Source of the DNA: Eledone cirrhosa
Taxonomy: Eukaryota
Direction of reading: 5' to 3'
NCBI GenBank assembly: GCA_964016885.1
Contig: CAXHJY010000103.1
Span: 6,432-70,431 of the forward strand
Length of the DNA: 64,000 nucleotides
Both the position numbers and the translations under genes were made by a program. A model generated the notes under the pieces. That model made no database searches and was not told where the DNA came from. It saw only the letters and a list, made by a program, of their open reading frames with translations. Positions 1-64,000 of the stretch are shown one piece after another. The first letter of the stretch is position 1; the number at the start of each line of letters is the position of its first letter.

Positions 1-783
1 GTGTACTGGGTGCGTTTCTTTGTGGAACCAACACTAGCACTTTACAGAGTGTACTGGGTGCGTTTCTTTGTGGTACCAACACTAACACTTTACAGAGTGT
101 ATTGGGTACCTTTCTTTGTGGCACCAACACTAGCACTTTACACAGTGTACTGGGTGCGTTTCTTTGTGGTACCAACACTAACACTTTACAGAGTGTACTG
201 GGTGCGTTTCTTTGTGGTACCAATACTAACACTTTACAGAGTGTACTGGTGCCTTTCTTTGTGGCACCAACACTAACACTTTACAGAGTGTACTGGGTGC
301 CTTTCTTTGTGGTACCAACACTAACACTTTACAGAGTGTATTGGGTGCCTTTCTTTGTGGCACCAACACTAGCACTTTACAGAGTGTACTGGGTGCCTTT
401 CTTTGTGGTACCAACACTAATACTTTACAGAGTGCATTGTATGCCTTTCTTTGTGGTACCAACACTAACACTTTACAGAGTGTATTGGGTGCCTTTCTTT
501 GTGGCACCAACACTAACACTTTACAGAGTGTATTGGGTGTCTTTCTTTGTGGCACCAACACTAGCACTTTACAGAGTGTATTGGGTGCCTTTCTTTGTGG
601 TACCAACACTAACATTTTACAGAGTGTATTGGGTGCCTTTCTTTGTAGCATCAAGACTAACACTTTACAGAGTGTACTGGGTGCCTTTCTTTGTGGCATC
701 AACACTAACACTTTACAGAACGTACTGGGTGCGTTTCTTTGTGGCACCAACACTAACACTTTACAGAGTGTACTGGGTGCATT
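1..783. repeat. 48-bp minisatellite, about 16 copies, related to the RTE/SINE 3' tail motif
   Basis: Unit gtgtactgggtgcctttctttgtggcaccaacactaacactttacaga repeated head-to-tail without spacers; similar motif at 33005-33110 and 56998-57300. Confidence 0.95.
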
Positions 784-1204
784 TTAGCATTAGAGGGGTT
801 GTTACATGCTCCCCCAGCCTCAAACCCTTAATTGTCACCCTATTCATGTCTTTCTCTGAAAAGTGGACTTGCAACAGTTTAAGTATCAATTTCTTTGGCC
901 CTGGAAGACTTGTGACGCCATAGGTTCTCCCTCTGCCTCCAGACATAACAAACACGCACACCACGGGGAGAGGTGGTGGCTGGGGTGAATAGATGGGGGT
1001 CTAAACCCCCAACAACAACAACAACTCCATAAATAAGAAAGTTTTTGAAGAAAATATACTATGCCTTCTAATTTGCGAGTGGGGGCGGGTCGATTAATCT
1101 TCTCCAGTATTTGACTGGTACTTTATTCTATCGACTCCGGAACGATGAAAGGCAAATTCGACCTCAGTGAGATTTCAACTCACGTAATCCTACTATATCG
1201 TATA

Positions 1205-2134
1205 CTAGCAGTAAAGCCCGGCGTTGCTCGGGGTCGCTCAGTAGCTGTGTTAAAGTTACAATGTTAAGTTTCTTTCTTGGCGTAAAAACTGTAGTGTCTA
1301 CTGTGTAGACTTGCATGTGGTGTTTTTGATTAATATTCCCTCAACCAACAATATGCCTTATGAAGTTAAGAAAACATAACGATAACCCGAATGTTATAAC
1401 AAAAGAGGATGCTGGGGATAGAAACTGCACTGGTTATTTATTAACAAAGATCGAAAATGTAAACACTGCAACGCAGAGAAAAACATTAGCGTAACCAAAT
1501 TATCAGTTATGTCTGTCTGCACGCCTATATCACCTCTCTGCACGACTGTCTGTCTGCACGCCTATATCACCTCTCTGCACGACTATCTGTCTGCACGCCT
1601 ATATCACCTCTCTGCACGACTATCTGTCTGCACGACTGTCTGTCTGCACGACTGTCTGTCTGCACGCCTAACGACGAAATATTTGCTTGTTTTACGTAGT
1701 CTTTAAATAGACTTGTTTTCAAGTAAAAATATTGTTTTAAAACGCTTTTAAATGGAAATGAAGCAAAACGGAAGCCTAGTGTTCGAACTGATGAATTTTG
1801 CAGGTCAATATTTTGCTGGCTCGACGACAACTGTTCGTATATTGTGTTAATGTCATTTTAAACGCTGAGAAAGCCAGCGTAATTTTTTACGTAAGACGCT
1901 CAATGTAAACAGAACAAAGGGAAATAACTGATAACTTACGCTCAAAAATCGATACATTATGTTCGATTTCGTCACATAGGGTGGGTCAATTTGAAATATT
2001 TTTTTTCCGGTGTCTTCGCTAGGGCTCAATGTACAAGTATAGCAACTTCGGTGCAATTCCGTGAGAGATTCTAAGAGGAGATGTGAGCCAAAAATCGATA
2101 GACAGACAGACAACCACAGTTTTATATATATAGA
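1205..2134 (-). mobile_element. Non-autonomous Helitron
   Basis: Minus strand starts TCTATATATATAAAA, ends with hairpin CCCGAGCAACGCCGGG then CTAG; inserted between A and T; internal TCTG/GCACGAC microrepeats at 1510-1670. Confidence 0.85.
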
Positions 2135-2624
2135 TAAAGGCGAAAATCAAATCAGTCGTAGGAATTCACACAAAAATGATATTATTAGAGTTATCTCCCT
2201 GTCAGTTGTCTCCTAGCTGCTGAAAATAACAACCAACCCCTCCCACTATACTCGGCATGTTTTAACGATACATTCATACATTAAATTGTACACTAAACAG
2301 CTGATGTATACTATAAGTTCATAGCTGTATAAACTGCAAGGAATGTATATATAAACACTCATTTCTTATATGTTTAACATGTAAACAAATTTACGTATTT
2401 AGATGTGGCAGAACTAGAGAACTCAACCTACTTGCATAAATTTAGTGTTAACAGTTGTAGTTAATTCAATTATATACTATGTTGTGCACTCATTAAATTT
2501 ATCTTATTTTATCGGGGTCGATAAAATAAAGTACCTGTAATGCACTGGGTAATTGCTGGCCTTGTGCCTAAAGTAGAAACAATTAAATTTATCTTATATT
2601 TTCTATTATACGATGTGTGGTACA

Positions 2625-3240
2625 TCTTCTCCCACTTATTCCTGGTAGGATCGTTGGGGCAGAGCCTTCAAGCATGCCTTCCAGCGGGTCATGCTAGAAG
2701 CAACCATCTCCAATTGGTCAGGTTGGATCCCCGAGGGAGACCAGCTGAGGTTGTGGACGTTATCCAACCATCCTGCTTATGGTTGTTATCCAGCTTATGG
2801 ATGTTATCCAACCACCCTGGGTCTTCTGCCTGTTGGTTTTGCCCGTGAAACCTGTCCAGTGTTTCTTTCCTTAGACATTCTAGCCACATGTCAGTAATAT
2901 CAGAGCTATGATCTCTCAAATCGGAGAAGTAGTGGCACTTATTTCAGCTTCCTGCCTTCCATCACTTGTGAACACGGCTCTGAGATACTTGAACTTCTCC
3001 ACTTGCTTCAGTGTAACTCCACTCACATGAGGGCCAGTATCTCAGTCATGGCAGCACTGATTTTCATTCATGCTGTGCAACACTCAGCAGAAAAACTATC
3101 AAGTGCATGTCGGAGACCACCTTCTCATGAGTACCATGTTGTCTGTAAATTCCAGGTGACTGATGCTACACCAGTCAGTCTGGCAGCAAAAGAAAGGAAA
3201 CACTCTTCGAGGGCATTATCAGAAGCAATACATCTGGAGA
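2625..3240 (-). mobile_element. Decayed RTE-type LINE 3' fragment
   Basis: Broken RT C-terminal coding remnants; similar to 24605-24905 (ccagctgag..ggatgttatccaacc). Confidence 0.6.
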
Positions 3241-3475
3241 TTTCATATTGAGGTTTTTATTGATTAGACTCAGTTATGAATGTTTCACAGATGAGTGGCT
3301 CAGGATCCATATTTGTGTTATAGACCCGACGCCAGCTCCAATCTGCTCATCGAATGAGATTCTGGTTTTGCTTGATTAACAAGTCTGATGGGCAGATTGG
3401 AGCTGATCTCGGGTCTATAACACTAATGTGGGTTTTAGAAACCTAATAAATAAAACCCTCAATGTGAAACCTCGT
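3238..3475. repeat. Fold-back element carrying a degenerate hammerhead motif
   Basis: Arms tttcatattgagg/cctcaatgtgaaa and gtgttatagacccga..cagctccaatctgctcatc/gatgggcagattggagctg..tcgggtctataacac. Confidence 0.75.
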
Positions 3476-3482
3476 TTTGTTC

Positions 3483-3560
<78 letters not shown>

Positions 3561-3686
3561 AAATTAAGACAAATTAAATGAATTTAATCTAAATCAAAAT
3601 TATGGGTGTCATGCCAGAACGGCATGCGCCATATCACCCGGAAAAATAAGCTCAAAGATTCTATCGAGTAGGTCCGAGCATTTTAT

Positions 3687-3858
3687 AATAACTAGAAATT
3701 GATTAACATATATATAAACATGAATAATCACAGGGGATAATTTTTACAAGCATGTAACCACACATAGTTAGGTAGGTAACTAAATAAAGTTGACTAGAAT
3801 TCAAAAATTATCCCCTGTGATTATTCATGTTTATATATATGTTAATCAATTTCTAGTT

Positions 3859-3860
<2 letters not shown>
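3687..3860. repeat. About 58-bp perfect inverted repeat between (TA)n tracts
   Basis: ataactagaaattgattaacata...caggggataattttt is mirrored at 3804-3860. Confidence 0.9.
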
Positions 3861-3916
<56 letters not shown>

Positions 3917-5332
3917 CAAACATATATGGAGGAGAAAGTAAGACATTTAAAAACAAGATTTAATTCTTACAAGTACATTTATAATGCAGTAGGTAGACAT
4001 ATATGTACCAGTAATACCCTGGTGTAATTGCTGGCCTTGTGCCAAAAGTAGAAACAATTATATATATACTGAACATTATTAGGAACTTAAGATTCAAGAA
4101 AAGATCTGCATACACCAACAAATCTTTGAACGCTCTGAACACTACTATAAAGAAGATAAGAGATGATAAATGCTTATATGTTGTCTCAGATAAGACCAAA
4201 ATCTTATATAAGATCGATATAAATAGGTATAAATTGTTTATATCTAGTGAATTAAGTAAAAATTACAAGAAGACACCTATAAGCACACTTAACAACATAA
4301 ATAGAATGGGTAAAGTTATCGTAACTAACCTAGAAATTGATAAATACACCAACCCTTATAAACCTATGACCTCTAGATTCTCCCTTAAAGATCACAATGT
4401 TAACTTTAATGATAACCTCTCGATTAGACTAATATGCCCATCTACATCAGATATTGGTAAAATTAATAAAAACATCCTAGATAGAATAATACCTAAATTA
4501 AAGGTTAAGGCCAAAATTTTGCTATGGGGGTAACACAGATCAGGTTATTAGTTGATTCACTGAGATACCAGAAAGAAAACACTTAAATTTCTACAATTCG
4601 ATATAGACAACTACTATGCTTCTATCTCCCCTATCCTATTAAATAAGGCCTTGATTTTAGCTAGATCTAATACTAATATAACTAAAAACGAGATAGACAT
4701 AATACTTACCACCAGTCCTACTATTATAGATTTCGACAGCTCCTACTGGACAAGAGCTAACTGCCCCAATAACTTTGATATTACGATGGGGTCGAGTGGC
4801 TCTACCCAGGTAACGGACCTTGTCGACATCTACCTTCTTTACAAACTCAGAGAGGAAATCCCAGCACTTCAGGAAGGATTATATAGAGACGACGCTTTAT
4901 TTACAGTAAAAAATTACTCGTAGGATAGAAAACCTTAGCAAGCGTATACATAATTTTTTTTAATTATGTATATGCTTGCTATGTACGTCTAGGAAGTTAA
5001 CTATCTTATCGTTAGGGTCAATGGTTACCTCTCTGCAACCATTGATCCTAACGATAAGATAGTTAACTTCCTAGACGTAACATTAGAGTTAGATACAGGC
5101 CTATACCTACCATACCATAAGCCGGGAGAGGTGCTTTCATACATTACCCACCCCCTCTATCCTCAACTCAATTGTGAAGAACGTCTCTCATAGAATCTCC
5201 AGGCTCTCAGCCAATGAGGATATATTTAACCACATCGCAGGTTATAACAACACACTAGCTATGCCAGGCTATGTTAATAAGATCTTTTATATCCCTAATA
5301 TTAAATCTCTTAATATCCCGCATAATAAAAAT

Positions 5333-5516
5333 AATTGTTTCTACTTTAGGCACAAGGCCAGCAATTACCCAGTGCATTACTGGTACTTTATTTTATCGAC
5401 CCCGTAAGGATGAAAGGCAAAGTCAACCTCGGCGGGATTTGAACTCAGATCGTAAAGGGACGTAACTATGCTGGAAAGCATGGCGCCCGACCCTCTACCG
5501 ATACTGCCAATCCACC
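5333..5516 (-). mobile_element. tRNA-derived SINE, family A
   Basis: A/B-box-like head (tggcagtatcggtagag..gagttcaaatccc) and tail gtcgataaaataaagtaccag..gtagaaacaatt; many copies in the window. Confidence 0.9.
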
Positions 5517-6086
5517 AATGATAGAAATAATAAAACTAGGATAGGCAAGCAGAATAGCATCAAGAAGTATTATTATAATATTGACGTAGCAAGGACAACC
5601 ATACTCCACAACTAAGGCTGGAGCAATAAACCTAGATGTATTTCCTGCTTATAAACACAATAATGGCGACGGACTACTACCCACACCTACCAACAAACGC
5701 AGAATCAAATCTGTGAACATCCCCAATGCTGTAGGAACACGTAATGCTAATAGAGGCAGAGCAGGCAAAAGACCCGGACTTAGTAGAAGCACGAATAGCA
5801 ACCCTTATGGTATAAAAGACCACGCCAACTTCAGTACACCACGCAGAAGACGCAGTCGTAATATTTCATGACCTCTAATATCCCTAAAATCTTCTTTGGT
5901 ATCTTAGAGAAAAACTTCCCACCCAGCCATAAGTACCATAGTTTCCTTAACAATAATAATGTAAAAATGTCATACTCCATAACCCCGAACCTAACGAAAC
6001 ATATAGCATTTAGCAACCTCATTAAACTCTCTAAAATTGAACCCTCTAGTGATATAAACGTTAGGCCATCTGTTAACCCTACGCCC

Positions 6087-6088
6087 AG

Positions 6089-6138
<50 letters not shown>

Positions 6139-6191
6139 TTACTACTACTATTACTACTACTACTACTACTAATAATAATAATAATAATAAT
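6087..6191. repeat. (ACT)n(AAT)n microsatellite
   Basis: Direct reading. Confidence 0.95.
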
Positions 6192-7128
6192 GCTTTCTTT
6201 ATTAACCACAAGGGTTTACATAAAGTAGACATTAAGGACAGTACAGGACAATACAGGACGGTACAAATGGGCATTTCTGCGTGTAAAAAACAAGAAACAG
6301 AGGATGTAATAATAGAACAATGAAAAAATTCCCCAATAGGGGGGAGACTTCCGAGGGACATTCGTGGCGAAAGCCCATTAAAAAGCCACAGTGCCCTCTC
6401 CCAGTTTTCAACCTTTAATTTACAGACACATACTCAGAGTATTCACTCGGGCCATTCTTGCCTCTCTCACCCATCTTTCAACAAAATGCTGAGAAGAGAG
6501 CACTTCCCTTTCTACCCTGATTTCCCTTTTCAAATGAAATTTAAAAAAGTTAATCAGGGCATCACCGAAGAGGTAAGTGCTCCTCTTCAGCCCTTTCAAA
6601 TGTGTCCACCATACTATCTCTTTCGCCATGGCCACCAGACAGATAAAAACTACCTTCCCTTCCCGGCTAAAGGAAGAGGGCGGGGCGATCCTCACGATGG
6701 ACTCAGCTGATAGCTGGATCCGTTCCACACGCGACAGCAGGTGTTCGACATAAACCCACAAGTCAGCAATGCTCGGACACTGGACGAGTGCGTGCAGGAC
6801 GGTTTCGTCGCCCTGCGCGCATCTCGGACAAGCCCGGCTGACGGCACCTCCATGCCTGTAGAGTTTATCCCGAACTGGCAAAGCTCCTCGGTAGCACTGC
6901 CAGGCCAGGGATTTCTGGAAGTTGTCCATAGGCCCCGGCCCGAAAGTTCTTCCGAAGAGATTGGCTAGTTGATTTTCGTCGACGCCTAGAGTTTCCCCCA
7001 AGTACGTTGTCGCTCTTCCCCTCCACTAATCCTCTATAGAATGCCAAGGTGGAGTTTCCACCGATCACATTGCCCGATTGCTCGAGGGCTGTGAGCGCCT
7101 GAAGACATTCCAGTCTCCAAGCGCTCCC
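6192..7128 (-). mobile_element. Tx1/L1-clade LINE 3' fragment
   Basis: ORF 6420-7001 with zf-RVT-like motif CPRC..ETVLHALVQC; homologous to 10025-10777. Confidence 0.85.
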
Positions 7129-7136
7129 TAATAATA

Positions 7137-8206
7137 ATGACTATCTATAACATGTTCCACAAGAGGAGTGATGTCGATAGACTCTACTTAAGGAGATCTG
7201 AAGGTGGAAGAGGTCTTATCAGCATAGAGGACTGTGTTCAGATGGAGAAAAACAACCTACAAAAATACGTGACTGATAGTAAAGAGCCAATACTCAGAAT
7301 TGTACTGAAGGAGAGGACAATAGACCAGGGGATGTCCAAGGAGGAAATAACGAGGAGAAAGAGCAGCCTTCATGAAAAATCCCTTCATAGTACCTTCTTT
7401 GAGAAAACTAAATTCAGAGATCCACAGACATGGAACTGGTTGAGAAGAGGAGACCTTAAAAACGCTACAGAAGGAATGCTAATGGCTGCGCAAGAGCAGG
7501 CGTTCAAAACGAAGTGCCTGAAACACCATATTTACAAGGAGGAGGCTAGCCCACTGTGCAGGATCTGTGGAGAGAGAGAGAGGAGACTGTGGCTCACATT
7601 GTGTCCGAGTGTAAACACCTAGCCCAGACTCACTATAAAGGCTGGAGACATGATGAGATGGGCAAGGTGATCCACTGGCACCTATGCAAAGTAAACAATT
7701 TACCACATTCTGAGAAGTGGTATGAGCATAAGCCAGAGTCGGTGATAGAAGCGATCAGGTGAAGGTGCTGTGGGATTTTAGTATACAGACGGACAAGAAG
7801 CTGGAACACAATAGACCTGACCTGGTGGTTTTGGACAAGGAAAAAAGATCGTGCTGATTGTGGATGTGGCCTGCCCATTCGACACGAGAGTGCAACAGAA
7901 GGAGAGGGAGAAAATTAACCGATACCAGGACTTAAAGTGGGAGGTAAAAAGGATTTGGAACTGCCATGAAGTCAAAGTGGTCCCGATTGTCATAGGCGCA
8001 CTAGGTACTATCTCAAAAAGTTTCCAGGGATGGTTAAAGAAAATTGGCCCCGCCCCGCTTTTTGGAACACTTCAAAAGGCATGCTTACTGGGAACAGCAA
8101 GAACCCTCCGATACGTCCTAAATATCTGGGGCTGCAGGTAGTGGCTTGATATTCATTTCAACAAACTTTCCAGTTAACTAACATCAATGACTGAGACTCA
8201 AAGAAC

Positions 8207-8247
<41 letters not shown>
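7137..8247 (+). mobile_element. 5'-truncated R4/Dong-like LINE (restriction-like endonuclease), copy 1
   Basis: CRIC..ETVAHIVSEC, RHD, RPDLVV..DVACPFD..EKINRYQDL, PIVIGALG; (AAT)n tail; frameshifted. Confidence 0.85.
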
Positions 8248-8249
<2 letters not shown>

Positions 8250-8621
8250 CATCATCATTTTACGTCCGCTTTTCCCTGCTTGCAAGGGTGGGACGAGAAC
8301 TGATTCTGGTTTGATTTCTACAGATGGATGCCCTTCCTAACACCAACCTCATTTAGAGTTAATGCTGGGTGCTTTTTTTCCGTGGCGACTACACGTCCAC
8401 TTTCGAGTGTGGACTGGGTGCTTTTTTGCCGTGGCACCTCCACGACCACTTTGCAGTGGAATGATATGGACCCCAGTCCCTATCATCTCATTTCTACAGC
8501 TGCGTAAACTGGAGCAATGTGAAATAAAGTGGCTTGCTCAAGGAAACAACACATCACCCGGTCTGAGAATTGAACTCACAACCTTTTGATTGTAAGGACA
8601 ATGCTCTAACCACTAAGCCAT
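8248..8621 (-). mobile_element. tRNA-headed SINE family B with RTE-derived 3' tail
   Basis: Head tggcttagtggttagagcattg..gtgagttcaattc; tail matches RTE 3' end at 32849-33110; ends (TGA)n. Confidence 0.85.
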
Positions 8622-9720
8622 ATGAAGACTAGGAAGCCATTGACTATCTACAACATGTTCCACAAGAGGAGTGATGTCGATAGACTCTACTTAAGGAGAT
8701 CTGAAGGTGGAAGAGGTCTTATCAGCATAGAGGACTGTGTTCAGATGGAGAAAAACAGCCTACACAAATACGTGACTGATAGTAGGGAGCCAATGCTCAG
8801 AATTGTACTGAAGGAGAGGACAATAGACCAGGGGATGTCCAGGGAGGAAATAACAAGGAGAAAGAGCAACCTTCATGAAAAATCCCTTCATAGTGCCTTC
8901 TTTGAGAAAACTGAATTTAGAGATCCACAGACATGGAACTGGTTGAAAAGAGGAGACCTTAAAAAGGCTACAGAAGGAATGCCAATGACTGCACAAGAGC
9001 AAGCCCTCAAAAGGAAGTGGCTGAAACACCATATTTACAAGGATGAAGCTAGCCCACTGTGTAGGATCTGTGGAGAGAGAGAGGAGACTGTAGCTCACAT
9101 TGTGTCCGAGTGTAAACACCTAGCCCAGACTCACTATAAAGGCTGGAAACATGATGTGATATGCAGGGTGATCCACTGGCGTCTATGCAAAGTAAACAAT
9201 TTACCACATTCTGAGAAGTGATATGAGCATAAGCCAGAGTCGGTGATGGAAAACGATCAGGTGAAGGGGCTATGGGATTTTAGGATACAGACGGACAAGA
9301 AACTGGAACACAATAGGCCTGACCTGGTGGTTTTGGACAAGGAAAAAAGATCGTGCCTGATTGTGGATGTAGCCTGCTCCTTTGACACAAGAGTCCAAGA
9401 AAAGGAGAGGGAGAAAATTAACCGATACCAAGACTTAAAGTGGGAGGTAAAAAGGATTTGGAACTGCCATGAGATCAAGGTCGTCCCGATTGTCATAGGC
9501 GCACTAGGTACTATCTCAAAGAGTTTACAAGGATGGTTAAAGAAAATTGGACCCGCCCCGCTTTTTGGAACACTTCAAAAGGCATGCTTGCTGGGAACAG
9601 CAAGAACCCTCCGATCTGAATATCTGAGGCTGCAGGTAGTGGCTGGATATTCATTTCAACAAACTTTCCAGTTAAATAACATCAATGACTGAGACTCAAA
9701 GAACAATAATAATAATAATG
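8622..9720 (+). mobile_element. 5'-truncated R4/Dong-like LINE, copy 2
   Basis: Highly similar to 7137-8247; ORFs 8622-9221 and 9243-9692; (AAT)n tail. Confidence 0.85.
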
Positions 9721-12417
9721 ATTTCTTTATTGGCCACAAGGGCTGGCATCAAGAAAAACATTACAGACGGCACATGACGGTACAGGACGGTACGATGTGG
9801 GTTTTGTGCGTGTCAAGATTTTTATTATTTTTATAAGAAAAGGAAAAAAAGACATAGAGACATATATATATATATAAACAATAAAAATGAAAATTGAAAC
9901 AATGAAAAATTCCCCAATAGGGGGGAAACCTCCGAGGGTTACTCGTGGCGAAAACCACACAAAAGACCACGGCCACCCTGACCACCAGGAAAAGCGCCCT
10001 CTCTCAATTTTTCCATTTCTCAAACTACAGATGTATATTCAGAGCGGTCCCATTCACTCGGATCATTCTCGCTACATTCACCCACCTTTCAACAAACTTG
10101 CTAGAAAGCAGCACTTTCCTCTCCACCCTGTTTTTCCTCTTCAAGTGAAACTTGAAAAAGTTAATTAGGGATTCGCCGAACAGGAAAATGTCTGTCTTTA
10201 ACCCTTTCAACCTTGTCCACCACACAATCTCTTTCGCCATGGCCACCAGGCAGATGAAAACCGCCTGCCCTTCCTCCTCGAAGGAAGACGGCGAGACCAT
10301 CTGCACAATGGACTCAGTCGATAACCGGATCAGTCCTACACGCGACAGCAACTGTTCGACATAGCTCCACAAGTCAGCAATGCTCGGGCACTGAACGAGT
10401 GCGTGCAGGACGGTTTCGTTACTCTGCGCGCATCTCGGATAGGCTCGGCTGACGGCACTTCCGTGCCTGTAGAGCTTATCTCGAACCGGTAGCGCTCCCC
10501 GGTAGCACTGCCAGGCCAGGGATTTTTGGAAGTTATCCATAGTCCCTGGGCTGAAAGTTCTCCGAAAGAGAGCAAACAGCTGATCTTCCTCGACGCCCAG
10601 GATCTCTCCGAGAACGTCGTCGCTCTTCCCCTCCACTAGTCCTCTATAGAACGCCGAGGTGGATGTTCCACCGATACTGGTGCCCAGCTGGCAGAGGGCA
10701 GTGAGCGCCTGGAGACATTCCAGTTTCCAAGCACTATACCTCGGTCTTTTCCTGACCCAGGACTGCAGTTCCGTCAAGGAGACGAGCTGTGGGAAAACGT
10801 GCCTGGTGAACGGCGACCATACCTATTCACCGTGAAGGAAGCACCAGAGATGTCGCAGCCTCAGCGCATGTTTGCGCATCATCAGCCATGGCATGCCCAG
10901 TCCTCCACGCAACGGGTGTTGACAGCAGATGGATCGTCTGACCATGGGAGCGCGTCCCTTCCACAAAAAACGGAAGAGGAGGCGCTCGATTTTGGTGAGA
11001 GTTAGGCCAGAGCAAGGGACGACAGTGAGGTGGTAGCAGATGACAGATGCGATGTACGCATTCGCCACCTCTGCCCGGCCTTTCAGGGACAGCTTCCTCT
11101 CGGCCCATTTCTGGGTGAGGGAGGCCACCTTGCTCGTCACCTCGTTCCAGTTTTTCTCCATCTGGAGACCCCGAGCAATTTAAACGGTCCGTCCATCCAA
11201 CGCCCCACGACGTTGTCGGACGGCATGGACTTGCCTCTCCAGGTGACGAGCTGCAAGCCCACTGACTTTTCCTGGTTTATCTTTGCACCTGTCACCACTT
11301 CGTATTCCTTAAGTGCGGTGCCGAGCATCTGGACGTGTCTGGTGCTCGACACCACCACGGTGACGTCGTCGGCGAAAAACGACTCGGATTTCCCGCATCC
11401 TAGTTCGCGTGGGACGCCCCTCATCGCACCCAGTTTGTGCAGTAACGGCTCGAGAGCCAATACATACAAGAGGGACGAGAGGGGACGACCCTGGCGGACT
11501 GAGCGCATGATGCTGAACGGCTGCGACAGGTGACCGTTCACCCTCACAATTGAGCAGATGTCGCTGTGCATCGCAGCGATCCAACCCCTGAAAACGGGCC
11601 CAAAACCGGCTGCCTCGAGGACCGCCGCCAGATACCGATGGTCGACCCTATTGAATGCTTTAGATTGATCCAAGCTGATCAGAGCCCCACCCGTGCCAGG
11701 TTCCTTAACCACCCTCTCTATGATGTATCGCATGAGGTGGCGGTTGTCGTGTATGGATCTGTCCGGAATGACGCATGTCTGCACCTCTCCCACCAGAACC
11801 TCGACGACAAGCGCCAACCTCATTGCTAACACCTTGGCCAAAATCTTGAACTCTGCGTTTAGCAGATTTATGGGCCTGAAGTTATCAATAACATCTCCCT
11901 TGTTTGGGTCTTTTCTCAGCAGCGACACCACTCACCAGCTCACAAAAATAGGAATGCTCCCGTTCTGCTACCAGTTGCAGTAGACATCTGCCAAGAGGTC
12001 ACCGAACAAGTCTGGCATAAATGCATAAAGCTCGTAGGGCAGACCATCCAAACCTGACGATTCACCCCTCGTGCAGTTAGCCATCGCTTCCCGTATTTCA
12101 CCGGCTGTTATTGGCTTTTCGCAACACTGTGCTGCGGTCGTCGAAAGCCGAGGCAGTCCGTCGAGGTATGCACAGAAGTCAACACCCCGATCCGGCCCAC
12201 CGCCGCTCCCGAACAGTTCAGCAAAGTGCTGTTGAAAAGCCTCACACATCTGCTCGGGTTCGAGCAACACGTACCCGTTTTGGTCAGACAAAAACCGAAT
12301 TGTGGCTTTGTTTCCACGTCGTGCCTCTGCCACCCATTGAATGGCTTTCGTCCCCTCGTGTTTAAGAGCATGAGCTCTAGCTCTGATAATGCAGCCTTTG
12401 TGTTTTGCAGTCGTAGT
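9721..12417 (-). mobile_element. Tx1/L1-clade LINE ORF2 remnant (RT + C-terminal zinc finger)
   Basis: GLDGLPYELY, NFRPINLLNAEFKILAK, DQSKAF, VRQG.PLS, FADD, GGLGMP; frameshifted. Confidence 0.9.
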
Positions 12418-13720
12418 ACCCGGCAGCAACAACAAAAGTAACAGCAGCTCTGACGACAACAACAACAATAAGAAAGAAAAACCAATCTCGTTTGCAGGTA
12501 TCGCAAAGAACCTGGAAACCATCCAACATATGAGGAATTACAGAAAGCAAGGAAGATGGTGACGAAAACAGGATACCGAGCAATCTGCAAGGCAGCCGAA
12601 GAATTTTTCGAAACCCAACAACACTGTACGGTCACATACCGTACAGTAAGCACAAAATCACGTAGGGTTGAAAGAGCCACAGAGGCTCAAATACAAAAAG
12701 CCTTAGGATTTGTGTGGCAGCAGAAAACGCATATCACCTGAGGCAAGAAATATGCCACTGTGAACGTGCTTTTTTCCACACGCCAGGAGGCAAAAGCTCA
12801 ATCCTTAGTGACCCTAAGGAGCGAGGAAATGGTGTTGGTGCCCTCCTACTGTGGGCAAAAAATTGTGAGGGTCAAACTGACCCAAGTCCTCCCTGGGATG
12901 GCCCCTTCTTGGCTGGCCACGTCTGTCCTCGTCAGAATCGAGGACAAAACAACTGTACTGCAAGTACAGAAAAAAGTACGAGCAGATTGGGTCGGCGCCT
13001 CCATTGAGATGTTAATTCAAACTGACCAGGAGTGTATCGAAGCTATCCCGGATGTGATAGACTTCGATAACAGCACTCAACTTTCCATAAGTGTTGAGGG
13101 CAAACGCCCGAAATGCTTTCGCTGTGGGTCGAAAACTCACCTCAGGGCCTTTTGCAATGAGAAGACCCTGAGAAAGGAGAAAACCCCCCTCCTTCCGAAA
13201 CCGGCCCCACTGCAACCATCACCAACAAGATCAAGTGAAAGAGTGGAGCTGGTACCCCTCCCTGACCTCACAGAATCGGACATGGAGTGTGAGGTGAGAG
13301 AGGGATGGCAAAAGGTCACAAGAAGGCACAAACGCAGAAGCAGTGCATCGTCGCCTTCGAAAAGGGAGGGAAGAGATGAAAAAAGGGTAAAGGCTACTGC
13401 AAAGAGACTTACAGCAGCAACACCACCAACACCATCACCACCCACACTAGCACTACCATCACCACTGGCAGCAACCCCACCGCCGACAACAACAACACCT
13501 TCAACACCACCACCACAAGCACCAACATCGCAAACACAACAACAAAACACACACACCCAGCAACAACGACAAGAAAATAGCAAAACCCCACCCACCCCCC
13601 AAAAAAAAAGAAATGCACAGCAATAAATACACACAACAAGAAACTAATGACTTACATAATTGAACACAGACATTTCACAGCACGACTACATAATACCAGC
13701 ACCAATCAAAACACCAATCC
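12418..13720 (+). mobile_element. LINE ORF1 (gag-like) remnant with CCHC zinc knuckle
   Basis: ORF 12760-13626 contains CFRCGSKTHLRAFC, GWQKVTRR and a Pro/Thr/Gln-rich tail typical of Tx1-type ORF1. Confidence 0.7.
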
Positions 13721-14204
13721 TTTATTATTAATGAAAATGATGGTGGTAATTATAACAACAATGTCTATAATGCTAACATACTTAACACGTCTACTAACAG
13801 CCGTTTGGGTAAAAATAACCATAGCATACATAATCCCCTTAATACAATAGTACCTAGTAACTGCAGGAACTGTAACCATAGGGCCCCTAATAACTGCCCA
13901 CTACAGGTTCACTGGCTGGTTAGAAATGTGATCTATAAGTGCACAGTCACTATGAATAATAGTATTAATTCTGACATAGGAGCTACCACTAATAATTTCA
14001 AGACTAGATTTAGATCTGACCTTCATTGTTAAAAATAGAAAACTTAGGAGCTCAGCTTCTCTTGCTAACTATATCACTCAATTAACTTAATCTAACACTA
14101 ATTACATAACTCAATGGCGTATAATAGACAGGGCAGCCTCATATAATTTTAAGAAGAAATGCAACTTATGTCTGATGGAGGCATATTATATCATATCCTC
14201 CAAG

Positions 14205-14395
14205 GGCGGTGGATTGGCAGTATCGGTAGAGGGTCGGACGCCATGCTTTGTAGCAAAAGAGTTACGGCCCTTGCCATTCTGAGTTCAAATCCTGTCGAGG
14301 TTGACTTTGCCTTTCATCCTTAAGAGGTCGATAAAATAAAGTACCAGTAATGCATTGGGTAATTGCTGGCCTTGTGCCAAAAGTAGAAACAATTA
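14205..14395 (+). mobile_element. SINE family A
   Basis: Matches reverse complement of 5333-5516. Confidence 0.9.
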
Positions 14396-15042
14396 TATTA
14401 TATGCTCCATATCTACACTAATTAACAATAGAGCTGAAACAGTAATCAACTGCTCACATAGACTTCCCTATTCCTTCTCTAACAGAATCTATGATCCCAT
14501 ATAACCAACTAAATTGTTCAGACCTAAAATTCCCCCCTCAACCATAAAGTATATCCCCTGTTAACTATTTAATATAAACTAGTCAACATCTTTTAATAAC
14601 ATTTTTTTTTTCTTTCTTTTACGTTTTAAAATGTAATGTTCGCTTTATGACACTATTCTGTACCACATTACCAAGCAATTATATGCAGCCACAACACTAG
14701 ACCACCGCAGCTTATGATTGATAGTTTAATTTAAGACTGAAAGCCTTGGTCAGCCATACACTATTTAACCTATACTCTATTAATATCACATAATTTTGGG
14801 AGGCCACAACTTAATTTACAAATACACCACAGGTATCTCCCTTAGGATAATTACACTCTTTTAACACTGCCATTTTAAAAATTAAAAATAAAATAAATAA
14901 CCGACTAACTATGAATGCCAATGTGTTCTTATACCTCCAAGCATTCTTCTTAAAGAATAGACATATCATGAATGTGTAGCTTTACTTTGCTGTCGAACGA
15001 ATTAGACTTTCCTTCAAGCAACATCTATATGGACAATCATTT

Positions 15043-15442
15043 TTCTCTGATGAGTCTTATAAGTGTATCTTTACTGTAGTATATATACACACATATATGT
15101 CTACCTACTGTATTAGTGGAGGCACGTGGCCTAGTGGCAACGGTGTTGGACTTACGATCATAATGTCGTGGGTTCGATTCCTGGGCTGCGTGTTGTGTTC
15201 TTGAGCAAAACACTTCATTTCACGTTGCTCTGGTATACTCAGCTGAAAATGAGTACCAGCAATAGCTGGGAGTTTAACCCTGTGGTGGACTGGTGTCCTG
15301 TCCAGGGGAAGTCCTGTACTCTCAGTCGCTTCATGCCATGAAACCGGGATAAGCACTAGCCAAATGAGCCTTCTGGCTTAAGACAAACTTTAGACTTAGA
15401 CTGTATTATAAATGTACTTGAAGATGAAACACTGTGTAAGAA
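15043..15442 (+). ncRNA. Type I hammerhead motif of the Penelope 3' repeat, split by a SINE
   Basis: ttct-CTGATGA-gtctt...aagat-GAA-acactgtgt-A-agaa; SINE at 15116-15408 lies in stem II. Confidence 0.7.
15116..15408 (+). mobile_element. tRNA-derived SINE with 9-bp target-site duplication
   Basis: tggcctagtgg..ggttcgattcc head; ACTGTATTA at 15107-15115 and 15400-15408. Confidence 0.9.
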
Positions 15443-16014
15443 TTAAATCTTGTTTTTAAATGTCTTGCTTTCTCCTCCATATATTTTTGATTATACCCGT
15501 TCTGCTTGCCTTCTCCCTTAACTCTCCTTAAATATTAACTCCGCTATAATATTTAACATTGCATCTCTAAGCATCGAGCATGCTTTGTTTCGGCTATAGG
15601 CATCTAATATATTATATCATAGTTCATTCTCCTCTATTCTTATGATATAATGCTCTTACTTTTATATATATATATATATATATATATAATTAGTAATAAG
15701 ATGTATCATACCTATCCTGTCCGCATGTATCTGTGTGTTTCTCAATATATTGTTTATAACTCCCTCTGGTCGAGTAATCCTTGAAGTGTAGTGACTGCTG
15801 GAAAGCTACCATTACTCATACTTCTTGCCTCCTTAACCACCTCTTCTACGGCCTCGATATAAATACCCCCTCCGCCTCTGTGGTATTTTTTTCAGGGTTA
15901 TAAGAGGCTTAGCTCTGTTTCTTGACCGCTGTATCACGTGATTGACTCCCCCTCCGCCTTTTGGGATTCTATCTCGCATCTTACAGACGTGTTTTTGAAG
16001 CCCTTAATGAGGTA

Positions 16015-16104
16015 TCCTCTTGATAAGTCGGCAGACCTCACAAAAACTCTATATCTCTGTGATGTATTGTTTTTGATTATGCCACGAAACTACGTAGTCG
16101 AGGA
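16015..16104 (+). ncRNA. Type I hammerhead motif with U3-A8 core
   Basis: tcctc-TTGATAA-gt(c)ggca...tgccac-GAA-actacgtagt-C-gagga; 5-bp stem I, palindromic stem III, GUC site. Confidence 0.7.
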
Positions 16105-16336
16105 ATTTAGAAGCAGTTTAGGTATGATACATCTTATTACTAATTATATCTAATGTTTCTTCTCTCTTCATAATGTACTTTATAGCTCTGATACTGGTTC
16201 AGTCTAATCCATTCGGATTGGTTTGTCCCAGTTATTCATAGAGCAACATCGGTTAAGGTTGGCACCATTAACTCAAGGATGGATGTGGATATATTCATGT
16301 ATATGTGTGTGTCCGCATGTATCTGTGTGTTTCTCA

Positions 16337-16384
<48 letters not shown>

Positions 16385-17320
16385 GTGACAAAGGCACTGT
16401 GTGGTTACTAATAAATATTGTTTAGAAAACGTAAGAGAAACACAAACATAAGGACAATTCCCACTCTTTGGCTGTCTGCTGTGGGTCGCTGACGTTTCCA
16501 CGCATTAAAGACAGTACATCTCACCACAGGGCATTAATAACTAAGAGGAATAGTTATTAGGGAAGAACCCCCCCCCCCCAAAAAAAAAAACAGAATCGAT
16601 AGTGAAGAGAACAGAAAAAGGAAATAAACGTTTTTTTAATTTGATATAAGTATGTATGTATGTATGTATCTATCCCAGTACAACCTGTCTCATTGTCGGG
16701 TCGTTGGCGACTAAACTGGCAACCCCACCAAGGTTTCTTGGTGAGGAGGGTGACTTTGGACATCCTGCAGGACTAAAAACAAAACCTGTCAAAGGGCAAA
16801 GGAGCTCTTAAGAGTCAATGGCCATCCAAAATCACTGGGAGAGATGACCCCTTAGCCTTTGTCAAGGCAGAATTCTAGGAGAAGGAAAACTCTGATATAA
16901 CACCTGCAACTCTGATGGTATCCAATGATGTTGACTTGTTCTTCTTTTTGGTAAATATCATCTTGGTTAAGAGAGTGGGACTGGCTTTGTGCAGTGCCTT
17001 TGCTCACTATAAAAGCTTCACATCACAGGCATTGCTTTATATCTAGAGATCTCTCTGCACTTGTCATCACATGGTATCATGGGCCCAGCACTATGTGTCA
17101 ATATTTGTCACAAGTGTAGTGTTTGTACCAGAGTTTTCAAGTCGCTGGCTGGACTAAAAAGTCACACTCGTTCAGCGCATCAGTAGGAGTTCTCCTACAT
17201 GGATATAAAGTAGTGGCCGTACTCGAAAACGAGTTGGCAGCCACCATGTATGTATGTATGTGTTAAGTATTTCCATAGAAAGGTAATGGGAAGAAGAGTG
17301 TTCAATATATTGTAAAGAGC

Positions 17321-17495
17321 TATTTAATTACACAATAAACAACACAATATAATTATTTCATTTACAGAAGGTTTCAAGAACTAGATGATTCTTGCAAGAA
17401 ATGTCCAGCTCGTTCGTCAGACAAAATGATTATTTTGTCTGACAAACAAGCTGGATGAAATAATTATATTGTATTGTTCATTATGTAATTAAATA
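17321..17495. repeat. Fold-back element with hammerhead-like motif on the minus arm
   Basis: Arms atttaattacac..aatataattatttcat/atgaaataattatatt..gtaattaaat; minus strand CTGACGA-..gagctgga..tctagttc..-GAA-ac..gt-A. Confidence 0.65.
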
Positions 17496-18878
17496 TATAT
17501 ATATACATATATGTTAAGTAGTGATAATGATGGTATATATTATTTCTTTCCTTTTCAGTAACAAACAAAGGATAAAGAAAAGAGAGAAACCAATTTTTAT
17601 TTTTTCTTCAGCATCAATCCCCAAATCAAAGACAATTCTTTAACAATATCTCCCTACCCAATATTCCAGAGGGAGCAAAAGGAACTAAAAAGGAAGAAGT
17701 GATACTCCACCACCACCACCACCACCACCAAAAACGACATTTTATTATTATTATTTTTTCTGTTTTCCTTTTCATCATTTACTTTAAACCACTTGTGTTT
17801 ACTGTGTTTTCTGCTAAATTATAAAACTTGTTGAATTAGAAAAATATTTCATGAACTGATTTTGATACCCTACATTTTCTGACTCTATCTCAACAAATCT
17901 ATGGAGAGAACCCTAATTTGATCCAATAAGTTAATTAATCAATCATTACTAATGGATACTTGATTAGTGTCAAGAATTATACAATCCAGCATCATCATTC
18001 TTATAATTAATCTTTTGCTGGTTTCAGTCATTGGATTGAGGCCATGCTGGGGCACTAGATTAAAGGGTTTTTAGTTGAGTTTATTGACAGAGAATTGGTA
18101 GTAGAGATGTTAAAGTGTTGGATTAAATGCCTTAGTATTTGTTCCAGCTTTCTATGCTTTGAGTTCAAATCCTGCCAAAAGTCATAACAATCAGTATCAG
18201 CAATGGAACCATAGCTTCATTAGTCTGATTTAATGATTGGCTTCTTTCTTTTATTGACAACAGTACTTATTTTATTGATCTCTAATTGTTTAATACATAC
18301 ACAAACCACTCAGCAAATGATTAACCATATTATGTTTAACTTAAGATCAAAACTCGAACAACATTATGGTACCAGGTTTGATCCTACTGTGAGTTGAGGA
18401 GGACAGCAACAGTGTGGAAGCCTGTTGTATGTTTACACACACACACACACATATATAATAATAATGAAGGTGTGTGGCTCAATGGTTGTAGGTTTGAGCT
18501 CACAATCGTAAGGTTTTCAGTTCAAATCCTGGACTGGGGAGTGTGTTGTGTACTTGAGCAAGATATGTTGTTCCAATTTACTCAGCTGTAGAAATGGGTT
18601 GCAACATCACTGGTGTCAAACTGTATCGGTCATTGCCTTTCCCTTGGACAACATCGATAGCATGGAGAGGGGAGGTTGATATGCATGGGTGACTGCTGGT
18701 TTTCCACAAACACACCTTGCCTCAGAAAGTAACTTTCAAGGTGCAAAACCATGCTCATTCATGACTGAAGTGGCCCTACGATAATAATAATGAACAGGAA
18801 TGAAGTATCAATATAGCATCATTATGTTTATTCACACATTACTGGGTAATTGCTGGCCTTGTGCCAAAAGTAGAAACA

Positions 18879-19030
18879 ATTATGTTTATTCACACATGAC
18901 ACATGTTTCACAATTGATCAGCTGAAATTACAATTGGTAGTGATCAGGCCCTTGATTCTAGAGATGAGCCTACTGATTGTAGCTTGAGATGATCAATAAT
19001 GAAACACATGTTATGTGATTAAACATAATT
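18879..19030. repeat. Fold-back element with degenerate hammerhead 3' half
   Basis: Arms attatgttta..acatgtttca/tgaaacacatgt..taaacataat; GAA-acatgtgt-C on one arm and GAA-acacatgt on the other. Confidence 0.6.
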
Positions 19031-19211
19031 GTTTCTACTTTAGGCACAAGGCCAGCAATTACCCAGTGCATTACTGGTACTTTATTTTATCGACCCCGTA
19101 AGGATGAAAGGCAAAGTCAACCTCGGCGGGATTTGAACTCAGATCGTAAAGGGACGTAACTATGCTAGAAAGCATGGCGTCCGACACTCCACCGATACTG
19201 CCAATCCACCA
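19026..19211 (-). mobile_element. SINE family A
   Basis: Near-identical to 5333-5516. Confidence 0.9.
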
Positions 19212-20425
19212 CATAATGATATTATATTGATATTTCATTCCTGCTCCTTATTATTATTAATACTCTGTTTCTTATGGATACCAACTATGGTGAAATACCA
19301 AACATAGAATCCCACATTGGTAGCCGGACACAAATATTAGCTTTGAGTGTTCAAACTGATGAGCCAGCAGTATCTAAACATTACACATCAATACACTATA
19401 TATATATGTGTGTGTGTGTCTGTCTGTCTAACAGCATCAAGTGCTTCGACCAGTGTCGTAACTAATGACCACAAGTTACTCACATAATAACATATATATA
19501 TATATATATAATTGTATATATCGAATTATACGTATTTCAGTGATACCAGTGCAGAGCTGTTATGCAATCATCCCCACAGCCACTGGCACCAGTGACATTA
19601 TGAGATGTTCACACAATTATGAGTTGATATGTCCTAGGCAAAGACTTCCATGGTTGCAAAAGTCTAGTGAAGTATATATATATATATATAAAAGTGTTAC
19701 TGGTTAAGACCAGTAAGACCCTTATTCAACTTAGTACTCAATTGTGAGGCTGTGAGTTCAATTCCTGGACCAGATGGTTTGTTGTGTCCTTCAACAAGAC
19801 ACTTAATTTCATGTCACTCCAGTTCACTCAGCTGGAAAAGTGAATTGCAAGGTGACTGGTGCTAAGCTGAATTAACCTTTGTTTTTCTCTTGGACAACAT
19901 CAGTGGTGTGGAGAGGGGAGACCAGTATGCCTGGGCAACTTCTGATCTTCCATAAAACACCTTGCCCAGGCTTATGCCTCTGAAGGAAACTTTCCAGGTG
20001 CAAATTACTCTATACTTACGAAAAGTAGAGTGTAAATATTATAAGAGTTTTCTTCTATACAGAAAACTTTTACTAAATGGTTAGCAGATAAATAACTGAA
20101 TGTAATTTAATTCAATATATAAACAGTGATGAATATGATTATATATATATATATATAACGGCGATGAATTAGTTTTGCGAGGTTTTTGATATGAAATCGT
20201 GCAACGAAATAACTTTGATAAACTATATATATGTGTTGTGTTTGTGTCTATATTGTATCTGTATTATTTTTGACTGTTGGTCAGTCAATGGCAACATTGA
20301 GGACCGAATAAATTAGATTACCGATATAAAAGACACAGAAGCGAAAAGTGAAAACCAACCAAACAGTGAGTGTGTTCTGTTATTAATTCTGGCAATGTTA
20401 CACAAATATGACCCTCCCCAAGTAT

Positions 20426-20463
<38 letters not shown>

Positions 20464-20704
20464 ATACTTTGGGAGGGTCATGTTGCCAATAAGAATCTTG
20501 CCAATGAAGAATCTTGCTAAACAAATTCAGAAACGAAATATATATATATATATATATATAAATACAAATATATATATATTAATAATAGTAATATTTATGC
20601 AACAATTGTCAGTGATTAAGTATCATGCACTTTTAATTTTGGTTTATAAGCACATTGTAATTCCATCCCGCCCGTCCCCTCAATCTATCTTATTTCTCAT
20701 TTTT

Positions 20705-20740
20705 TCTTCTGATGAAGGACTAGCGTCCGAAATGTTAAGA
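20705..20740 (+). ncRNA. Minimal type I hammerhead motif
   Basis: tctt-CTGATGA-a-ggac-tagc-gtcc-GAA-atgt-T-aaga. Confidence 0.7.
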
Positions 20741-20824
20741 CCCTCTTCCTACTATATCAAGCGTTAACCTAATATATCCCTAACATATACTGTACCGATT
20801 GTGTTGTTATTTCTGTTTACCTTT

Positions 20825-20862
<38 letters not shown>

Positions 20863-22210
20863 AAAATTGTCAGGATCCCAACAGCTGAGCTCCTGCCATT
20901 TCAACAGCTAGATCCGTGTGTGTGTATCAGTTGGCTAAACATAGATCAATAAAATAAATAACAAATTGGATTAAGTAGTCATATCAATATGATGACTAAA
21001 ACTCTACAACTGCACAACTGCAGTTCAACAATTGAAACCAACAAAACACTGGCTTTTGTCTTCTTTTTTTAAAAAACTATTTTCTTTGTATTTTTCTTAT
21101 ATTTGTTCAATTATCTACTTTATCTGAATAAAATGTTTAAAAACAACCAAATTTCATGTCAATATTATTCCAGTGGATTGGTAATATCAGTAGAGCGTCA
21201 GACATGCTTTATGGCATAGAGTTACGCCTCTTTACAATCTGAATTCAAATCCTGCTGAAGTTAACTTAGCCTTTCATCCTTACAGGGTCGATAAAATAAA
21301 GCGCCAGTAATGCACTGGGGTTGATTTAGACTACTTTCTCCTCCCCCAAAATTGTTGGCCTTGTGCCTAAATCAGAAGCCAATATTATTATTTCTTTTAA
21401 GTGGCTGGGAAGGGTGACAGATATATGGTCACCCTGCCTGGACTGAGCTAGTTGACCAATGGCCTGCTTATTTCCCTGCATCACTGGCTGATGGTCTGTC
21501 TGCCTGGTAGACTGCCATGTATGTAGGCACACACCCAGCCAAGTCTATCAGCTAAATAAGCAAGGTAGTTAACCTTCTAAACAACACTAACAGATATGGA
21601 ACCCTTTACAAGCACACAGTTTAGTACATAAACCATCTAACAGGCACACTTGTAGTCAAATGCTGACAAACTGTCTGAGGTCTGGATTTAGGTTTTCAAC
21701 AAAGTTTCTGTTTATGCTGCTAGTCATCACTTAACCCTTAAGTATTTAAACCGGCCGTATCCAGCCAGAATTCTCTCACCTCTTTCTGTTCAGACCAGCT
21801 GTAACTGGCCACTTATACTGGTAAAGACAACAGAAAAACAGACAGTCCCATCTCCTCAGTCAACCTCTGGAGATCACTATAGTTTCATAGCTTTAAGGTT
21901 GATACTGTTCAATCAATTGCATATTAGAACACAACAAAACAGGTAAGAACAAAGATAGGACGAGTTACCTTTCAGCGAATTACACAAGTATAGATGAAAA
22001 CAGAAAAAAAGAAAAAATACTACAAATCAAAGTTTGTTAACTGAAAAAGAAGGGAAAATGAAAGTCAACAAGTGCACAAATGCTTGGCCAAAGGAAAGGG
22101 AAATATAGAAAGGAGAGAAATAAAGACAATAAGTCCAGCATGTAGACAATGAGGTGTTGAAAAGTAGGAAGGCAGAATAAAGAAAGACAGATAGGGTGGT
22201 GTGACATCTA

Positions 22211-22437
22211 TTAACCTTTTAGCATTTAAACCAGCTGTATCCGGTCAGAACTCTCTCACCTCTTTCTATTCAAACCAGCCATGACTAGCCACTCATACTG
22301 ACGTTAAGGTATTGTTCTCAAAATAAATAATATCAAAATCTCATAGATTCAATATTATGTAAGATAATTGTGAGCCAAAGCCTTTACCACGAAAATACAA
22401 TAGTAAATATAGAGTAATGTAAATGCTAAAGGGTTAA
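22211..22437 (+). mobile_element. piggyBac-like MITE
   Basis: TTAA-flanked TIRs ccttttagcattta/taaatgctaaaggg; related copies near 21731, 41996-42208, 54430-54615, 54885-55058. Confidence 0.75.
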
Positions 22438-22576
22438 TATGATATAGATATTGCACAGCTTTCACCACCTGTCATTTTCCTTTGGCTTACATTCTCTTGA
22501 GATCAACTCTCCCCACTTCTGTTGATGTCTTCCACTTCTTCATTCCGCTCAATGAAAATCGTGAATATCATTATAT

Positions 22577-22960
22577 TTAACAACCCTGACCACCTTTTTG
22601 AATTCCATGTGTCTAACACCTGTGAACATGCTTACAAAATCAGAAAACAGCACAGCTCCCATGACTTTCAGAAACATCTTTTCATACTCAGAGTTGCTGA
22701 AGCATGGAACAAACTACCTGCATCAGTTATTAACTGTCGAGACACTGAATCCTTCAAAACTTCCATGCTTCCCAAAATTCGCCAACACTACACCTCATAT
22801 TTTCCTGCCACACACACACATGCACGCATGTGTCTGTGTGTGTGTGTATCATGATTCATACACTGTTCACTTTCCTGACTTTTGTACATTATGCTATGTA
22901 CTATACATGCACCTTTGATGAGTTGTAGTGCACCTGACCACTGTACACAATAATTTTCAT
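22577..22960 (+). mobile_element. CR1-type LINE 3' fragment
   Basis: Matches 3' end of 57750-60175; RVAEAWNKLP motif. Confidence 0.85.
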
Positions 22961-22965
22961 TATTA

Positions 22966-23156
22966 TGGCGGTGGATTGGCAGTATCAGTAGAGGGTCGGA
23001 CGCCATGCTTTGACGCATAGAGTTATGGCCCTTTATGGTCTGAGTTCAAATCCCGCCAAGGTTAACTTTGCCTTTCATCCTTACGGGGTCGATAAAATAA
23101 AGTACCAGTAATGCACTGGGTTATTGCTGGCCTTGTGCCTAAAGTAGAAACAATTA
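22966..23156 (+). mobile_element. SINE family A
   Basis: Family consensus match. Confidence 0.9.
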
Positions 23157-23556
23157 TTAATACTGCATATATTAAAAAAATAAAGTTGAAATAAATTAGT
23201 GTTAAAATGAAAGTAATGGAAACAACATAGTTGCAGGCATAGCTGTGTGGTTAAGGAGATCACTTTGCAATCACATGGTTTTGGCTTCCATCCCACTGTG
23301 CAGTGCCTTGAGTCTGTGTATTCTATATTCTCAGGAGAATTTGGGAAACAGAAACTGCAGAAGCCTGTGTGTGTGCGTTTCTGTCCTATAACCTAGTAGT
23401 GCCACAAAAGAGATTGATAAAATAAGTATCAAACTTGAAAAAATAAGAACTGGGGGTGACATGATCAACTTTAAGACAGTGCCCCAGCATGGCCACAGTC
23501 TGAAATCAGTAAAAGAAAAGAAGGAAAAGTAAATACATATGAATCAAAATTTTATT

Positions 23557-24018
23557 TTATTTTATCCTTTGCCAATATTTCTCATATTTTTCTTGAATGT
23601 TTATCATATTTCTAGAGAGAGATTCTTTAATCTGAGATGGTTCTAAAACTGTCAGGAGGTCAGACATTGAACCCAAAAGGTGATACACAAAAGAAACATC
23701 CATCTTTGAATTGCTTACTGATGGTAATACTTCCATTATTTTATTTTCTGAATCTTCTCCTTTATGTTTTTTAGAATGTTCTAGATTGTTTGTTTTGGAC
23801 TGGAACTGAACAGCACTGGTTTCCAGCTGTAATCCCCGAGATGTGTAGGAGTTTAAAAAAGACGTGGTTTCAAGAAGGTACATCAATACAGTCTCATTGC
23901 TAAACCAAGGCATAAATTTCAACATCAAAACCAAGTTGGTAAACACCTGGGAAATCACCAAGAGGACAAATATCACATTTGTTGTTTGGTTGAGAACATT
24001 CTCAGAGAGGATTAGTTT
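23557..24018 (-). CDS. GEMIN4: GEMIN4-like, last coding exon
   Basis: AG acceptor, phase 0, ends TAA with overlapping AATAAA; LLVISQVFTNLVLMLKFM..LLET resembles recalled human GEMIN4 LFVYTQVFCHALHIM..ALET. Confidence 0.8.
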   Translation of the reverse strand, partial: KLILSENVLNQTTNVIFVLLVISQVFTNLVLMLKFMPWFSNETVLMYLLETTSFLNSYTSRGLQLETSAVQFQSKTNNLEHSKKHKGEDSENKIMEVLPSVSNSKMDVSFVYHLLGSMSDLLTVLEPSQIKESLSRNMINIQEKYEKYWQRIK

Positions 24019-24604
24019 CTGGAATGAGAAATGATAAGAAAAAAAAAATTATATCATAGAAACATAAGGAAAACAGTGTTGTTGTTGTTGATGGTCGTGA
24101 TGAAGAAGCTGATGATAATGATGGTAATGGTAATGAAGAAGGAGGAGGCAGCAGTGACGATGACATTATTGTTGTTCAATTCCAAGAGGCGATACTCTCC
24201 ACTTTTTCCATATTATATTATATTATATGCCCAGCATGTTTGACTATTTTTATTGTCTAAAAACCTATGTTGAAGTTACTGTCAGCTAAACCCACTTTCA
24301 GAATTAGCTCAAAACTTCTTGAATACAGTTAATTCTTTGTTTACATCTTACTGGCTGACAAATAAGGCTTAAAAATGATGGGTAAGTGGTCAGTTTGCTT
24401 TGGTGAAATGGTAGCACAACAGACTGACATATGTCATGTGTGAGTTCAATTCCCACAGATGATACTGTGCATGTCTTCCATCTCTAGGGGTTTCTATTCC
24501 CAACTTATTTGACTATTTTCATAGTTCAAAAACCCACCTTGAAACAGCTGACATTAAGCTAAAATACTTTTAAGATTATATGTATTAGAATGGTACTTGA
24601 AATA

Positions 24605-24905
24605 TCTTCTTCTTCTCCTACTTATTCCTGAGAGGGTCGTAGGGGCAGAGTCCTTATACACTCCTTCCAGCAGGTCTTATCAGAAGCAACCGTCTTCAAC
24701 TGATCTGGCTGGATCCCCAAGCGAGACCAGCTGAGCTCATGGATGTTATCCAACCATCTTGCTCTCTGTCTCCTAACAGTTGGTTTTGCCCATAAAATCT
24801 GTCCAGCAATTCTTTCCTGAAACATTCTAACCACATGTCCATAGTATTGGAGCTGTGATCTCTCGATTCAGAGAAGTAGTGACTCTACATGGAGTGACTC
24901 AATAT
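24605..24905 (-). mobile_element. RTE-type LINE 3' fragment
   Basis: YGHVVRM..ERIAGQILWAKP..RWLD remnant. Confidence 0.7.
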
Positions 24906-25382
24906 GAGTAAGTAGAGTGTAAATTTTATTTTCTGAGTAGAAGAGTGACAGTGACTTCAAAGTTTCAACTTGATTGCTTTATCTGGCTGTTTATTGTTTA
25001 TTATATGGAACATATTGAGCAAGATGTGGCCCTTGGCCCTGTCTAGGAGGGCAGTAGCTCTGATAAAGTACAGATTGGTTTATAATAATTCATCCAACTA
25101 TACCAGCAGGATCTGGGTTCAATCCTACTGTATGGCTCATTGGGAAAGTAATTCTACTACTATAAGCTCGTCAACCAAAGTCTTGTGAAGTATATTGGTT
25201 AGATGGTGACTGCCCATTGGAGAGACTAGAGATAATAACTCTCCCTTCACCCTGCTTCTGTTAGAGAGACAATAGATGTACTCACTGAACCCCTCACCCA
25301 CTAACCCTCCTCTTGTCATCACTCCTTCTCTCCTCACCCTCCTCCTGATGTCATCAAAGAACCAATAATATGTTTTGCTTAC

Positions 25383-25498
25383 TCTAGTCACTGCTAGAAT
25401 ATTGTTCAACACATGTCTGCTACTAGTGCCATCTAGTGGACCTTGAAGAACTGCAGAATCAATAAGAAGCTGAGACAACCCAGAATATTCATATAAAC
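25383..25498 (-). CDS. GEMIN4: GEMIN4-like coding exon
   Basis: AG/GTAAGC, phase 1 to 0; GLYEYSGLSQLLIDSAVL..TR. Confidence 0.75.
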
Positions 25499-25566
25499 CT
25501 AAAATGGAGAAAAAATATAAAGCATGGTAAAAAAAACATGAGAGAATTCACATGAAATATTTTGAA

Positions 25567-26014
25567 GTGTACCTATTGAAAACTAGATATACATACAGGG
25601 ATGTGGTGTACCTATTGTTAACTAGATATATGTACAGGGATGTGGTGTACCTATTGTTAACTAGATATACATACAGAGATGTGGTGTACCAATTGTTAAC
25701 TAGATATACATACAGAGATGTGGTGTACCTATTGTTAACTAGATATACATACAGGGATGTGGTGTACCAATTGTTAACTAGATATACATACAGAGATGTG
25801 GTGTACCAATTGTTAACTAGATATACATACAGAGATGTGGTGTACCTATTGTTAACTAGATATACATACAGGGATGTGGTGTACCAATTGTTAACTAGAT
25901 ATACATACAGGGATGTGGTGTACCTATTGTTCACTAGATATACATACAGGGATGTGGTGTACCTATTGTTAACTAGATATACATACAGAGATGTGGTGTA
26001 CCTATTCAGATACA
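25567..26014. repeat. 39-bp intronic minisatellite, about 11.5 copies
   Basis: Unit gtacctattgttaactagatatacatacagggatgtggt. Confidence 0.95.
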
Positions 26015-26071
26015 TACAATGAAATATTGAAAAGAAAACAGAAAACAAAAAACAAAAAAATGAACCCTCAC

Positions 26072-26204
26072 CTGTGACATCAAAGAAAGGTAGTACAGGT
26101 AGAAAGTCTGCTTGGCATGGCACAATAAGTTGCTTCAGGTGTAAAAGATGCATCAGAAAGTGACAAACCAGAACACATTCTGAACTTAGAAGATTAGGAA
26201 TTAG
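26072..26204 (-). CDS. GEMIN4: GEMIN4-like coding exon
   Basis: AG/GTGAGG, phase 0 to 1; LIPNLLSSEC..LLHLKQLIVPCQADFLPVLPFFDV resembles [34 protein letters not shown]. Confidence 0.85.
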
Positions 26205-26259
26205 CTAGGGAAAAATAAATAAATCCATTAATTAATTAATTAACAGAAACTGTCATGGT

Positions 26260-26915
26260 TCCAATTTCAGAGTGATCTTGTTAAGCCTCCCCGGTAAAAT
26301 CTATGCTAAGTGTCTGGCAAAGAGATGCAGAGGGATTCCCGGAAACAGCACAGCTGACCAAATATTCACACTGTGGCAGGTCATTGAGAAATCACGAAAG
26401 TATTGCCAAGAGATATATTCTTGTTTTGTAGACCTCGAAAAGGCATATGACAGCATTCCTCGGGATCTGCTGTGGAAGGCCGTGCAGGAGTATGAGATTG
26501 ATTGTCAGCTTCTTGTTGCCCTGATGTCTCTATATGAATGCCTGAGTATTTGTGTTGGATAAATGGTGCTAAATTGAAAACATTCAATGTGGCAGATGGA
26601 CTCTGCCAAGGGTGCATACTGTCACCTATCCTGTACATTATTTACATGAACAGGATTGACATGCGCAGACGGGTTAGTAGTTGTATCATGACAGGTGGGT
26701 GTAAAATCAAGCAAATGGAATTTACTGACGATAAGGTGTTACTTAACTCAACAGAAGGTGATCTCTGACTTGCACCTGATAGGTTTTATGCTGAGTGCTG
26801 CATGGCTGGAATGAACATCAGTGCTGTGAAAACTGACACACTCGTCCTCTCAAGGAAGCCTGGGCAGTGCACTCTACATGTGAATGCAGTTTCACTGAAG
26901 CCGGTAGAGAAATCA
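26260..26915 (+). mobile_element. RTE-type RT fragment
   Basis: DQIFTL..FVDLEKAYD..GLCQGCILSP..FTDD. Confidence 0.85.
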
Positions 26916-27037
26916 GTTAAAGAATAAATGAATATTACTCTACATAAGAAGGCATGGTTGTGTGGTCAAGGAGTTTACTTCACAACCATGTTGTTTCAAA
27001 TTCTGTCCCACTGAGTGGCACCTCGGGCAAGTGACTT

Positions 27038-27485
27038 TTTAGCAGTTAAGAATGTGTTATTATTAGTAGCGCTACGAGTGACCAGTTCTGTAGAAAGGTG
27101 TGGTAAGAACATCGACAATGACTTTGGCTTGTTTTACATTATTTATTAACAAGGTTGAGCTATGTAGAGCTGAGTAGAGCAGGCATGCCAAGAGTAATAA
27201 AACAAACGAATTAAGGATTTCAGAAGGCACGGTCCACTGGCTGAAGTGTTGCCAGGCCGTGGTTAAGTTGTTGCGTTACATGTTGGCTAGTTATTTCACG
27301 ACGAAAGAAAGTTAGTTGTTTACCTTTTTACAGTCAGGATGCGAGAGACATTTCTCAAATCAACACAGGAATTTTTCCCTCAGGGCACGTAGAGATACAT
27401 TCTCTTCTACTGGCACTGATTGGCTGAGCTGAACCAAATCACGCACAGATAATGTATGTGAGCCTGCGGAATGTAGGTCACTACA
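27038..27485 (-). mobile_element. Probable solo LTR inserted in a SINE
   Basis: ACTT duplicated at 27034-27037 and 27486-27489; termini t(t)tag...ctaca; AATAAA on minus strand; host SINE resumes across the insert. Confidence 0.55.
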
Positions 27486-27597
27486 ACTTCTACTAAAGCT
27501 TTGGGTTGATCAATGCCTTGTGAGTGGAGTTTGATAAACACAAACTGTATCAATAAACCATCATATATATTATATATATATATATTTATATATTTAT

Positions 27598-28310
27598 ACT
27601 GGTTACTGCCCTAGGCATGCTGTGAATTTCTCTCTACCACGTGTGGCTGGACGGTCGCTTTAGATTCTTTTAGTGTTGTCTGAAATGTATAGCCTTACAT
27701 ACGCTGATGAACCATAGGCTAATCATTTCTGTCAACAAATTAGTTGGTGAAACAGATCCTTTTGGATTTGTACATCTGTGTTAGATAGTTATCAAGGTAC
27801 GTATTTGCACTTTGATTTATATTTTTAATTATTGTGTCTACTTTGCCTTCCATGGGCTATAGATTCCATACACTGGTGGTTTTTCCCTGTTTGACTGATG
27901 GCGAACTATCTCTCTCTCTGGTGTGTTATCTTTTCTACATATTGTATTATAAAGAGCTCGGGATTCCTTCTCCCTTGAGCACATTGCTGACAGGGAATAG
28001 CGAGAGTCTATGGCTCCGTTAATTTATCGTAATATTTCGCTCCTTATAACAGTCTCTCCTCTCTCTGTTTGGTTGAGCACACTTCTCTGAGTGGTTTGGG
28101 CTGCCCTTTCTAGCAGCTCGTCCCTCAGAGTCCACTGGTTACTGCCCTAGGCACGCTGTGAATTCTCTCTCCCACGTGTGCTGGACGGTCGCTCTAGATT
28201 CTTTTAGTGTTGTCTGAAATGTTATAAAGGGCTCGGTATTCCTTCTCCTTTGAGCACATTAATGACAGGGAATAGCGAGAGTCTATGGCTCCGTTAATTT
28301 ATCGTGATAT
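27598..28310 (+). repeat. Partial tandem repeat (Penelope pLTR-like) with hammerhead-like motif
   Basis: 27598-27688 recurs at 28134-28222 and 27948-28035 at 28223-28310; atacg-CTGATGA-acca..tggt-GAA-ac..gt-A-cgtat at 27699-27804. Confidence 0.65.
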
Positions 28311-28404
28311 ATATATTTATATATATTTGAAATTGAACAAACAAAACACAGGAGGCAATTGTACACAGTTATATTAGGTTTGCGGTCGGTGGATGTGGAG
28401 GAGG

Positions 28405-28440
28405 TTTCAACGTTTCGGACAGAAGTCCTTCATCAGGAAG
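28405..28440 (-). ncRNA. Minimal type I hammerhead motif
   Basis: ttc-CTGATGA-a-ggac-ttct-gtcc-GAA-acgt-T-gaa; palindromic ACGT stem III. Confidence 0.7.
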
Positions 28441-28718
28441 TTTGGAGATCATTTTCATCATTTTTCATTTCATTTTATGTCCGCTTTTTCCCTGCTTGCA
28501 AGGGTGGGACGGGAACTGATTCTGGCTTGATTTCTACAGCTGGATGCCCTTCCTAACACCAACCTCATTTACATATATAAGCAAAAGGGATATTTAATTT
28601 GTTGGTAATTCAACAAATATATATGTTTATAACTGATTCTAAGCACTCAACAGATTTTCTGGAGTATAATATCAATGATATTAAATAAATGGAAACTATA
28701 TTTATAAAACCATATTTA

Positions 28719-28775
28719 TTCTATTATATATATTTCAAGGGTACCAAAACTTTGGTACACTCTCATCAGATAAAA
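28719..28775 (-). ncRNA. Type I hammerhead motif
   Basis: ttttat-CTGATGA-gagtgtaccaaa-gt-tttggtaccctt-GAA-atatatat-A-atagaa; 6-bp stem I. Confidence 0.8.
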
Positions 28776-28779
28776 TATA

Positions 28780-29520
28780 AAGTTTGTTTTATAAATATTG
28801 ACATATCCAGGAAGATCTTAACGGTTCAAGTTTTTCCTGGATAGTAAAAGGAAAGAAGGGAAAGAGAAGAAAAGTCAAATACTTCAAATTATTAAGATAA
28901 ATATGCAAATGAGGTTGAGGTATAGGTATTTACTGAGTTTTTCTTTAAAAATTTAAATTTTTTAAATGATCTTCCTTCTTAAATTTAGTATTTTTACCAT
29001 TTGATATTCTTTTCCTAATGATACTCTTCTTAATCTATTTTTTAGATGTAGATTGATACTCTTTAATTGACATTCTGAAAGATATCCTCTTTATGATAGT
29101 TCTTCGAAATGCACTCTTGACTTATCTAATAATACATTTTTTCCTCTCTTTAATCTTCAAACTTTTCACTCATCTTTCAACTTAAATAATATGTAATTGA
29201 AATTCTCATCCTTGAAAAACATATAATATAAAATACCTTATAATCTCACACAAAATAATATATAATTTTCTCTACATACTTTCTAAGTAAATCATTCACC
29301 AAATTTAATGGTTAGCAAATAATATTGGAGTTATCTTTTCCTTTACAATTGAGCAAACATAGACGTGATAACTTGTATGATAAATTATATAATTTCGTTA
29401 AATTAACAATGTTTTGAAAACATTTTCAATGTTGGAACAAAATATTTGAATCTACAAATTGTTCTTCTCTTACAACTAGAACTACGTCTTTTTCTTAAAT
29501 AAATATGTATAATAATTTCA
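28780..29520 (-). mobile_element. Possible decayed Penelope-like N-terminal coding remnant
   Basis: AT-rich broken Lys/Leu-rich frame adjacent to a hammerhead motif; no diagnostic domain recognised. Confidence 0.3.
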
Positions 29521-29566
29521 CACAATATGTATAATAATTTCACACAATAATTTCATTATTATTATT

Positions 29567-29615
<49 letters not shown>

Positions 29616-29767
29616 ATTTTAAAAACACCAAAGAATCAACACATTTTCAAACATGTTTAACAATGCATTATTGATTCTTTGGTGTTTTTAATATTTGTAT
29701 ATAATAGCTTTGCCTGAAACCCATTACATTGAGCTTCCAACCATCCAGTAATGCAGTTTTAATACTA

Positions 29768-30020
29768 ATCATCATCATTTTACGTCCACTTTTTCCCTGC
29801 TTGCAAGGGTGGGACGGGAACTGATTCTGGCTTGATTTCTACAGCTGGATGCCCTTCCTAACACCAACCTCATTTACAGTGAGTGCTGGGTGCTTTTTTA
29901 CCATGGCGCCTACACGACCACTTTACAGTGGAATGATATGGACCCCAGTCCCTATCATCTCATTTCTACAGCTGAGTAAACTGGAGCAATATGAAATAAA
30001 GTGTCTTGCTCAAGGAAACA
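29768..30020 (-). mobile_element. SINE family B, truncated
   Basis: Matches 8248-8550. Confidence 0.85.
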
Positions 30021-30076
30021 ATACAAGAACAAACAACTCCATTTAATAATAATATTAATATTATTATTACTACTAT

Positions 30077-30108
<32 letters not shown>

Positions 30109-30961
30109 AAGTGTAGTTAATATGAAGCATTGTGAGATATGTAGTAAATGATTGATAAGTTTTTTAAAACCCAGTACAATGTGGTAGAAAATACAAAGGG
30201 CAAATGATGGTAAATGAAACAAAACAAAGTAGAGTAATGTTTTACCCAGTGGGTAAAACATTACTTTACAGGAGCGGGGAGCGATTAATCAAGATCTGAG
30301 AGTAGCTTAGGGGTTGCATGATAGATCCTTACAATGTTTTACAGCTGGATGCCCTTTTAATTGCCTCTTGTGAAGCACAGGGTTATGGTGTATCATCATC
30401 AAAATCAATGTTGGACTAGATCTTCTGTGACAGTTTTTCTATGGCCTTTCCTGGTGCCAACCTATACCTTACTATTGGTCTCAAATAATCATCTCCCACC
30501 ACCACCATTTATTAATTTTTCAGACATCCGTCCCATCCTCTTTATTCATTTTTGCTAATCTATCTCCAGCAAAATATTATTTTAAATGGTAGCATTCCTG
30601 CGACAATTAATTTTCTTTAGACATTAAAAAACATTATACATGACAAAAAAGGTACATTACATACGTTATAAAATAAATAGGATGGGTTGGGGCCTCAATA
30701 TGTAAACTAAACGACTAATTGTTTTTTTTTAAATCAATGGTGACAACCTTGAAAAATTACCGATTTTCCACCACCACCCGCTTATTCACCCCCCCCCCCC
30801 CCCACACACACACACTTATTCCACCCCACCCCTTTATTCCAACTCCCTCACTTATTCTAACTCCCCCCACTTATTCCACCCAACCCCCTAATATTTGGGA
30901 CCCGAGAGTACTTCAAGTATAGTATATAAATGGCTAACAAAGACCCAATAAAGAAACTCAC

Positions 30962-31089
30962 CTGTGCCAAAGCAAGAGAAACATGTTCTCTGCTGGGATG
31001 TAAATAATCAGGAAAATGTTGGATCATCTCTTGACAAAGTTCCTCATCAATACTGACAAACCTTAGAAGTTCCAATGCTGGAGAAAGAT
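30962..31089 (-). CDS. GEMIN4: GEMIN4-like coding exon
   Basis: AG/GTGAGT, phase 1 to 0; DLSPALELLRFVSIDEELCQEM..SLALAQ. Confidence 0.8.
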
Positions 31090-31094
31090 CTAGA

Positions 31095-31670
31095 GTAATA
31101 ATAATAATAATAATGAAAAGGATTGTGTACAATACTCAGGTGCACTACAACTCATCAAAAGTGTATGTATAGTACATAGAATAATTGTTTCTATTGGCAC
31201 AAGGCCAGCAATTAACCAGTACATTACTGGTACTTTATTTTATCGACCCCGTAAGGATGAAAGGCAAAGTTAACCTCGGCGGGATTTAAACTCAGCCAAG
31301 GTTAACTTTGCCTTTCATCCTTAGAATAATGTACAAATGTCAGGAAAGGGAACAGTGTATGAGTCACGATATACATGTATGCGTGTGTATGGAGGGGGGA
31401 TATTAGGTGTAATATTGGTGAATTTTAGGAAGCATGGAAGTTTTGAAGGATGCAGTGTCTCGACAGCTAGCAACTGATGCAGGTAGTTTGTTCCATGCTT
31501 CAGTAACTCTGAGCATGAAAAAATGTTTCCGAAAGTAATACGAGCTTTAATGTTTTCTGATTTTGTAAGCATGTCCATGGGTGTTAGACACATGGAATTC
31601 AAAAAGGTGCCCAGGGTTGTTGTTGGCAAGATGGTTAATCATTTTATAGGTCTGTACCAAGTCAGTTGCC
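31095..31670 (-). mobile_element. CR1 3' fragment containing a 5'-inverted SINE A (31182-31321)
   Basis: CR1 3' end match; TAGAATAA duplicated around the SINE; 31296-31321 is in the opposite orientation. Confidence 0.85.
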
Positions 31671-31792
31671 AAAAACAAAAGAAAACAAAGAAGTTAACTT
31701 TATTATAATTTATAAATTTTAGATAAAGACTTCATCTGTGATCATCTGTTGAAACTGAAACTGTTACCTGATGGTAGAGTCTGGATAGCCAT

Positions 31793-32848
31793 TTTATACA
31801 CACAGCATATATACCTTTATACAACACACACACACTATATATATATACCTTTATATACACACACATACACACAGCATATATACCTTTATACACACACACA
31901 CACACTATATATATATACCTTTATATACACACACATACACACAGCATATATACCTTTATACACACACACACACACTATATATATATACCTTTATATACAC
32001 ACACATACACACAGCATATATACCTTTATACACATACACACACTATATATACCTTTATATACACATACTCACACACAGCATATATACCTTTATACACACA
32101 CACACACTATATATATACCTTTATATACACACACATACACACAGCATATATACCTTTATACACACACACACACTATATATATATACCTTTATATACACAT
32201 ACTCACACACAGCATATATACCTTTATACACACACACACACTATATATATATATACCTTTATATACACACACATACACACAGCATATATACCTTTATACA
32301 CACACACACACTATATATATATACCTTTATATACACACACATACACACAGCATATATACCTTTATACACACACACACACTATATATATATACCTTTATAT
32401 ACACATACTCACACACAGCATATATACCTTTATACACACACACACACTATATATACCTTTATATACACATACTCACACACAGCATATATACCTTTATACA
32501 CACACACTATATATATATATATATATATACCTTTATATACACACACATACACACAGCATATATACCTTTATACACACACACACACTATATATATATATAC
32601 CTTTATATACACATACTCACACACAGCATATATACCTTTATACACACACACACACTATATATATATACCTTTATATACACATACTCTCACACAGCATATA
32701 TACCTTTATACACACACACACACACTATATATACCTTTATATACACATACTCACACACAGCATATATACCTTTATACACACACACTATATATACCTTTAT
32801 ATACACATACTCACACACAGCATATATACCTTTATACACACACACACA
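31793..32848. repeat. Compound (CA)/(TA) minisatellite
   Basis: Units cacagcatatatacctttata(ca)n c(ta)n cctttata; same array resumes at 37781-37940. Confidence 0.95.
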
Positions 32849-35800
32849 TTCATCATCATCACCGTTTTACGTCCGTTCTTCCACGCTAGCATGGGTTAGA
32901 CGGGTTGTCCTGTTGTGGGCAGTGTCTGGTCGGCTGACCATGCCTTGCTCATACAGGAACTGATCTGGCTTGATTTCTACAGCTGGATGCCCTTCCTAAC
33001 ACCAACCTCATTTACAGTGAGTGCTGGGTGCTTTTTCGTGGCGCCTACACGTCCACTTTACAGTGTGGGCTGGGTGCTTTTTTGCCGTGGCACCTCCACG
33101 GCCACTTTGCGGTGGAGGGGGGGGGGGGCATATTGTTTATATGCTTCAGCATGTACCCATGGGAGGTCGGGTACCCTGTATTACTGCGTGACGCCAGAAG
33201 TCACGGTCGTGTGTCATTGACTTTGAGAGGTGTAGTTGGGTAAGGTCGGCTTTTATCACCTCATCCCAAGTCATCTTGGGTCTCCCCACTCCGCGGTTTC
33301 CATCAACTTCTAGTGCTCTGCACCTTTTTATGCAGCTGTCATCCTTCATACGCATCACATGTCCATACCAGCGTAACCGCCTCTCCTGCACGCAGCATTT
33401 GATTCCTCTTATGCTCAGTCTCTCTCTCAATTCCTTTATGCTTTGTCGTTCACGTATATTACTGTTACACATCCATCGGAGCATGCAGGCTTCGTTTCTC
33501 TCTAATCTACGTAAGTCTTCCACCTTCAGCGCCCAGGTCTCACTACCATGCAACATCGCTGTTCGGATACACGCATCATACAGTCTGCCTTTCATTCTGA
33601 GGGAGAAGCCTTTTGCAGCTAGCAGTGGTAGTAGTTCCCTAAACTTCTTCCATCCCGTTCTTACCCTAGTTATTGTACTTTCTGAGCACCCACCTCCGTT
33701 GCTAATTCGGTCACCTAGGTAGCAGAAGCTGTCTACTGTTTCTACAGGGCCCTCCCAGAGATTGGTGGTACTTGTTTCCTGTGGCTGTTTGCTTGCTGTT
33801 TCAGCACAGCTGCTGCATGTGAATCCTACATTCTTAATTAAGCTTCCTGAGATCCCGCTACATCTCTTGTGTACCCATTGTTTGCATTTGGGGCAGAGAA
33901 TGGAGTTTCTACCTACACCTTTCCTACATACTGAGCAAGGCCATTTCCCTGAGGGGATCTGGGTTCTGTTTTCTCGTCTACTTACAAGGACCTTAGTCTT
34001 TGTCATGTTGACTTTGAGACCCTTTCTCTCTAGTCCCTGCTTCCAGATTTGGAATTTATTCTCTAGTTCTACCATAGATTCAGCTATGAGTGCGAGGTCA
34101 TCAGCATACAGGAGTTCCCATGGGCATCCGGTCTTAAACTCCTCCGTTATTGCCTGCAGGACTATGATGAACAGGAGAGGGCTAAGAACAGAGCCCTGGT
34201 GGACCCCAACCTGTACGCTAAATTCCTCGCTATACTCATTGCCAATCCTAACTTTGCTGACTGCTCCCCTATACATGGCTTGTACCGCTTTCACAAGCCA
34301 TTCATCTACTCCTAGTTTTCTAAGAGCCCACCAGATTACTGCACGTGGAACTCTGTCAAAGGCTTTCTCAAGGTCGACAAATGCCAAGTAGAGTGGCTTA
34401 CTTTTAGCTAGGTACTTTTCCTGTAATTGCCTCACAAGGAAGAGGGCATCAGTGGTGCCTTTCCCTGGTACAAACCCAAATTGCATCTCGTCTATATTCA
34501 CCCGGTCCCTAATCAGCTGTGCTATAACTCTTTCTGTTACTTTCATGACCTGGTCCATCAACTTTATACCTCTATAGTTTCCTCTATCTAGTGCATCGCC
34601 TTTACCTTTGTAGCAGTTGACAATGATGCTACTGCACCAATCTTTTGGTATGGCCCCCTCTAGTATTACCTGGTTAACGATACGTGTGGTTATAGTGTGA
34701 CCTACAGACCCAGATGCCTTCAGCATCTCGGCAGCTATACCCGATGGACCGGTTGCCTTCCCTATCTTCATATCTCTGATTGCCTTACTTACTACGCTGC
34801 CGCTGACTTGTACTGCTGGTCCCTCTATAGGGTCTACGTGGGGTAGGGTCTCTTCTTCCCATGCATTCTCCTCATTTAGTAATCTATCATAATGACTCTT
34901 CCATGCATCTTTCTTCTCAGCACTTGTGAGGGTAAGCTCACCTTTATCATTCCGGATACACTTCTCTCCAATGACATCACAACTATCTCTGACACACTGC
35001 CTCGCAATCTTGAATACCTCCTGTTTCTGGTCCTCACGTTGTAAAACATGCTTGAATTTTCTATCCTCTGCTTCCCTCCTAGCTAAGTATACTTGTCGCC
35101 TAGCTTCCCTCTTGGTCTCTATGTAATGTACCCTGCTCCCCCCGTTCTTCCATTCTTTCCATGCCTGTCTCTTGGCCTTGACTGCTTCATCTACCTTATT
35201 GTTCCACCACCAAGTCACTCTCCTCCTGCTTGAGGTCTTACTCCAGCCACAAACCTCATCCGTCGCCTCTAGTAAGTTATTTTTTAGGAACTCCCAGTTC
35301 TCTTCTACGTTAAATGTCTCTATCTGTTCTTCTTTACTGTCGTAGGCGTTGAGTAAAATATCTTTAAATCTGTTACTGGTTGAGGGGACTTTCAGCTTCC
35401 AGATCTTTCTTCTCCAGGTTGGCCTCTGTTTCAGGGCTTGTCTAGTTCTGACCGTGAGGTCGCTGACAACTAAGCTATGTTGGGATGTACATTCCTCACT
35501 AGGGAAGGCTTTTGTGTTTACGACCGTCCATCTGTCACGTCCTCTGATGAGGATAAAATCTAACTGACTAGAGTGCTCCCCTGATCTATAGGTGATCAGG
35601 TGGTTGTCGGGTTTTTTAAAGTTTGTGTTACATATCGACATGTCATTGGCGTCGCAGAATTCTAGAAGTCTGAATCCTTCCTCATTCCTTGTGCCAACTC
35701 CATGGCCTCCATGTACTCTATTGAAGCCGTCGCAGTGTTTACCTACGTGTCCGTTAAAATCTCCTGCAATGATTAGGAAGTCCTTGTCGTCTGTTAGAGC

Positions 35801-36660
35801 AGTAGTGTGTATTAGGGACTCGTAAAACCTATCCTTAAGTTCGTCTGGCAGCCCCGATTGGGGTGCGTAAGCTGATATTATTGTGGTAATTGTCTTATTC
35901 AGGACTAGTCTAAGTTTAATGATTCTTGCATTTACCCTGTACACTGAGATTACTTTATCTACCCACTTGTCAGCTAATAGTATACCTACACCACCCATCC
36001 CATCGTCATTTCCCACCCAGAAAAATTTGTAGCACTGGCTTTTTCCTACAAGGACTCTAGCAGACCCTCCTCTCCATCTAGTCTCTTGCACACAGCATAC
36101 ATCAACTTCCTTTCGCTCTAGCATTTCTACGATTTCTCCTGCTCTTCCTTTCATTGAGCCTACATTGATGGTACCAACTCGGAGTTTTGGGCATTTGTCG
36201 ACACTCGTAGGGGAGGGTCTCTGGGTTGGCGCTTCACGTGGGTGCTTGGTAGCTCGCAGATTCATATTTCATCTATTGATTCAGAGTTGCTCGTGTATTC
36301 CCAGCTCATCCATCCATAACGGTGGGAAAATTGAGGGCTAGAAGAACAGTGGTGGTGGGGTAATGGCAGGGTGTGTTGGGATGCGCCAGAGGAGGAGAGA
36401 GTTAGTTAGGCAGGTAGTAGCAGCAGCAGTGGAAATGGCATGCTAGGTTTGATTGGTCGAATAGACTATGGTGGTGTGTGGGGGTGGGGGGGAGGGAAAT
36501 TGTGAGGTAGGAACTGAGGGTCGCATGGTAAATATCCAAGTTAATACTACATCAGTAAAATTAACAATAATAACGTCATGAAAAAAACTACTAAGAGAAA
36601 CCCTAGAAAATTTATCGCTAATACAGCAGGGAAAATTTAACGCTAATACAGCAGGGAACA
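32849..36660 (-). mobile_element. Near full-length RTE-clade LINE
   Basis: Intact ORF, 5' UTR, 3' UTR and (TGA)n tail; 5' boundary approximate. Confidence 0.9.
33146..36265 (-). CDS. RTE LINE polyprotein: APE endonuclease + reverse transcriptase + PHD-like Cys/His finger (1039 aa)
   Basis: GTINV, VQETRW, SAYAPQ, GDFNGHVG, FVDLEKAFD, QGSVLSP, YADD, CSVC..CPKC..WVHKRC..CSSC; no stops. Confidence 0.95.
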   Translation of the reverse strand: MNLRATKHPREAPTQRPSPTSVDKCPKLRVGTINVGSMKGRAGEIVEMLERKEVDVCCVQETRWRGGSARVLVGKSQCYKFFWVGNDDGMGGVGILLADKWVDKVISVYRVNARIIKLRLVLNKTITTIISAYAPQSGLPDELKDRFYESLIHTTALTDDKDFLIIAGDFNGHVGKHCDGFNRVHGGHGVGTRNEEGFRLLEFCDANDMSICNTNFKKPDNHLITYRSGEHSSQLDFILIRGRDRWTVVNTKAFPSEECTSQHSLVVSDLTVRTRQALKQRPTWRRKIWKLKVPSTSNRFKDILLNAYDSKEEQIETFNVEENWEFLKNNLLEATDEVCGWSKTSSRRRVTWWWNNKVDEAVKAKRQAWKEWKNGGSRVHYIETKREARRQVYLARREAEDRKFKHVLQREDQKQEVFKIARQCVRDSCDVIGEKCIRNDKGELTLTSAEKKDAWKSHYDRLLNEENAWEEETLPHVDPIEGPAVQVSGSVVSKAIRDMKIGKATGPSGIAAEMLKASGSVGHTITTRIVNQVILEGAIPKDWCSSIIVNCYKGKGDALDRGNYRGIKLMDQVMKVTERVIAQLIRDRVNIDEMQFGFVPGKGTTDALFLVRQLQEKYLAKSKPLYLAFVDLEKAFDRVPRAVIWWALRKLGVDEWLVKAVQAMYRGAVSKVRIGNEYSEEFSVQVGVHQGSVLSPLLFIIVLQAITEEFKTGCPWELLYADDLALIAESMVELENKFQIWKQGLERKGLKVNMTKTKVLVSRRENRTQIPSGKWPCSVCRKGVGRNSILCPKCKQWVHKRCSGISGSLIKNVGFTCSSCAETASKQPQETSTTNLWEGPVETVDSFCYLGDRISNGGGCSESTITRVRTGWKKFRELLPLLAAKGFSLRMKGRLYDACIRTAMLHGSETWALKVEDLRRLERNEACMLRWMCNSNIRERQSIKELRERLSIRGIKCCVQERRLRWYGHVMRMKDDSCIKRCRALEVDGNRGVGRPKMTWDEVIKADLTQLHLSKSMTHDRDFWRHAVIQGTRPPMGTC

Positions 36661-37777
36661 TCATAATAATATAATAATGAACATTATAATTATATAATAA
36701 TGAAATTATTGTGTACAGTGCTCAGGTGCACTACAACTCGTCAAAGGTGTATGTATAGTACATAGAATAATTGTTTCCACCTTTGGCACAAGACCAGTAA
36801 TCACCCCAGTGCACCACTGGCAACCCACCCCATCGACCCCGTAAGAATGAATGGCAAAGTTAACCTCGGCAGGACTCAAACTCAGATCAGAAAGGGACGT
36901 AACTCTGTGCTGCAAATCATGCTATCCGACCCTCCACCGACACCGCCAAATGTCAGGGAAGTGAATAGTGTATGAGTCATGATATACATGTGTGCATGTG
37001 TATAGAGGGGGAATATTAGATGTAGTGTTGGTGAATCTCAGGAAGCATGGAGGTTTTAAAGGATGCAGTGTCTTGACAGCTAACAACTGATGCAGGTAGT
37101 TTGTTCCATGCTTCAGTAACTCTGAGCGTGAAAAAATGTTTCCAAGTCATGGGAGCTGTGCTGTTTTCTGACTTTGTGGGCATGTCCACGTGTGTTAGAC
37201 ACATGGAAATCAAAAAGGTACTCAGGGTTGTTGTTGGCAAGATGGTTAATAATTTTGTGGGTGTTTACCAAGTCAGTTGCCAGACGTCGGAGCTTCAATG
37301 TATCCATGCCCAGGGAAGCAAGGCGTTCAGAGTATGGTAGATGCCTGATGGAGGGTATTCGCTTGGTTGCACATCTCTGAACAGTTTCCAGGCGGTCAAT
37401 GTTCTGAGCAAGATAGGGGTTCCAGACTGGTGATGCAAATTCTAAGTGTGGCCGCACCATAGCCATGTACAGCTTTAAATAGATAGCTGGAGAGCAGCTG
37501 ACAAAGGTCTTGCTGAGTGATGCTAAGATACCCTCGGCTCTCATGACAATTTTAGAGACGTGCTTCGTCCAATGCAAATCGCTGCTGACAGTAATGCCCA
37601 GGTCACGTTCACAAGAAGACTTCTTGATATTAGTGTTGTGGAGGGAGTATGTGGACGCTGGGTTTTCTACTCCCAAAATGAATGATGATACACTTGTCCA
37701 CAGCTAGCTTGAGTTGCCAATCTGTGATCCATTGTTGCATTGTGTCCAGATTGCAGGCAAGATCTAGTGTTCAGGAT
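36661..37777 (-). mobile_element. CR1 3' fragment
   Basis: ERDLGITV, VRPHLEFASPVWNP, LETVQR; (ATT)n tail. Confidence 0.9.
36768..36950 (-). mobile_element. SINE family A copy with A-to-G hypermutation
   Basis: gcaccactggcaaccccacccatcg versus consensus gcattactggtactttattttatcg; ctccaccgacaccgcc versus ctctaccgatactgcc. Confidence 0.85.
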
Positions 37778-38941
37778 CTGCATATACACACACACTATAT
37801 ACACCTTTATATACACATACACACATCATATATACCTTTATATACACACATCATATTACCTTTATATATACACACACACACACCATATATATACCTTTAT
37901 ATACATACTCATCATATATACCTTTATATATACATCATATTTACCAGTATACACCCATTTGAAGTTGATAAAAAAAGTACCAGTTTAGTACTGGGCTGAT
38001 TCTTCTTCTATATCTCTTTCTCACTTCCATTTATTCACTTTCTATCTTTCTCTGGAAGAAATCTGCTGTATTTGGACCAGGAGAGGGATGGGCTCCGTCA
38101 GGTTTAAAAATGCCCAAGAAACGCTGTATATCAATTCGGTGCCACTACAACTCCCTGAGGAGTTATGAGACCATGCATGCATTCATATATGTGTGTCCAA
38201 CCCTTGCTTGCAGGGAAAATGGATAATAAATCATACAACACATTGTATATCAGAAATTTAATGTAAATGTAACTACACTTTTAAAATTATAAGCCTTGCT
38301 GTGAAAAGAATGGAGTGCAAACATTTTCGTTTATTTTCTGTGTACACAGGAAAACACGAGATATTACCTTTAGACATTTTAGAGATTGCTTCCCCATCAG
38401 AAAATATCTACCCTTATGATTTTGCCAGCAGCTTATAGCAATTGCTATTTATATCAAGCAGGATGCAGAACTTAACTGAAATGTAAAGATGGAATAATAG
38501 AAAGTGTGTTTACACTTCATTCTTTTCGCAGTAAGACTTATTAAAACTGCATTTTTTCTGTGTTAATATGAAAGTCAGAGTACCAACATGTTTTATGACC
38601 AACATCATCATCGTTTTATGTCGGTTTTCTACCTTGATATGGTTAGGATGATATCTAAGACTAGATAAGTTGGATGACCACATCCTGCTCATACATTCCA
38701 ATTTGGCATGGTTTCTACAGCTGGAGGCCTTTCCTAATGCCAACTACTTTACAATGTGAACTGGGTACATTTTATCATGGCACCAGCACTACCACTTTAC
38801 AGTGTATACTGGGTGTATTTAATCATGATTCTGGCAGTATCACTTTACAGAATGAACAAGGAGCATTCTATTGTGGCACCACTGTTACCAAACACACATT
38901 AATCAGAGGAGGAGGAGGAGGAGGATAAATTAAATACTTAC

Positions 38942-38999
38942 CACACTTGTGTACTAAATTCTGTCTCTTGAGGAATTGACAGCAAACTGATTGATTCAC
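38942..38999 (-). CDS. GEMIN4: GEMIN4-like coding exon
   Basis: ttttacAG/GTAAGT, phase 0 to 1, fits both neighbours; VNQSVCCQFLKRQNLVHKC. Confidence 0.7.
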
Positions 39000-39473
39000 C
39001 TGTAAAATAGAATGATTACTTATCACACATACCTGTAGCAATGGAATGATGGAATAATAGCTTATCACATACCTGTGGTAATTTTAAAAAATGTTTAATA
39101 ATTCTGAAGTGGAGTTTAAATCCAACCAGCATGCTTCTAATATAAACTGAACAAATTTTATTTTCCCTCAAACCTTATCTATGCACCTCGGAATCTTGTG
39201 AAATTATATTCCTCCATGGAAAACTTGCCAAAGAGTAGAGAGGACTCTTCAGTTGTGCCAAAGACATGACAACATCCTCAGTTTGGGTGCCATGATAAAA
39301 TGTATGGTGTACTATGTAGAGTGGCTCCAGCTGAGTTCTGACTTGTCCAGTCCTTGCTAGCAAGGAAAACAAACATTAAATGATGATGATGATGGAAATG
39401 ACGATGGTGGTGGTGGTGGTGAGGATGATGGCGGTGGTGGTGATGATGGCGGTGGTGATGGTAGTGATGATGA

Positions 39474-39507
<34 letters not shown>

Positions 39508-39632
39508 GGTGATGGTGATAACGACGATGAAGACAATGATACTTCTAGCTACTCAATCAATAGCTATAGGTAGAATATGTCTCAAGATGAGACAAAAACA
39601 GTTTCTGTTCAACTAACTCCCCTTATAAGGCA

Positions 39633-39790
39633 TTGGTCAGTCTGAGGTTATGGTCAGTCTGAGGTTATGGTCAATGTGAGGCGATGGTCAGCCTGAGGCT
39701 ATAGTCAATCTCAGGCTATGGTCAGTCTGAGGTTATAGTCAGTCTAAGGCTATGGTCAATCTGAGGCTATGGTCAGTCTGAGGCTATGGC
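39633..39790. repeat. 17-bp minisatellite, about 9 copies
   Basis: Unit tggtcagtctgaggcta. Confidence 0.9.
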
Positions 39791-39986
39791 AGAAGACACA
39801 TGCCTGTGGGGCCAAACAGAGGTTTAGGACCCTTCAACCATGTAGCCACATGTGTGTGTGTTTAGTCATATATGAGCCCTAATAAAACAGACTTATGATT
39901 AATTTTCCTCTAAGTAAACCATTAAAATAAATCTAGTCGTATATGTATACATGTGTCTATCTATAGAAAATGGTAATATAACTTAC

Positions 39987-40081
39987 ATCATTGTCATTTC
40001 TGTACAACAATTTCCTAAGCCTTAATTTAACAGTCCAATCCAAAGATCTTATTTCTTCTTCCAACCATAACACAGCCTTTT
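39987..40081 (-). CDS. GEMIN4: GEMIN4-like coding exon
   Basis: KAVLWLEEEIRSLDWTVKLRLRKLL versus recalled human [33 protein letters not shown], phase 1 to 0. Confidence 0.9.
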
Positions 40082-40169
40082 CTGTAGAGGAATAAAAAAA
40101 ACATGAAAAAAATATATCCCCATTTCTATAGTTTGAGATAATGTATAATTATAGCAGGTACAATAATAA

Positions 40170-40810
40170 AAGTATGCTTCTGAGATTAGAAAAAAGACCA
40201 GCAGAATCTACAGAACTGCAGATGTTGTCCACAGATGTTGGCTTAGGACTCAGGATTTCTTGGTGTGAGCACATCATGGAAAGAGCCAGGATACCGTTAC
40301 TGTAAGATGACAGAAGATGATAGGCCTCATACTTCATATGTCCACATAGACACCAGTGAGAGGATCTCTTGAATGAGGGGGATGGGTGCAGAGGCATAAC
40401 TAGGATATAATAAATATGGCACGTGCCATGAGCACCACATGAAGGGGGTGTCACTTAGACTATGAGCACATTCTATTAAAGTCAAATAAGCGTTGTCGGA
40501 GAGTGAAAAAAGAAACGCCTTCAGATCTATGATCTGTCTGATTATCATGGGTGAGAACACTATGGAGGCTGGATCAATAAACCTTTTATATAAATTATTA
40601 GGCGCAATTTCATTGCTTGCCATAGGTGATATATTCCCTTATTATGCCTCTAGGTAGGTGGCATATGATAGGCAGACCTATGAAGACATGGTCCTGGCTT
40701 GGATTCTGGATTGTAATAGAGCTTGCAATTGTGCTGGATGGAGATCTTTTATTGCTCAAAGATTCATAGGAGCAGGAGGAACCAAGTATTTTGTTTGATT
40801 TTGACATCTT
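40170..40810 (+). pseudogene. Decayed coding-like segment, possibly an endogenous negative-strand RNA virus L fragment
   Basis: Across frameshifts and stops: IYRTADVVHRCW..FLGVST..RGMGAEA*LG..AFRSMICLI..SINLLYKLLGAIS..DIFPYYA..GG. Confidence 0.35.
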
Positions 40811-41382
40811 GGAAAAAAAGATAAATATAAAATGTGGAAAGTGATATATGTATGAAGGCAACAATACAAAATGGATGGGAAGATGAAGGCAATGAAAAAG
40901 TTAGTTACCTGGTAATCTCTTTTTTTTGTTTTGTCCTAATATTTCAGGACTTAAAATTCTCTGTCAGAATGTAAGGAACTCTCAGAGCAAAACATTCTGG
41001 TCTATTCGCTTTGAAATTAGATGTAAATAAATATATATTTACTTCTTTTGTTAAATATTAGGTAATGAATTGGCAGAGTCATTAGGGTGTCAACCGGAAT
41101 GCCTTGTGGTATTTATTCTAGCTCTCTGCATTCTAAGGCCAACTTTGCTTTTCATCCTTTTAGGGTCAATAAATAAAGTACCAATCCAGTACTAGAATTG
41201 ATTCTTCTTCTCTCTCATTTTCTTTCTGGAAGAAATCAGTTGTGGTGAAACCTGGAGAGGGATGGTTGCTATCAGTTTTAAAACACCCAATACAGGTAAT
41301 GTGTCACTACAGGCCTCCTACAATACCATCAGAAGTGAAGGGAGCAGTGAAATAGAGAAATTAAATATACAAATTAACTCAC

Positions 41383-41773
41383 CTGATACAGGAGTGTACT
41401 TATTGTTAATCAATATATCAATCACTTGGTCTATCAAACCAATCAGCATTGATTTCATGTTCACCTGTTGTTTTGATTGATATCTTTGATTGATATCTTC
41501 ATCTTCCCACAATTCAGTGCAGTCATTCAAAGCATAACAGAGATGTAGAAGGACAACATGGAGTTGTATGTTGTCACAACAGGATCTTATTTGGGAATCT
41601 TCACAACTGAAAACAACAGATGCCAACTGCAGCATTAAGATGGGGTTATGGTGGTGCCAGTCTGAAGAACTAAGTAGATGAAGCTGTGGCAGAATAAAAC
41701 TCCCCAGAATTTCACTACCCTGGAGGACACTTTGGTTTATTCCATATTTTTGGCAAATACCTATAGAAAAGGA
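41383..41773 (-). CDS. GEMIN4: GEMIN4-like coding exon
   Basis: Long pyrimidine tract then AG, GTGAGT donor, phase 0 to 1; VLQGSEILGSFILPQL and LLHLCYALNDCTELW resemble LLEPDEVLKEFVLPFL and LFSLCQLLDRFSKYW. Confidence 0.85.
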
Positions 41774-43530
41774 CTAAAGAGGGAAGAGAGAAGAAAAGAG
41801 AACAAAAGGAATTAATATTGTTTTGTTAATTAAGGGTGGGGGAGTTGGTGGAATTGGTAGAGTATCGGATAAAATGTCATTGTGGTATTTGTTCTGGCTC
41901 TTTACATTCTGACTCCAAATCCCACAAAAGTAACTTCAATTTTCATCCTTTTAGAGTTGATAAAATAAAGTACCAATCAAATATTGGAGTTGATATAACC
42001 CTTTAGCATTTACATTACTCTATATTTACTATTATATTTTCATGGTAAAGGTTTTATCTCACATAATACCAAATCTATGAGATTTTGATGTTATTTATGT
42101 TTAGAACGATACCTTAACGTAAGTATAAGTGACCAGTTACAGCCAGTTTGAACAGAAAAAGGTGAGACAATTCTGGCCTGATACATCCGGTTTAAATGCT
42201 AAAGGTATAATCAACTTTGCCTTTTGTCCAAATTTGCTGGCTTTGTGCCTAAATTAAAAACCAATGTTGATTCGTTGATTAAATATGAAATATTTGGCAG
42301 AGGATTTTGCTTTTGGTGGATGTTGTTTTATTGTGTTAAATGTGTTTTTGTAGCTGAGTAATTGTATTTATATGGTGGGTCATGGCTGGTTTGACAAATC
42401 CCACCACACTTGACATACACCCATAACCTCACACTTATTTCTCTCTCCCAACAGAGCAGAGAAAGTTCATCAGTTGAGACAATGACTGACAACCTCTCAA
42501 GTGCTGATATTACAAAAATGCACCCACCACACTGTGCAATAGGAAGGACACCCTGCTGTAGAAACCATGCAAAAAGGTTTGGAAGGACTTTTCAGTTGTG
42601 TCAAAAACATGACAACCTCTCTAGAGTTGGTGATCTACAAAATAAATCCACTCAGTACATTCTGTAAAGTGATTGGTGATAAGAAAAACAACCAACAATA
42701 GAAAGCCTGTTAAACAAAGGGTTAGGAGGATTCTTCAGTTGTGTCAAAGACATGATAGCTTCCTTAGCATTGGTGCCTTAATAAAATGCACTTGGTAGAG
42801 CATGGGAACATATGTAAGCAAAATGTGAGCTTCTTGGCTATCTGAGAGGTAAATAACTGCGTTTGAGAACTGACTTGTCTGTGAAGACCCTCCCAACCTT
42901 TGCTAGCAGAGAAAATGGAAGTTAAATGATGACAATGATGATGATGATGATGATAAGGCCAGCAATTTGGGGAGTGGAGAAAGTCGATTAAATCGCCTCC
43001 AGTGTGTGAAGGCGCATGGCTTAGTGGTTAGAGCATTGGGCTTGCAATTGAAAGGTTGTGAGTTCAATTCTCGGACTGGGTGATGTGTTGTTTCCTTGAG
43101 CAAGACACTTTATTTCCAGTTTACTCAACTGTAGAAATGAGGTGACAGGACTGGGGTCCCTATCATTAAATTACTCAAGACACCTCCAACGAGATATACC
43201 TTGGAGGAGGTCAGCTAAACCTGCATAGGTGTGAGCTGTCACAGAGTGTGTGACTGGTACTTTATTTTATCGACCTCGTAAGGATGAAAGGCAAAGCCTT
43301 GGTGGGATTTGAACTCTGAACGTAAAGAGCTGTAACTCTATTCTGCGAAGCAGATCTGACACTCTACCGATACTGCCAATCACTTGCCCTGATAATAATA
43401 ATAATGAAAATTATTGTGTACAGTGCTCAGGTGCACTACAACTCATCAAAAGTGCATGTATAATACATAGAATAATGTACAAAAGTCAGGAATGGATGCA
43501 GTGTCCTGACAATCTTGTAATAAATCATAC

Positions 43531-43707
43531 CGTTAAAAGTTGCTGCAGAAACTTAATGTATGTATTTTGTTGTTTTTCATCCATTGGTTCTGAGGATAAG
43601 ACATGAAAGAGCTGAGAAGCCAGAAGACTCTGTGGAAGTTGATTCTCATCTTCCATGGTTGAGTAACGTTTTGGAGATTTGCAAGAATTTGGTAGCAGCT
43701 GAAACAT
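43531..43707 (-). CDS. GEMIN4: GEMIN4-like coding exon
   Basis: AG/GTATGA, phase 0 to 0; MFQLLP..KQQNTYIKFLQQLL. Confidence 0.8.
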
Positions 43708-43974
43708 CTGCAAATAGATAAACAAAAATGAAAGATATATCTTTTAAAATTCTAATCTTGTAAGGAGGTTGACCCAGTCTCCATGATGATGATGATGATG
43801 ATGATGATGATGGTGATGGTGATGGTGATGATGATGAGGAGGAGGAGGAGAGTGAGTGGATGGAATTCTTGGCCTGCCACATTTCTGTTAGAATGTAAGA
43901 AGAGCCAACCTATTCATGAAAATATATACTTTCCTATGTATATTGAAGTGTATATATATATATATATATTTCAT

Positions 43975-44308
43975 TCATTTCATTTCATTTTACGTCCGCT
44001 TTTCCCTGCTTGCAAGGGTGGGACGGGAACTGATTCTGGCTTGATTTCTACAGCTGGATGCCCTTCCTAACACCAACCTCATTTACAGTGAGTGCTGGGT
44101 GCTTTTTTTGCCGTGGGACCTCCACGACCACTTTGCAGTGGAATGATAGGGACCCCAGTACTATCATCTCATTTCTACAGCTGAGTGAACTGGAACAATG
44201 TGAAATAAAGTGTCTTGCTCAAGGAAACAACACATCACCTGGTCTGAGAATTGAACTCACAACTTTTCGATTGCAAGGCCAATGCTCTAACCACTAAGCC
44301 ATGTGCCT
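43975..44308 (-). mobile_element. SINE family B
   Basis: Matches 8248-8621. Confidence 0.9.
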
Positions 44309-44401
44309 ATATATAGTAATAATAATAAATTTGAAGAGTAAAATCCAAAGAGGGCTCGATAAAGATAAATATATATCAAATATATAAGAACCGTAGAGCA
44401 A

Positions 44402-44547
44402 ATATTTATTAAAATAACAGATTAAAGTTTAAGCAAAGAATCGCTGCTTTCACCCTTAACGGGATCTTCTGAATATATAGAAGATCCTGTTAAGGGTGAA
44501 AGCAGCGATTTTTTGCTTAAACTTTAATCTGTTATTTTAATAAATAT
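44402..44547. repeat. Near-perfect palindrome, about 68-bp arms
   Basis: atatttattaaaataacag...gggatcttc mirrored by gaagatcctg...ctgttattttaataaatat. Confidence 0.9.
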
Positions 44548-44714
44548 ATATATATATATATATAATGTATATTCTTTTCTATGCCTATTACATTATATAT
44601 ATATATAAATTTATAAGAGCTTGGAATTTTTTCTTTGAGCTTCCTTTGCAGGTGATATGGTGATTGTAATTCTCTCAGAAATGACATCTTTAATCATTTT
44701 AGTAATATATATAT

Positions 44715-45810
44715 ATCATCATCATCATCAGTGTTTAACATCTATTTTCCAGGGTAGCATGAGTTAGACGGGTTTGTCCCATTTGAAGCAAGTTTGGTCG
44801 AGTGACCGTGTCTCACTCATATAAGACTGTTTCTGGCTGGTTTTCTACAGCTGGATGTCCTTCCTAATGCCAACCACATTTACAGTGTGGACTGGGTGCT
44901 TTTTGTCATGAAAACTACACAACCTACAGTGTGGGCTGGATGTTTTGTGGTACCAACATAACTTTACAGAGTAAGGGTAGTGTGGATAGAAGTGGGAGAG
45001 AGGTGTAGGTGGTGTGGAGTGTATATTGGATTAAGAGGTGCCTATTGAGTGTAAGTTTAAGTCCATGTGCAACAGAAGGCAGGTCTTCTGTGTTACTGCA
45101 TAGCACCAAAGATCTTGATTGGCAGTATCGGTAGAGGGTTGGACGCCATGCTTTCTATCATAGTTACGTCCCTTTACAGTCTGAGTTCAAATGCCGCCGA
45201 GGTTAACTTTGCCTTTCATCCTTACGGGGTCGATAAAATAAAGTACCAGTAATGTACTGGGTAATTGCTGGCCTTGTGCCAAATGTAGAAACAATTATAC
45301 ATATATATATATATATATATATAGGTGATAAAAGCTGACCTTGCACACTCGAACAACTCTAAGACAATGACACAAAATCGAGATCTTTGGCGTTATGCAG
45401 TAATACAGAAGACCCACCTTCCCTTGTACACGGACTTAAACTTACACTCAGTAGGCACCTCTTAATCCAATATTCACCCCACACCCCCTCCCATTTCCGC
45501 CCACACCACCCTTACTCTGTAAAGTTATGTAAGTACCACAAAACATCCAGCCCACACTGTAAAGTGGTCGTGTAGGTGTCACAACAAAAAGCACCCAGCC
45601 CACACTATAAAATGGTCGTGTAGGAGACATTTCAAAAATCACCTAGCACACACTGTAAATGTGGTTGACGTTAGGAAGGGTATCCAACTGTAGAAAACCA
45701 GCCAGAAACAGTCCTATACGAGCGAGACATGGTCACCCCACCAAACTTGCCTCAAATAGGACAAACCCATCTAACCCATGTTAGCATGGAAGATAGACGT
45801 TAAATGATGA
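44715..45810. mobile_element. Two RTE 3'-end fragments in inverted orientation flanking a SINE A (45117-45297)
   Basis: 44715-45113 (minus) and 45324-45810 (plus) are homologous to each other and to the RTE 3' UTR. Confidence 0.8.
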
Positions 45811-45848
45811 TATATATATATATATATATATTATTATTATGTAATAAA

Positions 45849-45902
45849 CATTTACCAGTGGTTTCTTAAAAGCAAAAGGTTTTGCTTTCAATCCTCAGAA
45901 TG
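45849..45902 (-). ncRNA. Type I hammerhead motif, microsatellite-associated family
   Basis: catt-CTGAGGA-ttgaaagcaaaa-cc-ttttgcttttaa-GAA-accactggt-A-aatg. Confidence 0.75.
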
Positions 45903-46009
45903 AAAAAATCCTGGTCTGTTTATTGAATTTGGATTTTAAAAACAAAAATGCAATCTATATGAAAGTGAGGCTGGAGAAGGAAGAAGGAAAGGAAAAATAA
46001 AATAAAACT

Positions 46010-46041
46010 ACACATGCAAACACACACACAAAAGCATACAT

Positions 46042-46102
<61 letters not shown>

Positions 46103-46179
46103 CACACATATATACATACACATATATACACATACACATACATATACACATACATACACTCATACACACACACACATAT

Positions 46180-46224
<45 letters not shown>

Positions 46225-46797
46225 TATATATATATATATGTGTGTGTACAAGCATACACATACACTAACATAGCCATACACACACATATATACATACATA
46301 CATTCACACAATCATACATATATACACACGTACATACATACACATACATAAATGCACTCCTCTACATATTCACACACGCAAATAAATATAAGAAAAAAAT
46401 ATATATATATTAAACATTTTTGACAGCGATACAGAAGGCAGCTAACTGGACAGACACGCGTGGTAAGTAATACACACAAATGCACGTATACATACGTACG
46501 AAATAGTAAATACATACACACACTCTCACACATAAATATACAAATACATAAACACATACATACACATACATGCACAAACACGCACACGTATACAATATAT
46601 ACACACACATATGTATATGTAATTATATACACACACATATATATATATATATATACATAAATATAAACATACACACACACACATATGTATACATACACAC
46701 ACATATACATACATAGCTATACAATTATACACATACAAATACGTACATATCATAAACACGCACAACCAAATACAAACACACATACATATATATATAT

Positions 46798-46838
<41 letters not shown>

Positions 46839-46940
46839 TACATATACATACACATACACACACACATACATGTGTGTGTGTGTGTGTAAAACTCAGTCTT
46901 AGATAATTCATATGAACCTTATATATACATATATATAGTA
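46010..46940. repeat. Long (CA)/(TA) low-complexity tract
   Basis: Direct reading. Confidence 0.9.
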
Positions 46941-46970
46941 GTAAAGTAATAAAGCAACATAAGGCAATTA

Positions 46971-47030
46971 TTCCATTCACCAGTGGTTTCTTAAAAGCAA
47001 AAAATGTTTCCTTCAATCTTCAGAATGAAA
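46971..47030 (-). ncRNA. Type I hammerhead motif, same family, G at the cleavage position
   Basis: tttcatt-CTGAAGA-ttgaagg..cttttaa-GAA-accactggt-G-aatggaa. Confidence 0.6.
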
Positions 47031-47101
47031 AAAAACCTGGTCTATCCACATATACATACATATACACACACAAATATATATACATATATGCACATACACA
47101 T

Positions 47102-47132
<31 letters not shown>

Positions 47133-48205
47133 CATATATACATATATATATATACACACAAATACACATACACATAGGTATGTGAAGGGCAAGGCAAAAA
47201 GAATATATGGGGGGGGGGGACATAGGAAAAGGTGAAATATAAGGGGAGGTAAGGGAGAAAAAAAAAAATAAATATACAAGAGTACAGAACGTAGAATCAG
47301 CAAAATAAAAACCGTAGCAGAAGTAAAGAGCAGAAAAGGAGTTCAAGGCGGTTGATTTATCATAGCAGTGTCAATCCAGTTACAGATCAGATGCGATTTC
47401 AGATGAGGACAGCATCTGAAGATCTCAGTCTTTGAGTTAAGGCAAGCGGAAGTGGCTCTCAAGTTTAGCAAAAATTAAGCTCTGTTACCTACATAGAGCA
47501 CTCTTTTTTCCTGGACTTTTCCGACGGAATTACTTCATTCACACATATATATATATATAGATAGATAGATATACACACACAATTTTCTAGAATATACATA
47601 TGTTTCTATATCTATTATACAATGCCATATGTCAGTGAGACATGGTCTTGGCTGTAAACCTACAAAGGCTCGAAAGAAATGAAGCAAGTATGCAGTGAAG
47701 GATGTAAAATGTTAGTGTGCATGAATGACATAGCATAAGGGAACTGAGAGAACAACCTGGGTATAAGAAAAAATAGATGTTATGTGCTAGACTATGTTGG
47801 TACAAATATGTGATGCATATGGAAGATGATGGTTGTATAAAGAAATGAAGGAAAATCTCTATGGATGGGACTCATGGATAAGGTAGACCTAAGAAGACAT
47901 CATATGAAGTAGTGGTGATAAGCTTTTGGAAGTTGAATCTTATAATTGAGATGACAATGGAAAATAAGAATTAGTGACACGCAGTGATGGTGAAGACCTC
48001 CCTACCAGTATAAAAGATGTGACCTGAACTATTCATGTCCCATTCCTTAGTAAATACTTTCACCATCACTGTACACCTCACCCCTCTTAAATACACCGAT
48101 GACATTATATTTATCATCATTCATACTTTCATCACCTTCTGTCATGACATGACAACCTCTCTAGTGTTGCTGATCTTACACACCAAATACATTCTGTAAA
48201 CTTAC

Positions 48206-48313
48206 CTTAACAATGACATTCCTTTGTTTGGGATTCCTGAGAGCAGTGCCAACTGAAATCTTTAGGATTGATTCAATATCCAGCAAAGCATACTGACAAA
48301 TTTTGGAAGGAAT
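48206..48313 (-). CDS. GEMIN4: GEMIN4-like coding exon
   Basis: ttttcAG/GTAAGT, phase 0 to 0; IPSKICQYALLDIESILKISVGTALRNPKQRNVIVK. Confidence 0.8.
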
Positions 48314-48792
48314 CTGAAAAAATGAAATATATTTCCTGATTTAATTTGTAGGCTATCTTCGATGTTTTAATGATAGGTTCCCAGTCCTATCATGAAAAGC
48401 AATGTGAAAAGAAGAGTCTAGCTGAAGAACTTATGCTGACCAGTCAAGGAATTGAACCCACAACCATATGATCATGAGTCCACAACCACAAGGCCACATG
48501 ACTTCACAATATAATTTAAACTGTAATCATGAAAATACAAGCTACCATGAGCATTCTAAACATAGATGAGTGAGCTGTGGAAAATAATTCTATCTGTTTA
48601 CATTATTTAAAAAGGATTGAAAAGACTCTCCAGTTACATCAAAGATAAAACAAGCTTTCTAGTGCTAGTGCCATGACAAAATATAGCTTGCACTCTTTGT
48701 AAAGTGGCCAGTGTTAGGAAAAGCATCATCCATAGAAAGCATGTGAAAAATGGAGTGTTCTAACTGAGATGTGGTTGCATGATCCATTTACG

Positions 48793-49005
48793 AGGACAGT
48801 AGCTCTGATAAAGTTCTGATTTGGTCTGCAACAACCCATCTATTTAAGAAGGCAGTAGCTCTGATAGAGTTCTGACCTGGTTTGTAACAACCCATCTATT
48901 TAAGAGGACAGTAGCTTTGATAAAGTACTCACTTGGTTTGTAACAACCCATCTATTTAAGAGGACAGTAGCTCTGATAAAGTACTGACTTGATCTGTAAT
49001 AACCA
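48793..49005. repeat. 56-bp tandem repeat, about 4 copies
   Basis: gaggacagtagctctgataaagttctga..aacaacccatctatttaa; also twice at 53420-53535. Confidence 0.85.
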
Positions 49006-49380
49006 CATGTCAGTGGACAGACATTTACTGTTTAGTTTGAAATAAAAGCTCAGTTGTCATAACTGTTTGGTTTGATCTGAAAGGTCAGGTGTTTAGCATA
49101 TGGCAGATGCCTGATGGAGGGTATTCGTTTGGTTCCATCATTATTTTTTCCATTTTATCTATCTAAAGACTATAAAAAACGTTTTAGTAATACAATATAA
49201 TTGTTTCTACTATTGGCACAAGGCCAGCAATTACCCAGTAGATTACTGGTACTTTATTTTATCAACAATATAATGGTTTCTAATTTGGTCATAAAGCCTG
49301 CAATTTTAGGATGAAGGGTAAGTTGATTATATCATTAATTTATTGTCCCCTGAAATTATGAGATGCAAAGAATTTATCAC

Positions 49381-49554
49381 CTTCATGCCTTTAATTTCAG
49401 TTAGTTTATTCAACTCCATGGTTAATGGTTGCCTGAAACGAGATATTCTTCGCCACCACGGTCTGTCTTCTTCACAATTGTCAGCCAAGTATGTTTGACA
49501 TATGATGTCATCTTGGAGAAATGATGGCAAGAATATGAAAGCCTCAAGTAAGAC
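49381..49554 (-). CDS. GEMIN4: GEMIN4-like coding exon
   Basis: AG/GT, phase 0 to 0; VLLEAFIFLP..FRQPLTMELNKLT resembles LILECYADLS..FQEDLNTTFNQLT. Confidence 0.85.
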
Positions 49555-49968
49555 CTACAAATAACAAACAACAGAAATATTCAATTAGTTAAAGTTATTA
49601 TTTTACACCTGACTTTTGTATGTTTTGTCATAGATTGGATGAAACCCAGAACTTATTTCATGGATATTAAGTGATTGTGAGTACAAAACTTTCTCCTGGA
49701 TAGGACGTTAGTCCTTTGCAGGATTAATCTTCCAGCCCACTCCAGCTGCCATTGGTACTCATTTTCAGATGAGAAAACTGGAACAATAAAAAGTGAAGTG
49801 TCTAGTTCAAGATGTGTCCACCTGGTCTGGAAATTGAACCCATAACCTTATAATCAACACCCTAGTCACTAGGCCATATAGGAATATATAAAATATATAA
49901 TTGCTAATGTTGACAAATTTCTAAGGTGTGGGGGATGATTAAATCAATGTTATTACCTGACTGCTACT

Positions 49969-50240
49969 ACAGGGTGAGTAGAAACTCCCTATTGAAAATT
50001 ACTTGTCACTTTTGACTTACTGACAACTTGGGTCAACATCAATGACCTCATATTCATGCAAGATGTGTGTGTGTGTGTGTGTCCCCTCCTCTCATTTTGC
50101 ACACAGTATCTGTGAGTCCAATTTCCAGGAAATTGGCTGGGTCATCGAGGTCCATCTGAATGGCCAGCAAGAATCTCTGACTTAAGACCATATGATTTTT
50201 TCCTGTGAGGGTGGGTGAAGGAAGAAGTTTATAACTGAAA
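49969..50240 (+). mobile_element. Tc1/mariner-family relic
   Basis: TA-CAGGGTG terminus and frameshifted WPAR-SDLRPYDFFL*GWVKEEVY (WPxxSPDL..DFFLWG motif). Confidence 0.7.
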
Positions 50241-51068
50241 ACTATCGATAAGATAAGGTCTAAGAGAGAAGAAACTCTGAATAAGGACCTAAATTGGACT
50301 GCAACGATCTGTCCAATCCATGCTGAAATGATGATGATAAAGATGATAATGAATACAGCTCATTCTAAGATCTGACTGTCTATATGTCTAATCACTTATT
50401 AAAGATAGTAGCCATGACCTTTTTCATGGTCACCAAAACTGATTGCTTACAACAAAGTGAACCCTGTGAAAGGCACCAAGTGCTGGTAATAAACCTGGCA
50501 ACAGATTAAGTCTACCACCGAGTGGGCAACTGCAGGGTTTGAACTCAGTATTCTAATGACTTAGCCAAACCACTGCCCAAGGCTAGTAATTTATTAACCC
50601 TGAGAATGTAAGACTCCTTAATGGGCAGGAAGTTAGTCCATTGCTACATTAATCACCAGCTACCACTGGCACTCATTTTCAGCTAAGTTGACTGGAGTAA
50701 TATGAAATAAAATGTTTTGCACAAGAACACAACATGCTACCTGGTCCAAAAGTTGAACCCACAGCATTACCATTGTAAGAGCAACACCCTAACCACTAAA
50801 CCATACACCTTCAAAATATGCATACATGATGATAAATGTTTCTAAATATAGGCACACGGTCAGCTATTTTGTTGGGGTGGGGTACAGTTGATTACATCAA
50901 CACCCAGTATTCAGCTGGTACTTTATTTTATTGACACTGGAAAGATCAAAAGCAAAGTAGACAGTGGCAGGATTTGGATTCAGAACATAAAAAGTCAGAA
51001 CAAATGCCACAAAGTATTTTGTCTGTCACTCTAACCATTATGCCAATTCCCAACCCTTTTGATAATAA

Positions 51069-51250
51069 TAATTGTTTCTACTTTTGGCACAAGGCCAGCA
51101 ATTACTCAGTATATTACTGGTATTTTATTTTATCAACCCCGTAAGGATGAAAGTCAAAGTTAACCTCAGCAGGATTTGAACTCAGAATGGCAAGGGCCGT
51201 AACTCTATGCGTCAAATCATGGCATCCGACCCTTTACCAATACTGCCAAA
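51069..51250 (-). mobile_element. SINE family A
   Basis: Family consensus match. Confidence 0.85.
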
Positions 51251-51507
51251 ATAATAATAATGATTTCTAATTTAGGCACATGGCCAATCCTTTTTAGGGA
51301 GAGGGCAAAGAAGATTATAAATCCCCAGTACATAAATTGTACTTTATTTTATCCACCATGGCAGGATGAAAGACAAAGTTGACCTTGGTGGGATTTGAAC
51401 TCAGAAAGTCCTAATTAAATACTACAAAGCATTTTATTCAATGCTCTACTGATACTGCCAATCCACCACCCTACAGTATGATAACAACAACAATAATACA
51501 TATATAC

Positions 51508-51637
51508 CTGAAGATACTTCTCTGTAAGTGCAGTTTCTTCATTTAGGGAAGACATCCAACATATTCCTTGCCACAAACACAACCATTGTTTTTTCTGAGA
51601 CAGTAAATTTTTGTGTGTATTTAAATATTCAAAAAAC
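51508..51637 (-). CDS. GEMIN4: GEMIN4-like coding exon
   Basis: AG/GT, phase 2 to 0; FFEYLNTHKNLLSQ..EKYLQ. Confidence 0.8.
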
Positions 51638-52169
51638 CTAGGAAATATAAGGATTGACAACAATACACCTCGTACATATACACGAGTCAATGATAAGTTG
51701 ATGTTTTTTAATGTAAATATAAATCTTTTCATTCAGCTATTTTAACTCTACAATATTATTTCCTATCAACGAATTGAAAGAGTCATTAGAATGTTGGATA
51801 GAATGCTTTGTAGTAGTCATTCCAGCTCTCTGCACTATGAGTTTAAATTCTGCCGAGGTCAATTTTGCCTTTCATCCTTTCAAGGTTGATAAAAAAAAGA
51901 ACCAGTCCAGTTTTGGGATAGATTCTTCCTGAATATCTCTTTCTAACTTGAGGACTTTTCAATCATTTCAAAAACATGACAGTTGCCACAATAAAATGTG
52001 CCTAGTACACTCAGTAAACTGACCGGCTTTATGAAGGGTATCCAGCTATTGAAATTATGCCAAAATAGGGTTGAGAAGACTCTCCAGTTACATGAAAGAC
52101 AAATCAACCTTTCTAGTGCTAGTGCCATGACAAAATATTGCTTGCACACTCTGTAAAGTTTACTTAAGT

Positions 52170-53340
52170 AAGAAAAAAAAAAAAAAGGGGGGGAAACAAA
52201 AGGAAAGAAAAGGGAAATATAGAAGAAAAAGAAAGGGAGGGGATGGCAAAATCTCTGGTGTCACAGAAGGGGGGGGGGATGAAGAAGGAGCGTGATTGGG
52301 TTTGGGTGTAAGGAAAGGGGGCAGAAGTGTGTGCCCCACTGACAAGATGGCCAGTGACACCCGCTGCACAGCCATCCAACCTCGCGGGGCTCCCTCCTCA
52401 GATGGGCCACAGACGCTCTGATCTTGCAGAGGAGCTTGGCAGTACGGTGTCCAAGTATGCCTGAGGTCTCAACAGTGACCAGTGCAAAGAGGAAGCGGCC
52501 GGACTAACCCCAGTATTTGTTTATTTTATGTTCTTCTGTGAGGCGGGCTGCGATGCCGGGGTTTGAGGCCGAAGCGACTAAGTTGAAGGCGGAGAACTTG
52601 TCGCAGCAGGTGGCGTCCCAGATGAGGGATCTACCTCCTTCGAATGGGAAGAGGGTGATTCTGCCAGGGTGCTTGCCATCTCCACGGTCTAGGCCTGCTG
52701 GCTCCAGTTGAGATGGAAAGCCAGATCCGTCCAGGCTCCTTCTCAATATGTCATTGAGAGTGGCCTGCCAGGGGAACCAACCGGCCTGCACTCTGGCAGC
52801 AAGACAGAGGGTGCAGGCCAAACTTGTCAACAACCACCTCTCAGCAGCATTTGTGTGGTTCGCACACACAGAGGCCAAAGCATTGGGTTACTCTGACGCA
52901 AGTGCACTCATCGTCAAGTAGGGTACTGGTTGATGAGGAGAGCACCGATTGGAGCCATACGCCACTGTTGGGCTGAGAAGCAGAGCGGAGGCAGGTGAGG
53001 CGGTGTTGGTCCAAGCCGGACTCAATCCGCCTGACAGAGGACCTGCAATTGATATCATCCATTACGTTGGACCGTGGTATACTAGGGAATAGAGAAGCCT
53101 TCGCCTGTCCAGTAGGCCAGAGCCTGTTCCATCTCAGGGGCCAGGTCAGGTTCAGATGCTTGGCTGAGAACCTCGCTAACGAGAGCGCGACAAGAGAAGA
53201 TAGAGAAGAGGTATACAGGTAAAGCTAGGTCTGAAGCTGATCAGAGGCCAAGGCCACCAAACCTTGCTGAGAGTGTCACCTGTTGCCAGCCTCTGCTGTC
53301 GAAACTGACATTGCAGATGAGTTCCGCACAGCATCGAATG
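52170..53340 (-). mobile_element. CRE-like RLE non-LTR retrotransposon 3' relic
   Basis: SGVWLQ, LNDILRR..EPAGLDRGDGKHP..GRSLIWDATC; frameshifted. Confidence 0.75.
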
Positions 53341-53622
53341 AAGTGGCTGGTGTTAAGAAAAGCATCAGCCATAGAAAGTATGCCAAAATTGGAATGTACT
53401 GACTGAGATATGGTTGCCTGATCTATTTAAGACTATAGTAGCTCTGATAAAATTCTGATTTGGTCTCTAACAACCTATCTATTAAAGAGGACAATAGCCC
53501 TGATAAAGTTCTGACTTGGTCTGTAACAACCCTTCCAACCCATGCAAGTAAAGGGAAAATGAACATGAAATAATGATATTTATAAATTTCTATTATATAA
53601 CATTAAAACAGACATAATTTAC

Positions 53623-53677
53623 CTGATATCTTTCCAGTCCTCAATTTTTCGATTTTTGAACATCTCAAGAAAAACAT
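53623..53677 (-). CDS. GEMIN4: GEMIN4-like coding exon
   Basis: tttttacAG/GTAAAT, phase 1 to 2; DVFLEMFKNRKIEDWKDI. Confidence 0.8.
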
Positions 53678-55263
53678 CTGTAAAAATGTTAGGAAGGAAG
53701 GAAGAAAAAAGGTTTCATAATGAAAGAATTTAACTGTATACTATATTATCATTTAGCCAAAGGGTCAGGAGGACACTCCAGTCATGACAACCTCCCTAGT
53801 GCATGTGATCTACATGATAAACACATCCAGTTCACACTGTTAAGTGGTTGGTGATAGTAAGGGCATCCAGCCTTAGCAATCATGCCAAAGGGTTGGGAAG
53901 ACCCTCAGTTGTGTCAAAGGCATGACAACCTCTCCTGGGCACTCAATGGAATGTAAGACCATACATAAGTGAGACACAGATCCCTGGCTTGCTTGGGAGA
54001 TCAGTAGCTCTGCTTCAGTATGGATTTGGTCTATATAGAGCCATTCAACCCTTGCTAGCAGGGAAAGGGGATGTTAAAACAACAATGATGATGATTTTGA
54101 AGATACATAGCCTGGTGGGTGAGGTGTTGATCTCATGATTGTAAGACCATAGGTTCAATTCCTAGATTAAGTGACATGTTGTGCCCATGAGCAAAGCACT
54201 TTGTTTCACTCAGCTGTAAATAAAATACTTCACACAGTAACTAGGGGTTAATTCTACAAAAGATTGGGACTCCTGTCCAGAGAGTACTTTCAGTTGTTTA
54301 ATACCAAAGAAACTGGAACAATCTCTGACCTGCTGAGTTTCTGGGCTTGAGACAGACTTTAGCTAACACTACAGTATACTGCCTAGTTGACAAGAATGTG
54401 TTATCATCATCATCATCATTACCATTTAATTTTCATGGTAAAGGTTTTACCTCACATAATTATCTCACATAATATTGAATCTATGAGATTTTGATATTAT
54501 TTATTTTGCGAACAATACCTTAACATCAGTATGACTGGCCAGTTACGGTTGATTTGAACAGAAAGAGGTGAGAGAATTTTGGCCAGATATGGCTGGTTTA
54601 AATGTTAATGGGTTAAGCATCAGGCTTTAAAACAGTTTAAAGAAGTGTTCACGATTAAACCAGTTTACCATAGAGTAGACATACATCAACTTAGACACTG
54701 AAAATAAGAGGTGAAATATAAGGGATTAAACATACATAGTAACATGGTGTAATATATGAACCTGTATATATTGGTTACATATAATAAACATACATTTAGT
54801 CTCACTGATAGTATGTTAAGCATAAATAAGAACATATATAAATCATCTTTTTTCATTGCAAACTGCTCCTAGTTTTATGATCAAAGCTTTAAACAAGCTG
54901 TATCTGGCCAGAATTCTCTCACCTCTTTCTGTTCAAACCAGCTGTAACTGGCCACTCATATCGACGTTAAGGTATTCTCAAAATAAATAATATCAAAATC
55001 TCAGATTACCATGAAAATATAAGAGTAAATATAGAGTAATGTAAATGCTAAAGGATTAATGTGTTTATGTTTATATTTAACCCTTTGTTCTTAATTTATC
55101 CTAAACAAATTTTGTTGTTTGAAATAGTTTAATCATGAGAAAGTTAGATATATTAAAAAATTCCTTTAAATTTCTGATTATTTAAATAATAAATATAAAA
55201 TCATAGGCAGTATCTTACATTATAAATATAGTAATGAAAGAATTAAATGTAAAGCTGCCTTAC

Positions 55264-56227
55264 CAGAAGGATTTCTGTCAAGAGGTGGGCGATCTAAGGC
55301 GACAAATTGCTTGCTATCAGTTGATGACAATGTAGCCATATTCTGGCCAAAGTACTGAATAATAAACTTAACATGATTCAATTCTTCTTGAGATTTCTTA
55401 ACTAAAGTGTTTGTTACAGATGTACTTGAAAGTTTAGGAAGAAGAGAGTGGAAAATTCCATAACACTTATCAACAGAGAATATGCTGAAATCCTGGAAGA
55501 GTTTAGAATTTTCAAGTTCTGCTCTCCATTTTAAATACAGACAGATATTTTCCATGAGCAATTTGGCATCTGGAACTGAAGAAATGTTGCTGCTATTAAA
55601 TTCAAAAAGAGATGGAAATTTCTGAAAAGGCTCATTTATAGAAGCTTCCATTTCCATAAAAGTGTTCACATCATTTTCCTTTCTTTGTAAACACTTGGAA
55701 ACATTTTTAGCAACATCAGGGTAAGCATTATCTCTTACTTCTTGTACAGCGACGTCATTCATGAGGTTGATGAGTGAGACATTAATGTCACAGTGTGAAC
55801 CATAGAAGGCAAGCCATAGACTCACCAGATAATAGAAAATACTATCAGTCTGAGAAACATCAACAATGCCACTGTCAGTTTGTTCTTGCTTAGACTTCGC
55901 AGAATGGCAAGATGATAATAATAGTAATTTCTTAATGCAATGAAGAATTTCATCTAGAAGGTTGGGATTGGAATTAAGCACATTGAGAAAAGATTTTAAT
56001 TTGATGGTTTGTAGAAAACATGATGTTGTAGCAAAAGTTCTTTTGATTGAGGGTTGAGGTAGATCAAAAATAACTTCTGGTAGACAAGACCTGACAACTA
56101 ACATTACAAAGGATGAGAGCAAGGAGATGTCTTTTAATGATTGTGTCTTCTCCTCTGCCTCATTACAATACTTTAACATTTCTCTAAGCAGGCCATGAAT
56201 ATCAACTTCATCCAACAAAGTAAGGTT
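55264..56227 (-). CDS. GEMIN4: GEMIN4-like large coding exon
   Basis: 964-nt open exon, ttcAG/GTAAGG, phase 0 to 1. Confidence 0.85.
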
Positions 56228-56997
56228 CTGAAATTAGAATATTAATTATTATTATTAATATTGATGGTAATGTTATACTGTTGTTGTTGGTAGTGGTAGT
56301 GTCACATTGTTGTTCGTGGTGTTGGTGGTTGTGTTATGTTGTTGATGCTGTTGTTGGTGGTAGTATCATTTTGTTGATGTTGTTGTTGTTAGTGTCATGT
56401 TGTTGTTGTTGGTGGTGGTGGTATTGGTGGTAGTAGTGTCATGTTGTTGTTGTTGTTCGTGGTGGTGGTGGTGGGAGTGTTATGTTGTTGTCATTATAAA
56501 AAGGCAGTAGATGGACAGAATTGTAAAATGTCAGACAAAATGCCTCGCTGTGGTATTTAATTTATATCCCTTTACATTCAAAAATCAAATCCTATTGAAA
56601 TCAACTTTGCCATTGTAAAGTCGTTGGCATTAGGAAAACCATTCAGCCATAAATAACCATGTCAAAACTGAACATATTAAACAAAGAGGAAGATAGTAGC
56701 TCTGTTAAATACTGACTTTGTCTGTCAATGTAGCAAGGTGGGAATAAAATGGTAAGTGCCACAAACTCCCTAGTGCTGGTGCAGTGATAAAATGCACCTA
56801 GTACACTTTGTAAGTGTTTAATGTTGAAGAAACCATGCCAAACAAAGCAACAAGAGGGCTCATCAATTGTGTTAAAGACATAATAACCTCCCTTGTGCTG
56901 GTGCCATGACAAAATACACCCATTACATATGTGTAGGAACACATGTATTGAAATGCAGCCCTTTGCCATATGAGAGGCCTGTAACTTTTATTAAAAA

Positions 56998-57463
56998 ACG
57001 CCCAGTCCACACTGTAAAGTGGTTGTGTAGGTGTCACAATAAAAAGCATCCAGTCCACACTGTAAAGTGGTTGTGTAGGTGTCATGACAAAAAGCACCCA
57101 ATCCACACTATAAAGTGGTCATGTAGGCATCATGAGAAAAAGCACCCAGCCCACACAATAAAGTGGTCCTGTAGGTGTCATGACAAAAAGCACCCAGTAC
57201 TCAGTCCACACTATCAAGTGGTTGTGTAGGTGTCACAATAAATAGCACCCAGCCCTTACTGTAAAGTGGTCATGTAGGTGTCATGACAAAAGGCACACTG
57301 TACATGTGGTTGGTGTTAGGAAGGGCATCCAGCTGTAGAAACCAAGCTAAAATCAGTTCTGTATGAGCAAGACATGGTCACCTGATCTGGCATTGCCCAC
57401 AACAGGACAACTCATCTAACCCATGCTAGCATGGAAAAATGGACGTTAAATGGTGATGATGAT
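56998..57463 (+). repeat. RTE/SINE 3' tail with tandem expansion of the about 48-bp motif
   Basis: About 6 copies of aaaaagcacccagtccacactgtaaagtggttgtgtaggtgtc followed by the RTE terminal sequence and (TGA)n. Confidence 0.85.
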
Positions 57464-57749
57464 AATATATAAAAGGTTGATTAATGAAAACAAATAAAAG
57501 AAGGTTTAGTAGTTAATCAATTCATTATTTTACAATCATTTCAAATTGCAAAATAAACAAGGATTTTATTGATATATCAACTAATCGATAGCAATTATGC
57601 AACTCAACACATAAATATGCGTTTGTGTTAGATGTATTACATATAGGCTTTTGCACAATGTATTTATGTAAAGCTCTCAATATGTTTTTGCCTTTTGACT
57701 TTGCAGTTAGTGTACTGAAATGCTTTGTACTTGTGTTGCCTTTAAAAAA

Positions 57750-60175
57750 AAATAATAATAATAATGAAATTATTGTGTACAGTGCTCAGGTGCACTACAA
57801 CTCATCAATGGTGCATGTATAGTATACATAGAATAATATACAAATGTCAGGGAAGTGAATAGTGTATGAGTCATGATATACATGTGTGCGTGTGTATGGA
57901 GGGGGAACATTAGGTGTAGTGTTGGCAAATCTCGGGAAGCATGGAGGTTTTAAAGGATGCAGTGTCTCGACAACTAATAACTGATGCAGGTAGTTTGTTC
58001 CATGCTTCAGCAACTCTGAGCGTGAAAAAATGTTTCCGAAAGTCATGGGAGCTGTGCTGTTTTCTGACTTTGTTGGTTTGCCCGAGTTGTTGTTGGCAAG
58101 ATGGTTAATAATTTTGTGGGTGTTTACCAAGTCAATTGCCAGACGTCGGTGCTTCAATGTATCCATGCCCAGGGAAGCAAGGCGTTCAGAGTATGGTAGA
58201 TGCCTGATGGAGGGCATTCGTTTGGTTGCACGTCTCTGAACAGTTTCCAGGCAGTCAATGTTCTTAGCAAGATAGGGGTTCCAGACTGGTGATGCAAATT
58301 CTAAGTGTGGTCGCACCAAAATGCATGGTGGTACACTTGTCCACAGCTAGCTAGAGTTGCCAGTCCGTGATCCATTGTTGCATTGTGTCCATGTCAGATT
58401 GCAGGCAGGATCTATAGTGTTCAGGATCTGTCCTTTTTATCTCAAGGTACAGCTTGATGTCATCTGAATATTTCAGTACTGTGGCATTCTTTAAGTTGGC
58501 ATCTATGTCATTAATATACGCCACAAACAAAAGGGGGCTAAGAACTGATCCCTGTGGTACACCAGATGACATCTCATACGGTGACGAATGCTGTCCTAGA
58601 ACCGTGACTACCTCTCTTCGACTGAGAATGAAGGACTTCAACCAGTTAAAAAGATCATCCTTCACACCCATTGCAGAGAGTTTTGCCATAAGTCTTTTGT
58701 GTAGCACAGAATTAAAAGCTTTAGCAAAGTCAAGATAAACAACATCCACCCATGAGCCGCCATCAGTGATCCAGGTGATGTCTTCAAGAAACTCAATAAG
58801 TGGATCACAGCAGCTAGAGTTAGGGATGAATCCAAATTGCGAGCGCCGGATAAAACTGTGAGTTCCAGAAGTTCCAAAGTGTTTCTCTGACACAGGATTC
58901 CATCAGTTTGGCAATGTAGCTAGTAAGACTGACTGGACGATAGTTCACAGGTGATGTGCGGTCACCCTTTTTGAACAGAGGAATGACACTGGCAGTTTTC
59001 CACTATTCTGGAGTAGCACCATTGTTCAGACAGAATTGGAAGAAGCTGGTGCAGAAGGAAGTACCCACCACGTTTGAGAAGCAGGTACGTAACACCATCA
59101 AGACCAGGAGAGGCATGGTTGCGTTTATTTTTAAGGTGACGTCGCAGCATTGCAGGTGTAAAGTCCATAGTTGTAATAGAATCCGATGTCAGAGGTGGTG
59201 GAGACGGTACACTCTGGTCTTCAATAGTGAAAATGCCTACATAGCATTCAGCGATGAGTTCTGCGCATTCCTTGGGGTCGTCAGTAACCTGGCTTGTGTG
59301 GGGATTGCAAAGAAGACCAACTGGAGAGTGAGGCCTCTGCTTTGAGTGAATATACTTCCAGAACACCTTACTGTCAGGGTTGGTTGCTATGCGCTGCTCA
59401 AATTCAAGCACTGTCTTTTTTGTCACCTGCTTGAGATGTTTAGATGATTTATTTCGCTTTTTCCTATTGATATCTGATTTATGCAGCTTGTACTCACGTT
59501 CAGCATTACAACGCTCTTTCCTGGCAAGACGGACTGCTGCAGTCTCCCAAATTGCATTTATGGGATGTTTTTTCTGCTTACATGGCACTGATGCTGCACA
59601 TGCTGTCCATATTGAGGAGTCAGGATGTTCTGGAGTACAGTGTTGACATCTTCAGAGTCGTACTACTCAAGCCAGTTTGGAAGTTGCAGCTCGGTGCAGT
59701 AACAGTTCCAGTCTACTTTATTCCAGTCAAAGTGAGCAGTTTGGAGATGGTTGTGGTTTTTGTTACTGCCCATGAGGGACAGATTGGCAATGATCATAGC
59801 ATGATCAGTCACCTAAAGGTTCCTCAGTAGTAACACTAATAACTGTTTCAGGAGTAGTGGTGAAGAGTAGATCTAAAGTGTTGTCACCTCTTGTTGGGGA
59901 GGTGACTACTTCGGACCAGTTCGAGTCCAGCACTAGCTCAAGGAAATCATTTGCACTTTGCGGCCAACGAAAGGTTTCTCAGTCAATCTGGGGGCGAGTG
60001 AAGTCCCCTGCAATAAAAACATAAATGGCTGTTTTCTTGGCAGCAGCTCTGAGGATATCACAAAGCTGAGTGTCCTGATAGTAATTTGGGGGACGGTAAA
60101 CGACTCCAAGTAGCAGTGTTGACATGGTCATACGTATATCGCAGAAAAATACTTCTTGCTGCAATTGGTTCAAAT
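57750..60175 (-). mobile_element. Degenerate CR1 LINE (APE + RT)
   Basis: VYRPP, AGDF, SPGLDG, DVVYLDFAKAF, SGVPQGSVLSP, YSDD, VRPHLEFA. Confidence 0.9.
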
Positions 60176-60214
60176 CAACACATATAAAACATTATTGGCA
60201 TATAAAACATTATT

Positions 60215-60417
60215 AATTGGTAGAGGGTCAGACACCATGCTTTGACGCACAGAGTTACGGCCCTTGCCATTCTGAGTTCAAATCCCGCCGAGGTTAACTT
60301 TGCCTTTCATCCTTACGGGGTCGATAAAATAAAGTACCAGTCACGCACTGGGGTCAATTTAATCGACTTCCCCTTCCCCCAAATTACTGGCCTTGTGCCT
60401 ATATAAGAAACCATTAT
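60215..60417 (+). mobile_element. SINE family A
   Basis: Consensus match; tataaaacattatt on both flanks. Confidence 0.85.
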
Positions 60418-60463
60418 TATAAAACATTATTATTATTATTAATAATAATATTAATAACCTTAC

Positions 60464-60811
60464 CGTTATAAAGTATCCTTCCCAGTTGCAACTTCTTACC
60501 AAATCAAAATACACAACTGGAGCAATATGTGGCAGTGTTGTTTGAGCAATAACAAGTAAATCTGTATTATTACAAACTTTCTCCTCTCTTAACTGATTCC
60601 AAAGAGACTCTTTGTTCAACTGTTTGTGAGCAGTTAGTTTGAGGAAGACAACTAAATGTAAAGTGAAATTCCAGTGTTCCTTTATAAAACACCAACTGTT
60701 GTCGGTCATCAAACCATTACATATCTCATTGATAGTGTCAACAACTATTGGACTGAATTGTTGACAACATTTCTTGGTAAGGGAAGATAACTCTTCACCT
60801 GATTCCTTTAC
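60464..60811 (-). CDS. GEMIN4: GEMIN4-like coding exon (most 5' exon found)
   Basis: LSSLTKKCCQQFSPIVVDTINEI and TLPHIAPVVYFDLVRSCNWEGYFI resemble [23 protein letters not shown] and [32 protein letters not shown]. Confidence 0.85.
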
Positions 60812-61293
60812 CTGGGGAAGAAGAAAAAAAAAAAAATCATTTTTACATGTTTGTTTGGGTTGGATGGGGTTTTTCCTCCAGCACAGCCTCCTTCCACACA
60901 TTGCATTCCTTTGTCAACTTATTTGTGATGCTCAGCATTTTGAGATATACTCTAACCACCTCTGCTAACATTTTCCTTGGCTTTTCACTACTAGTTTCCT
61001 TCCACTGGCATTTCTTCTAACAATCATCCCCATGTACATGTCACGTCCATACCAGCACAGTCTTCTCTTTTACACACTACGTTCGATTAGTCTTACACTC
61101 AGTTTCTCTCTCAGCCCATCAATACTAATAATATTTCAAAGTTGTGTTAAGTTTTTCATCAGAGAAATGTGGATGTGGATTAGGGCCAATGATGAATGTT
61201 GTGAAGAGAGAGTATTTTCTACTATAACTTAAAGTTCACCAATGCCTGGGTAACATTTGGTGAAAAAACTGTGTGGGACCTGCTGTGCGTGAG

Positions 61294-61327
<34 letters not shown>

Positions 61328-61794
61328 CCACCTTTATCGCCCCTTCCATACACCTCCCGCTTGTAAAAGGGCTTGTGAAAGTGCCCTCCTGCTGGTTCCA
61401 TTTCAATAGGCGATTTTTTGGTGAATAAAATATAATGGCCAGATGCTTTTCTATTTCAAATTTATAAAGAAAAACTTCACTAATTTTTCTATATTAAAGA
61501 TGAATTTGGGTTTGTGTTGGGGGAGGGGGGGGGGGGGTAATGCGGTATAAGATACCTCATTTTGATAAAAAGGGGATGACAGCAAAGAAAAAAAAATAAA
61601 TAAGGTTACTTTTGGAATATTTGTTGATAGAAATGTATGTTGTTGATATTCGTTTGGGAGGGGAGGTGGGGGAATCATGCTAGCTCACATATTTACTTCC
61701 CTACATATAAACATACATACAGCCCATATACATATTCTAGTTCATACATACCCATATATTTACACACGCACGTACACTCACACATACATACTTA

Positions 61795-62445
61795 CTAGCA
61801 GTGGTACCCGGCGTTGCATGGGATAAGGTATTTTGGAACGCGGGCCACCAACAGACCTAATCATGAAAAAACTGCATGCATGGACAATATATAAAGAAAA
61901 TAAACCGAATACTCTGATGGCTGGATAATCTTTAAGATTTTCCTCAATGAAGCAGGAAAAATGCAGGTTTTCACCTAATGCAGGCCCTAGTGGATCAAGA
62001 AAATGAATTTTTTTTATGTGCATAATATGCCTTGAAATTTCGGGAAAATCGGCTAGACGTAACACTCCCTGAAATATAAGTAATACACATGTAAAGTTTA
62101 AAAAAATCGATTTGGTACTTCTCGAGTTTTAGGGATTCAAACTCACAGACACACACAGACATCCTCAGGGAAGTGATGTAATGCAGACAGATATTATAAG
62201 GACGTGACGTTATATGTATATATCTACCTAAAAAGAGAAAGACTTATAGAGAGAGATCGCTAAATCGCCTAATGCGGTCCCTAGGGCATTGAAAATTTGA
62301 AATTTATTTTTGCTCAGAACACTCCCTGAAACATAAGTATTACATGTGTAAAGTTTGAAAACAGTCGGTTGGGTGGTTCTCGAGTTTTAGGGATTCAAAC
62401 TCACACACACACAGACAGACATCCTCAGTTTTATATATATATAGA
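61795..62445 (-). mobile_element. Non-autonomous Helitron
   Basis: 5' TCTATATA.., 3' hairpin CCC..CAACGCCGGG then CTAG, A/T target; internal duplication 62061-62170 / 62318-62430. Confidence 0.8.
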
Positions 62446-62478
62446 TATAGTTATGTAATAAACAACATAAGATAATTA

Positions 62479-62539
62479 TTTCATTTACCAGTGGTTTCTT
62501 GAAAGCAAACGAAATTTGCTTTCAGTCATCAGAATGAAA
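62479..62539 (-). ncRNA. Type I hammerhead motif, microsatellite-associated family
   Basis: tttcatt-CTGATGA-c-tgaaagcaaa-tttcg-tttgctttca-a-GAA-accactggt-A-aatgaaa; 7-bp stem I, 10-bp stem II. Confidence 0.8.
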
Positions 62540-62843
62540 AAATCCTGGTGTATTTATTGACAGTGGATTTTAAAAACAAAAATATAATCTATATGAAAGT
62601 GAGGCTGGTAAAGGAAGAAGGAAAGGAAACAGGATATATATCCCTTTTCCCTTCTGTTATATATCTTTTTTCTCTCTCTCACTTATTTTAGATATTGACG
62701 CACTGGGGTGAGATATCTTGTCTTTAATGCGTAGAAATATCCATGATCCCCAGCAGACAACTGATAAAGGAAAATTTTCTCCCATTCGTGCTTTCCTCTT
62801 ATTTATAAGTACACCTTATCCAGCAACTACACAGCCTCTGTTT

Positions 62844-62891
<48 letters not shown>

Positions 62892-62959
62892 CCCCTGTTT
62901 CTTTATATATATATATATATAAGTATATTTCGTTTCTTATCATTTTATATAAATATATA

Positions 62960-63924
62960 TATAATATTATAAAGCTGAGTGTCGTGTGTATTATGTATGT
63001 ATGTATGTATCCTACACACCTCCCTATAGTTTCTTAGCTTTACTCTCTCTGTTGCTCTTCCCTCTCTCTATAATTTAACTGCTTTACTCTCTCTGTCGCT
63101 CTTCACTCTCAAATATTATAAAGCTGAGCGTCGTCTCTCTCTCTCTCCCTCTTTCACCCTCTCTATAATTTAACTGCTTTACTCTCTGTCTCTCTCTTCA
63201 CTCTCTATACAACAACACTCTTTTACTTTCCGTATCTACCTTCAATACATATGAGCGTCGTATGTATGTTTATTTCAAAAGGATAACCTCCTTCAAATTC
63301 GGTCAACACACAAGCAGGTAATACATACATCAAAAGGCAACCCTCTTAGAGAGATAGAGAGTGAAAGAGACAGATTAGGAAAACTACACACACACACACA
63401 TACACATCCAAAGAGAGAGAGAGACAGGGAAAGAGAAGCAGAGGGACGGGCAAGAAGGTAATACATACATCTAAAATCATTTGGATACAAATATCATAAT
63501 TGTTTTCTACTATTGGCACAAGGCCAGAAATTACCCAGTACATTACTGGTACTTTATTTTATCGACCCCGTAAGGATGAAAGGCATAATATAATGGTTGC
63601 AGAACGAAAATACAGACAAATATAATAATGTATGTATTCCACACACTTTTTCTGTCGTCGCTTGCATAAGTAACACACACACATATACACACTCACACAG
63701 ACAAATACACATACTTTCACCAATTGCCGGATAACATCAAAACAAAACACAGACACACACATGCACATCCACACATACACAAACACACATATCTATACTA
63801 TATATGTATGTATGTAAGATCATTCACCCTCTCTATAATTTAACTGCTTTACTCTCTCTGTCGCTCTTCACTCTCTATATGACAACACTATTTTAGTTTC
63901 TGTATCTCCCTTCAATATATACAC

Positions 63925-63958
<34 letters not shown>

Positions 63959-64000
63959 GGAAAACTACACACAAACATCTACAGAGGGAGACAGAAAAAC
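62960..64000. repeat. Microsatellite-rich complex tandem repeat
   Basis: ctctctataatttaactgctttactctc at about 63064, 63160, 63830; gattaggaaaactacacac at about 63373 and 63954. Confidence 0.75.

What the first reader, a model, noticed from the sequence alone, without database searches (positions are those of the whole stretch)
36768..36950. Genomic SINE copy that looks like a retrotransposed, ADAR hyper-edited RNA
Seen: against sister copies (5333, 19026, 51069) this copy has about 17 T-to-C changes on the + strand in about 180 nt (A-to-G on the SINE sense strand). They are clustered in runs, e.g. gcattactggtactttattttatcg becomes gcaccactggcaaccccacccatcg and ctctaccgatactgcc becomes ctccaccgacaccgcc. 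The changed A's have 5' neighbours U, A or once C, while A's preceded by G are untouched. The flanking CR1 DNA lacks the bias. Known: ADARs disfavour a 5' G, reverse transcriptase reads inosine as G, and coleoids have very high A-to-I editing. Inference: a hyper-edited SINE transcript was reverse-transcribed in the germline, a route for RNA edits to become heritable DNA.
Basis: partly seen in the sequence, partly recalled or inferred. Interest (0 to 1): 0.9.

Follow-up and report, generated by a model that had tools for sequence, protein, structure and literature searches.

The report
RNA edits fossilised in genomic SINEs
This short jumping-DNA copy carries 19 A-to-G changes on one strand in the pattern left by the RNA-editing enzyme ADAR, and a dozen or more similar cases lie elsewhere in the assembly, likely because edited RNA was copied back into heritable DNA.

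Summary
Observation confirmed. Against 29 nearest subfamily copies, 19 of 49 sense-strand A's are G, with 10 other changes; 0 of 8 A's after a G changed; the CR1 flank shows 2 of 177. None of 63 unselected copies exceeds 3 such changes. It is not a subfamily. Pattern searches found about 14-15 independent hyper-edited events among at least 181,881 copies. In inverted pairs both arms are A>G on the same strand, and in a five-copy hairpin retroposon the changes stay inside the paired part (8-14 of 22-24 inside, 0 of 16-18 outside). One edited SINE inside a LINE was amplified to 11 dispersed loci that share the edits, and younger unedited SINEs sit beside edited ones, so the phenomenon is old and inherited. 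Best reading: ADAR-edited RNA was reverse-transcribed into the germline. Weak points: this copy lies on a 70 kb unplaced contig, has no partner arm nearby, and was not recovered from public runs. Ten literature searches found no report of ADAR-edited SINEs fixed in an animal genome.

The parts
36766..36949 (-). tRNA-type SINE copy, about 10 nt short at its 5' end, with 19 of 49 sense-strand A's changed to G over nearly its whole length (36778-36944)
36814..36831 (-). Densest cluster: 10 of the 19 changes, including all seven A's of the two A runs
36872..36881 (-). B-box-like element carrying two A>G changes and a C>T at the CpG that one of them created (36877-36878); box consensus is recalled, not from a call
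36937..36948 (-). A-box-like element carrying two A>G changes (36941, 36944); box consensus is recalled
36755..36771 (-). 3' junction: the SINE's (AAT)-type tail joins a CR1 3' UTR site that holds a SINE at 748 places in the assembly
36945..36956 (-). 5' junction by microhomology with loss of about 5-6 target bases and no target-site duplication; the same junction occurs at L070 and L071 with unedited SINEs of another subfamily
36694..36765 (-). CR1-type LINE 3' end downstream of the SINE; no T>C (0 of 22)
36950..37780 (-). 5'-truncated CR1-type LINE body (C-terminal RT-protein remnant and 3' UTR); T>C at 2 of 155 in 36950-37500.

Best explanation
This SINE copy has 19 one-strand A>G changes that avoid a 5' G, and was likely made from an RNA that ADAR had hyper-edited and that a LINE reverse transcriptase then likely wrote into germline DNA, reading inosine as G. 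Shown: the substitution pattern; the insertion into a CR1 3' UTR site used by 748 SINEs; other loci where changes are limited to paired arms on one strand and are shared by dispersed, diverged copies. Inferred: (1) the RNA was paired along the whole SINE with an inverted copy, in the same long transcript or in trans, because changes run from one end to the other; (2) ADAR was the enzyme; (3) priming was at the SINE's own tail on this site and copying stopped about 10 nt before the 5' end, so the partner arm was not copied. I put this direct route at about 3:1 over carriage inside a CR1 transcript. Both promoter boxes are hit, so this copy is probably dead as a source.
For: 19 of 49 against 1 of 52 reverse-type changes; p=1.6e-15 against 63 unselected copies. 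5' G changed in 0 of 39 sites over 7 sense arms, 0 of 32 without this copy, and 0 of 32 outside the columns fixed by the search patterns; ordinary copies show no such avoidance (14 of 305). G depletion upstream is the shared metazoan ADAR motif, and octopus has the strongest hyper-editing signal (PMC5625713, passages). Inverted pairs L033, L035/L040/L046/L083/L165 and L080 have both arms A>G on one strand. Sense arms of the five-copy group: 14/22, 11/24, 12/24, 11/24, 8/24 inside the paired part, 0 of 16-18 outside. That group has variable 5' ends and (TATG)n tails, the marks of retrotransposition. 11 of 13 loci with one LINE junction share 11 edited columns (G in 9-11 of 11) while their flanks are 77-94% alike, and the LINE's RT reads on the edited strand. 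Younger unedited SINEs lie beside edited ones (L165, L060, L064, L087, L090, L098). Unedited foldback pairs exist (L167; window 31180), so a DNA hairpin alone does not give the pattern.
Against: No listed contig of 4 public runs spans the edited SINE, so this allele is unconfirmed; the runs may be other individuals or species. The window lies on a 70,431-base unplaced contig. This copy has no edited partner arm; nearest inverted copies are 4-8 kb away and unedited, so pairing is inferred for it. The antisense class has 14 of 84 5'-G sites changed, and outside the pattern columns its bias is weak (5 of 43, p=0.054). The 3' neighbour differs between classes (A in sense arms, G/C in antisense arms). 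The other events were found with patterns that demand A>G or T>C; no matching genome-wide search for C>T or G>A clusters was run. L088 is a full-length antisense-edited SINE with a 12-bp target duplication in non-repeat flanks, which a simple SINE-RNA route does not explain. No unedited parent of the hairpin group or of the LINE-borne SINE was found.
Confidence: 0.8

Rival explanations
1. Same enzyme, other route (a sub-case counted within the 0.8 above): the SINE was already in a CR1 source copy and was edited inside the CR1 transcript, which then retrotransposed whole; or cDNA from an edited RNA overwrote an existing SINE here by gene conversion.
For: SINE and CR1 are co-oriented, so the strand fits both. 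Host-carried editing is what the hairpin group, L108 and the LINE family show. The SINE's non-editing divergence (about 9 of 134) is not lower than its host's (14 of 443; p=0.08). L080 and L088 have edited arms 0.7-1.5 kb apart in non-repeat DNA.
Against: No parent with this junction and this subfamily among 9 junction hits; the two other exact ones are another subfamily. The site is an insertion hotspot: 748 SINEs, with varied 5' junctions and subfamilies in the 30 examined.
Confidence: 0.2
2. Deamination on DNA: ADAR or another deaminase acting on the DNA strand of an RNA:DNA hybrid (R-loop or reverse-transcription intermediate), with no edited RNA template.
For: ADAR action on transcribed DNA has been proposed (PMC10209271, passages). 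cDNA-strand editing would give antisense A>G in normal insertions with target duplications, as at L088 and L108.
Against: cDNA editing predicts antisense A>G, whereas this copy is changed on the sense strand. A hybrid would not limit changes to the part paired with an inverted arm.
Confidence: 0.07
3. Assembly or sequencing artefact, or a somatic insertion, at this one locus.
For: Small unplaced contig; no second copy of the flank; no read support found. Clustered same-type errors have entered reference genomes, though those were G>A in capillary traces (PMC2873906, passages).
Against: The same signature occurs on chromosome-scale contigs, is shared by 11 diverged LINE copies, and spares younger neighbours. 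The CR1 flanks of this copy are clean at 16 differences in 620 columns. One C>T sits at a CpG created by an edit (36877-36878), as expected after time in methylated DNA; a single site, weak evidence.
Confidence: 0.08
4. A burst of reverse-transcriptase error (nucleotide pool imbalance) during one insertion.
For: It would be one-strand and limited to the insert.
Against: It does not predict confinement to paired arms within one insert (0 of 16-18 outside) or the ADAR-type 5'-G avoidance.
Confidence: 0.03
5. An ordinary subfamily, or chance accumulation of transitions.
For: The family has several subfamilies.
Against: Best other match is 84% among 40 scored of 3397 candidates, and none of the 29 fetched shares the C runs; the exact C-run pattern has 2 hits, the other a local duplication; p=1.6e-15 per copy.
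Confidence: 0.01

Closest known systems
APOBEC-edited LTR retroelements in vertebrate genomes (Knisbacher and Levanon, PMC4866542; passages read)
   Same: A deaminase hypermutates a retroelement in one replication cycle and the product is fixed in the genome as a strand-biased cluster.
   Different: That is G>A on the sense strand, made on cDNA, in LTR elements; their 19 invertebrate genomes were the negative control, and the text has no mention of ADAR. Here it is A>G, limited to paired RNA, in SINEs and LINEs.
ADAR1-type A-to-G clusters in integrated BLV proviruses (PMC8025556; passages read)
   Same: A>G clusters ascribed to ADAR are carried through reverse transcription into host DNA.
   Different: Those are somatic, viral and rare (three proviruses, about 70 bp). 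Here the substrates are endogenous non-LTR retroposons, and some edited copies were inherited and amplified.
ADAR hyper-editing of inverted SINE pairs in RNA (Porath et al., PMC5625713; passages read)
   Same: Substrate (inverted SINEs, CR1 3' ends), clustering and 5'-G depletion.
   Different: It is measured as RNA against an unedited genome; here the changes are in the genome itself.
A>G substitution at edited sites explained by selection or directed mutation (PMC7186786; PMC10209271; passages read)
   Same: Genomic G at positions that ADAR edits.
   Different: Those are single-site statistical excesses. Here up to 20 sites changed together in one copy, pointing to a templated event.
Retroprocessing of C-to-U edited transcripts in plant organelles (recalled, no call)
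   Same: Edited RNA is written back into DNA.
   Different: Other enzyme, base change, compartment and substrate.

Membership tests
ADAR hyper-editing footprint | Dense, one-directional A>G cluster on one strand | tested here: met
   19 of 49 against 1 of 52; null maximum 3
ADAR hyper-editing footprint | Depletion of G 5' of the changed A | tested here: met
   0 of 8 here, p=0.016; 0 of 39 in 7 sense arms, 14 of 84 in 15 antisense arms
ADAR hyper-editing footprint | 3' neighbour preference (A in invertebrates, per PMC5625713) | tested here: inconclusive
   Sense arms: 3' A 42 of 81, G 13 of 51; antisense arms: G 56 of 105, A 49 of 162
ADAR hyper-editing footprint | Changes confined to double-stranded RNA | tested here: inconclusive
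   Met in the five-copy hairpin group, one event lineage; this copy has no partner arm to test, though changes stop at the SINE's ends
ADAR hyper-editing footprint | Both arms of an inverted pair changed on the same strand | tested here: met
   3 of 3 sense/antisense pair events (L033, L035 group, L080). L095 has arms on opposite strands but lies in a 530-bp inverted duplication
ADAR hyper-editing footprint | Dependence on ADAR, or inosine in the family's RNA at these columns | not testable with these tools
   No raw RNA reads were laid; the one read call used contigs
Retrotransposed (TPRT) SINE insertion | 3' tail at the target, 5' truncation or microhomology join, empty sites in paralogues | tested here: met
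   empty sites at window 57837/57841, 22888, 43476
Retrotransposed (TPRT) SINE insertion | Target-site duplication | tested here: not met
   About 5-6 target bases are lost instead; the same join recurs at L070 and L071
Germline-inherited edited retroelement | Present in independent DNA reads or individuals | tested here: inconclusive
   Not recovered for this copy; inheritance is indicated for other events by shared edits in 11 diverged LINE copies
APOBEC DNA-edited retroelements | G>A hypermutation of the sense strand | tested here: not met
   One sense G>A (C>T on +) against 19 A>G

The most novel reading that the evidence does not exclude
In this animal, ADAR-edited RNA is repeatedly written back into the germline, not only as short SINEs but inside retroposons that go on to amplify the edits (11 LINE loci, 5 hairpin-retroposon loci with partly private edits from further rounds) and as tracts over 1 kb of ordinary intron-like RNA (L080, L088), possibly by in-place RNA-templated replacement. 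The genome then holds a datable fossil record of germline A-to-I editing and a direct, testable route from RNA editing to heritable A>G change.
Probability: 0.45. Interest if true: 0.9.

Novelty: new variant of a known kind. Interest (0 to 1): 0.74.

Why it matters
Whether RNA edits can become inherited DNA changes is an open question; excess A>G at edited sites is usually put down to selection (PMC7186786) or argued from indirect evidence (PMC10209271). These loci give sequence-level cases in which many edits arrived at once, respected RNA pairing, and were then inherited and amplified. They offer an ADAR counterpart to APOBEC-edited retroelements, a record of ADAR activity and motif in germline cells, and a simple scan that can be run on any genome. 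The scale is small: about 14-15 events found among at least 181,881 copies (a lower bound), all in non-coding repeats, so there is no evidence yet that it matters for protein recoding.

Tried and rejected
Read confirmation: of 24 runs listed, the best held 0.53 of the words. Four were laid; the listed pieces were at most about 90 nt, none inside 36775-36945, and other repeat copies swamp the depth. The output warns that a hole proves nothing, so this is inconclusive. The second hit of the exact C-run pattern (L031) is a local duplication, not an edited copy. Of 27 hits, only 9 were edited SINEs (this copy, L033-35, L038, L040, L041, L046, L049); the rest were chance or local rearrangements. 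Of 30 loci fetched, L089 and L111 did not pass the outlier test; two more of its hits looked at later (L205, L206) did not pass either, and two were never fetched. L093 clustered with this copy by flank but is an independent unedited insertion at the same CR1 site beside an unrelated edited arm. L070 and L071 looked like unedited parents but are another subfamily. No allelic copy of the flank exists in the assembly. Rfam gave nothing above chance. Pfam gave no hit on the CR1 remnant. Earlier findings of this scan: none. No search for parent loci of L080 and L088 and no C>T or G>A control pattern search was run.

Full report
Observation. The window is G000:C130:6432-70431 of a 3.0 Gb assembly; the contig is 70,431 bases. 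At 36766-36949 lies the reverse complement of a tRNA-type SINE with at least 181,881 copies (exact 25-mer). Result: T>C at 19 of 49 T's, 10 other changes, and one ambiguous C at 36804. On the sense strand these are A>G with 5' neighbours A 9, U 8, C 2, G 0, against A 8, U 5, C 9, G 8 for unchanged A's (p=0.016). The CR1 flanks have T>C at 2 of 177 T's. In 63 unselected copies the maximum is 3 T>C and 5 A>G; this copy scores 17 of 39 conserved columns, p=1.6e-15. No sister shares the changes: the best other match is 84% among 40 scored of 3397 candidates.

Anatomy. The SINE sits in the 3' UTR of a 5'-truncated CR1-type LINE, co-oriented on the minus strand. Empty sites occur at window 57837/57841, 22888 and 43476. 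The site is a hotspot: 748 places have a SINE tail at this position, and the 30 examined vary in subfamily and 5' junction. This copy lacks about 10 nt at its 5' end and joins by microhomology with loss of 5-6 target bases. The same join occurs at L070 and L071, which are unedited and of another subfamily. Changes cover almost the whole SINE and hit both promoter-like boxes (box consensus recalled). One G>A on + (36878) is the decay of a CpG made by the change at 36877. No edited partner arm lies nearby.

It is not alone. Four patterns aimed at edited copies gave 27, 10, 4 and 36 hits against 5, 0, 0 and 0 for reversed controls. After alignment, 57 distinct arms passed an outlier test; further loci came. 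Grouping by flank gives about 14-15 independent events (my count): 4-5 solo sense copies including this one, 3 sense/antisense pair events, and about 7 antisense events. This is a lower bound; the pattern missed this very copy. The two strand classes were sought with different patterns, so their rates cannot be compared.

Signature across events (one arm set per event). Sense arms: changed 27 of 56 after U, 44 of 85 after A, 12 of 44 after C, 0 of 39 after G; outside the columns fixed by the patterns, 0 of 32 after G (p=3e-4). Antisense arms: 79 of 133, 87 of 181, 16 of 110, 14 of 84; outside pattern columns the G bias is weak (5 of 43, p=0.054). Ordinary copies show no G avoidance. The 3' preference is inconsistent between classes.

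Pairing. In L033 (three arms), L080 and the group L035/L040/L046/L083/L165, sense and antisense arms are A>G on the same genomic strand. The group is a short non-autonomous retroposon with variable 5' ends and (TATG)n tails that holds a head-to-head SINE pair folding into a long hairpin. In its full-length arm the changes fall at 14 of 22, 11 of 24, 12 of 24, 11 of 24 and 8 of 24 sites inside the paired part and at 0 of 16-18 outside. The five copies descend from one structure, so this is one lineage, not five tests. They share a core of sites and differ at many others, which fits further rounds of editing, but no unedited parent was found. Foldback pairs with no changes exist (L167; window 31180). 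The one opposite-strand pair, L095, lies in a 530-bp inverted duplication.

Inheritance. A LINE with RT on the edited strand (Pfam RVT_1; C-terminal motifs look like a restriction-like-endonuclease clade, recalled) carries an antisense edited SINE upstream of its ORF. Of 13 loci with that junction, 11 share 11 edited columns (G in 9-11 of 11) and 2 hold unedited SINEs of other subfamilies; flanks are 77-94% alike, median 86%. Younger unedited SINEs, one with a clear target duplication at L165, sit directly beside edited ones. Read-level or consensus errors would not give this.

Against. Four public runs laid on 36540-37140 gave no listed piece across the edited SINE; the runs held at most 0.53 of the words and may be other animals, so the allele is unconfirmed rather than refuted. 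The contig is unplaced and has no second copy in the assembly. L088 is a full-length antisense-edited SINE with its own target duplication in non-repeat DNA, with a second edited arm 0.7 kb away; L080 spans 1.5 kb of such DNA. These need a long carrier RNA, in-place conversion, or editing of the cDNA strand, and I could not separate these. No genome-wide control for C>T or G>A clusters was run.

Mechanism. Shown: pattern, insertion anatomy, same-strand and duplex-limited changes at other loci, sharing among diverged copies. Inferred: ADAR as the enzyme, a full-length partner for this copy, reverse transcription by LINE machinery in the germline. I give 0.8 to edited RNA written into the genome (direct insertion about 3:1 over carriage in CR1 or conversion), 0.08 to artefact or somatic origin of this copy, 0.07 to DNA-level deamination, 0.03 to RT error, 0.01 to subfamily or chance.

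Literature. Ten full-text searches listed no paper reporting ADAR-edited SINE or LINE copies fixed in an animal genome; most subscription journals are not covered and I read no supplements, where negative controls of the APOBEC screens could bear on this. Passages only were read from PMC4866542 (APOBEC, LTRs, G>A, no mention of ADAR), PMC8025556 (ADAR-like clusters in somatic BLV proviruses), PMC5625713 (motif; octopus strongest hyper-editing), PMC7186786, PMC10209271, PMC5224506 (no editing found in 2.5 kb of ectopic human L1 RNA), PMC2873906 (a G>A sequencing artefact), and one reference line of PMC4189041. Verdict: a real feature of the assembly, a new variant of deaminase-edited retroelements, interest 0.74.

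Noticed in passing
window 33149-36268, minus strand: An uninterrupted 1040-aa frame with endonuclease, RT and PHD-finger Pfam hits (RTE-like LINE, label recalled), directly downstream of the CR1 tail; a possibly active element.
   Followed up: partly
window 31175-31330: Independent SINE insertion at the same CR1 site with a foldback (inverted) 5' end and a target duplication, unedited; shows how hairpin-forming SINEs arise.
   Followed up: partly
L071:1213-1462 (G000:C18 near 17,443,000): A CR1 3' end that is itself T>C-rich: 11 of 67 against 3 of 76 A>G, the highest of 77 CR1 pieces, later expanded into a 61-bp tandem array; suggests edited LINE RNA is also inserted.
   Followed up: partly
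CR1 3' UTR site, 748 places in G000: A strong SINE insertion hotspot inside another retroelement; similar recurrent targets in the short retroposon (L108, L165) and in the LINE 5' region (L183, L185).
   Followed up: partly
L035, L040, L046, L083, L108, L125, L165: A non-autonomous retroposon of about 300 bp when empty, with variable 5' ends and (TATG)n tails; empty form at L125.
   Followed up: partly
L080 / L202:3870-5445 and L088 / L195:4571-5617: Several edited SINE arms on one strand across 1-1.5 kb of non-repeat DNA, with no retroposon host seen; candidates for long retrocopies or in-place RNA-templated replacement.
   Followed up: partly
L095 / L196:4505-5849: A 530-bp inverted duplication (89% alike) with an edited SINE fragment in each arm around a 250-bp spacer.
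   Followed up: no
window 31789-32856 and 37781-37958: A roughly 34-bp AT-rich tandem repeat follows both SINE-bearing CR1 copies of the window.
   Followed up: no
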